Assembly: GCA_964016885.1 (NCBI GenBank)
Contig: OZ024755.1
Span: 1,922,001 to 1,986,000, forward strand
Direction of reading: 5' to 3'
Source: Eledone cirrhosa
Lineage: Eukaryota
Length of the DNA stretch: 64,000 nucleotides
Each line of letters begins with the position of its first letter. Within the stretch, counting starts at the first letter, position 1. Below the pieces are notes generated by a model. The model was not told the origin of the DNA, made no database searches, and saw nothing but the letters and a program-made list of their open reading frames with translations. The position numbers and the translations under genes were made by a program. Of the stretch, positions 1 to 64,000 are shown piece after piece.

Positions 1-177
1 GGTCTCTCCTGACCTCACTTGGTCTCTCCTCTTCTTTCCTAGCCTCTTCAGTCTTCAATGGTCTCTCCTCTTCCTTCCAATCACTTCTCCTAATCTCTCT
101 TTATCTTTGATTAACCTAATCACATCTGCTCCACCATCTCCGTCTATCTGTCACTAAGTCCCCCCCTCTTACAAAAG

Positions 178-179
<2 letters not shown>

Positions 180-216
<37 letters not shown>

Positions 217-422
217 ATGTCTACACAAGTCCCTCTCTTCTTCTCTCTGTTTCACCCTCTTTCTCTGTCACCAAGTCCCACACTCTCTCTCCCTGTCTCC
301 CTGTCTACACAAGTCTCTCTTCCAGTGTCATTTGTCTCTCCTCTCAGTGGTGACTTCTTTCTTTGTTTATCCCAGTCAGTTGCTAGTGTGGTGACTCTGA
401 ACTGGACTGGACTGGACTGGAC

Positions 423-498
<76 letters not shown>

Positions 499-798
499 AG
501 GCACAGAGAGATGGAGAGAGAAATATTAAACTGGACTGGATGTAGGGGGGAGTAGAATGATGGCGAGAGGAGGCAGAGAGTAGAAGAGGTATGTAGGTAA
601 TCAAGAGAGTGATAGTAAGAGAGAGAGAGTAGAGGGAGTAGGAGTGTAATATTTGTCTGCTGTGATTTCTCTCCTTCCAACTCCGGATATGAAGGAAACC
701 TGGACATTGCAGCTTTGATGTGGGTTCCCTCCTGCTGCTGTGTGTATGTCATATACACATACATATATATACACACATATATATATATATACATATAC

Positions 799-831
<33 letters not shown>

Positions 832-903
832 CATATATACATACTCTTTTACCTGTTTCAGCCATCCGGCTGAGGCCATGCTGGGGCAGTCATACATACA
901 TAC

Positions 904-977
<74 letters not shown>

Positions 978-1092
978 TACATATATATCATACATACATA
1001 TATATATATCATACATACATATATATACACACATATATATACACATATATATATATATACACATATATATATACATATATATATATATACAC

Positions 1093-1124
<32 letters not shown>

Positions 1125-1150
1125 CATACATACATATATATATATCATAC

Positions 1151-1239
<89 letters not shown>

Positions 1240-1314
1240 CATACATACATATATATATACACACACACACACATATATATATATATATCATACACATAAA
1301 TATATATAATATAT

Positions 1315-1362
<48 letters not shown>

Positions 1363-1804
1363 TACACATAAATATATATAATATATATATATATAATACA
1401 TACACATATATACACACTTTGCCTTGAATTAGGAACATGTAGTCACATGTCTTGGGCTGCTGCTGTTGTTACTGTTGTTGTTGTTACTGTAGTTGTTGTT
1501 ACTTGGTAGGAGTGCTGAGACAAGTGGTATGCAGTGGACCATAGTAGTATAGCAACAACAATAATAATAGCAACAACAACAATAACATAGCAACCATATC
1601 AACATAATGGAAGAGATGTTGATATGAAACTGGTGAATCTCACAGAGAGAGGAGAAAGAAGTATTACGTGTAACACACACATACACTCACACACACAAAC
1701 TCACATATACACATATATATATACATATATACATACACACACACACATTATACATGACATATATAGAAAGAGACATACATATCCAACTGTCCCTCTCTCT
1801 CCAC

Positions 1805-1885
<81 letters not shown>

Positions 1886-1890
1886 GTGTC
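180..1890. repeat. Compound microsatellites (CT)n, (ACTGG)n, (GA)n, (TA/CA)n
   Basis: Directly visible simple repeats, e.g. (GA)n at about 425-495 and TA/CA mosaics at 750-1415. Confidence 0.9.
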
Positions 1891-2129
1891 GTGAATTTTG
1901 TAAAAGATTTGGCAGAGTACTCAATCCAATGGATGAGATGTAATACACAAAATTTGATTACATTCACTTTCATCTGTCGATTACGTGTATTTCACTGGGG
2001 AATTATTATTTCTGCAGCTTATCAGTCTGACATCTTTGAAATGAATGTTACTAGCTTTAAAGTTCTACCAGAGAGTTCTACCAGAGAGTTCTATTAGAGA
2101 GTTCTATTAGAGAGTTCTTATGGAAGGAT

Positions 2130-2380
2130 AGAGAACTTGGGAGGTGGGTGTTGTTCTGCTGATCCAGGGGGCACGATTCCAGCTTTCTAAGAGAGTATCC
2201 TGCTGCAGGAGTGTTCATATTTTTGGTGCAGGAGAAGCTGATTTTCCCTGTATGTTGGTTAAAGATTGGTCTATATTTATGGTCTATGGGGAAGTGTTTG
2301 TCAATAAGGGTTAAGAATGTTTTGCCTATGCTGGTTTGAACATTGAGCGAGAATGGACCGGAGAACCATATCATTTATTT
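2130..2380 (-). mobile_element. Penelope-like retroelement fragment (RT C-terminus/linker towards GIY-YIG)
   Basis: IWFSGPFSLNVQTSIGKTFLTLIDKHFPIDHKYRPIFNQHTGKISFSCTKNM...ESCPLD resembles the Penelope pattern IIWFNPPFS..V.TN.GK.FL.LIDKHFP..H....IFN..T.K.SYSC. Confidence 0.8.
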
Positions 2381-2574
2381 ATTTTTAATTTTCTTCCTAG
2401 CATCAGTTGAGTGTTGTGTGTGATCATGTTAGTTTAATTGATAAATTGTGTTGGATTAATTAATTAGAAGTGTTAGTTTTATTAATTAGTTGTGTTAGTA
2501 TCATTAATTGGTCATGTTAGTGTGGATGAGGGGTGGAAGTGGGTAAGAGCTGACTAGAGGAAAAGGAGAGGTGC

Positions 2575-2780
2575 ATTCAGGCCGCTGTTCCACACTTGCA
2601 TGGGTTGGACAGGTCTTTCTCAGTACAGCATCTCTCCACTTGTCGCATTCCTTTGTCATATCCTCCATGAGCTTCAGTGATTTGAGATCAGCTCCTCTCA
2701 CCACTTCTATCTAGGTCTTCCCTGGTCTTCCTTAACTGTGGCTTCCATCCTCTTGGATTTCCTGCTACTTCTTCATCCAG
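2575..2780 (-). mobile_element. RTE-clade LINE 3' end
   Basis: DLKSLKLMEDMTKECDKWRDAVLRKTCPTHASVE, followed by the acccatgcaag tail. Confidence 0.65.
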
Positions 2781-3322
2781 CGACATAAGTTTTGTTGATT
2801 ACTTATTCCGTTTATCTAAAGTATATACTAGATTCCAGGGAGAGCAGTCAGTCAAGTTTCAACAAGGGACATAACTACACATAATATAAAAACAAATTAG
2901 TGGGAGACAATTCTCCGTAATTCACATTGAAAATTAACTAAAAATTGCAAATTAAAGGTCAGTTTTTAAAGGGAATTCACAGTAGTATATATTTTTATAT
3001 AAACTATACAATGTAAGTGACGATAAGGAAATAGAAAAGACAGCGAAAGAACTAGAAAGGGAGAAGGGAACGTCACACTCTACACTTCAGCCTCAAACTG
3101 ATAAAGTGGTGGAGGAGGTATTGCTGTAGAGAATGGCCAGTGATACACGCTACATGGACCACCCTACCCCACGGCAATCTTTCTACTAAATATTCCATTT
3201 ATAATATATCAAATACAACAACAAAAATAATTGTTTTACTTACTTTTCTATAGTTTCTGGATTTGAGAAACTTTTCCGACGTAGTTTATCTCCAATATCA
3301 CAATTCTGAAATATATAGTGAG

Positions 3323-3382
<60 letters not shown>

Positions 3383-3457
3383 CAGTGTCCCCCCAAAATG
3401 TATACACACTTCAACAGCATTATAAAGTGTGTATACATTTTTGTGGGACACCTTGTG
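3383..3457. mobile_element. Tiny Tc1/mariner-type MITE (TIR-only hairpin)
   Basis: cagtgtccccccaaaatgtatacacactt ... aagtgtgtatacatttttgtgggacaccttg inverted ends in a TA context; related single ends near 13572 and 16050. Confidence 0.6.
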
Positions 3458-3518
3458 TACACATATATATACATACATATACAATTTCATTATCTATGTT
3501 TTTCAGAATTGTGATATT

Positions 3519-3597
<79 letters not shown>

Positions 3598-3699
3598 GTT
3601 TATTGGTGTGGCTCATTGCTATTCAGGTTTTATGGTTTTGCCTAAAATGGGACTTCAGTGAAGCTACTGATTTACACATTAAACTGTATTTAGTGCAGT

Positions 3700-5270
3700 C
3701 GACAGGATTTAGAGCAGGATGGAAGGTTTGATAAAATCTTGGTGTTAGATCTTATATAACAAAGATGGATCATATGAGATGTTTTCAAAGTTCTTTATAC
3801 CTTTATGATAGACAGTTCTGCACAGTCAGCGGCAGCTAGGACTTCAAGAGAAGGTTCACATATTTAAGATTGAACTTTAGTTTGTCTTTACATAGTTGTG
3901 GTGTGCCTACATTACATACATCATTATGGAATTGACTGAGTGTATGGTCCTCGGTCATCCATATAACATGACCAGTCCATCTAAGTTGGAATTGTATCAG
4001 AAATGTCTCAATACCACTAATGCCAGGAACAGTACTCAATACCACTAATGCCAGGAACAGTACTCAATACCACTAATGCCAGGAACAGTACTCAATACCA
4101 CTGATGCCAGGAACAGTACTCAATACCACTAATGCCAGGAACAGTACTCAATACCACTGATGCCAGGAACAGTACTCAATACCACTAATGCCAGGAACAG
4201 TACTCAATACCACTAATGCCAGGAACAGTACTCAATACCACTGATGCCAGGAACAATACTCAATACCACTAATGCCAGGAACAGTACTCAATACCACTGA
4301 TGCCAGGAACAGTACTCAATACCATTAATGCCAGGAACAGTACTCAATACCATTAATGCCAGGAACAGTACTCAATACCACTAATGTCAGGAACAGTACT
4401 CAATACCACTAATGCCAGGAACAGTACTCAATACCACTAATGCCAGGAACAGTACTCAATACCACTAATGCCAGGAACAGTACTCAATACCACTAATGCC
4501 AGGAACAGTACTCAATACCACTAATGCCAGGAACAGTACTCAATACCACTGATGCCAGGAACAGTACTCAATACCACTAATGCCAGGAACAGTACTCAAT
4601 ACCATTAATGCCAGGAACAGTACTCAATACCACTAATGCCAGGAACAGTACTCAATACCACTGATGCCAGGAACAGTACTCAATACCACTAATGCCAGGA
4701 ACAGTACTCAATACCATTAATGCCAGGAACAGTACTCAATACCACTAATGTCAGGAACAGTACTCAATACCACTAATGTCAGGAACAGTACTCAATACCA
4801 CTAATGTCAGGAACAGTACTCAATACCACTAATGCCAGGAACAGTACTCAATACCATTAATGCCAGGAACAGTACTCAATACCACTAATGCCAGGAACAG
4901 TACTCAATACCACTGATGCCAGGAACAGTACTCAATACCACTAATGCCAGGAACAGTACTCAATACCACTAATGTCAGGAACAGTACTCAATACCACTAA
5001 TGCCAGGAACAGTACTCAATACCACTAATGTCAGGAACAGTACTCAATACCACTAATGTCAGGAACAGTACTCAATACCACTAATGCCAGGAACAGTACT
5101 CAATACCACTAATGCCAGGAACAGTACTCAATACCACTAATGCCAGGATGTCAGACACTACAAAAACACAGAGTGAAGACATGGCACTTATCAATGTTGC
5201 AGTGATGCAGTGTCCATGTCTCTAAGACATATAAGAGTGTTGGCAACACCACATCAAGATAAACTGCAAC
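3700..5270 (-). mobile_element. Degenerate RTE LINE fragment interrupted by a minisatellite
   Basis: GISGIETFLIQFQLRWTGHVIWMTED...NVGTPQLCKDKLKFNL (RTE LRW.GHV.RM motif) to the left of the array; LETWTL-like remnant to the right. Confidence 0.65.
4007..5148 (+). repeat. 28-bp minisatellite, about 41 copies
   Basis: Unit ctcaataccactaatgccaggaacagta; highly homogeneous, with a few recurrent variants. Confidence 0.97.
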
Positions 5271-5452
5271 TTTTGTTTTCTGTTACCCATAAACGATGAA
5301 GTAAAAAAAGTACCAGTAATACACTGGAGTTGATTCAATCAACTTTGTCCCCCTCCCCCAAATTCCACCCTGATCCTAGCACATAACCAAAGGATTTTCG
5401 TAAAAGAAATAACACTGTATCCTTACACATGTATATATACACACACATGCAT

Positions 5453-5519
<67 letters not shown>

Positions 5520-5569
5520 CTCACACAAGAAGGAAAGAAAGAAAGAAAAAGGAAAGAAAGTATGTAAGG

Positions 5570-5690
5570 GAGAAAGGTAAGGTTGACCTCAATGGGATTT
5601 GAACTCAGAATACAAAGGACTGCAGCTAAATACTGTAAAGAAAGTAATTTATACGATGCTCTACCGATTCTGTGGCCTACCACCCTAAAT
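5570..5690 (-). mobile_element. tRNA-derived SINE fragment
   Basis: Reverse complement of ...tctgagttcaaatccc..gaggtcaac; same family as 37140. Confidence 0.65.
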
Positions 5691-5759
5691 ATTGATACAA
5701 AATGTTACCTCAACATTTAGAAATGTGTTTGAGTCTTTTGCCTTCCTCATCTTTACTTG

Positions 5760-6550
5760 TTGCTTTTGCTGCTGCTGCTGCTGCTGCTGCTGTTGTTGTT
5801 GTTGTTGTTTCTGTTGTTGTTGATGATGTTACTGTTGTTGATTTTGCTGCTGTTGATGTTGTTGTTGTTGCTACTGTTGTTGTTGTTGTTGTTGTTGTTA
5901 CTGTTGTTGTTTAACCCTAGGCCAAATCTTGACCATGTTTATGTCAGTGAAATACCTTCCTTAGAAGTGTAGCGTGGCAGTTGTTTCTCCTTACTAAAGG
6001 CTTTCTCACCATGACCATCACATCTCTTTAGCAATATCTCTAGGACTACATTATCCAATGTGTCCATTCCTGTCCACAACACAGTGAAGTGTGTAAAAGG
6101 AGGAGAAATTTGGTAGCTATATTTAGCAGGTGTTGACACACCTTGTTGGCTCCTGGTGGTGGTGTTGTTGGTGTTGGGTGGTAGTGTTGCTGCAGTTTTT
6201 GCTTGTCACTTTGGTTGCAAGCAACACAACCACTACTACTACTACCACTACCATAACTTCCATCACCACAACCACTACTACCACCACCACCACAACTTTC
6301 ATCACCACAACCACTACTACCACCACCACTACTACCATCACCACAACCACTACTACCACCACCACTACTACCACCACCACTACTACCATCACCACAACCA
6401 CTACTACCACCACCACTACTACCACCACCACTACTACCACCACAACTCCCATCACCACAACCACTACTACCACCACCACAACTTCCATCACCACTACCAC
6501 TACTACCACAACTTTCACCACCACTACTACCACCATCACTACCAACACCA
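5760..6550. repeat. Trinucleotide tracts (GCT/GTT)n at 5760-5910 and (ACC/ACT/ACA)n at 6225-6550
   Basis: Directly visible. Confidence 0.9.
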
Positions 6551-6729
6551 CACTCTCTCTGGTAAGGTATTGTTATTAAACAACCCCCACCCCCTGTCAC
6601 TTCATCAAGCTGTCCACCATTGTAACAGACCCCCCTCTCTCTCCCCCTCCACAATGGATTTGTCCAGTTAACTCATACAATGACTGGGTCTTTAATACTG
6701 TACTGACCAATGAGGAGAACAAAGCATAT

Positions 6730-8064
6730 ACTACACCACACCACACTATACTACACCACCACTACACCACACCACACTATACTACACCACCACTACACCA
6801 CACCACACTACACCACACTACACCACCACTACCCCACACCACACTATACCACACCACATCACACCACACCACACCATACTACACCACCACTACACCACAC
6901 CACACAACACCACACTATACCACACTACACCACACCACACTACACTACACCACACCACACCACACTACACCACACCACACTATACCACACCACATCACAT
7001 CACACCACACGACACCATACTACACCACCACTACACCACACAACACCACACTATACCACACTACACCACACCACACTACACCACACCACACTATACCACA
7101 CCACATCACATCACACTACACCACACCATACTACACCACCACTACACCACACCACACTACACCACACTACACCACACTACACCACACCACACCACACTAC
7201 ACCACACCACACTATACCACACGACATCACATCACACCACACCACACCATACTACACCACCACTACACCACACCACACTACACCACACTACACCACACTA
7301 CACCACACCACACCACACCACACCACACCACACTATACCACACCACATCACATCACACCACACCACACCATACTACACCACCACTACACCACACCACACT
7401 ACACCACACTACACCACACTACACCACACCACACCACACTACACCACACCACACTATACCACACCACACTATACCACACGACATCACATCACACCACACC
7501 ACACCATACTACACCACCACTACACCACACCACACCACACTACACCACACCACACTATACCACACGACATCACATCACACCACACCACACCATACTACAC
7601 CACCACTACACCACACCACACTACACCACACTACACCACCACTACAACACACCACACAACACCACACTATACCACACTACACCACACCACACTACACCAC
7701 ACCACACTATAACACACCACATCACATCACACCACACCACACCATACTACACCAACACTACACCACACCACACTACACCACACTACACCACACCACACCA
7801 CATCACACCACACTACACGACCACTACAACACACCACACAACACCACACTATACCACACTACACCACACCACACTACACCACACCACACTATACCACACC
7901 ACATCACATCACACCACACAACACCATACTACACCACCACTACACCACACCACACTACACCACACTACACCACCACTACACCACACCACACTATACCACA
8001 CCAAATCACACCACGCCACACCATACTACACCACCACTACACCACACCACACTACACCACACCA
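6730..8064 (+). repeat. Degenerate pentamer satellite (CACAC/CACTA/CACCA)
   Basis: Directly visible; source of the spurious His/Thr-rich ORF. Confidence 0.93.
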
Positions 8065-8085
8065 CATGTGTTTGAACGTTTTTGC

Positions 8086-11000
8086 ATCTATCTGTGTATG
8101 TATATATCTGTGTATGTATCTGTGTATGTATCTGTGTATGTATATATCTGTGTATGTATCTGTGTATGTATATATCTGTGTATGTATCTGTGTATGTATA
8201 TATCTGTGTATATATCTGTGTATGTATCTGTGTATGTATCTGTGTATATATATATCTGTGTATGTATCTGTGTATATATCTGTGTATGTATATATCTGTG
8301 TATGTATCTGTGTATGTATCTGTGTATGTATCTGTGTATGTATCTGTGTATGTATCTGTGTATATATCTGTGTATATATCTGTCTATATATCTGTGTATA
8401 TATCTGTGTATGTATCTGTGTATGTATCTGTGTATGTATCTGTGTATGTATCTGTGTATATATATGTGTATATATCTGTGTAAATATCTGTGTATGTATC
8501 TGTGTATGTATCTGTGTATGTATCTGTGTATATATCTGTGTATATATCTGTGTAAATATCTGTGTATATATCTGTGTATGTATCTGTGTATGTATCTGTG
8601 TATGTATCTGTGTATGTATCTGTGTATATATCTGTGTATATATCTGTGTATGTATCTGTGTATATATCTGTGTATATATCTGTGTAAATATCTGTGTATA
8701 TATCTGTGTATGTATCTGTGTATGTATCTGTGTATGTATCTGTGTATATATCTGTGTATATATCTGTGTATGTATCTGTGTATATATCTGTGTATATATC
8801 TGTGTATATATCTGTGTATATATCTGTGTATATATCTGTGTATATATATGTGTATATATCTGTGTATATATCTGTGTATATATCTGTGTATATATCTGTG
8901 TATGTATCTGTGTATATATCTGTGTATATATCTGTGTATGTATCTGTGTATGTATCTGTGTATGTATCTGTGTATGTATCTGTGTATGTATCTGTGTATA
9001 TATCTGTGTATATATCTGTGTATATATCTGTGTATATATCTGTGTATATATCTGTGTATGTATCTGTGTATATATCTGTGTATATATCTGTGTATGTATC
9101 TGTGTATGTATCTGTGTATGTATATATCTGTGTATGTATCTGTGTATGTATCTGTGTATATATCTGTGTATATATCTGTGTATATATCTGTGTATATATC
9201 TGTGTATATATCTGTGTATGTATCTGTGTATATATCTGTGTATATATCTGTGTATGTATCTGTGTATGTATCTGTGTATGTATATATCTGTGTATGTATC
9301 TGTGTATGTATCTGTGTATATATCTGTGTATATATCTGTGTATGTATCTGTGTATGTATCTGTGTATATATCTGTGTATATATCTGTGTATGTATCTGTG
9401 TATATATCTGTGTATATATCTGTGTATATATCTGTGTATATATCTGTGTATATATCTGTGTATATATCTGTGTATGTATCTGTGTATGTATCTGTGTATA
9501 TATCTGTGTATGTATCTGTGTATGTATCTGTGTATATATCTGTGTATGTATCTGTGTATATATCTGTGTATATATCTGTGTATATATCTGTGTATGTATC
9601 TGTGTATGTATCTGTGTATGTATCTGTGTAGGTATCTGTGTATATATCTGTGTATATATCTGTGTATGTATCTGTGTATGTATCTGTGTATGTATCTGTG
9701 TATATATCTGTGTATATATCTGTGTATATATCTGTGTATGTATCTGTGTATATATCTGTGTATGTATCTGTGTATATATCTGTGTATATATCTGTGTATA
9801 TATCTGTGTATATATCTGTGTATGTATCTGTGTATGTATCTGTGTATATATCTGTGTATATATCTGTGTATATATCTGTGAATGTATCTGTGTATATATC
9901 TGTGTATGTATCTGTGTATGTATCTGTGTATATATCTGTGTATATATCTGTGTATATATCTGTGTATATATCTGTGTATGTATCTGTGTATGTATCTGTG
10001 TATATATCTGTGTATGTATCTGTGTATGTATCTGTGTATGTATCTGTGTATATATCTGTGTATATATCTGTGTATATATCTGTGTATATATCTGTGTATA
10101 TATCTGTGTATGTATCTGTGTATATATCTGTGTATATATCTGTGTATGTATCTGTGTATATATCTGTGTATATATCTGTGTATATATCTGTGTATGTATC
10201 TGTGTATGTATCTGTGTATGTATCTGTGTATATATCTGTGTATGTATCTGTGTATATATCTGTGTATATATCTGTGTATATATCTGTGTATATATCTGTG
10301 TATGTATCTGTGTATGTATCTGTGTATATATCTGTGTATGTATCTGTGTATGTATCTGTGTATGTATCTGTGTATGTATATATCTGTGTATGTATCTGTG
10401 TATGTATCTGTGTATATATCTGTGTATATATCTGTGTATATATCTGTGTATATATCTGTGTATGTATCTGTGTATATATCTGTGTATATATCTGTGTATG
10501 TATCTGTGTATGTATCTGTGTATGTATATATCTGTGTATGTATCTGTGTATGTATCTGTGTATATATCTGTGTATATATCTGTGTATGTATCTGTGTATG
10601 TATCTGTGTATATATCTGTGTATATATCTGTGTATGTATCTGTGTATATATCTGTGTATATATCTGTGTATATATTTGTGTATATATCTGTGTATATATC
10701 TGTGTATATATCTGTGTATGTATCTGTGTATGTATCTGTGTATATATCTGTGTATGTATCTGTGTATGTATCTGTGTATATATCTGTGTATGTATCTGTG
10801 TATATATCTGTGTATATATCTGTGTATATATCTGTGTATGTATCTGTGTATGTATCTGTGTATGTATCTGTGTAGGTATCTGTGTATATATCTGTGTATA
10901 TATCTGTGTATGTATCTGTGTATGTATCTGTGTATGTATCTGTGTATATATCTGTGTATATATCTGTGTATATATCTGTGTATATATCTGTGTATATATC

Positions 11001-12425
11001 TGTGTATGTATCTGTGTATATATCTGTGTATGTATCTGTGTATATATCTGTGTATATATCTGTGTATATATCTGTGTATATATCTGTGTATGTATCTGTG
11101 TATGTAACTGTGTATATATCTGTGTATATATCTGTGTATATATCTGTGAATGTATCTGTGTATATATCTGTGTATGTATCTGTGTATGTATCTGTGTATA
11201 TATCTGTGTATATATCTGTGTATATATCTGTGTATATATCTGTGTATATATCTGTGTATGTATCTGTGTATATATCTGTGTATGTATCTGTGTATGTATC
11301 TGTGTATGTATCTGTGTATATATCTGTGTATATATCTGTGTATATATCTGTGTATATATCTGTGTATATATCTGTGTATGTATCTGTGTATATATCTGTG
11401 TATATATCTGTGTATGTATCTGTGTATATATCTGTGTATATATCTGTGTATATATCTGTGTATATATCTGTGTATATATCTGTGTATGTATCTGTGTATG
11501 TATCTGTGTATGTATCTGTGTATATATCTGTGTATGTATCTGTGTATATATCTGTGTATGTATCTGTGTATGTATCTGTGTATGTATCTGTGTATGTATC
11601 TGTGTATGTATCTGTGTATATATCTGTGTATATATCTGTGTATGTATCTGTGTATGTATCTGTGTATGTATCTGTGTATGTATCTGTGTATATATCTGTG
11701 TATATATCTGTGTATATATCTGTGTATATATCTGTGTATGTATCTGTGTATGTATCTGTGTATGTATCTGTGTATATATATGTGTATGTATCTGTGTATG
11801 TATCTGTGTATATATCTGTGTATGTATCTGTGTATGTATCTGTGTATGTATCTGTGTATATATCTGTGTATATATCTGTGTATATATCTGTATATGTATC
11901 TGTGTATATATCTGTGTATGTATCTGTGTATATATCTGTGTATGTATCTGTGTATGTATCTGTGTATATATCTGTGTATATATCTGTGTATATATCTGTG
12001 TATGTATCTGTGTATATATCTGTGTATGTATCTGTGTATGTATCTGTGTATGTATCTGTGTATATATCTGTGTATATATCTGTGTATATATCTGTGTATG
12101 TATCTGTGTATATATCTGTGTATATATCTGTGTATGTATCTGTGTATATATCTGTGTATATATCTGTGTATGTATCTGTGTATGTATCTGTGTATGTATC
12201 TGTGTATGTATCTGTGTATATATCTGTGTATGTATCTGTGTATGTATCTGTGTATGTATCTGTGTATATATCTGTGTATGTATCTGTGTATGTATCTGTG
12301 TATATATCTGTGTATGTATCTGTGTATGTATCTGTGTATGTATCTGTGTATGTATCTGTGTATATATCTGTGTATATATCTGTGTATGTATCTGTGTATG
12401 TATCTGTGTATGTATCTGTGTATGT
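8086..12425 (+). repeat. 12-bp satellite tatctgtgtat(g/a), about 360 copies
   Basis: Directly visible; two main unit variants differ at one base. Confidence 0.98.
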
Positions 12426-12489
12426 GTGTGTGTACGTGTGTGTATACATGGTAAGGATACAGTGTTATTTCTTTTATGAAAATCCAGTG

Positions 12490-12620
12490 GTTATGTGTTA
12501 GGGTCTGGGTGGCGGACAAAGTTGATTAAACCCCAGTGTATTACTGGTACTTTATTTTATCAACCACCGTAAGGATGAAAGGCAAAGTTAACCTCAGCAG
12601 GATTTGAACTCAGAATGTAG
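12490..12620 (-). mobile_element. tRNA-derived SINE fragment
   Basis: ccccagtgtattactggtacttt...aaggatgaaaggcaaagttaacct...gatttgaactcaga. Confidence 0.75.
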
Positions 12621-13670
12621 TGACAATGGTATTGGTGTTAGTAGTAGTAGTGGTTGTTTTAGTGTTAGTAGTAGTGGTGTGAATTGGTGTTAGTAGTAGT
12701 AGTGGTGTGTATTGGTGTTAGTAGTAGTAGTGGTGTGTATTGGTGTTAGTAGTAGTGGTATGTATTGGTGAGGTTTTAAGATGTTTATATCGTTGGTGAG
12801 ATATGTTTATTTGAGGTTAACAGGTATAAACGTGAGCAAACACCAGAGATTTGTTTGGAGAGAATATATAACATTTCCCCCCTCTCCACTTCCATTTGTC
12901 TTACACATTCACTCACACACTCACACACACACGCACACATATATACTACACAGTGGTCAGTCCATCAGCTTGTTACAACTTACCTTACGGTGTGTATATA
13001 TATGTACATGTGTGTGTTAATATACATACACACACATATATATATACACACTTGCACACACACACACATGTATATATAGACACGCACACACGCACGCACA
13101 CATGTATACACACACACTTGCACACACACATATATGTATATACACACACATGTATATGTTGTTTTACTGTTATCCCCATTAAAATCCCCCTCCAAGCCAT
13201 GTCTAAAATCTGTCATGTCAAATCAGTATGTTTTCCTAGCTTGGATTACAGCATTCAAAATAGAAAGATTATATGCATATATATGTGTATATACATACAC
13301 ATACACACATATATGTGTATATACATACACATACACACACACATATATATATCAGGATGGATTCAGTTTAAACTGGTTAGACCATTACTCAAAAGAATAT
13401 TCGATACTTGTGGTAGTAGAGTTTGGTAATATTATAAAGAGTCAGGACCCCATTGGTGACCTCTTGCTGTTACAACAGGTAGTTCCTGTCTGGACTAGCT
13501 GTTGAAATGGCAAGAGCTCAGCCGTTGGGTCCTGACTCTTTGTTATATATATATATAGGTATATATATATACAGGGTGTCTAAAAAAAATGTATATATAC
13601 TTTGATTACATGTACAGGCAATATTTATTAGAATGCACAGCCTTTCTGTGTGTGTGTATATGTGTGTGTG

Positions 13671-13794
<124 letters not shown>

Positions 13795-14110
13795 GTAATT
13801 CCAAAGGAAAAGCCAAGGAAAGAAAGTGTCTTTAATGTTCTGGAAAAGAAATTCGAACACAAGTCTTTCAGAAGGTTGCTACACATCACAACACCGAGCC
13901 CCTTCTAGACATGATGGAGAAATATAACCAGTGGTGACAACAGACATCCGGGGTGAATCGAACACACACACACACACATCTACTACCCAAAGTATTGAGT
14001 ACTCTGGTGCGTTATGGTCCACCTAGTTCCTTAACACACTTCATTCATTATATATATAAAAAAATATATATATATATGTAAATATATATATATGTAAATA
14101 TATATATATG

Positions 14111-14180
<70 letters not shown>

Positions 14181-14309
14181 CATATATATATTTATATAAA
14201 TAAATATATATATATAAATAAATAAATAAATATATAACTATGTATAACAAAATAAATATGGTTTTATAAATATAGTTTCCATTTGTTAATATATTGTATA
14301 TATATTTAT

Positions 14310-14344
<35 letters not shown>

Positions 14345-14393
14345 AAAATAAATATATATATATATATTTCGGCACAATTATTTCACCTCAATT

Positions 14394-14556
14394 GGCCCTG
14401 CAGTCTTTAACATTACACCAAAACACATCAAAGCAGAGACAGACCCCATCAAGTTCAAGAAGTCTTTGGATAAATTCCTTCAAGAAATCCCGGATATGCC
14501 TCCTACATCCAGATATGCCTCCGTAAACAATAACTCTCTGCTCGAGTGGGCCATGG
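14394..14556 (+). mobile_element. CR1/Jockey-group LINE 3' end
   Basis: GPAVFNITPKHIKAETDPIKFKKSLDKFLQEIPDMP...NNSLLEWA. Confidence 0.7.
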
Positions 14557-14759
14557 TGCCCAAACACTGATGCAAACAAGCCTCATTTTTAAAGCCATAT
14601 CAGTACAATGAACCCTTCATTCGTGCTCTTGTTTTGACATCTAAACAGAACTGCAGACACTAATGTTTCTGGGTATCACCCTTCATCAATATATATATAT
14701 ATATAAATAATTGATGCCCATCCAGCCCTCTTCCTGTTGAGGAACTGCTTCACCATGCT

Positions 14760-15360
14760 CAAGCTCCTCTATACACTTCATAGTGCTCCTTGCTGACCTC
14801 GACACTTGTATCTGAGGAGATATCCAATACCCCACCTTACAAGGTCGCTACAGTGCCAGTCGCCTGCCACGCCATGCTGCTCTCAACGAGGTCATCAAGC
14901 ATGACTTGGATGCTGCAGGCTTTCTCTCCTAGCTGGAGCCTTCGGGGATGGACTGAGGGAATGGCAAAAGGCCATACGCCATCCCCATCTTCCTGTTCTT
15001 TGGTAGTAAACCTCTTGTCTGGGATGCCACATGCAGTGACACAATCTCCAATGGCAACCTGGTACAGTCTGCGACTAACCCAGGCTCTGCTATATTTCAA
15101 GCTGGGGAGGGTAAACTCTCCAAATATCGGTCACTCTCCGACAGGTTTGCAGTTGAGCACTTGCTAGCCGCATGTGTGAGCCTCCCGAGATGGAATGGCT
15201 CTTCCAGCGCATCTCCCTTACCATCCTCCAGGGAAACTCCTTCTTTATTCTGTCCACGGGATGGCCAGCACGTGGGACCCCGTTTGCTCATAATAGTGAG
15301 AGATGGGGAAGGCGATGACAGTGGGTGTTTGGTTCCTCTGTGTTCGGACCTGGTTTACAT
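14760..15360 (-). mobile_element. Degenerate GC-richer coding-like remnant, possibly a LINE ORF1 (gag-like)
   Basis: Broken frames with SIPEG/LQLGEKACSIQVM...RP...YLLRYKC, loosely like a LINE ORF1 zinc-knuckle region; stops and frameshifts. Confidence 0.3.
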
Positions 15361-15708
15361 GTGTGTGTAATTTTACACTTATTTTCGGTTTTTATAGGTG
15401 TGGATACGTTCATGTTGAAAAATTCTATGCACATGCGTACTGACGTTTAATGTTTTGCGCATGCGCGATTGTTGTAAATATTTCAGAAAAAAATGGCTGC
15501 GTAAATTTTAGGCGTATTTTCCAACCTGTAGAAAAAATAAACGTTAAAAACTTGGATTTTTACCATTTTTACGAAGGTAAAGTAAATCTTTATTTTATAT
15601 TGAAGCCTTTTATTGAAATATTGTATATTTATTTCCCTCCATAATGTCACCAATAACTAATTAAACGATAGTTTTGTTTAGCCATTGCTACCCCTCCTCG
15701 CGTATATA

Positions 15709-15908
15709 CAGGGCGACCACAAAAACACTCCTTGATTTCAAATACTTATAATATGAAAACTTAAATGAATATTCTTACAATATTGGTGGCTACAGTTGCA
15801 TAAACTAACAAAGTTTCATGTGGTGTTGGTTGATATCACATGTGGTATTGGTTGATATCACAGACACTCGATGTCTGCCCCTTTTGTTGGTCGGCAAAAG
15901 TCAATGCA
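15709..15908 (-). mobile_element. Tc1/mariner 3' end with TIR
   Basis: TA-cagggcgacc terminus; minus-strand IDFCRPTKGADIECL* resembles a mariner-type transposase C-terminus. Confidence 0.55.
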
Positions 15909-16354
15909 ATAATTGTTTCTACTCTTGGCACAAGGACAGCAATTATCCCTTTATTTTATCGACTCCGTAAGGATGAAAGGCAAAGCTAACTCCGGACTTT
16001 GCAGTGAGTGTTTTTGTGAATACCCTGCATACATATACATATATATACGTGATGTCCCAGAAAAATGTATACATACTTTCATTACCTGTACATATTTATT
16101 ATAATGCACAGCATTTCCCCAAAATATAATGATCTACAGACGTAATTCAATTGTATGTCTTTCTCTGATCGATCAACAAGAGCCCGGACCTCATTCGCTT
16201 GTCGAGTGGGGTGGAGCTCGTCAAATTGGACCGAGGAAACAATGTTTCCATTGGTCTTTCTATTGCTGATATTATCTACCGATCGCAACTCCTGTATATA
16301 TTATAGTACAGTTTATATATACATTATAATAGTGTATATATATATATCGTTCAC

Positions 16355-16880
16355 ACTTTTGTTGAGAGGTTTCAGGTCTCTGTCGATTATCTGGCGCCAG
16401 ATCATCTTGTGAGGTCCTCTACGTGTCTTTCCATGGGGGTGGGTACCAATACAGGACCTGACTAACATGTCTTTCACTTGGAAGTCATGTGAGATAGATT
16501 GACGGACAGGCAGGCCTACAGATAGATTAGACTTAGAAACTCCCTCATCTTGAGACACATGAGGCAACCAAAGTGCTCCAGCGACCACCATGGTCAATAC
16601 ATCGTTCCAACTTCTGTTTTGTTGACGGGTTTCAGGTCCCTGTCGATTATCTGTTGCCAGTTCATCTTGGGACATCCTCTTCGTTTCTTTCCATATGAAG
16701 GGGTATCAATACAGAAGCTTTGGTTCGTCCTCTTCGTCTCTTTTCACAGGAGTGGGTGTCAATACAGGACCTGATGAATCGCATTTGGGGGAGTCGTGTG
16801 AGATAGACAGGCAGACAGACAAATAGATATAGTTTCTTATTTAGACATTCTTGGGAGACGGGGTACCAATACAGATTTAC
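16355..16880 (-). mobile_element. Several diverged copies of an RTE LINE C-terminal fragment (another at about 17595-17665)
   Basis: QVLYWYP../GKTRRGPHKMIWRQIIDRDLKPLN, and RRGCPKMNWQQIID in a second copy; RWSTLVASCVS end. Confidence 0.6.
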
Positions 16881-19787
16881 ACGGAACAGACCCTTTGGGT
16901 CTCTCTCTCTCCTTCTCTCTGCTTAACTTTTAAACATGCTTTCCAACCTGTAGAAAAAATAAACGTTAAAATTTTGGATTTTTACCATTTTTACGAAGGT
17001 AAAGTATATCTTTATTTTATTCCAACTAACTTTGTATTTTTATTTCCCTTTGGATTATCATGTCTCTCGTTTGGGAGTCGTGTGAGACAGATTAGACTTA
17101 AAACTCCCACATAATTAAACGATAGCTTTGTTTAGCTATTGCAACCCTTCTCCCGTGTTAATGTATTTCTAATATAATACAACACTTCCCTACATATTTC
17201 AGTATATATAATAGAAAAAAACGAGCAAGTTTCGTTTACATATGAAAAATATTTATTACATATCGACCTGGTACGAGCGTTTCACAGATGATTGGCTGAA
17301 GGTGACCCATAGGAGTTATGGACCCGACTCCAGTATCGATCTGCTCGTCAGGATGGTGATATTACAAAAGATATATATACACTTTATTTCACGCTGCTCC
17401 TTGTCTAGATTTGCGACAGAGAGTATTAGCAATTGAAAAGAGCAATGGAAACATTGTTTCCTCGGTTCGATTTGACGAGCTCTACCCCACTCGTTAAACG
17501 AATGAAGTATTGGATCTTGTCGATATATATATATGCATGTGTTTGTGATGCACACAATTTAATGAAATAAAGTTTAACATAGATTTTTTTTTGTTTGGCA
17601 CTAGTTCATCTTGGGACATCCTCTTCGTCTCTTCCCATAGGAGGGGGATACCAATACAGATTTAAAAAGTAGACCCTTTGGGTCCTACTCTCTCTTTCGA
17701 CCGAAGTTCTTTACATCAACAGAAATATAGTAAATACAACTTTAATAATACTTTTAGAAAGACATCTTAACAAAAAACGTCACACGATTCATCGATGTTC
17801 ATTTCTTTCTTCCTCGTGTATTTTCATATAACTTCGGTGTAAATTATATTTAATAAATTAGTAACATACCGGCTTTGTGTATCGTCATTTGTTTTATATA
17901 TTTCATTTCCCGTGTGATCAAGGAAGCAACATATCATGATGATAATGAACACGCATTTCATTTATTTTTGACACTTTCAAAAACATACATTTCATCTTAA
18001 TGAACACTGTTATTTACTTACACCCCCGCAATCTCTGGTCACACTGTATATATATATATATATATATATATATTTCATTTCCTACGTGATCATCATCATC
18101 TTAATTAACACTGATACTTACTTGCACACATGCAATCTCTGGCCACACTATATCAGGCACATCAAATTTCTCTAGCCTACACTCCCACAATAGTGAGCAC
18201 ACACATAATAAATGAATGAACGCCACAACACAACCAACCATTCGATTCGCTATATATATATATATCAATAAAAATAATCCGAGGTCATATTCATTTGGTT
18301 TTTGTTTATGAAAATCCGTAACTTCACAACCGACAGATCATTATGTGGTCCTCACACCGTTGTTTAATTGGCAACGTAAGTATTTAAATATATATCTTTA
18401 TATTTATGTACATAATAAGACAAAACTGGAAGAATTTGATGAAGTTTAAAATTTTTTTATTGACAACGTATGTAAATGATTTTCATAGTTTTTCTTATTT
18501 CATTTTTCTTACAGATGTCCAGAGTTCTCGGTCAACCTGCTGTGTTGTTTGCCGTAACCACTGAGGGAAAGTTTTCACAAGTGGAAGTTTCCTGAATAGT
18601 GATGAAGTGTCTGTTAATAAAAAAAATGTTTACATATTATTTACAAATTGTATGAAAAAAGATTTTGTTAATAAAATAATCTTTGCACATTATTTACGAG
18701 TTGTGATTATTTAGGAGAAAAAATGTAAAAAATTCTACATATTGTATACGATTTGGGTTGTTACTTTGACAATGAAAAAAATTAGCCTAATAAATGGCTT
18801 CTAATGACTTCTCTTTGTAAAAAGTAAGGGAAGCAACTATTTAAAATATTTTTTTAAATTTCAATCACAGAGGGGGCCCCCCGTTAATTTTTTTTTTTAT
18901 TTCTCCACTTTAGAGGCATCAGTTCCTCGATCCATGCTTTTAACCATGCATGAGTATCTGATGTCTCTAAAGTGGAGAAATAAAAAAAAAACAAAATGGC
19001 GTCCCGTTTTATATAGATTTTTTTTCGACATTTTCAAAGATATTCTTAGTTTCTTTTAGTTTCTTTATTTAGAAACTTCATACACTTACGTTCTTTTTAG
19101 TACGTCTTACACAGTTTCTTGTGGACTTGATTTCATCATCATTTTACGTCAGCTTTTCCCTGCTTGCAAGGAAATTTTTGTCAAAGTAAAATGAACACAA
19201 TTCGTATATAATATGTAAACTTTCTTTATTCATTTTTGTCAAAATAAAATAAAATAAAATAAAAATTTTCTTGATTAACAGAAACTACGCCATTCCCACT
19301 TGATACGGCAGACAGCACAGGATATGAACTTGAAGGCTGGACATCTGTAAAAAGAAATGAACATAAGTTATCAATAAAAAGAATATTAAACTTGATAAAA
19401 TTCATCCAATTTTGTCTTTTATTATATATACATTCTTAGTTTCCTTATTTAAATGTATATATAATTGTTTCTACTTTTGGCACAAGGCCAGCAATTAATC
19501 AGTACATTACTGGTACTTTATTTATATCGACCCCGTAAGGATGAAAGGCAAAGTTAATCTCGACGGGATTTGAACTGAGATCGAGGTTAACTTTGCCTTT
19601 CACCCTTACGGGGTCTATAAAATAAAGTACCAGTAATCTACTGAGTAATTTGCTGGCCTTGTGCCAAATGTAGAAACAATTATATATACATTTATTTAGA
19701 GGAAACTAAGAATGTTAATGAAGTGTTGAAAAGGAACAAAGAAAGTAAATGAAGACACTAAGAATGTAAATGGTTCTATGTTACAGA

Positions 19788-20550
19788 GGAGAAATTCAAA
19801 ACTTGGAAGCAGGGACTAGAAAGAAAGGGTCTCAAAGTCAACATGACAAAGACTAAGGACAAGAAAACAGAACCCAGCTCCCCTAAGGGAAATGGCCTTG
19901 CTCAGTATGTAGGAACCCCATTTTCTGCCCCAAATGCAAACAATGGGTACACAAGAAATGTAGCGGGATCTCAGGAAGCTTAATTAAGAATGTAGGCTTC
20001 ACATGCAGCAGCTGTGCTGGGACAGCAAGCAGCAAGCAGGAAACAAGTACCACCAATCTCTGGGAGGGCTCTGTAGAAACGGTGGACAGCTTCTGCTACC
20101 TAGATGACCGAATTAGCATCGGAGTTGGGTGTTCAGAAAGTACAATAACTAGGGTAAGAACGGGATGGAAGAAGTTCAGGGAGCTACTGCCACTGCTAGC
20201 TGCAAAAGGCTTCTCCCTCAAAATGAAAGGCAGACCGTATGATGCGTGTATACAAACAGCAATGTTGCATGGTAGTGAGACCCGGGCGCTGAAGGTGGAA
20301 GACTTACGTAGATTAGAGAGAAACGAAGCCTGCATGCTCCGATGGATGTGTAACAGTAATATACGCGAACGACAAAGCATAAATGAATTGAGAGAGAGAC
20401 TGAGCATAAGAGGAATCAAATGTTGTGTGCAGGAGAGGCGGTTGCATTGGTATGGACATGTGATGCGTATGAAGGATGACAGCTGCAGAGCACTAGAAGT
20501 TGATGGAAACCGCGGAGTGGGGAGACCCAAGAAGACCTGGGATGAGGTGA
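19788..20550 (+). mobile_element. RTE-clade LINE, 5'-truncated ORF remnant
   Basis: KFKTWKQGLERKGLKVNMTKTK; GKWPCSVC..CKQWVHKKCSGI; VDSFCYL...RVRTGWKKFRELLPLL...RRLHWYGHVMRM...GRPKKTWDEV. Confidence 0.9.
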
Positions 20551-20689
20551 CCTTACCCAATTACACCTCTCAAAGGCGATGACACACGACCGTGACCTCT
20601 GACGTCACGCAGTAATACAGAATACCCGACCTCCCATGGGTACAAGCTGAAGCATATAGACAATATGCCTCCACACCCTCCCCCTGCAA

Positions 20690-20901
20690 GGTGGTCGTGG
20701 AGGTGCCACGGAAAAAGCACCCAGCACTCACTGTAAATGAGGTTAGTGTTAGGAAGGGCATCCAGCTGTAGAAATCAAGCCAAAATCAGTTCCTGTATGA
20801 GCAAGGCATGGTCAGCCGACCAGACACTGCCCACAACAGGACAACCCGTCTAACCCATGCTAGCATGGAAGAACGGAAGTAAAACGGTTATGATGATGAT
20901 G
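20690..20901 (+). mobile_element. SINE with RTE-type tail
   Basis: gtgttaggaagggcatccagctgtagaaa...ctaacccatgctagcatggaa...(gat)n tail; family also at about 49395-49555 (-), 50285-50475 (-), 53800-53855 (+), 59745-59790 (-), with tails at 28675, 37510 and 52000. Confidence 0.75.
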
Positions 20902-22120
20902 TTACGTAGGTTAAAGTGATATCGATCTAGTTAACACCGATCAACAGTTAATCTTTGATTACGATGAAATCTAAAATAAATTCGTTCAAAACTTAAGTCG
21001 TCGAGCTTTACAATCGTGAGTTCGATTCTCAGACCGGACTTTGCGTTGTATTCTTGAGCAAGACACTTTATTTCACGTTGCTCCAAATCACACAGTAGAA
21101 ATTAGTTGGACAACAAAAGGTTTCTTTCTACGTTCAAAAGAACAAGCTGCCATGCTTCATTGGGTGTGAAAGAAATAAAGATAATAAAAATGTAGCTGTA
21201 TATAGAGGTTTCTTAGAAGGAAAGGTATATTCCTGTATAGAGAAGGTTTATATATTTTTCTTAGTAGACAGTATATAGCTTTATATGAATGTCTCTAAAA
21301 AGAGAAGATAGTAAAACGTATCTGCTAGTGTTGACAAGGTTTACTATGTATTTAATAGAGAAAGATCTACAGAATGATGTTTATTGAAAAAAATTTGAGT
21401 TATATTTCTTAGAAAGTATGTATATAGTGTCGAGATGGCTTAGTTTAGTGTCGAGATGGCTTAGTTTAGTTTCTTAGAAGAGGTAAGACTATTTGTATGT
21501 GTAGTTTGTTTTTTTATTTAATTTAAAAGAAAGCATGTGTCGAGAGGGTGAAGATGTTCCAGAAAGACACATAAAATACCTCTTCACAGGAACACAATAT
21601 CCAAAGTGTGAGAGTTATTGACATAAAGTGTGTATTTAATAAAATGTAAGATAGTTCGAGTGTAGAGTAAAGAAAACATAACATACCTCCATACACGTGG
21701 AAAGTAATATCCAAAATGAATATTTTTCAAAGAACCGGAAGTCAATCGAAAAAAAAGAAGAGTTCCATAAAGTGGAAGTAACTCTAAATAAAGGAAGAGC
21801 AAAAATGATTGCTTGAGCGGTCCAGCATATAGCAAACTGCAAATAGTTCGGGCTGCGTGCCCTCGATTCGATCTTCCGACACAGAATGGCCACGCCATAT
21901 ATAAGTAGACGATGAAGTCCGAAACGCTACCCGTGTCGCCACGCGGAACCGCAATAATTCTCTGTAAATTAGTCAAACTTATAGCTAAAATTTTGTTTGT
22001 TTTTTTAAAAAAAATATAGAAGTGGAATGAAAGCTAGATAACACGCCTCCAAATATATTCCGTGTGTTACCTTACTCTCATTCTGTTTCTATATATAAAT
22101 TAATTAAAACACTACTAGTA

Positions 22121-22512
22121 CAAGGTGAATCAAAATTATGTTAACACTTTTCTGTTCTGTTACAGATAGACGTGCTTTTCTCGATCAAACACTTCCAAAT
22201 CGTTGGACAGGTCACGGTGGACCATTGACATGGCCTGCACACTCCCCTGACCTGACACCCTGTGACTTCTGGTTATGGGTCATGGTAAAGGAGCGCGTGT
22301 ATAGCAAAAAAGTTAGAGACATCGATGAACTCAAGGACAGAATACAAGGTGTCATATCAAGTATTCCCCACGTGTGTCAAGGCACTAATTTGTACTGTTG
22401 ATCGCTGGTTTTTGTGTATTGATCCTGCTGGTGACCAGGCTGAGACTGTTCAGTAAATTCTGAATAAATGATTTCTCCCATACTAGTGTTAACATAATTT
22501 TGACTCGCCCTG
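22121..22512 (+). mobile_element. Internally deleted Tc1/mariner element (maT/DD37D-like)
   Basis: TA|caaggtgaatcaaaattatgttaacact ... agtgttaacataattttgactcgccctg|TA TIRs; RAFLDQTLPNRWTGHGGPLTWPAHSPDLTPCDFWLWVMVKERVY. Confidence 0.92.
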
Positions 22513-22817
22513 TATTTAGTAGATATATGCCGAACAATTAATATATAAGTTAATATACATGTTTCTGTAAATTAAAAAATTAGTATATATAAAGTTTGTT
22601 CTAAGTTTATCATCTCCCTCGATAGGATACCGGTCTATCGCAGGATTAACTCCTTAATTACTGAGTGTACTGCAACAACATGAAATAAAGTTTTTTTTCT
22701 TTTACACTTGAGTGAGTTGGCTGCTAACAACACAGAAAGAAGTATACAGCAGATTTCTTCCAGAGAAAGCTTTTAACAAAGTCCCCTGTTCCATTATCTG
22801 GAGTGAGAGAGACAGGC

Positions 22818-23303
22818 TAGGTTTAACTGGCCGTAGATCCTACGAGAAGTTTATGATCTTAAACTGCTTATTTCGCCATCTGACCTGGCATTGACCAAGG
22901 TTTAGTTAGCTGTAGAGGACCAGGGTTTAGCTGGCCCTAGAAAAGCCTACAAGCAAACCACGCCCTAAAGCCGTTACTTTCATCCTCTACCCTGGCATTG
23001 GCCATGATTTAGTTGGCCATAAGGAAATATACACCCTAAAACTACTTCTTTCATCCTCTCACATTGTCTAGGGTTTAGCTGGGCGTAGGAGAACCTTAAA
23101 ATTGTTTTTTTTTGTTTGCTAACAAACCATGACCGCGTTTTATCTGACCATAGGCAATCATGTGAGAAACATATGCCTTAAAACTCTCTTTCACCTGCTA
23201 ACCTGGTATTCACTGAGGTTAACCTGGCTGTAGAAGATTCTATGAGAAGTATATGCCCTGAAATTGCTTTTTTCACCTTCTATTACTTTAGCCTGGCAAT
23301 GAC
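22818..23303 (+). repeat. Degenerate ~82-bp tandem repeat, block 1
   Basis: Consensus cctggcattgaccaaggtttagctggccgtagaggatcctacgagaagtatacgtccttaaactgcttc... Confidence 0.8.
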
Positions 23304-23967
23304 ATAATTTGACTTTGTAACATATATATACTCTTACTAGTAACAAAATTCTGGCTAAACCTATTTCTGATTCATAGTTTAAAAAAAAATCCTTGACATC
23401 ATCACACTAACAATTTTCTTGTGAAAAAATATGTCACATATATGTCTTCCAAACGGATTACTTCCATTCATTTTGTTTACATATATATTAATTTTAACAA
23501 ATTAAAAATATAGACTCTTTATCTCCATACAGATGTCAGTCCAGCCACACTGACATTTATTAGTAAGTGGAAGACAACAAATATGTTAACAAATGTGAAT
23601 AATACATAAATGGTTAATTAAACTGATATTTTTTATTAGTGTTCTATATGTTAGTGAATGACAGGTACACTGGTTCTCAACAACACCCAGATCGTGGCAT
23701 GCTAAACTTTGTGAGGGGTGGGACACTTGGAGCGGAGATGGGCACTGTCAAATATTTTTAAGGTTGGCTGAACTGTCATGATGAAGACACAGTAAAACAT
23801 ACAAAATAGCACCCCAAAAGATGGCTACAACAGCTATGGGAAACTGATGTATATTAGGGCTCTCACTAATTTTGCATAATGTTCATTTGAGTAAGATTTA
23901 CAATATATATGATCTCACTAATATGCAGCATTGTTGTTTGTTTACACACATCATACAATATGTCCAT

Positions 23968-24262
23968 CATTCTGAGGGAAAACCTTTTGTAGCTAGCAGT
24001 GGTAGTAGCTCCCTGAACTTTTTCCATCCCGTTCTCATTCTGGCTACTGTACTTTTGAAACACTCTCCTCCACTGATTTAGTCATCCAGGTAATGGAAAC
24101 AGTTGACTATTTCTACAGAGCCCTCTGGGCATTTTAAGAAGTTACTATCCTATGAGCTCTTGCTACTGAGATCCCACTAAATCTCTTGTGCACCCATAGT
24201 TTGCATTTGGAACATATTTCTACCTACTCCTTTCCTGCACACAGAGAAAGGCCATTCCCTAA
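23968..24262 (-). mobile_element. RTE LINE fragment, same family as 19788 in opposite orientation
   Basis: Reverse strand RMRTGWKKFRELLPLLATKGFPL, preceded by WVHKR and WPFSVC remnants. Confidence 0.8.
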
Positions 24263-25339
24263 CAAATGCCAAGTAGAGGGGTTTACCTTTTAACTAGGTA
24301 CTATATATATGCTGTGTTATTTGCCGTAACCACTGAGGGAATGTTTTTACAAGTCAAAGTTTCCTGAACAGTGATGAAGTGACTGTTAATAAAAAAAATG
24401 TTTACATATTATTTATGAAATGAATGAAAAAAGATTTTGTTAATAAAAAAATCTTTACACATTATTTACGAATTGTGTTCAGTATATTTTGAGAAAAAAA
24501 TATATTAAAAGTTCTACATATTGTGTTGTTTACTTTGGCAATGAAAAAATTAGCCTAATAAATGGCTCCTAATTACTTCTCTTTGTAAGAAAGGGGTAAC
24601 TCTTTTCTAAAAAGAAAAGAATAATACTGAACAGTTACTTCCTAGTTCAATCGCAGAAGGAACACCCTTTAATTTTTCCACTTTAACGACACCACTTACA
24701 CATACGTGGTGCTAGGAATTCATTGTGTAACTGGCAACGCTGAAGTTCAGAAATTTAAAAAAAAATCAAGGGAGGTAACTCTTTTAAAATAAGAGTTGTT
24801 TCTCTTGAACAGTATTCAATGTAAATGAAGTGTCTTCAAAAAGAAAATCTATATGAAACGAGCGTTTTGTGAAAAGTCAAAAAAGAATCTATATGAAAAG
24901 CGTGTTTAGTAAAAATGAATTCTTAAAATTCCAAAACAAACATTTCATATAGAGTTTTAGCAAAAACTCTGCGAAGGCCGCAATTCTTGTGAATACTCAT
25001 ACTTATGGGTACTTTTCACAATTAAAAAAAAAAATATATATAAACGAAACGAATGGAGGTATTTCCGTATTCGGAATAAATATATTTTAGCAAGGAAATT
25101 ATTAGCGCATTGGTGGTATTGTGATGATGAAGGATTCAATCTCTGGATTCTTTTTTTCTTTAAATTATGAAATTATATTCATTAGAAACATCGTCTTGAA
25201 ACCAACCAACGCACTAACAATTTTCCTATGAAAATCTGTATTCCGAACGAATTACCTCCATTCATTTCGTTTATATTTTTTTCAATGAATAATCACTTAC
25301 CTCCGTATAGACGAGAGAGTCCAGCAACATTAATGACGT

Positions 25340-25795
25340 GGTACTGACCAGCGTTTAGTTGGCCGTAGGACATCCTATACAACGTATACGCTATAAAACT
25401 GCTTCTTTGACGACAGGAGATACTATGTGAAGTATATGCTTCTCTGGCCCTCTAAGCTTGTAGTGACTAGGGTTCAGCTGGCCGTAGGAAATACTATGGG
25501 AAGTATGCATTCTAAAACTGCTTCTTTCACCCTCTAACTTGACATTGACCAGGGTTTAGCTGGCCGTAGAGGATCGTACGAGATGTTTATGCCCTTAAAA
25601 TGCTTCAATCGCCCTATCACGACATTGATCAAGGTTTAGCTGACTGTAGAGGATCCTACGATCAGTAGATGGCCTTAAACTGCTTATTTTGCCATCTAAC
25701 CTGGCATTGACCAAGGTTTAACTGACAGTAGAGGATCCCACGAAAAGTATACGTCCTTAAACTGCTTCAATCACCCTCTCACCTGGAATTGACCA
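25340..25795 (+). repeat. Degenerate ~82-bp tandem repeat, block 2
   Basis: Same consensus as block 1, about 5-6 units. Confidence 0.85.
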
Positions 25796-26207
25796 ACTGT
25801 GGAGGAGGGTGGTTTTGGTGTCATATGTACTAGGGGTGACATATGGACAATCAACTGCACACACATGTAGAGTGGAACAGTCATAAGCAATGAAAACATC
25901 ATATGTCTTTAGCCTGGATTACTTCCCATGAAGGGAACTAGAAATATATTATTTACCAACTTAAATAATAAAGAAATACGCTAAATTCTATTTCATATGG
26001 GAGGTGTAGTATTAGATACACCAGGTTTAAATAATTATTGCTGACATTTATGGAAGGAAATAAACAGAAAATGTCAACATTATGTGCAGTCGCAGTGGCT
26101 TTTCAATCGTGAGTTCGATTCTCAGACCGGACTTGGTTAGTTTCATAACCAGTTGTTTATTGTTAAAGTTCTTTCTTCCCACATTGTGACTAATTTATTT
26201 TGTGTCT

Positions 26208-26508
26208 CTTTAGCTGGCCGTAGAGGATCCTACGAGAAGTATACGTCCTTAAACTGCACCAATCATCTCACCTGGCATCGACCAAGGCTTAGCTGGTCCT
26301 AGAGGACCCTATGAGAATTTTACGCCCTTAATCTGTTCATACGACATCGAACCTGGCATTGACCAAGGTTTACCTAGCGGTAGAGGATCCCACGAGAAGT
26401 ATACGTCCTTAAACTGCTCCCTTTGCACTATAAACAGGCGCACACTATGGTTTAGCTGGCCGTAGAGGATAGTTAAACTGCTCCAATCACTCTCATCTGG
26501 TTGACCAG
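26208..26508 (+). repeat. Degenerate ~82-bp tandem repeat, block 3
   Basis: Same consensus, about 4 units; followed by the same gacca.ctgtggagga..gtggttttg flank as block 2. Confidence 0.85.
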
Positions 26509-27391
26509 CTGTGGAGGAGAGTGGTTTTGACGTGTCATATGGACAATCAACTACATGTAGAGTGGAACTAAAGTTGACAGGGAAACAGACATAGGCAATG
26601 AAAACATCATATTGATCTGTTCTCCTGGATTGCTTCGGAAATGTAACCTTGCATAAGATGATGTAGCATGATAAACCATCACGTAACCATGAGCACCATT
26701 GAAATACAACACCACGTTGACGTGTGGCAGTAGCTAAACAAAACTATCGTTTAAATAATTATTGCTGACATGGAAGGAAATAAACAGAAAATGTCTCAAT
26801 AAAAGTGTTCAACTTAAAATAAAGCTTTAATTTACCTACTTATAAATAGTAAAATCCAAGCTTTTAACGTTTTAAATTCACGTTGGAAAACATGAAGTTG
26901 TTCCAGCGGCCATTTTAATTTTTCCAAACAGAACTATCCTAATTACGCATGCGCAAATTATTTATTTGAAGTCGCAATGAATTTTCAATCGTGAGTTCGA
27001 TTCTTAGACCGGGCTTGGTTGGTTTAATAACCGGATCTTTATTGTTAAAGTTCTTTCTTCCCACATTCTGTGACTAATTTACTTTGTGTGTCTCTTATAG
27101 ATTTTTCTTGTTTAGGGAGCAGTTGTTGACTGGAACTGTGCTTGCACTGTTGGATAAGGCTACAGTTTCTACTTTTGATTGTGGCTTTGTACCTATGTGA
27201 AAAAACTGGACCAGCATTACTGCAGCAGTGGGTTAGATGTTGGCCTCCATTTCTGTTACTGCATCAAATCCCTGGAAGATGAGTGAAGAGACACTCATGC
27301 TGCAGACATGGGAATACCAGCAGATTGTAGGATTCCAGGTTACGCATGTTTGAGTGTTTGATTTAGTATTTGGTGGTGGTAATGTTATTGT

Positions 27392-28545
27392 GTTTACCAT
27401 ACCTACAAATCGGTGCAGAGCCTCACTTGTGGTGGAGACTGGAAAGGATTAGATAGCTTTCACTTTTTCTGATAGGGCTGTAGTCCCAGTACCTGTGGTT
27501 CTATATCTGAGAAAGTCGATTCTTTAACACCAAAGATACACTTGGTAGGGTTAACTACCAAACTGTATTGTTCAAGTCTATCAAAAAGAGTCACTAGGTA
27601 CTTCTTGTGTAATTCTACATTTTGACTTGCAATATGGCTGTCATCTAGGTTATATATACCTAGATGACATCCATATTGTCATCTAGGTATATATAACCTA
27701 GATGACAATATGGATGTCATCTAGGTATATATAACCTAGATGACATCCATATTGTCATCTAGGTATATATAACCTAGATGACAATATGGATGTCATCTAG
27801 GTATATATAACCTAGATGACATCCATATTGTCATCTAGGTATATATAACCTAGATGACATCCATATTGTCATCTAGGTTATATATACCGAGATGACATCC
27901 ATATTGTCATCTAGGTATATATAACCTAGATGACATCCATATTGTCATCTAGGTATATATAACCTAGATGACATCCATATTGTCATCTAGGTATATATAA
28001 CCTAGATGACAATATGGATGTCATCTAGGTATATATAACCTAGATGACAATATGGATGTCATCTAGGTATATATATAAAACAACAAAGTCTAGACCTATG
28101 CAGACGGTGTCCAAATGTTGAAAAGATTGAAAGGTGTGCACAGAAATACGGTGGGAGTGATAACGGCAGTTTTAGGAATATCGTCATCTTGTTTGATGAT
28201 ACCCTTGGACGATATCAACTTTTGAAAAAATTGATCACATGGTTAACTGAGCTGAGAAGTCCCGTATATGCGGAAGGGGGTAGTGCTTGTGTTGAGACAG
28301 TGATAATACTGCAAAGTTGCCAACCTCCATTAGGTTTTGGTGCCATATGTAGAGGGGATAACCAGAGACTGATTGATGAACGATACACAAAGCTTCCATA
28401 TTGTCAAACTCGGCCCTTGTAATGATGAGCGTGGCTGTGTACTGGAGGGCTGGTAGTTGGAATGTGATGTTTTGTGGTGAGTTGTGGGTTTGGAGAATGT
28501 CAGTGTAGTGAGATTCAGATGGTTCCAAAAGAGGTCTGAGAGAAA
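27392..28545 (-). mobile_element. Degenerate Ty3/gypsy LTR-retrotransposon reverse transcriptase
   Basis: Across frameshifts: KHHIPTTSPPVH, AEFDNMEAL, SPLHMAPKPNGGW, YPLPHIRDFSAQL, IFSKVDIVQGYHQ, DDIPKTAVITP, YLDDIHI, ASQNVELHKKYLVTLFDRLEQYSLVVNPTKCIFGV, EKVKAI, LHRFVGMVN. Confidence 0.9.
27631..28067. repeat. 38-bp palindromic tandem array (11.5 units) inside the gypsy RT
   Basis: gtcatctagg-9nt-cctagatgac-9nt units starting at 27640+38k. Confidence 0.97.
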
Positions 28546-29849
28546 TATGCTATGACAGCTGCCATATTGCAGTTTCGGTGGTTTTATTCGCGCCAGTCAC
28601 CAATCCGGTACTTTGTCAAACCCGCGAAATTTATATGGTCTCCCGACCAATCCCACATCAAGTGGAACAAAACCATCTAACCCATGCTAACGTGGAAGAT
28701 GGACATTAAAGATGATATATACACTCTACAACATTATACACACACACCTCCATAATCATTTACAAAGAATCTTTATCATGTATAAAAATATTTCAGGTGA
28801 AAGCAAAGAAAAACAAACAAACAAAAGGTTTTATCATTTTCATTATTTTTTTTTCAAAATTTTATTTCTTCATAATTATTTTATTTTATTTTTTCCAACT
28901 TTCTTCCCTCCCTACCCTTCTCTCCATTCTCTTTGGCCCTTCCCAATTCGCAAAACATTTAATTATTATTATTAATAATATTATTATTATTATTTTTTTT
29001 TAGATTCCATGTTCATTTTCATTATATTTATTTATATATATATTTTTTTGAGATATAAAAAATTATATAGTTTTGTTGTTTAATGTGTGCTTATTATATG
29101 TGGTGGTGGTGGTGGTTCTTGTTTTCAGTTTTTTAAAAATTGTTTCTTCTTTATAAAGAGGGCAAAGGAAGGTAACCACACACGCATTGTACACACACGT
29201 GTGTGTGTTTGTGTATTTATGTATATATATGTATCTTGTTCACACACACACACACACATATATACATACATATATATATATATATACATACATTTGTATA
29301 AATATATACATATGTATACATATATACATACACAGTGGCACTCACACACATATGTACATTATACAACTATATATATATATATATACATACATGCATATAT
29401 ATATGTAAGCATACATACACGTATATAATAGCACTGTGACAAGATATTTTGGTGATTGGGGGAGTGGAGGGTTGATTTTTTTCTCTAAGTTTGTAGTTGG
29501 TGGTTGGACAGGTGGGTGATTCAATATATGTAATCCGGTAGCAGTAATAATAATAATAATAATAGTAATAATAATAATCAGAGGAAACAGGAGACATACA
29601 CACTATATCTATCTCTCTCACATTATGACAGACATGATAAGAAAATAAAAACTAAAAAATAATTATTTAAAAAAAATACACACGTTCTTACACATGCAAG
29701 CAAACACACATACACACACTTTGGTTTTCGAAAGATTTTGCAATATATAATTGGTTGCTAGGACTTGGTCCTACAATGGTTAATTTTAAGGTTTTTTGTT
29801 GCTCTTTCTTTTTCTTTGGTGGAGAAGAGGTTGGTTGGCAAATAGGACG

Positions 29850-30542
29850 TTTCTAAATCATGTACACATATATACACATACACACATATATATATACACA
29901 CACACACACACATATATATATATACACACACACTATATTTATGGCGTTCTGTACAGAAAAACAAAAAAATATATACTAACAAACTGCTTACTACATACTT
30001 TTACTGGAAGTGTGTAGATGTTATAACTACATAACATGTATGTATATATACACATGTTGTCTACACATGTGTATATATACTCATTTTTGAAGCAGGCAGA
30101 GATCTGTTTACTCACACTCTCAATCTCTCTATGTGTGTGTATATATATATATATACATACATATATATACATATATATACATACATATATATATATAAAT
30201 ACATATATATATATACATACATATATATATATACATACACATACATATATATATACACATACATATATATATACACATATGTATATATACATATATATAT
30301 ATAAATACATATATATATATACATACATATATATATATACATACATATATATATATACATACATATATATATATACATACACATACATATGTATATATAC
30401 ATATACACATACATATATATATATATATATACACACATATATATACACATATATATATACACATATATATATACACGTATATATATATACACATATATAT
30501 ATATATATATATACACATATATATATACACGTATATATATAT

Positions 30543-30585
<43 letters not shown>

Positions 30586-30606
30586 TATATACACGTATAT
30601 ATATAT

Positions 30607-30649
<43 letters not shown>

Positions 30650-30659
30650 TATATACACG

Positions 30660-30697
<38 letters not shown>

Positions 30698-30707
30698 TAT
30701 ATACACG

Positions 30708-30741
<34 letters not shown>

Positions 30742-30750
30742 TATATACAC

Positions 30751-30834
<84 letters not shown>

Positions 30835-31147
30835 TTATATATATAAACATATATATATATATATATATATACTTATATATATAAACATATATATATATAC
30901 ATATATATGTATACATATATATATATATATATATATATAAACATATATATATATACATATATATGTATACATATATATATATAAACATATATACATATAT
31001 GAGATTAAATCCATACTATGCATCAACAGAGATATCTGCAAACTTTGTCCACTGAAGATCAAAAAAGATTCACTTTGAAAAGCCTACGTAAAACATGGTA
31101 TGGCATTTAATGTGCTAGAATGTGTGTGTATGAATATGTGTGTATGT

Positions 31148-31186
<39 letters not shown>

Positions 31187-31190
31187 AACA
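29850..31190. repeat. (TA/CA)n compound microsatellite, downstream of the plexin stop (possibly 3' UTR)
   Basis: Directly visible; UTR status inferred from position only. Confidence 0.85.
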
Positions 31191-31297
31191 CATTTATGTA
31201 TGTATATTTTATGGCAACATGCACACATAAGGCCTAAGATTTGAAGGATTATAATGAAAAATAAAATACAAAAACCAACAACAAAAACCAGTCACAA

Positions 31298-31426
31298 ATG
31301 TTGATGAAAGGCCTCCCACCTCCCTCATAAACGTTGATGAAAGGCCTCTTACCTCCTTCATAAATGTTCATGAAAGGCCTCTTACCTCCCTCCTAAACGT
31401 TCATGAAAGGCCTCTTACCTCCCTCA
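31298..31426 (+). repeat. 33-bp tandem repeat, 4 copies
   Basis: gttgatgaaaggcctcttacctccctcataaac. Confidence 0.9.
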
Positions 31427-32065
31427 AACATATCTGCTGCTACTACTGGATCTGGAATTTTTGTCATAAAAATGGTCTTTTGCAATATTTCCAATAAAAA
31501 TAATAAATAAAATAAAAATACCGACATCCCTTCATCCACTCACCCTCCCTCCCTTCTCTTCTTCCATCATTGTTAACAACAACAACAACAACAACCCCTT
31601 CACAATTTTTTTCCTTACTTAAGTGTTGTTTTGTTATTGTTTTTGTTTTGTTGTTTTGAAAGTTTTCCAAGATTAAATGTTGTTGTTTTAATTATTTATT
31701 TATTTATAATTTCATTTCTTTTTGTTTTTATCTTTTATTTCTTTTGTTGTTTTTGGGGGGATGGGGGTGGGGTGGAGGTGGAGTGGGGGTGGTGTAATTT
31801 TTTACTTGATTTTATTTAAGTTTTTTTAATACTATTATTTTTATTATTTTTAAAATGTTATTCCAGACCACCCCTACCTTCTGTCTCCACAGAGGAACTA
31901 GTTCTGGTGGTGGTGGTGGGGTTGATGGTAGCGGTGGGGTGGTGGTGGTGGGGTTGATGGTAGCGGTGGAGTGTACATATTTAAAAAAAAATAATAATCA
32001 ACAAGTCTTTTTTGCACTCAAAGAAACATTATTTTCCTCTTGTAGCAGGGGGTGGCGTGGGGGGT

Positions 32066-32281
32066 GGGTGATGTGGGAGGCAGGTAAGGGTGGCTTGGGT
32101 GATGTGGGAGACAGGTAAGGGTGGCTTGGGTGACGTGGGAGGCAGGTAAGGGTGGCTTGGGTGATGTGGGAGGCAGGTAAGGGTGGCTTGGGTGATGTGG
32201 GAGGCAGATAAGGGTGGCTTGGGTGATGTGGGAGGCAGATAAGGGTGGCTTGGGTGATGTGGGAGGCAGGTAAGGGTGGCT
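32066..32281 (+). repeat. 31-bp G-rich tandem repeat, about 7 copies
   Basis: gggtgatgtgggaggcaggtaagggtggctt; begins about 80 nt past the plexin stop codon. Confidence 0.93.
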
Positions 32282-32361
32282 ATGTTGTTTCTTTTATTTA
32301 GAGATTTTTGTTTGTAGTTTTTATTTATTTAATTATTTTTTGGGGGGTCTTGGCAGCATCG

Positions 32362-32466
32362 TCAATAAGTTTGGTCGGCATTATTTATTAAGTTCATCAC
32401 TTGTTGTAGTTTCAAGTCCAACTTACTCCGACTGGCAGTCTCATCTGATTCTAAAGCTTGCAACAA
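32362..32466 (-). CDS. PlexA: Plexin-A last coding exon, with stop codon
   Basis: aatag|TTG...TGA; LLQALESDETASRSKLDLKLQQVMNLINNADQTY*; no plexin-B-type VTDL PDZ motif. Confidence 0.9.
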   Translation of the reverse strand: MLQALESDETASRSKLDLKLQQVMNLINNADQTY

Positions 32467-32534
32467 CTATTACAAAAGAGATGGAAGAAAAGAAAGAAAT
32501 TATAAACATTAGAAATTAAAAAAAAAAAAGTTTT

Positions 32535-32850
32535 GTAATTTAGGCAACAAAACCAGTAAATTTAGGGGAAGGCATTTTATTTTATTGATCCCGGGAATGG
32601 TGAAAAACAAAGTTGACTTCGGTGGGATTTGAACTGAAAACTTAGAACAAATACCACACTGTCATTTTATCTGATGCTCTACCAATTCTGACACAACACC
32701 ACCCTCAGGTATAACTATAATATTGATTTCTAATTTAGACACATGGCCAGCACATTTGGAGAAAGGGCAAAGTTAATTAAATCAACTCCATTACATTACT
32801 GGTACTTTATTTTATCGACCTTGAACAGATGTAAGGCCAAGTTAACTAAT
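32535..32850 (-). mobile_element. Two tRNA-SINE fragments in the last plexin intron
   Basis: aaagttgacttcggtgggatttgaact and attactggtactttattttatcgacc. Confidence 0.65.
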
Positions 32851-32985
32851 AATAATAAAGCTGAAGTGAAAATCGAATAGTGCATGTGTTTTTATTGTGA
32901 AAATGACCCTTCTAAAATATAATATCTAAACTATATAAGATGGTTTTCTAGAATAGAGAAAGAGATGTAAAGTGAGATACATTAC

Positions 32986-33060
32986 CTTACAACTATAATT
33001 GTCAACATATTTGTACAATTCATTTAATGCTGCTTCTGTGTTGAACTCATGGCAATGTAG
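32986..33060 (-). CDS. PlexA: Plexin-A penultimate coding exon
   Basis: ttccag|CTA...AAG|gtaat; LHCHEFNTEAALNELYKYVDNYSCK. Confidence 0.92.
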
Positions 33061-33082
33061 CTGGAAAGGAAAGATCAAACTA

Positions 33083-33335
33083 ATGTAGCATAGATAGTGT
33101 AACATAGTGAGTAACATAGTGTGTAACATAGACAGTGTGTAACATAGTGTGTAGCATAGTGTGTAATATAGACAGTGTGTAACATAGTGAGTAACATAGT
33201 GAGTAACATAGTGTGTAGCATAGTGTGTAATATAGACAGTGTGTAACATAGTGTGTAACATAGACAGTATGTAACATAGTGTGTAACATAGTATGTAACA
33301 GTGTGTAACTCAAGCAGTGTGTAACATAAGACAGT
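33083..33335 (+). repeat. ~12-bp tandem repeat gtgtaacatagt
   Basis: Directly visible. Confidence 0.88.
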
Positions 33336-33803
33336 GTCACAGATTATGGAGACAAGGGAACAGTTTATTAAATCAATTATTTGTAGCTGACCTCTGGAAG
33401 GATGAAAGGTAACGTAAACCCTTCTTCTTCAGTTATCCCTCTGGTGACCAGAGAAACAGTTTCTCTGCAGGTTCAACATAGTGGGAAACATGGCCAGCAA
33501 GAGCCAAGCGATTGGATTGAACTTTTGATGAAACTCATGGCAGATCACCATAAACAACTCTTCTGCTAGTGACTTTGACACAAATTGTTGAACACAGTTA
33601 CCTCAATCATCTGTTGTATCAATCACAAAGTAAATAATAATAATATTCTTCTTCTCCCACATATTCCTGAGAGGGTCGTGTGGGGTCAGAGTCCTCAAAC
33701 ACACCTTCCAGTGGGTCCTGTCAGAAGCAACCATTTCTAATTGATCCGACTAGATCTCCAAGTAAATAAAAATGAAAAATAATGAAAGGAATTATCTACT
33801 TAC

Positions 33804-33879
33804 CCGTGATTCTTCTTGTAACATAGAATTCATATCTTGGTCTGATATAGGGATGATGGATTTAATGTCTTCATAATAC
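33804..33879 (-). CDS. PlexA: Plexin-A exon
   Basis: gacag|G TAT...CGG|gtaag; YYEDIKSIIPISDQDMNSMLQEESR. Confidence 0.95.
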
Positions 33880-33938
33880 CTGTCATGGTGGAAACAAATA
33901 TAGAGAATGAGAGTAAACTGTGTATTTATTTTCCTTAA

Positions 33939-34159
33939 CCCTTTAGCATTTAAACCGGCCATATTTGGCCAGAATACTCTCACCACTCTCTGTTCAAATT
34001 GGCTGTAACTGGCCACTCATACTGATGTTAAGTTATTGCTCTTAAAACAACTAAAATTAAAATCTCATAGATTCAACATTATGTGAGATAATTATGTAAG
34101 GTAAAGTCTTTACTGTGAAAATATAATAGTATATATAGAGTATTGTAATTGCTAAAGGG
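33939..34159. mobile_element. piggyBac-like MITE (TTAA target site)
   Basis: ttaa|ccctttagca ... tgctaaaggg|ttaa; further copies at about 34165-34330 (+), 48518-48730 (+) and 59868-60072 (-). Confidence 0.75.
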
Positions 34160-35559
34160 TTAATCCTTTAAACCAGCCCTATTTGGTCAGAATTCTCTCA
34201 CCTCTTTCTGTTTAAACTGGCCATAAACGGCTGCTCATACTGATGTTAAGCTATTGTTTTCAAAATAAATAATATCAAAATCTTGTAGATTCGATATTAT
34301 GAGAGATAATTATGTGAGGTAAAGCCTTTTTGTTAGGATGGTCAACACAACCAGATGGTGTTTGATCAGAAGAAACTGCAGCAACAGCAATAACAATAAC
34401 AAAGTGCTCCAATGATGATAGATGTAAATGTAAACTTATAATCTCGGTGTAGAACATTTGCAGATTTTGAATCAGTAATTATTTAAAGATATGTTCACAT
34501 GGCTAAGAAACTAACAACCCCCCACACCAGTAGATAATTGTGTGTATGTGTCTGTGTATATGTATGTAGGTATGTGTGTATATACACATGTGCATATGTA
34601 TATATGTATGTACTTATGTATTATATATATGTGTATATATATATGTGTGTGTATGTGTGTGTATATATATATGTATGTATGTATGTATGTATTATATATA
34701 TGTATGTATGTATGTATTATATATATGTGTATATATATATATATATATGTGTGTGTGTATATATATGTATGTATGTATGTATATATGTATGTATTATATA
34801 TATGTATGTACTAACAGTGATTAGAATTAGTAGAGTAATGATAGTCTGCTGTAGTTTGAACAAGATCAATAATAGATATTGAAGAAGAGGATATATAATT
34901 ATTGGTGAAATCTAAAACCTGCAGAACCTTTATGAGAGGAAGGGTGGGATAACATGAATGTGTAAATATATCTATTGTATATTTGAATACAATGATTGCA
35001 TGTGGATATAGGAAGGTGTATGGCCATGTGTATGTATGTATAGTTGTATGTGTATGTATAGTTGTATGTGTATATGTATAGTTATATGTATGTGTTGAGT
35101 TGTGTGTATGTGTGTTATGAACGCAGTTGCTTATATGGAAATATGTAAAGTATATTTGTGGAAGTGTGTGTATAAAATATATCATGTCATAAGTAAGGTA
35201 ACCTTTGTGTGTGGATATATATATTGATCCCGAGTAGAGTCAGGGGTAACCACAGTAAATAAGGTACTCAATACATAAGTAGTGTGACAACAGAGATTTA
35301 TATAGAAAAGGCTTCTATAGGACTAGAACTGTTTCATTCAAATGAAATCATCAGGAATGCCAGTTTAAATATATATATATGTTGAGGAAGTATATAGTGC
35401 AGTTGTGAGTGAGGCTGTAAACCAGTGTGTAAATCAATCATCATTGCTGGTTGGTTTTTACCTGTAAAATCTGTCCAGCGATTCTTTCCTGAGACATTCT
35501 AATAAAATGTCTGTAGTATCAGAGCTGTAGTGGCTCCACCTGGAGTGACTCTCTCAGCT

Positions 35560-35692
35560 ACACAATCTATCGAGAAACATTACTCCAAACTCCCTTCAGA
35601 GGAACCCCATTTCGGCCGCTTGCATTTGCGATAGTATTCTTTCGGTCATTACCCAAGATTTATAACCCTAGGTAAGGGTTGGCAAGGTTTAT
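35560..35692 (-). mobile_element. RTE LINE fragment
   Basis: LPTLT*GYKSWVMTERILSQMQAAEMGFL*R. Confidence 0.75.
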
Positions 35693-36046
35693 ATAATACA
35701 GACTGTCATTGCTCATGATTCTCAGTTAATTGATATCTTGGGATCAATATATAGAGATATTATTGCACATTACATTCAACATGGCCAACCACTAAATAAT
35801 GAACTGAGTACACAGTGTAGTTCTAGTACTGTTAGTAAATACTAACTAAGTAACTAACTCAGAGCTGGTACTGTTAGTTAATAATGAGTTAGTTAACTGA
35901 CTAGTTAGTATTAACCAACAGTACCAGCTCTGAGTTGGTTCTGTTAGTTTATACTAACTCATTAACTAACTCAGAGCCGGTTCTGTTAGTTAACCAGCTG
36001 TGTAATAATAACAATGATATCTAAGAGTAAAGTAAGGTTCACTTAC

Positions 36047-36259
36047 CGATCTACCCACGCCTTATATTTGGGGATATCTTTGGCATATAGTAGCTTGCTG
36101 GAAGGAGAATCTTTGCCTAACCGGTGTTCACTCATTGAGCAGCTATCCATGAATGTCTGCGCAGTCACCGACAGGCAAGAGTCGACGATGTGAGATTTGT
36201 GAATATCAAAGACAAAGTTGGGATTTTTTATAATATTTACCCAGAATCGCAAAGGAAGG
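36047..36259 (-). CDS. PlexA: Plexin-A exon with the second GAP arginine motif LPLRFW
   Basis: tacag|C...CG|gtaag; (S)[70 protein letters not shown](R). Confidence 0.97.
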
Positions 36260-36589
36260 CTGTAAAGAAAATGGAGAGGAAACAACATTACATACAAGAA
36301 GAAATAAATTCTACAAAATACTAAAACAAGACAACTTGTTAAATACTTTAAAAACAAAATAACTACCAATACCAACATTTATATTCCAAATTCCTTACAT
36401 TTAGTGTTTCAGGATTTTTATCCATCATCAGTTGATGTTTACTTGCCCAGTACTGAGACAAGAATAAGCTATAGGTTATATACATTTTGTGGATAAAACA
36501 TCTGTTGGGGATGTTCATTTGACTCTATAACCAGCCTGTAGCATGTAGCTGTGTTGATTCAGTTAAAAACATAACAATTATTCTATCAT

Positions 36590-36740
36590 TAACAACATCA
36601 TAACAGTTATTCTTTAAACTAACAACACCATAACAGTTATTTTATGAACAACACCATAACAGTTATTCTCTAAACTAACACCATAACAGTTATTAACTAT
36701 CAACACCATAACAGTTATTCTCTACACTAACAACACCAAC
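36590..36740 (+). repeat. ~25-30-bp tandem repeat aacaccataacagttattctctaaact
   Basis: About 5 degenerate copies. Confidence 0.8.
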
Positions 36741-36778
36741 ACATTTATTCTATCAACTAAAAACAGTTATGAACTGAC

Positions 36779-36945
36779 CTGTTAGATTTCCATGTGTGTA
36801 CAACTTCAGGCTCAATGTTATGAAGCTGCGCTTGTTCATCAAGAAAGTCAAAAATATATTTAATAGCCAAAGGTAATACTTGACCACGATGGGTTGTGCT
36901 GAATATTCTTTCAAACAAATCATCAACATATTGCTGCAGCGTACC
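36779..36945 (-). CDS. PlexA: Plexin-A exon (GAP C2)
   Basis: ttgcag|GGT...AACAG|gtcag; [55 protein letters not shown]. Confidence 0.96.
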
Positions 36946-36979
36946 CTGCAATTACATAATTACATTCATTACAAGTCAA

Positions 36980-37013
<34 letters not shown>

Positions 37014-37139
37014 AAAGTACCAGTAATACACTGGGTAATTACTGGCCTTGTGCCAAAAGTAGAAACAATTATTATTAAATTAAATACACATGTGAGTGGA
37101 TAATAACAATAATAATATAATAATATTATTAATATTTGA

Positions 37140-37340
37140 AGGGCGGTGGATTGGCAGTACCGGTAGAGCGTCGGACACCATGCTTTCCAGCATTGAGTTA
37201 CAGCCCTTTAATATCTGAGTTCAAATCCCGCCGAGGTTAATTTTGTCTTTCATCCTTATGGGGTTGATAAAATAAAGTACCAATAATACACTGGGGTAAT
37301 TGCTGGCCTTGTGCCAAAAGTAGAAATAATAATTATTATT
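37140..37340 (+). mobile_element. Near full-length tRNA-derived SINE
   Basis: A-box-like tggcagtaccggtagagcgtcggac, B-box gagttcaaatccc, body tttcatcc..ggggttgataaaataaagtacc, ggccttgtgccaaaagtagaaa tail; other fragments at about 5300, 15915, 37015, 39020 and 49570. Confidence 0.85.
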
Positions 37341-37560
37341 TGATTTGATTTGCAAGCAATCGCTGGAACAAAAGGACGACATTAGATGTCTACAACACGT
37401 GGCAGTATTTAGTTCCTCCTTATATTACACACACACAGACACATATATACACAGACATACATACATACACACACACACATATACACAGACGTACACACAC
37501 ACATATACCGTCTAAACTCATGCTAGCATGGAAGATAGATGTTAAACGATGATGATGATA

Positions 37561-38021
37561 CATCCATCAGGCATCTACCATACTCTGAGCGCCTTGCTTC
37601 CCTGGGCATGGATTCATTGAAGCTCCGACGCCTGGCAACTGACTTGGTAAACACCCACAAAATTGTTAACCATGTTGCCAACAACAACCCTGAGTGCCTT
37701 TTCGATTTCCATGTGTCTACCACACGTGGACATGCCCACAAAGTAAGAAAACAGCACAGTTCCCATGACTTTCGGAAACATTTTTTCACGCTCAGAGTTG
37801 CTGAAGCATGGAACAAACTACCTGCATCAGTTGTTAGCTGTCGAGACACTGCATCCTTTAAGGCCTCCATGCTTCCCGAGATCCGCCAACACTACAGCTA
37901 ACACATACAAACATGTACTTCCCTGGCATTTGTGTATTATTCTATGTACTATATTGACGAGTTGTAGTGCACCTGAGCACTTTACACAATAATTTCATTA
38001 TTATTATTATTATTATTATTA
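37561..38021 (+). mobile_element. CR1-clade LINE 3' end
   Basis: LPYSERLASLGMDSLKLRRLATDL...TRGHAHKVRK...RKHFFTLRVAEAWNKLP; (TTA)n tail. Confidence 0.9.
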
Positions 38022-38456
38022 TACACACAAATACACACACATATACACACACGAAGGAGGTGTGGTAAGGAACCAAGTGTACCATAACACACCAGAGTAC
38101 TCAATACTTTGGGTAGTAGAGTGGGTAATAGGGAAATACACACATGCAAATATTAATGTGTATAATAATATTTTTCTGAACCTGGTTTATTCCCTCAATT
38201 ATTTCCCTAAAACTATACAGTGTCTCTATTATTCCAGTTTAGACATCAACATCTGTGTTACGTCACTTAACTCCACCAAATTTCTCCCATATACTTTCAA
38301 CTTTTACTGTATTTTACTAACACAACCAGGAAATACCTATAATTACTGATACACACTTCACCCTATAATCACAATATAATACTATATTGAAGAGTAAGCA
38401 TTTTCAGTTATATGCATGTGCGTATATATATATATGTGTGTGTGTGTTTGTGTGTG

Positions 38457-38487
<31 letters not shown>

Positions 38488-39235
38488 ATATATATATAGA
38501 TATGTGTGTGTGTATATATATATAGATATGTGTGTGTGTATATATATATGTATACATACATCTCTATATGTACACATACTTGTCTCTCTCTCTCTATATA
38601 TATAGAGAGATTTCTTTATTTAGATACATAGATCTCTCTATATAAATACTTATATCATCACCATTTTACGCCTGTTTTACTATATCGGATGCATCATATG
38701 GTATTGCCATGTGTTTGGCATATTCAGTATGGACCCAGATATCTGTGGTACCCTGTCTTTTTTTCTACCAACAAAACCTTTGCCTTTGTAATGAGGCTAA
38801 ACAGGAATCGAAGGGAGGTAATTTAAAAGAATTGAAGGGAGGTAACCATGGATTCATTGCTGGTATTTTCTACCGGCTCTTTGTAAAATGTGATAATAGA
38901 ATAAAAAGCCCCCAAATAGTAACTAGGAATCGTGGATTCCATTCAAGTCATATTTAATTATTTTTCATGTCTTTCCTGCTTGCATTAAGTTCAAAATAAA
39001 TCAATAACTGTCTCTGATTTTGTCACGAGGTCAACAACTTTGGGGGAAAGGGGAAAGACGATTAAATTGACTCCAGTACATTACTGGTACTTTATTTTAT
39101 CGATTTCATAAGGATGAAAAGCAAAGCTAACCTGGACGAGATTTAAACTCAAGATGTAAAGGGCCGTAACTATATGCCACGAAGAATGTCCGACACTCTA
39201 CTAATTCTGCTGGAATGATAATGATGGCGACTTAC

Positions 39236-39328
39236 CTTAGTCGTTAGAAGTCTTGTAAGATAAATTTCACTGACCATTTTACTTCCTCGGTCTCCCTCTC
39301 TGTGTGTGGGGGAATCATGTTGTTTTAC
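39236..39328 (-). CDS. PlexA: Plexin-A exon
   Basis: ccag|GTA...AAG|gtaag; [31 protein letters not shown], which contains the class-A-like [18 protein letters not shown]. Confidence 0.96.
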
Positions 39329-39370
39329 CTGGTAATTAATAAAGGTAAAGGAGTATAGAAACTAACATTG

Positions 39371-39771
39371 GACCAAGACAGTCATAGTTACAGACAGACC
39401 AAGACAGTCATAGCTACAGACAGACCATGTCAGTCATAGCTACAGACAGACCAAGACAGTCATAGCTACAGACAGACAGACCAAGACAGTCATAGCTACA
39501 GACAGACCATGTCAGTCATAGCTACAGACAGACCAAGACAGTCATAGCTACAGACACAGACCATGTCAGTCATAGTATCAGACACACAGACCAAGACAGT
39601 CATAGTATCAGACACACAGACCAAGACAGTCATAACTACAGACAGACAGACCAAGACAGTCATAGCTACAGACAGACAGACCAAGACAGTCATAGCTACA
39701 GACAGACAGACCAAGACAGTCATAGCTACAGACAGACAGACCAAGACAGTCATAGCTACAGACAGACAGAC
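39371..39771 (+). repeat. 26-30-bp minisatellite gaccaagacagtcatagctacagaca(gaca)
   Basis: About 14 copies, directly visible. Confidence 0.93.
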
Positions 39772-39815
39772 ACTGATATATATCTGATACATACATATAT
39801 ACAAATACAGAAATA

Positions 39816-42722
39816 TGTGACACACTGCAATATCTGTGAGACACACTGCAATATCTGTGACACACACAGACACACTGCAATATCTGTGACACACACAGGC
39901 ACACTGCAATATCTGTGACACACACACAGACACACTGCAATATCTGTGACATACACACAGACACTGCAATATCTGTGACACACACACAGACACACTGCAA
40001 TATCTGTGACACACAGACACACTGCAATATCTGTGACACACACAGACACACTGCAATATCTGTGACATACACACAGACACACTGAAATATCTGTGACACA
40101 CACACAGACACACTGCAATATCTGTGACACACACACAGACACACTGCAATATCTGTGACACACACACACAGACACACTGCAATATCTGTGACATACAAAC
40201 AGACACACTGCAATATCTGTGACACACACACACAGACACCCTGCAATATCTGTGACACACACACAGACACTGCAATATCTGTGACACACACACAGACACA
40301 CTGCAATATCTGTGACATACACACAGACACACTGCAATATCTGTGACACACACACAGACACCCTGCAATATCTGTGACACACACAGACACACTGCAATAT
40401 CTGTGACATACACACACACAGACACACTGCAATATCTGTGACACACACACAGACACACTGCAATATCTGTGACACACACACAGCAATATCTGTGACATAC
40501 ACACACACAGACACACTGCAATATCTGTGACACACACACAGACACACTGCAATATCTGTGACACACACACAGACACTGCAATATCTGTGACACACACAGG
40601 CACACTGCAATATCTGTGACACACACACAGACACACTGCAATATCTGTGACATACACACAGCAATATCTGTGACACACACACAGACACACTGCAATATCT
40701 GTGACACACAGACACACTGCAATATCTGTGACACACACAGACACACTGCAATATCTGTGACATACACACAGACACACTGCAATATCTGTGACACACACAC
40801 AGACACACTGCAATATCTGTGACACACACACACACACACACACACAGACACACTGCAATATCTGTGACATACAAACAGACACACTGCAATATCTGTGACA
40901 CACACACACAGACACCCTGCAATATCTGTGACACACACACAGACACTGCAATATCTGTGACACACGCACAGACACCCTGCAATATCTGTGACACACGCAC
41001 AGACACACTGCAATATCTGTGACATACACACAGACACACTGCAATATCTGTGACACACACACAGACATCCTGCAATATCTGTGACACACAGACACACTGC
41101 AATATCTGTGACATACACACAGACACACTGCAATATCTGTGACACACACACAGACACCCTGCAATATCTGTGACACACAGACACACTGCAATATCTGTGA
41201 CACACACACAGACACCCTGCAATATCTGACACACACAGACACACTGCAATATCTGTGACATACACACACACAGACACACTGCAATATCTGTGACACACAC
41301 ACAGACACACTGCAATATCTGTGACACACACACAGCAATATCTGTGACATACACACACACAGACACACTGCAATATCTGTGACACACACACAGACACACT
41401 GCAATATCTGTGACACACACACAGACACTGCAATATCTGTGACACACACACAGACACACTGCAATATCTGACATACATACACACACACTGCAATATCTGT
41501 GACACACACATACACACAGACACACTGCAATATCTGTGACACACACACAGACACACTGCAATATCTGTGGCACACACACAGACACACTGCAATATCTGTG
41601 ACACACACAGACACACTGCACTATCTGTGACACACACACAGACACACTGCAATATGTGTGACACACACACAGACACTGCAATATGTGTGACACACACACA
41701 CAGACACACTGCAATATCTGTGACACACACACAGACACACTGCAATATCTGTGACATACACACACACAGACACACTGCAATATCTGTGACATACACACAC
41801 ACAGACACACTGCACTATCTGTGACACACACACAGACACACTGCAATATCTGTGACACACACACAGACACACTGCAATATCTGTGACACACACACAGACA
41901 CACTGCAATATCTGTGACATACACACACACAGACACACTGCACTATCTGTGACACACACACAGACACACTGCACTATCTGTGACACACACACAGACACAC
42001 TGCAATATCTGTGACACACACACACAGACACACTGCAATATCTGTGACACACACACAGACACACTGCAATATCTGTGACACACACACAGACACACTACAA
42101 TATCTGTGACACACACACAGACACACTGCAATATCTGTGACATACACATACACAGACACACTGCAATATCTGTGACACACACACAGACACACTGCAATAT
42201 CTGTGACATACACATACACAGACACTGCAATATCTGTGACACACACACAGACACACTGCAATATCTGTGACACACACACAGACACACTGCAATATCTGTG
42301 ACACACACACAGACACACTGCAATATCTGTGACACACACACAGACACACTGCAATATCTGTAACACACACAGACACACTGCAATATCTGACATACATACA
42401 CACACACCGCAATATCTGTGACACACACAGACACACTGCAATATCTGTGACATACACACAGACACACTGCAATATCTGTGACACACACACAGACACACTG
42501 CAATATCTGTGACATACACACAGACACACTGCAATATCTGTGACACACACACAGACACACTGCAATATCTGTGACATACACAGACACACTGCAATATCTG
42601 TGACATACATACACACACACACACTGAAATATCTGTGACACACACACACACACACACACTGCAATGCCTGTGACATACATACACACACAGACACACTGAA
42701 ATATCTGTGACACATACACACA
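39816..42722 (+). repeat. ~30-bp minisatellite ctgcaatatctgtga(ca)n-gacaca, roughly 95 copies
   Basis: Constant core with a variable (CA)n tract; fills most of one plexin intron. Confidence 0.97.
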
Positions 42723-42792
42723 CAAAGGATTTGTATGTAATTGGAAGAAATAAAGACTTTGTAGGTATAAAGTGAAAGTGAGAGTTACTTAC

Positions 42793-42890
42793 CAAATGGT
42801 ATTTGCGTATGTTGTTTTCTCCATCACTAGGTAAACCGCTAGTATTCACTGTACGGCCTAGAGATGGACTACGGGTGTAGAGGGAATTTT
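42793..42890 (-). CDS. PlexA: Plexin-A exon (linker); an alternative in-frame acceptor would start it at 42905
   Basis: ttcag|AA...TTG|gtaag; (E)NSLYTRSPSLGRTVNTSGLPSDGENNIRKYHL, leading into the conserved HL-VK. Confidence 0.87.
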
Positions 42891-43197
42891 CTGAAATTAA
42901 ACGTTCTAGAAAAATGAAAAAATAAAAAAAACAAAAATTGTAAATGACTGAAAAGAACAAAAAGAAAAAACAAATAAACAAAAAAAAAAAAGCAAAGAAA
43001 AATATATTACAAACAAAGAAAAACCCTAGATTCCAGTTGGGGAAAAGCAAAAAACATAAAATACACATACAACTAATTGTGTAAACATCTGATGATGTCA
43101 CACTGGTGCAGGTCACTGTTGTAACAATTATACAACCTGTTACTGACACAGAAATACGTATAATTAATAAATATGATTATGTAACTTCTGTCTTAAT

Positions 43198-43235
<38 letters not shown>

Positions 43236-43279
43236 AAATATATAAATAAAAAGAGCAAGAGAGAGAGAGATTTTCTTAC

Positions 43280-43373
43280 CATATTTATAAAAAGTTGGTT
43301 TGTCTTGTAGAGGGGGTCCAGTGTTTACAGGAGTTTGTTTCCGCCGAAGTGCCATATAAGCGCCATCATTGAC
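43280..43373 (-). CDS. PlexA: Plexin-A exon (end of RBD, linker)
   Basis: ccag|GTC...TATG|gtaag; VNDGAYMALRRKQTPVNTGPPLQDKPTFYKY; continues LAHYK-V.DG; phases fit neighbours. Confidence 0.85.
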
Positions 43374-43502
43374 CTGGATTATTACAAGGTAGAAATAATA
43401 GAAGGGTGATGTTGTTTTTTTTTAAATTCACTTTGAAATACGCAAGTAGTGGGAAAGGAGTAAGGATGACAAGAACTGGAGATGATAGGATATTACATAT
43501 CT

Positions 43503-43826
43503 CACAACACAACACATCACAACAGAAAACACAACACAACACAACACAATACATCAGAGAACACATCACATCACAACAGAGAACACAATACAACACAACA
43601 CAACACAACACAACACATCACAACAGAGAACACAACACAACACATCAGAGAACACAACACAACACAACACATCACATCAGAGAACACAACACATCACATC
43701 ACAACAGAGAACACAACACAACACAACACATCACATCAGAGAACACAACACAACACATCACATCACAACAGAGAACACAACACAACACAACACATCAGAG
43801 AACACAACACAAGACAAGACAAGACA
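43503..43826 (+). repeat. (CACAA/CACAT) pentamer repeat with agaga interruptions
   Basis: Directly visible. Confidence 0.9.
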
Positions 43827-44929
43827 GAAATAGCAAGAGAACCAACAACAAGAATTGAAACTAAAAGAGAAAGAAATATAGTTTAAAAGTGGAGACATGC
43901 AGGAGATGATGGTTGAAGATTGATAGAAATATATATATTATATATTTAAATGTGACGGGGGGTGGGGTGGGGCGGGGGCAGAAAAAGGAAATAAATGGTG
44001 TGCATGATAATATCAATGGGTATAAACTTATCCAGCTTATATATCAAGTGTATATGTGTTGGATCAATGTAGGTGGGGGAACATATCAAAATGCATGTGT
44101 GTGTGTGTATATAATATATATTGTATATACGATATATAAATATAACATTTACATTTTACATAATGCAGGGAGAGAGAAGGGGAGAGAGAGAAAATAAATA
44201 TAGGCTAAATAGCTTCAACAACCAGCAATTTGCCAATCATGGTCAGTATGGCTAACCCTACGACAAAACCAAAAACCGACCAGGTGGAGGTCAACCAGGT
44301 GGAAGGGGGTCCTCCAACAGGAGTAAGAAGACCCTAGATTAAATTGGATTGAAAAATTTAAAAGTGGTTTTGTTAATTTAAATGTTTATAGTAGCTTTAC
44401 TACATGAAAGATTGTGAAAATTTGTAATATGAGAGTAAAGTCTTCAGCTTTTAATGTGAAGGGGTCAGCCATATTGTTGTTTTATAGTTGGTAAAGTGGT
44501 TTCATGTGGTACAGGATGTTAAGAGTTAAATAACTTATATGTGACTGTGTAGAGGCTATTGTTAGATAACTGACTTTGTATTCAATGATGTGGTGTAAAG
44601 TCCAGAAAATGGCATGGGATAGGAACATAGAGCAGTTCATACTCAAAGATGCTTGTGTGTCTACATAGATTTAATACATATATATTTACACACACACACA
44701 CACATACATGTATACATACACAAGTATATATATATATATATATACAGGGGGAAATGTTTCATTTAAGAAGTTTTAAAGATGAAATCAACAAATGGAGGCA
44801 ACACAAAAACACAGTTTCACATTCAGGAGAGAGAGAAATATTTGAAAAATATTCACCATGCAACAGTTCATGCTGTACCACATGAGCAAGTTACACAACA
44901 TACAGGCAATAACATGTACACATGCAGTG

Positions 44930-44960
<31 letters not shown>

Positions 44961-46053
44961 GGCTTAAAAATGGAATGAGAATAAGAAGCAAGAAGAGGGG
45001 GATGGGGTGTTTTCCTCATCAGTTGTCTACTGGGTGTCTCAGATATTTCAACGCTTTAAAGACAATATATCTACCCCCAGAGTGTTCAATAAGTGGGTAA
45101 GTTATTGGGAGGAAGGAGGAAAGGAAAATAGAAAAAGGGAAGAAAGGAGAAAACAGCAAAAAAAACAACAAACCAGGGAATGTGTGAGCAACTTAAGGTA
45201 AGAAAATCCAAGACATATATATACATACATATATATATATATATATAGAGAGAGAGTATACAGCTCTACACATGCAGAGAGAGAGAGAGAGAGACTATAC
45301 TGACATAAATACGTTAAATTTTGCCATCAAGTTATTAATGTTTTGAATTTTAAGAAAACGTGTAGTAAATTAATACGTTGCAAAGTCTTGACTTTGATCT
45401 GACCGAAGACAAGGTTAGTTGGTCATTCTCTTGACAATATAGTAGAGGACATATCACCACCAAGTGGTCATTCTCTTGACAATATAGTAGAGGACATATT
45501 AGTTTTATAAATTCTTTTGACAAGATTTTTTGATGGCAAAATCTAAGGTTTTTTCATGCAAGAAAGAAAAAACAAAGCTGTGACTTTTAATATCACGAAG
45601 AAGTAAAAAATCATACATAGGTATAAAAAAACATAACAGCAAACACTTTTAAAAAACAAACATCAGCAGTAACAATAACAAAAACAATACAATGATCCAT
45701 GTACAGGAACATCAACAACAACATCAGCAGCATTCATTATCCTTTACAACAAACAAGCTAAATTAGGGGTTATAAATCAGGCAACTCCCTAAACAACAAT
45801 AAAAGACAACAAAGAAGAAAATATTTCCATAGAGATGTGAAAGAGGGGTAGTTGTATGTTACATCCAAGCAGGTGACATCAATCTTGAAGTTTTCCGGGA
45901 TGGGGTCTTCCTTGTTCCCCAAAATAACATACACTCTTTTGATTAAGTATATTTTTCACAGATATATATATTTTTCTTTTTGCTGTTCTATGTAGACGAA
46001 GAGGAGCAACGAAGAAGTCGATAAAATGGACATGCTGTAAGTATGGGTTTTAC

Positions 46054-46157
46054 CTTATAGTGCGCGAGTGAATTGAGCCGTTTGAGGTCACCCTCGATCT
46101 TTGAGGTGCTGTCTTCATCATTGAGGACGAGTATCTCGTTGGGGGTTGTACGCCATT
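46054..46157 (-). CDS. PlexA: Plexin-A exon (RBD); an alternative in-frame acceptor would start it at 46178
   Basis: ccag|AA TGG...AAG|gtaaa; (E)[34 protein letters not shown]; 104 nt. Confidence 0.92.
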
Positions 46158-46538
46158 CTGGAGGTTGAGCAAATAAGACTGTCAACAGGTAAACAGAAAC
46201 CTTTTATCAGACAAGCTGAACGTTAAGAAAAAAATGCACTCACTTACTGTTAGAGTTTGCCAGTGGGGTGTGAAAGCAGGGCCAGGGCTGTTGCATTTAG
46301 TATCGTTATTATTATTATTTTTGTGTATGTAAGAAGTAGAGAATTGCCAATGAATGATGACAGAAATATTTCTGTACCACACAGCAGCAACAGCAACAAC
46401 AGCAACAGCAGCAGAAGTTTTTACAACAGCAGCAGTTTCATTATCAGCAGCAGCAGGAGTAGTAGTAGTAGTAATAATAATAATAGTAGTACTAGTAGTA
46501 CTAGTAGCAGCATTAATAAGAGAAGTGGCCATATAGAG

Positions 46539-46571
<33 letters not shown>

Positions 46572-46814
46572 ATAGTAGCAGCATTAAAGAAGAAGGAAAT
46601 TATTAGCACCAAAGAAGTTACTGAGAAATATTCTGTAAGCCGGACATAGAAAGAGATGAAGTCTATTCTTTGAGCTAAGAAATTGTTTCTTACTCAAGTA
46701 TTAATGTTTTTCAATTCTGAAGAGTTACACATAAAATGAGACAACTCCTTCGAACATTACATCTACAAAAATACCTCCAACCTAATATATAGAGATACCA
46801 CACTATACATACTG

Positions 46815-46915
<101 letters not shown>

Positions 46916-47464
46916 CAATATATATATATATCAATACATATATATATATATATTACTATATCAGTATGTTTATCTTGTTGTACACATATATACATATCTC
47001 TATATTTTACAGGTCTCCATATACATATATACACTTCAGATATTTGTCTCTTTCTATATATATAGAAACATTTTTTTTTTTTCAAATTTTTGTGTGTGTG
47101 TACACATACACACACAGATGAATAAAGATGTACAGATGTAAAAATAAAATACACATATATTCAGCTGTGCATGTGTGTATATACATTGAGAGTGCATTTA
47201 CTGCAGGCAACAGCAGAGCTTAGAATCTAGAATAATGCTACCTAGGCCATTTTGAAAATATCTTCACGGTGTAAAGAAGGATGGAAAAAAAAAAAAAATG
47301 TCAAAAAATATAAAGTTGTGTTAACAGATGTTGATTTGGTGGTCTTCATTCTGTTCTGTTTCATGAATCCCTGATTTTATTCTATGGAGCTAACTTTGAC
47401 CTGACTCAGAATAGATGAAGCTGGTTGTGGCTTGATGGTTTGTTTGAAGGACATTATTTTAGTC

Positions 47465-47518
<54 letters not shown>

Positions 47519-49162
47519 GAAAGGAGAGAAAGAGAGCAAAAAGAAAAAAAAAAGAAGCAGAGAGCAGAGATAAGCAAAAAGAGCAACAAAGAGCAGAGAA
47601 GAGAGAGAGAGAGAGAGATAGATATATATATATAGAGAGAGAGAGAGAAAGAGAGAGAGAGTAAGCTGTGTATGTATGAACATATGTCTTCATGGTTGGG
47701 TTTATATGTATATGTGTTTATGTGTGTGTGTTGCGACAGTATGTGTATGCGTGTTTATGTGTGTGTGTATGTGAGTGTGTGTGTGAGAGTGACAGTATGT
47801 GTTTATGTGTGTGTGTGTGAGAGTGACAGTGTGTGTGACAGTATGTGTATATGTGTTTATGTGTGTGTGTGTGAGAATATGTGTATATGTCGTCTCTATA
47901 AACATGTTTGAGATGGTATGTCAAGATATAGTTTTACAGTTTATATAATAGAAATAGTCACAATAAAACAATAAAACTAATACAAACAATAATAATAATA
48001 ATAATAATAATAATGATAATAATGATGATGACGATGATGACAAACCTTTTCTAGTAAATATTAGTAACATTAGTATCTTTGGTAACTATTTTATTGATCT
48101 TTCGATGATGAGAAAGTTGAAATCCATCCAGTTTGAGTCTTGAGCTCAAAGTGAAGTATCAAATTTGATACTGTGATCAAACTGATGTTCAACCAAATGA
48201 TGAGGTTAACATGTTATATTGATTGCTGAAGAGGAAGAGTTCAAAAACAATCTAGATGAGCCTTAATTATTTTATTGACAACATTAAGGGGAATATGAAG
48301 TTTATTTTAGAGGGATTCAAACTCAGACTTTACAGGAGGACTCAATATTTAGGTCTAATGTGGGTATGCAACATTGAGTTAATCTGAATCACCTTGAGTC
48401 AAAGGAGTCCCTATTTAGTAACTCAACATACTTGCAAATAGAAAAACATAATCGTAGAGATACTGAGAGGATCAAAGATTGATCCTGAGTCAGTTGAACA
48501 AGAGCTGAAATGGTGTTACCCCTTTAATATTTAATCCGGTCATATCCGGCCAGAATTGACTCGCATCTTTCTGTTCAAACCAACTGTAACCGGCCGCTCA
48601 TACTGACATTAAGGTATTGTTTTCAAAATAAATACTATCAAAATCTCGTAGAGTCTATATTATGTGAGATAATTATGTAATGTAAAGCCTTTACCACAAC
48701 AATACAATAGTATATGTAGAGTTAAATAACATTAAAATCTACTTAAACATGAAACAGCAGCCAAACCTCCCTCAACTTTCACACTGTTGTCTTAAAAAAA
48801 GACTACAGGATAAAGGCTGACCAGGGGCTAAACAGCAACAACAACTAAACTATATTGTTAATACTAGACAAAAGGTACAAAGAAGATAAAAAATAGGAAA
48901 GAATGAAAAATTAAGAAATAGCACCACCATTTTGTATAAAAATTGGTTGCTTTTCTTATATTTATATATTTATATTTTGTTGTATATTTTATACATTTAA
49001 TTATATATTTTGTTATATTTTCCAGAAGTATTTTGTCAGAATTGTTAATTGTTATTAATTCAAAACATTTCAGGAGCAAAAATTAACAACAAAACATAAA
49101 AAAAAAAAAAATGTAATAAAATAAACAACAAAAATAATATAAAGTAATATGTGTGTGTGTGT

Positions 49163-49227
<65 letters not shown>

Positions 49228-50502
49228 TGTCTGTTCATGTGTGTATTACATGTGAAGAGGAGCTGCTCTCAAATCATTGAAGCTCACAGAGGAGATGGTA
49301 GAGGAATGCGAAAAATGGAGAAATGTTGTACTGAGAAGGACCTGTCCAACCCATGCAAGTGAGGTAAAATGATGATTATATATATATATATATCATCATC
49401 ATTGTCATCATAATTTAACATTTATTCTCCACCCTTGCATGGGTTAGACGTGCTGTCATGTCATGGACAAGTCAGATTCAGGGACAACATCATGTTCATA
49501 TAGATCTATATTGTGGCTGGGTGCCCTCCCTAACACCAACCATGTTACCGTGTCAAAGATATATACCTGAGTATTTAACTGGTACTATATTTTCTCGACT
49601 CCAGGAGGATGAAATGCAAAGTTGACCTCGGCAGGATTTGTACTCAAAATGGAACATAACTCAGTGCTGTAAGACATTTTGTTCACAACTATCAATTCTG
49701 CCATCCATTGCATTTGAGGTCAACGTGTGTATGTGTGTGTGAGTGTGAGTGTGTGTATGTGTGTGTGAGTGTGAGTGTGTGTGAGTGTGAGTGTGTGTGT
49801 GTGTATGTGTTACCAAAAATAATAAGTGATAAAATTTGTTACAAAAACTAATAATAATAATAATAACAACAACAACAACAACTGTACTACTAACCTTACA
49901 ATTTAATTTTTTCCTTCTGATAAAAATTCTATAAAACCAAACAAGGTTCTGAGAGGATTTAACATTTTAGAATTTATAGGTTTACTAATATTTTGGAATA
50001 ACGGATTTTATAATATTTTTAGAATTTTCATTTTCAAAAACTATATGAAATAAAATACACACACACATACATACAATACCATTCATAAAAATAAAACACA
50101 CACACATACAATACCATTCAAAAAGTGGAACACACTCACAATACCATTCATAAAAACCAAACTAAGAAAACTATATCTCCACTGAGATATAGAAATATAA
50201 ACAATATAAACAATATAAATAATTATATATAGAAATCAAACAAGATATTTATATATACTTAATTCAAACAATATATATATATATCATCATCATCGTTTAA
50301 ACGTCTATCTTCCATACTAGCATGGGTTAGACGGGAGTTGTCCCACTTGAGGCAAGATTGGTCGGGTGACCGTGTCTCGCTCATATAGGACTATCTGGCA
50401 GGTTTTCTACGGCTGGACACCCTTCCTAACACCAACCACATTTACAGTGTGGACTGGGAGCTTTTTACCATGTTGGACACAGATATATATATATATATAC
50501 AT

Positions 50503-50537
<35 letters not shown>

Positions 50538-50628
50538 CAGACACACAGACATACATATATATATACATACACACAGACACACATATATATATATATACAG
50601 ACACACACACATATATATATATATACAG

Positions 50629-50659
<31 letters not shown>

Positions 50660-50728
50660 CAGACACACAGACATACATATATATATATATATACATACAC
50701 ACAGACACACATATATATATATATACAG

Positions 50729-50785
<57 letters not shown>

Positions 50786-52039
50786 TATATATATATATAC
50801 ATACACACAGACACACATATATATATACATACACAGACACATATATATATACACATACAGGCAACCACATATACATACACATTACTGCAGCTACATTCAG
50901 TAATAACACAATATTGAAAGGTTCTAATTTAACTAGGGACCCTTTAAAATGACTGGTTTATCTTGTTCAAGTTTTAATTCTAAGAAGTAAGTCCTCATAC
51001 TACTCCTCTTCCTAATCCTAATCCTCATCATCATCATCATCATCATGGCATAATTGCTAATTGTTTTGTTGTTGGTAGATTCGTATTTCAGTATCAGTTA
51101 CATGTCCTAAGTTACGTATTTGACACTAGCTATAGATATCACTGAAATACATCAAATTCAGAAGGACTAATTTTTAGTTGATCAAAATAATTGCTTTGTT
51201 ACTTCCTAGTACTAATGGATTCCTATATTTTTGGTGAGATAATGTCGAGACTTTATTTACTGTTCAATAGTCCACCATTTGTTGAAACAAATAACAAAAA
51301 ATATAAAAAATATATTCTGAAAGAAAGAATGGAAAATCAAAAAGGCTGACATATATATATCTTTCATTTAAGCCTAAAACTTTAAATAGATGACCGAAGC
51401 CAATTGACCTCAGAATCTTACTGATACTTATACATTTATAATTCCTTAGAAGGGAAAAAAAGGTGAGGTTGGCCATCATAGGTTTTAAATCCATAATCAC
51501 AAGAAACTGGACCCTATACCATTAACATATCAAGTCTGACCCTAACCCCCTCTCTTGGGTTTCAGATAAATCACCTTCGTCTATGAAATGGTTTTTCTTT
51601 TGTTCCAACAACCAGAGAATTGAGCAACATTGAAACCTTCATAATTTGGAGCAAATCACTTTTAATAAACACCAACCTGTCTTGTGGTAGCGATGTATTT
51701 GTTTTGGAAGGTTTTGAAACAGATATTGTTATATTTGGTGATAATCACTGAAGATGTCACAGAAATATGTGACGAAAGAACTTTGAGAAATTATATTTAT
51801 ATTCATATTTTTAACTGTTGGTCAATCAATGGTAAACATTGATTACCAGCTAAATTATTTGTGAAAATATAAAAATATACTGAAGCGAAAACCAAACCAA
51901 ACCAAACAGTGAGTGTGTTTTACTGTTTTTGACAATATTAGGACAACATGACCCTCCACGAATATAACAATATATGTATATATATATATATCTATCATCA
52001 TCATCGTTTAACGTCCATCTTCCACGCTAGCATGAGTTA

Positions 52040-52082
<43 letters not shown>

Positions 52083-53088
52083 GTGTCCAGATTTGTTTCT
52101 CTCTCTCTTGTAAGACAAAGTTTTCTAATTAAAGATTTATTTGGTTTATAGTTTGAATAGATTCCATGTAATAACCAGGATATATTAATGCTAGCAGCAA
52201 GAGTGGGCAATATTGAATGTATAAAGTTATATGCCAGAGGGATACTAGTTAAAATAGTTCTATGTAGGAATAGTTATTAGAATGTTGTCAACAGATGTGG
52301 GCCGTGTAAAGGTTAAGTTGTTGCAATTTATATTTAATAGGAATCATTGTACAGTAATGCTAACAGCTGTGAACTATGAAAGTCTTGTTAACACACTGAT
52401 AACAAGATTTCTATTTAAAGGAGTAAGATAGAAGTGGAACTAAGAGAGTTGAATATAGCTGGAGACTTGAAAGAATTGAAAAGCTTTCTGGAACTTATTT
52501 TGTTAAACATATTGGCAATGAGTTAAAACACAAAAAAGGCTTTAAAAAGAAAAGTAGGACTGAAGGTAAGACAGAAAACAGTCACCGTTGAGACCTCAGG
52601 TGTTCTGTCGCCATATTGTGGTGATTTACTTTGTAATATAGGAAAGACAACATTCTACCTGAAGAAGGAGCTCTGTGAGGAGGAAGTCGCTGATGCAGTG
52701 AGTGTCACTGGTCATTTTCTGCAGCAATACCTTTGCTACTTTATTTGGAGAGTGCAGCTGAAACACTGCCCAGACTGGGATGTAGCGTCTGCCACTCCCC
52801 TCCCCATCTCCCATTCTTTCCTCCCTTAATTCCTCCTATTTTTATTTTCCTTTCTTTTTTGTTGTTGTTTCCTCTCAGGTCTTGAATAATTACCCCCCCC
52901 CCCCCATTATTTGGGGTCCGAAAATATATTATAGTTTTTATTTTTACTGATTTTTTATATTTAATTCTGAAATAAAAGATTTATATTTAAAATCAACAAG
53001 ACAAACAAAAACAAAACTTTATCTAAAAGAAAAAGAGAACAAGTTTAGTTATGTTTCTATATTGGAAGTTATTGAAAGTGTCACTTAC

Positions 53089-53248
53089 CAAGGTCTAAAC
53101 TTTCTTTGGGTGGCCGTCTACTAAATGGTGCGTTCTTGTATATGGCATCCATGATTTTCTCCTTAACATGCGTGATGGTATCGCAGTCGAGTACCTTCAC
53201 TGGTACATATGGCTGGCTAAACTGTTCTGTGTCGCACACATTTATTGT
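53089..53248 (-). CDS. PlexA: Plexin-A exon (Rho-GTPase-binding domain)
   Basis: ctag|ACA...CTTG|gtaag; TINVCDTEQFSQPYVPVKVLDCDTITHVKEKIMDAIYKNAPFSRRPPKESLDL; 160 nt. Confidence 0.95.
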
Positions 53249-53530
53249 CTAGAGAGGAACAAAGACATGAGTAAATACAGGCACATAGATACCCTAACCC
53301 TAATCCTATACCCTAACCCCTCACCATATACCTTCACCCTGTACCCTAACCCTAACCATGTGACAAGTACAGATATACACAGACATTTCGAGTTTGTAAG
53401 AAATGGCTCCAGTCAATAAAACTAAACTAACCCTAGTTTATTAAGTGTCCACACATTTATAGCAGTAAAAGAGTGTCTCTGTGAAGCATTGTATTTATTT
53501 TACCAACTGTGGAAGAATGGGTATACTCAC

Positions 53531-53677
53531 CAGCGTGCGGAAATCAATCTGTTGCCGAATCAGTTTATCTTCACTCAGAGAGTACTTAGCTTCACTGGAG
53601 ATAGCATCAACAGGACCTTTAGATACCTGATGCTTTATTGCTTGGAACAGCAAAAACAGGGGTTTTCCAGCACAGTC
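53531..53677 (-). CDS. PlexA: Plexin-A exon (end of C1, start of RBD)
   Basis: tag|GAC...CTG|gtgag; [49 protein letters not shown]; 147 nt. Confidence 0.95.
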
Positions 53678-54110
53678 CTACATAGAGAAAGAAAGATAGA
53701 AATGTTAAACAGAAAATTGAATGAACAAAAGGACTGTTCAGTTGTGTGAAGGACCTGACGACATCTCTAATGCTGGAGCTCTACATGATAAACACAGCCA
53801 GTACATGCTGTAGAGGGGTTGGTGTTAGGAAGGGTCTCCAGCTGTAGAAAACTTGCTAAATAAAGGGTTGGGAGGACCCTCCTGTAGTGTTAGAGACATA
53901 ATGGCCTCTCTGGTGTTGGTGCCACAATAAAATACACTTCATAGAACATGGAACCATATGTAAGCAAGCAGTTGTGAACTCCCAACTTATCTGGGAGGTC
54001 TGTGGCCTAAGCAGGGAAAGTGGATGTGAAACCGTGATGGTATATATAAACACATACAAATACATAGTTCAAATACACACACACACACATATCTATATAT
54101 ATATATACAT

Positions 54111-54164
<54 letters not shown>

Positions 54165-54276
54165 ATGTTTATACACACACATTTATATATATCTATATGC
54201 TCATACATTTTCATATAGAGTTATCAATATACACACATTTCAAAATATCTTATGGATAGAGGCACACACATATGAA

Positions 54277-54440
54277 TGTATACATGTAAGTGTGGATATA
54301 TGTATGCATATGTGTATGTCTGGAATGTATACATGTAAGTGTGGATATATGTATGCATATGTGTATGTCTGGTATGTATACATGTAAGTGTGGATATATG
54401 TATGCATGTGTGTATGTCTGGTATGTATACATGTAAGTAT
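54277..54440 (+). repeat. ~50-bp tandem repeat, about 3 copies
   Basis: atgtatacatgtaagtgtggatatatgtatgcatatgtgtatgtctgg. Confidence 0.85.
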
Positions 54441-55532
54441 GCATGTGGGTATGTCTGCATGTGTGTATGTATATATGCATAAAGTGTGTGTGTATGTATG
54501 TATGTATGCATAATGTAAGTGTGTGTGTGTATACACAAAGAAAAAACAACAACAACAAAACAAATAATATATTATTAAGTCAATATTAGAAATCTCCAAA
54601 ACAACAAAGCCTCACACCCCCTCACCCCCAGTAATACATCAGGGAGGAGAGTGAGAGGAGGGCTAAGAAGAGGGGGTGGCAATTGTAAGAAGGGGGAGGA
54701 CAGAGGAAAGATGGATTCTGGGTTAGGAAAAGATAATCCTTTCATTCTTAGTTTCATTTTGTTTGTATTTATTGTATTTTGTTGGTGAATTTTTCAGTAA
54801 ATTTTTAAAAGTTAACATTGAAACTTCGACAATGTTATAAGGCTACATTGAAGTTAAAAGAAAAATATGGTTTAAAGAAGGTATTTAAACTGATCAACTA
54901 ATATAACAGTAACAACAACAGCAACAACAGTAACAACAACAACAACAGTAACAATAATAACAACAGCAGTAACAACAACAGTAGTAACAACAACAGTAAC
55001 AACAATAACAACAGTAAAAACAACAACAGTAAAAACAATAACAGTAACAACAACCATCATTATTATTATTATTATTTTCAAAAACACAAAAAAGCCAAGA
55101 ATCTTTCCAAGTTAAGAAAATAGTCTGAAAGTAGCTGAATATGGATTAATTCTAGATTTACAGCAGATGATGATATTTCTATATTGGTAGATATATATAT
55201 GGTACATATAGTTGTGAAGCTTATAGTTTAGATGACAGAGGAAACTACTATGTTGTGGCATTAATGCCTTTCCTAATGAGCAGCTATCACATTTGAAATG
55301 GTGGTTAGTGATAGGAAGGCATCCAGTTGTAGAAAGCTTGCCAAACAAAGGGTTGAGAGGAACCTTTAGTTGCGTCAAAAGACATGACAACCTCACCTGT
55401 GCACTCGGTAGAATGTGAGACTGTACTTAAATGAGATGCAGATCTCTGGCCTGCCTGGGAGATCTGCATCCAGTCCAGGGGCAGTCTTGAACCATCAGTC
55501 CCTTCATGCTACAGAAACTGGGACAAAACACT

Positions 55533-56324
55533 AGCTTGCGACAGGGTTTAAGTCTTCAGAGGTAGTTCTGTCTGTGGTGAGCCTCAGAGCTTGAGACAAG
55601 GTTTAAGTCTTCAGTGGTTCTTCTGTCTGTGGTGAGCCTCAGAGCTTGAGACAGGGTTTAAGTCTTCAGAGGTAGTTCTGTCTGTGGTGAGCCTCAGAGC
55701 TTGAGACAAGGTTTAAGTCTTCAGAGGTTCTTCTATCTGTGGTGAGCCTCAGAGCTTGAGACAGGGTTTAAGTCTTCAGAGGTTCTTCTATCTGTGGTGA
55801 GCCTCAGAGCTTGAGACAGGGCTTAAGTCTTCAGAGGTAGTTCTATCTGTGGTGAGCCTCAGAGCATGAGACAGGGTTTAAGTCTTCAGAGGTTCTTCTA
55901 TCTGTGGTGAGCTTCAGAGCTTGAGACAGGGTTTAAGTCTTCAGAGGTTCTTCTATCTGTGGTGAGCCTCAGAGCTTGAGACAGGGTTTAAGTCTTCAGA
56001 GGTAGTTCTATCTGTGGTGAGCCTCAGAGCTTGAGACAGGGTAGAGCTTGTGACAGGGTTTAAGTCTTCAGAGGTAGTTCTATCGGTGGTGAGCCTCAGA
56101 GCTTGTGACAGGGTTTAAGTCTTCAGAGGTAGTTCTATCGGTGGTGAGCCTCAGAGCTTGAGACAGGGTTTAAGTCTTCAGAGGTAGTTCTAACTGTGGT
56201 GAGCCCCAGAGCTTGAGACATGGCTTAAGTCTTCAGAGGTAGTTCTATCTGTGGTGAGCCCCAGAGCTTGAGACAGGGTAGAGCTTGTGACAGGGTTTAA
56301 GTCTTCAGAGGTAGTTCTATCTGT
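55533..56324 (+). repeat. 55-bp minisatellite, about 14 copies
   Basis: gagacagggtttaagtcttcagaggtagttctatctgtggtgagcctcagagctt. Confidence 0.96.
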
Positions 56325-56645
56325 CAATGTAGCTTATTTCACCACTACCACCATAACAATGGAGGAGGAGGAAGGTCAGGGAGAGGGAAAAAACAAGTGA
56401 ATGTGTCAGCATATCTAAATAAAGGAATGCAACAATGTCTGTCTCTGTGTGTGTACCTGTGTATGTATGTGTACCTGTGTCTATGTGAGTGTCGGTGAGT
56501 ATGTCTATGTGTGTGTGTGTATCTGCGCGTGCGTCTGTGTATGCCAGTAGAAGTGCATATATACGTATATGTAGCTTTTATTGCAACGGTGTGTGTTTGT
56601 ATGTGTATAACTCACACGCCCATGGACACAGACTCACTCATACAA

Positions 56646-56687
<42 letters not shown>

Positions 56688-57134
56688 CCTCCCACCCACA
56701 GATAGGTGTCACATCAATAACAATAAAAACAAAACAAAAAGATCTAAAAGTGACAGTTTAAAGATGGCAGTTATTTCTGTATTTTATGAGAAAAAGGAGC
56801 AGTGAGTCCCCTTTTAGAGAGAAAGAGTAGTCCCTGCAAATGGGTGGGAGGCTGAAGTTGAGAATTTTCCCTCCCTCCCTCCCAACAGGGAGAGCTTCCT
56901 GTAGGTGTGAGGGTGTCTAGGGAGGGGAGGGGCCATATTGAGATTTCTTTCTCTTCAAAGAAAGGGCAAAAGACACCAACTAGAACCCCCCCCCCCCACA
57001 ACTGAATAATAAAAAAAAAGAGACAGCCACCCCCAATCTTTAAGGCACAGGTTTATTATTTTCTTATTTTTTTCCCTTTGGATGTCTTTTAGACAGAACA
57101 TTAGGGTGGGGGAGGAGCTGATGGGCTGTTACAC

Positions 57135-57972
57135 ACACACACACAGATACATCATAAACACATACATACATACATCCATGCATGCATATATACATACATA
57201 CATAGATACATACATATATATATATACATACATCGATACATACATATATATATTATATACATACATACATCGATACATACATATATATATACATACATAT
57301 ATCAATATATATATATACACATACATACATACATCAATATATATATATACACATACATACATACATCAATACATATATATATACACATACATACATACAT
57401 CAATACATATATATATATATACACATACATACATCAATACATATATATATATACACATACATACATACATCGATACATACATCTATATATATATACACAT
57501 ACATACATACATCAATACATATATATATACACATACATACATACATCAATACATATATATATATACACATACATACATACATCAATACATATATATATAT
57601 ATACACATACATACATACATCAATACATATATATATATATATATATACACATACATACATCAATACAAATATATATATAAATATATATATACATACATAC
57701 ATCAATACAAATATATATATAAATATATATATATACACATACATACATACATCAATACATATATATATATATACACATACACATACATACATCAATACAT
57801 ATATATATATATATATACACACATACATACAATACATATATACACATACATACATCAATACATATATATATATACATACATACATCAATACATATATATA
57901 TACATACATACATCAATACATATATATATATACATACATACATCAATAAATATATACATACATACATACATA
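57135..57972. repeat. (TACA/TA) compound repeat punctuated by atcaat
   Basis: Directly visible. Confidence 0.9.
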
Positions 57973-58070
57973 TGCAAAGCTTTTTTAAAGAGAGATGAGA
58001 GACTGAGATAGAATTACAAAGAGATGGATGGATATACAGTTAAATAGATGGATGGGGGGGGGGGGTAGAT

Positions 58071-58108
<38 letters not shown>

Positions 58109-58144
58109 GGTGGGGTAGATGACAAGAGAGGGGGGGGGGTAGAT

Positions 58145-58179
<35 letters not shown>

Positions 58180-58539
58180 GGGGTAGATGACAAGAGATAA
58201 CTAGAGAGATGGTGGGGGTAGATGAATATATAGTATGAGATAAGAGAGAACTGATAGATTAGAAGGATATGACATTGAGAAATACTGTGGTAGGTAACGG
58301 CTTCCATGTGTAAATATAAAGAGACATGGTTTAGTGGTTAGAGTGTTGATATCAACCTGATTGTATTTTCATTGTTGCATTCTGTGGCATTCTCACTTAA
58401 CCAGTTTTCAATTTGTCACACCTTTAACGTATATATATATATATATATATATCACCACCCCACTCTCAAGAGCATGAAACTAATAAACCTTTGTTCGTAC
58501 AGCCTCTGTTTTGTTCCCGTTCAATTTTTTACTATATAT

Positions 58540-58584
<45 letters not shown>

Positions 58585-58912
58585 AAAGGTAAACAGAAAT
58601 AACAAGATGTTAGGTAATTCCAAAGGAAAAAAGAGTGCTCTATGTATAGAACAGAGCTATTTAATTAGAAAGTGAACAACACAAAATATAACTACTCCAT
58701 TACCAAAGATTTCTGGATCACAGATGATAATAATATACGTCTGGATCGGTCGTCAGACAGAGATCGTCTGTGATCCAGAAACCTTTGGTAACAGAGTAGT
58801 TATATTTTGTGTTGTTCAATTTCTAAATAATACAAATATATATATATATATAAAGACATTTTTTCCAATTCCACCCTACCCGTCCCCTCAATCTATCTTA
58901 TTTCTCATTCTT

Positions 58913-58948
58913 TCTTCTGATGAAGGACTAGCATCCGAAACGTTAAGA
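58913..58948 (+). ncRNA. Minimal hammerhead ribozyme motif (Penelope-type)
   Basis: TCTT-CTGATGA-A-GGA ctagca TCC-GAAA-CG-TT-AAGA: intact core, stem II GGA/TCC, palindromic ACGT stem III, stem I TCTT/AAGA. Confidence 0.65.
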
Positions 58949-61451
58949 TCCTCTTCCTGCTATATCAAGTGTTAACCTAATATATCCCTTCCATATACTG
59001 AACCGTTTGTGTTGTTATTTCTGTTTACCTTTTACATACATATATATACACATACTCCCATATATACAGTCATATTGATGAGTGTGCATATAAAATTCAT
59101 ATACCCCTACACACAAACATATTTATACATACATATACACCTACATACACATGTGCATAAAGAATTCATACATACCTACATACACATGTATATATAGAAT
59201 TCATACATACATATTTTTTTCACTTACACATATACCTACATATACACACACAATTTGTGAGTTATTTCATCCACATACACAGCTAGGTTTGACACTGGTT
59301 TATACTTACACACATACACATATAGATACATAGAGAGAGGCTGACAAAGACACACATTTATATAGACACAATGACGGTAGTCTGAAAACATCTTCAGTTT
59401 TTAATCAGCACTACTAAATATTCCAGACCATATTTATTCAATCTTTTCTTTGATTTCATGTTTCCACTCATTAATTATTTTTATTTACTTAAAAGCAAAT
59501 TCCAAGTTTTCACAATATATATGATAGGAAGATAAAAGTAATAGGAAAATATTTAAACAATATCCAAGAACAACGACAACAACAATGACAACAACAACCT
59601 AGACACAGTCAAGGATATATAAGATAAAAAAATTAATAAAATGAGCTGAAATAAAGACTTTTTGAAATTTCTGAAGATAATGATATCTTCGTGTGGGTGT
59701 CTGCAGCCAGATTTTTCCACCAACAAGGGAACCTCTATGTAGTTATTTGACCTACAGTTGGATGCCCTTCCCAATGCTAACCACATTACAGTTCTATATT
59801 CCTGAAATTGTTAAACAATTGCTTTATTAGACTGAGTATTTAACTAACTGCTAATAAACACAGGTTTAACCCTTTAGCATTCACATTACTCTATATTTAC
59901 TATTGTATTTTTGCAGTTAACGCTTTATCTCACATAATATCGAATCTACGAGATTTTGTTGATGTTATTTATGTTGAAAACAATACCTTAACATCAGTAT
60001 GAGTGGCTGGCTATGGCTGGTTTGAACAGAAAGAGGTGATAGAATTCTGGCTGGATACGACAGGTTTAAATCCACTGCTTGTGTTTTGTTATGATTTTAG
60101 GTAGAATGCTTTAGCTAGTTTCAGTTCACTTAACAAACAAACATAAGTATGAAACAATTTATGAATGTTACTGGAGAGATAGATCCACTGCTTCCCTACC
60201 TTGGAGAAGATTTATTTCCCAGTCATTTTTATGCCATGAAACCTTGAAAGGAAGAGCAGCAGGGTACAGGGAAAAGACATGTTCTACAGCTCAGTTAAGA
60301 TGACACTGGATTTTAAAAATATGGTTTATTTGATGAGCAGATCTTCAGAAGTTGTGATCTAGTAAGGTGAGATAAAACTACTGAAGAGATAAACAGAGTT
60401 GCAAGAGAATTAGATAAGATACTTTGTAGTAGTATCTGTTCTGGCTATTTGGATTCTGAGTTCAAATACTGTTGTCAGAGATAAATAAGACAAAGGAACG
60501 AAAGACTGGGAATTTCTACATAAATCAGTGAAGAGTTGCGAAAAGATTCAATAAACCAACAACATAAGCAATATTTGAACTCCGCCATTTTTTCTAACAT
60601 TCTACAGTTTTTACTATCTTTTCTGGTTATAGAGAGAACAACAATAACAACAACCCACTCAACTGTTAATACAGGAGGAACTGGCAGCGGGGATCAGATG
60701 AGATAAATAATAAAAAATGAGACAGCTCAAACAATACCAACAAGAACATCAACACCAATACCATCAACACCAACATCACCACCAACATCAACAATAACAA
60801 TACCATCAACATCAACAACAACACCAACAACATTATCGAAGTGAAACATCATTCTTTCTAGGCAAGCCACTTAAAAAAGTGTGAGAGGAGAAAGAATACC
60901 ATTACATTAACCTTGGTTGACCCAACAGTTGACCGACATTATTGAAAGGAAGGCAGGAGGTCAATGTTGGCATTAACAAAGAATTGTCCTGGACAAGTTT
61001 GTTTGGACATTAAAAACTCAAGTGTCAGTCTAAATATAGCAAGCTGCTTTTAGATAATTCATATTTATAAATGGGCTGTGTGAGTGTATGTGTGTACATC
61101 TATCTGTGCATAGATGTATGTGTGTATGGATGTGTGTGTGTGTGTGTGTGTGTGTGTACATCTATCTGTGCATAGATGTGTGTAAGTGTGTGCGTACATC
61201 TATCAGTACATGGATGTGTGTGCATATCTGTCTGTGTAAGCGTGTGTGTAGCTTGGTCGAGACAATTGCTACCTTTTATAGAGAATGTCTTCTCTACAAA
61301 AGGAGGAGTAAAAACCTTCTTAGATCTACCTACAGTTAAAGGAGGATGAAGAACTGGATTGGTAGAATTGGTATATTAAATATATCAATTGGTAGATTAA
61401 ATATATTAATAGAAAATAATAAAAAAGACAATCTTTTGGAGTGAAACTTAC

Positions 61452-61518
61452 CTGGAGGAACCGATAAAGTAAAAATGTAAACCAATTGCTAAGCATTTTT
61501 TCTGCTACTGATTCAGTT
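61452..61518 (-). CDS. PlexA: Plexin-A exon
   Basis: ttcag|A...CAG|gtaag; (R)TESVAEKMLSNWFTFLLYRFLQ; 67 nt. Confidence 0.95.
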
Positions 61519-62035
61519 CTGAAAATAGATGGAACAGAGAATCAGATAAAGTCTGATTATTCTGAGGATTTTAGGTCAATAATTGACTCCTCTCATTTGC
61601 AACATCTCTCTCTCTCTCTCACTCTCTTTTATTTTAACATTCTATAAGAGTTAACTGCAATTAAAAAAAAGCTTTTAAGGCAACAAGAACAACAACAACA
61701 GCAGCGTTTGGCAAGTTAGATTCACCAGAGAAACCCATAAAGAAACATCCTTATGGTTGCTCAAATTGCTAGATAAAGCAGCCAAATCTCCTTCAAATGA
61801 AATCCCACTTTCTTTAATATAAATATATTGGACAATATAGCATCTTCTATACAAAAAACCCCAAAAAACTAGATGAAAAACTAAATGATGATGATGGCTG
61901 CCTTTGACCCTAGGTCAACTTATGTGGATGATTTGAGCTTAAACAAAAGCAACAACGAAAAGCAGTCATACACAGCTAAAGTACACACACACACACACAC
62001 ACAATGTAAATTGTATTCCTTTAAGCATTACTTAC

Positions 62036-62113
62036 CTTCGGAGCAGTAATTTGGGGTGATTATTGCCTTCTATTGAACGTTTTATTAAATCCTCCAGCAA
62101 AGTTTTTAGAATA
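62036..62113 (-). CDS. PlexA: Plexin-A exon ending at the GAP arginine motif KLLLRR
   Basis: ttcag|T...CGAAG|gtaag; (S)ILKTLLEDLIKRSIEGNNHPKLLLR(R); 78 nt, phase 2-2. Confidence 0.94.
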
Positions 62114-62324
62114 CTGAAATGACAAAACAAAGTTTCAAATTGAAATATTTATTGAAGAAACCTTCATAAAACACCTGAGATACTTAAATTGTTTCAACTA
62201 TTTAATCCCCAATTACAGTAGATAGATATTACTGGAGGACCTTGTGATTTTGGTGCATTAAAGTTGATGTAATATCACTAGTTCCACTGCACAGTAAGAA
62301 ATGGACACAATATGTACTGACAGC

Positions 62325-62516
62325 CGCTTAATGCCACAGAAACCGAGATAAGCAGTGGCCTGATGAGCCTCTGAGTTTGAGACAGGCTTTAGTGCTGCGA
62401 TGGACTGGCATCCTGTCCAGGGGAGGGGGAGTCTTGTACACACAGTCGCTTAGCACCACAAAAACCGGGATAAGCGCCTGCTTGATGTGCCTCTGGGTTC
62501 AAGACCAACTTTAGAC
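62325..62516 (+). mobile_element. SINE 3' domain (partial tandem of two)
   Basis: ctgcgatggactggcatcctgtccagggg...gtcgctt...aaaccgggataagcgcc; related degenerate copy at about 55460-55530. Confidence 0.65.
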
Positions 62517-63023
62517 TTTTTCTTACACTAATTGTCAACAATTAGTATAAGAAAAAAAATTACATAATTTTATAAAAGATTATATAGTTTTTTTCTCAAA
62601 TAATGTTGAGGTTACAACCCTTATTAAGAGACAATAGGTTGTAATTTCAATTTAGTTGTATTTTATAGAGTTTTTCTAGTCACGCCTATATTCTCTCTCT
62701 TTATATTGTGGAAGTGAATATCATTTAAACTAAATTATCTTTTAGTGGCAATTACAGCACGGGGGGGGGGGGGGGGGGGTAGGAATTAGTGAAGAAAGAT
62801 GGAAATATAGGATGAAGTAAAGAGATAGAGGAGGAAAAATATATAGTGATAGGGAGATAAAAGATAGGTGGGAGAGTGAGAGAGAGAGAGGGAGATGTAT
62901 AGGTGGGGAGGGGGAGGGAGTGAGAGAGAGAGAGAAGAGTAGGTAAAAGATATGTAGAGAGAGAGAGAGAGATAAGCCAGAGAGATGTATAGGAAGAGAG
63001 TGGGAAGAGGGAGAGAAAGAATA

Positions 63024-63065
<42 letters not shown>

Positions 63066-63215
63066 ACCAGAGAGATGTATAGGAAGAGAGTGGGAAGAGA
63101 GAGAGAAAGAATAGGTGTGTGTGAGAGAGAGAGAGAGAGAGAGCACAACATTTTGATAATTGAAAAAGAAATTCTTTATGATAGAAAAAAAACTCCACTG
63201 AAAGCTGGATCTCAC

Positions 63216-63406
63216 CTGGTGGCATAAACCATGTCTGATTGCAAGGTAACAGAGATCAAAGATGCTACTTTGACTCGGTCCCGCATCGTAAATGACTGGT
63301 GAGCCTCCAGAGTGCGTATAAATGTTAACAAGAATGTTGCATTCTTTATCAACTGCATGAAAACCTGGAGAGGTTTGCTGCTTAAATTGCCTGAGTTGAG
63401 TTGATA
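63216..63406 (-). CDS. PlexA: Plexin-A-like receptor, first exon visible in the window (GAP C1 segment); the gene continues beyond the window end
   Basis: ttgcag|TAT...ACCAG|gtgag; [63 protein letters not shown] resembles plexin-A FLLxFIRTLE..FSMRDR.NVASL; 191 nt, ends phase 2. Confidence 0.93.
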
Positions 63407-64000
63407 CTGCAAAGAGAAAGAAGAGAGAAAACCAAATAAGCTTTTAAGATATTGGTAAACCAGAGTAAGACATATAATTATTATTATTGTTGAGGAAATA
63501 TATAAAATATAAAGATGTATTTAAGTGTCTGTAAAAGGGGTAAAGTCCCCCTTTGGTCAGAAATGACCATGGGTTGGTACCTAGAAAGATCTCCTCCAAG
63601 GTGTAAGTCCAGGCAATGTTGTCCAAAGGAAAGGTAATGGTTGATACACCTTGGCACCAGTGATGTCGTAACTCATGTCTACAGCTGAGTAAACAGGAGC
63701 AACCTGAAAGTAAATGTCTTGTTCAACCACCACCGCTACCACCACCACCATCACTACCACCACCACCGCTACACCCCTCCCCTCACCACAAGCATCCCAC
63801 CACCACCACCACAGCAACCTCCCATCACAACACTGTAGGTATCAATTTACCCACAATACATTAGATCTACTTTAGAGAGGAAATAAAAACAAGCAATCCA
63901 TTATGTAACACGGAAAATAATGGAGTCGTTGTCAATGAAAGGAAGTTCCTGTGAGAGTGTGTGAGTGTACATGTACATATACACACACACATATATGTAA

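What the first reader, a model, noticed from the sequence alone, without database searches (positions are those of the whole stretch)
27631..28067. Array of invertible cassettes built from the YLDD active-site codons of a gypsy reverse transcriptase
Seen: a 12-bp arm (tgtcatctaggt) alternates in orientation every 19 bp, separated by two kinds of 7-bp core (atatata/tatatat and atatgga/tccatat) that flip independently. Spacer orientations run +,-,+,-,+,-,-,-,-,-,+,+ and the AT core is flipped in units 1 and 7. The unit read as TAC CTA GAT GAC ATC CAT ATT encodes YLDDIHI. The array sits exactly between the upstream RT motifs (DDIPKTAVITP) and the downstream ASQNVELHKKYL. It is almost mutation-free although the element is decayed. 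Inference: repeated short-range template switching (inverted triplication followed by expansion). The arm-core-arm geometry also mimics tyrosine-recombinase sites, so ongoing inversion is conceivable, but no recombinase is visible here.
Basis: partly seen in the sequence, partly recalled or inferred. Interest (0 to 1): 0.75.

Follow-up and report, generated by a model that had tools for sequence, protein, structure and literature searches.

The report
Zig-zag minisatellite inside dead retrotransposon
A 12-base piece of a dead jumping gene has been copied 23 times in alternating directions, with the short spacers between the copies facing either way; it likely grew from a few DNA-copying errors in which the polymerase briefly reversed, and nothing points to a recombinase-driven switch or to any function.

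Summary
The array is real and described correctly: 23 arms of 12 bp alternate in direction every 19 bp, with two kinds of 7-bp core in both orientations. The exact cassette occurs only here in the 3-Gb genome. Word depths in three runs of one sample match about 10-11 cassettes on one haplotype; these may be the assembly's own reads. Both flanks map to the same ~20 bp around the YLDD codons of sister gypsy copies, so the array grew in place. A sister copy carries a one-step 13-bp fold-back nearby. Independent flipping is not shown: six events with three inverted insertions, or eleven with one later inversion, both give the pattern. A recombinase is unlikely: no PF00589 match, and 7-bp cores are too short to loop. 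Best reading: a very small inverted triplication that grew into a minisatellite by template switching and slippage. The mutation types are known; the all-alternating array was the only one in 844 kb sampled. The scan noted related flipped satellite monomers elsewhere in this genome.

The parts
27639..28068 (.). 23 copies of a 12-bp arm in strictly alternating orientation, 19-bp spacing (38-bp period); arm derived from the YLDD codons
   Evidence: 22 of 23 exact
27651..28037 (.). 11 internal AT cores (7 bp), 9 in the flank's orientation and 2 reversed (27651-27657 and 27879-27885)
27670..28056 (.). 11 internal 7-bp spacers derived from the codons after YLDD; 4 in the flank's orientation, 7 reversed
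27632..27638 (-). terminal spacer continuous with the downstream RT sequence; one substitution (27638) not shared by the internal copies; bracketed by a natural 2-bp inverted repeat (CA/TG) that is a likely fold-back point
28069..28075 (-). terminal AT core, part of a short self-complementary TA run at the upstream junction
27889..27889 (.). the only mismatch inside the array; not shown in the contigs of runs X1-X3, so either a dropped bubble or an assembly error
27463..27650 (-). RT piece downstream of the array (…ASQNVELHKKYL…)
   Evidence: Pfam RVT_1 E=2.6e-4, below the curated cut-off (piece 27463-27678); PDB Ty3-G Gag-Pol E=0.0055 (piece 27463-27648)
28048..28185 (-). RT piece upstream of the array (…DDIPKTAVITP… GLDFV…YLDD), spread over more than one frame
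27150..28562 (-). approximate extent of the decayed gypsy pol fragment, with many stops and frameshifts on both sides of the array

Best explanation
The array is a single-locus 38-bp minisatellite built from 12 bp of a dead gypsy reverse-transcriptase gene, and it likely arose by DNA-copying errors with no function. Step 1 (inferred): a fold-back or template switch between a 2-bp inverted repeat on one side and a TA run on the other made a very small inverted triplication (arm, reversed arm, arm). Step 2 (inferred): this gave both 7-bp loops perfect 12-bp inverted arms, predicted to form hairpins of about -10.5 kcal/mol. Step 3 (inferred): further switches between inverted arms inserted reversed blocks, and slippage between same-facing arms duplicated units. 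A handful of such events (about six, three of them inverted insertions) would lengthen the array and scramble the core orientations together. Shown: the anatomy, the single location, the origin of arm and spacer, read support for about 10-11 cassettes, and that at least one inversion followed the seed.
For: Both flanks map to one overlapping stretch (query 14-92 and 72-151) of a sister copy, so the array grew in place. In 13 of 17 family loci where the motif could be located, each holds a single arm; 12 of the 13 have no inverted repeat longer than 7 bp nearby. The 13th, L123, carries a perfect 13-bp fold-back with an 8-nt loop just after YLDD, a candidate one-step stage of the same process. 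Perfect hairpins with arms of 12 bp or more are common here: 35 against 1 mirror control in 844 kb, some from repeat families. Undoing direct duplications alone stops at 12 cores, not at a 4-core seed, and a seed holds only one orientation of each internal core, so a later inversion is required. Shortest history found: 6 events with inverted insertions, against 9 with single-core flips and 11 with one inversion; all are upper bounds from beam search or a hand-built path. Uniformity is 1 mismatch in 430 array bases, against 86% identity of the closest long match to the element. Literature: small inverted triplications with flanking duplications from 7 bp (PMC13334657); recurrent spacer flips between perfect arms longer than 9 bp in yeast (PMC8604942).
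Against: The order of cores is not diagnostic: random strings need 5 (28 of 100) or 6 (72 of 100) events under the same model, so repeated switching rests on parsimony only. In the human-chimp data of PMC5453318, event types where switch point 4 precedes point 1 were not observed, and a triplication needs that order. So the plain four-point model does not cover the seed; a flap fold-back (SIT) or a two-step route is needed. The seed junctions have only 1-2 bp of complementarity, against a 6-bp median in SITs. No second allele or individual was available.
Confidence: 0.6

Rival explanations
1. Same seed, but only one later inversion; ordinary slippage and unequal exchange at the arms then shuffled the two existing orientations. 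The cores do not keep flipping.
For: An explicit 11-event path with a single post-seed inversion reproduces the order. AT cores lean to the flank's orientation, 9 of 11 (binomial p=0.065), as expected if inversions were few. Head-to-tail arrays are abundant in this window (188 TRF rows).
Against: It needs 11 events against 6. Perfect 12-bp arms around 7-nt loops are the class in which recurrent spacer flips are reported (PMC8604942).
Confidence: 0.27
2. Tyrosine-recombinase-type sites that are actively inverted.
For: Arm-core-arm 12-7-12 geometry resembles loxP/FRT/dif sites (recalled).
Against: No PF00589 match at E<=0.001 in the genome (6 candidates scored, 14 of 14 controls positive). The site is unique and is explained letter for letter by RT codons. 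A short central segment cannot loop (PMC8755829). Nine same-facing AT-core sites persist unexcised. The flank contig runs unbranched through the first cassette in three runs, although contigs drop rare variants.
Confidence: 0.02
3. Assembly or library hairpin artefact.
For: Runs X1-X3 are one sample and may be the assembly's own data; their library is not on record. No independent individual covers the site.
Against: Three runs give the same graph: two 31-nt cassette nodes at about 9.8x and 10.0x flank depth, and four core-arm-core contexts at 4.8, 5.0, 5.1 and 5.7x against 5.0, 4.6, 4.4 and 5.8 expected from the assembly. Random chimeras would not recur at that depth.
Confidence: 0.03
4. The array was made by the element's own reverse transcriptase (template jumping during cDNA synthesis) before insertion.
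For: It lies inside an LTR-retrotransposon pol gene; RTs switch templates (recalled).
Against: The array has 1 mismatch in 430 bases while the flanks carry many stops and frameshifts, so it is much younger than the insertion or has been homogenised since. No sister copy examined shares it.
Confidence: 0.04
5. The seed is an excision footprint of a hAT-type DNA transposon (hairpin opening makes inverted duplications; recalled).
For: A sister copy has an insertion flanked by a duplicated GTCTAGAC about 20 bp from the motif, so such elements hit this region.
Against: That 8-mer is single and intact in the window (28088-28095). Both junctions keep 7-nt loops of native neighbouring sequence, typical of fold-back rather than of a sealed hairpin (inference).
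Confidence: 0.04

Closest known systems
Small inverted triplications (SIT, DUP/IN/DUP; PMC13334657, abstract and passages seen)
   Same: Direct-inverted-direct copies with short spacers and complementary junctions; breakpoints reported near microsatellites; duplications from 7 bp upward.
   Different: SIT medians are 148/160/148 bp with 30-bp spacers and 6-bp junctions, and they are single events. Here the arm is 12 bp, loops are 7 bp, junctions 1-2 bp, and the unit has gone on to 23 arms.
Short-range template-switch mutations and spacer inversion between inverted repeats (PMC5453318, PMC8604942, PMC8755829; passages seen)
   Same: Spacers reverse-complemented exactly between perfect arms; recurrent flips reported for arms longer than 9 bp.
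   Different: Those are single hairpins compared between genomes. Here both orientations sit side by side in one array. The triplication order (point 4 before point 1) was not observed in PMC5453318.
Bacterial BIMEs (PMC2817692, passages seen)
   Same: Regularly spaced repeats in alternating orientation; module of two inverted repeats and two intervening segments, joined head to tail.
   Different: BIMEs use palindromic GT(A/G)G-headed REPs, occur at many loci and go with RAYT transposases. This arm is non-palindromic, single-locus, derived from coding DNA, in an animal-type genome. Likeness of architecture only.
Minisatellites derived from transposable elements (PMC6947457, search listing only)
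   Same: Tandem repeat born from part of a retroelement.
   Different: The unit here is itself an out-and-back pair with reversible cores, not a head-to-tail copy of the element's sequence.
Short fold-back inverted duplications at DNA breaks (PMC11724301, abstract and outline seen)
   Same: 5-34-bp templated inverted duplications through microhomology; fits the size of the seed and of the L123 hairpin.
   Different: Reported at induced breaks in yeast, as single events.

Membership tests
Small inverted triplication (SIT) | DUP/INV/DUP of local sequence with no loss of flanks | tested here: met
   Flanks overlap at query 72-92 of a sister copy; arms alternate. The 3-arm state itself is inferred, not observed.
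Small inverted triplication (SIT) | Reverse-complementary junction microhomology (about 6 bp typical) | tested here: inconclusive
   2 bp (CA/TG) on one side and a TA run on the other.
Small inverted triplication (SIT) | Dependence on FEN1/Rad27 and Okazaki junctions | not testable with these tools
   Needs genetics.
Template-switch spacer inversion | Spacer exactly reverse-complemented between perfect arms longer than 9 bp | tested here: met
   All 22 internal cores are exact in one of two orientations.
Template-switch spacer inversion | Recurrent independent flips between alleles | tested here: inconclusive
   One haplotype only; the order is explained by 1 or 3 later inversions.
Tyrosine-recombinase inversion system | Cognate recombinase in the genome | tested here: not met
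   No PF00589 match; divergent or intron-split enzymes could be missed.
Tyrosine-recombinase inversion system | Invertible segment lies between two sites and is long enough to loop | tested here: not met
   The reversed units are the 7-bp cores themselves; looping argument in PMC8755829.
BIME/REP | Alternating repeats with two linker types | tested here: met
BIME/REP | Palindromic GT(A/G)G-headed repeat, dispersed at many loci, RAYT-associated | tested here: not met
   Non-palindromic arm, single locus. RAYT was not searched.
Ty3/gypsy reverse transcriptase (host element) | RVT_1 similarity with YxDD and Ty3-type best match | tested here: met
   RVT_1 E=2.6e-4 in 1 of 6 pieces, below the curated cut-off; top PDB matches are an RT/RNase H (4OL8) and Ty3-G Gag-Pol (7Q5B); YLDD in sister copies.
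Ty3/gypsy reverse transcriptase (host element) | LTRs, gag and integrase order | not tested
   Only a ~1.4-kb pol fragment was examined.

The most novel reading that the evidence does not exclude
A self-propagating 'zig-zag' minisatellite class: one tiny inverted triplication makes every loop a perfect hairpin, so each later template switch both lengthens the array and creates new substrate. The array would grow mainly by iterated inverted copying rather than slippage, be hypervariable in length and core order between individuals, and act as a binary record of template-switch events.
Probability: 0.25. Interest if true: 0.55.

Novelty: new variant of a known kind. Interest (0 to 1): 0.3.

Why it matters
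It is an unusually clean case of minisatellite birth with a known source: the arm and spacer can be read off sister retrotransposon copies, and a likely first-step hairpin is visible in another copy. If alleles differ by in-place core reversals, the locus would give a direct rate for short-range template switching in an animal germline and show that inverted triplications can seed expanding repeats. It has no sign of function and is not a switch.

Tried and rejected
1) The large arrays on C2 that matched the query at about 70% are unrelated head-to-tail repeats of 18 bp and 38 bp; rejected as a family. 2) Event-count models wrongly let flank-bound cores be copied by slippage; redone strictly, and only the strict counts are used (the binomial tests come). 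3) Event count against random strings gave no discrimination. 4) RAD runs X4 and X5 from other individuals gave no usable coverage of the array: no test. 6) The mismatch at 27889 was meant as an anchor for four cores but appeared in no listed contig. 7) No plasmid match. 8) Five of six RT pieces had no RT hit in Pfam. 9) Four of 17 family loci were dropped because the motif was not located. 10) Literature searches for an all-alternating minisatellite found no description; the library lacks most subscription papers, so this does not show it is unpublished. One search (BIME inversion terms) returned nothing. PMC9435742 passages added little. No supplements were read. 11) The background survey covers 844 kb of 3.0 Gb and is not random (window neighbourhood, contig C15, contig starts).

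Full report
Observation. A 12-bp arm occurs 23 times from 27639 to 28068, alternating in direction every 19 bp; 22 of 23 copies are exact. TRF reports a 38-bp period with 11.5 copies. The 11 internal AT cores face the flank's way in 9 cases and the other way in units 1 and 7. The pattern arm-N7-inverted arm has 10 matches per strand in the 3.0-Gb genome, all inside this array, and none for the reversed control. The large C2 arrays that matched at about 70% are unrelated head-to-tail repeats.

Read support. Three runs of one sample hold the locus. Their library is not on record and they may be the assembly's own data, so they are not independent. In each run one contig runs without a mismatch from the left flank through the first cassette (27190-27668 in X1 and X3, 27164-27668 in X2), at depth 10.7, 8.8 and 6.4. 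Those depths match one of two contigs that differ at 8 of 130 bases at 26900-27029, so the array-bearing stretch appears on one haplotype only (inference). Inside the array each run gives the same small graph: two 31-nt cassette nodes and four 48-nt core-arm-core contexts. Summed over runs and divided by flank depth, the nodes are 9.8x and 10.0x and the contexts 4.8, 5.0, 5.1 and 5.7x. The assembly predicts 10, 10 and 5.0, 4.6, 4.4, 5.8 (11, 11 and 5.0, 5.0, 5.4, 6.0 if the one mismatch is an error). The array size is thus supported. The mismatch at 27889 was not shown by any listed contig. Words of 31 letters cannot span three cores, so the full order and cell-to-cell variation remain untested. 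RAD runs from two other individuals gave no usable coverage.

Origin of the unit. The flanks are a decayed gypsy pol fragment on the minus strand, with stops and frameshifts on both sides. One of six pieces hits RVT_1 (E=2.6e-4, under the curated cut-off). The best solved-structure matches of the downstream piece are an RT/RNase H and Ty3-G Gag-Pol. A 151-bp query from a sister copy maps the window's upstream flank to positions 14-92 and its downstream flank to 72-151. The two flanks therefore share the arm and spacer, and nothing was lost. One sister copy reads YLDDIHIASQNV. In 13 of 17 family loci where the motif was located there is a single arm, and 12 of the 13 have no inverted repeat over 7 bp nearby. 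The array has 1 mismatch in 430 bases, while the closest long match to the element is 86% identical, so the expansion is far younger than the element's decay or has been homogenised since.

Mechanism. The spacer is bracketed by a natural 2-bp inverted repeat and the other side of the arm is a TA run. A fold-back at these points would give arm, reversed arm, arm (inferred). Each cassette is then predicted to fold as a 12-bp stem with a 7-nt loop, -10.4 to -10.8 kcal/mol. A sister copy, L123, carries a perfect 13-bp inverted repeat with an 8-nt loop just after YLDD that the other 12 copies examined lack; I read it as an independent one-step fold-back. Such hairpins are common in this genome: 35 against 1 mirror control in 79 sequences totalling 844 kb, several from repeat families. 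Long alternating arrays are not common: in the same sample the only other rows were simple-sequence or short-palindrome repeats.

How many flips? I coded the cores as orientations and searched for short histories using only exchanges at existing arms. Undoing direct duplications alone stops at 12 cores, and a seed holds one orientation of each internal core, so at least one inversion followed the seed. The shortest history found has 6 events, three of them inverted insertions; single-core flips plus slippage need 9; one later inversion plus slippage needs 11. These are upper bounds. Random strings need 5 or 6 events (28 and 72 of 100), so the order carries no signature. AT cores lean to the flank's orientation (2 of 11 reversed, p=0.065) and spacers do not (p=0.55). 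Repeated switching is favoured by parsimony only; independent flipping of each core is not shown.

Recombinase. PF00589 found no match in the genome (6 candidates scored; 14 of 14 controls positive). PMC8755829 argues that a central segment under 33 bp cannot loop for site-specific recombination (passage). From established chemistry (recalled), a tyrosine recombinase inverts DNA between two sites and excises between same-facing ones, and nine same-facing cassettes persist here. The 12-7-12 shape follows from the RT codons.

Comparison with known systems. The seed resembles small inverted triplications (PMC13334657; abstract and passages) at their smallest end, with weaker junction complementarity. 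Core reversal resembles spacer inversion between perfect arms over 9 bp, which recurs in yeast (PMC8604942; passages). Against a plain four-point switch, PMC5453318 did not observe events in which point 4 precedes point 1 (passages), which a triplication needs. The layout resembles bacterial BIMEs (PMC2817692; passages) in architecture only. My searches found no description of an all-alternating minisatellite with reversible cores, but the library is incomplete. Earlier AI notes on this genome describe single flipped monomers in satellites; I did not test them.

Verdict. A real, single-locus, probably functionless zig-zag minisatellite, best explained by known replication errors acting several times (confidence 0.6; 0.27 for one later inversion plus slippage). 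New variant of a known kind; interest 0.3.

Noticed in passing
L123:1582-1615 (G000:C2, near 302.13 Mb): Sister gypsy copy with a perfect 13-bp inverted repeat and 8-nt loop just after YLDD, absent from the 12 other copies examined; looks like a single fold-back insertion.
   Followed up: partly
L132/L138 (G000:C2, near 77.67 Mb): A ~300-bp insertion flanked by a duplicated 8-bp GTCTAGAC about 20 bp upstream of YLDD; looks like a hAT-type MITE (label recalled).
   Followed up: partly
L130/L139 (G000:C28, near 106.58 Mb): A ~970-bp insertion at nearly the same position of the RT in another copy, starting TGTAG; possibly an LTR-like element.
   Followed up: no
L052:9023-9125, L083:90-124, L108:8831-8875, L099:4741-4800, L118:4561-4607 and 6918-6955, L070:3575-3612, L068:625-662, L058:1413-1449: One dispersed repeat family shows many different perfect hairpins at overlapping positions, as if it were a recurrent fold-back substrate or a rearranging palindromic element.
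   Followed up: no
L082:5004-5117 and L058:6826-6998: Two hairpins share the same long arms but have different loops that look reversed relative to each other.
   Followed up: no
L031-L034 (G000:C2:408.67-408.70 Mb): Several blocks of one 18-bp head-to-tail repeat (0.5-3.1 kb each) recur over about 28 kb, separated by other sequence; in L030 a block follows a LINE-like 3' end.
   Followed up: partly
window:27413-27520: Depth equals one haplotype in all three runs, so the gypsy fragment may be absent or very divergent on the other chromosome; two contigs differ at 8 of 130 bases at 26900-27029.
   Followed up: partly
window:55435-55470 and 61096-61203: A lone perfect 12-bp hairpin, and a duplicated 8-bp hairpin inside CA/TG repeats.
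   Followed up: no
L051:9363-9681: Perfect 153-bp inverted repeat with a 13-nt loop, close to the window.
   Followed up: no
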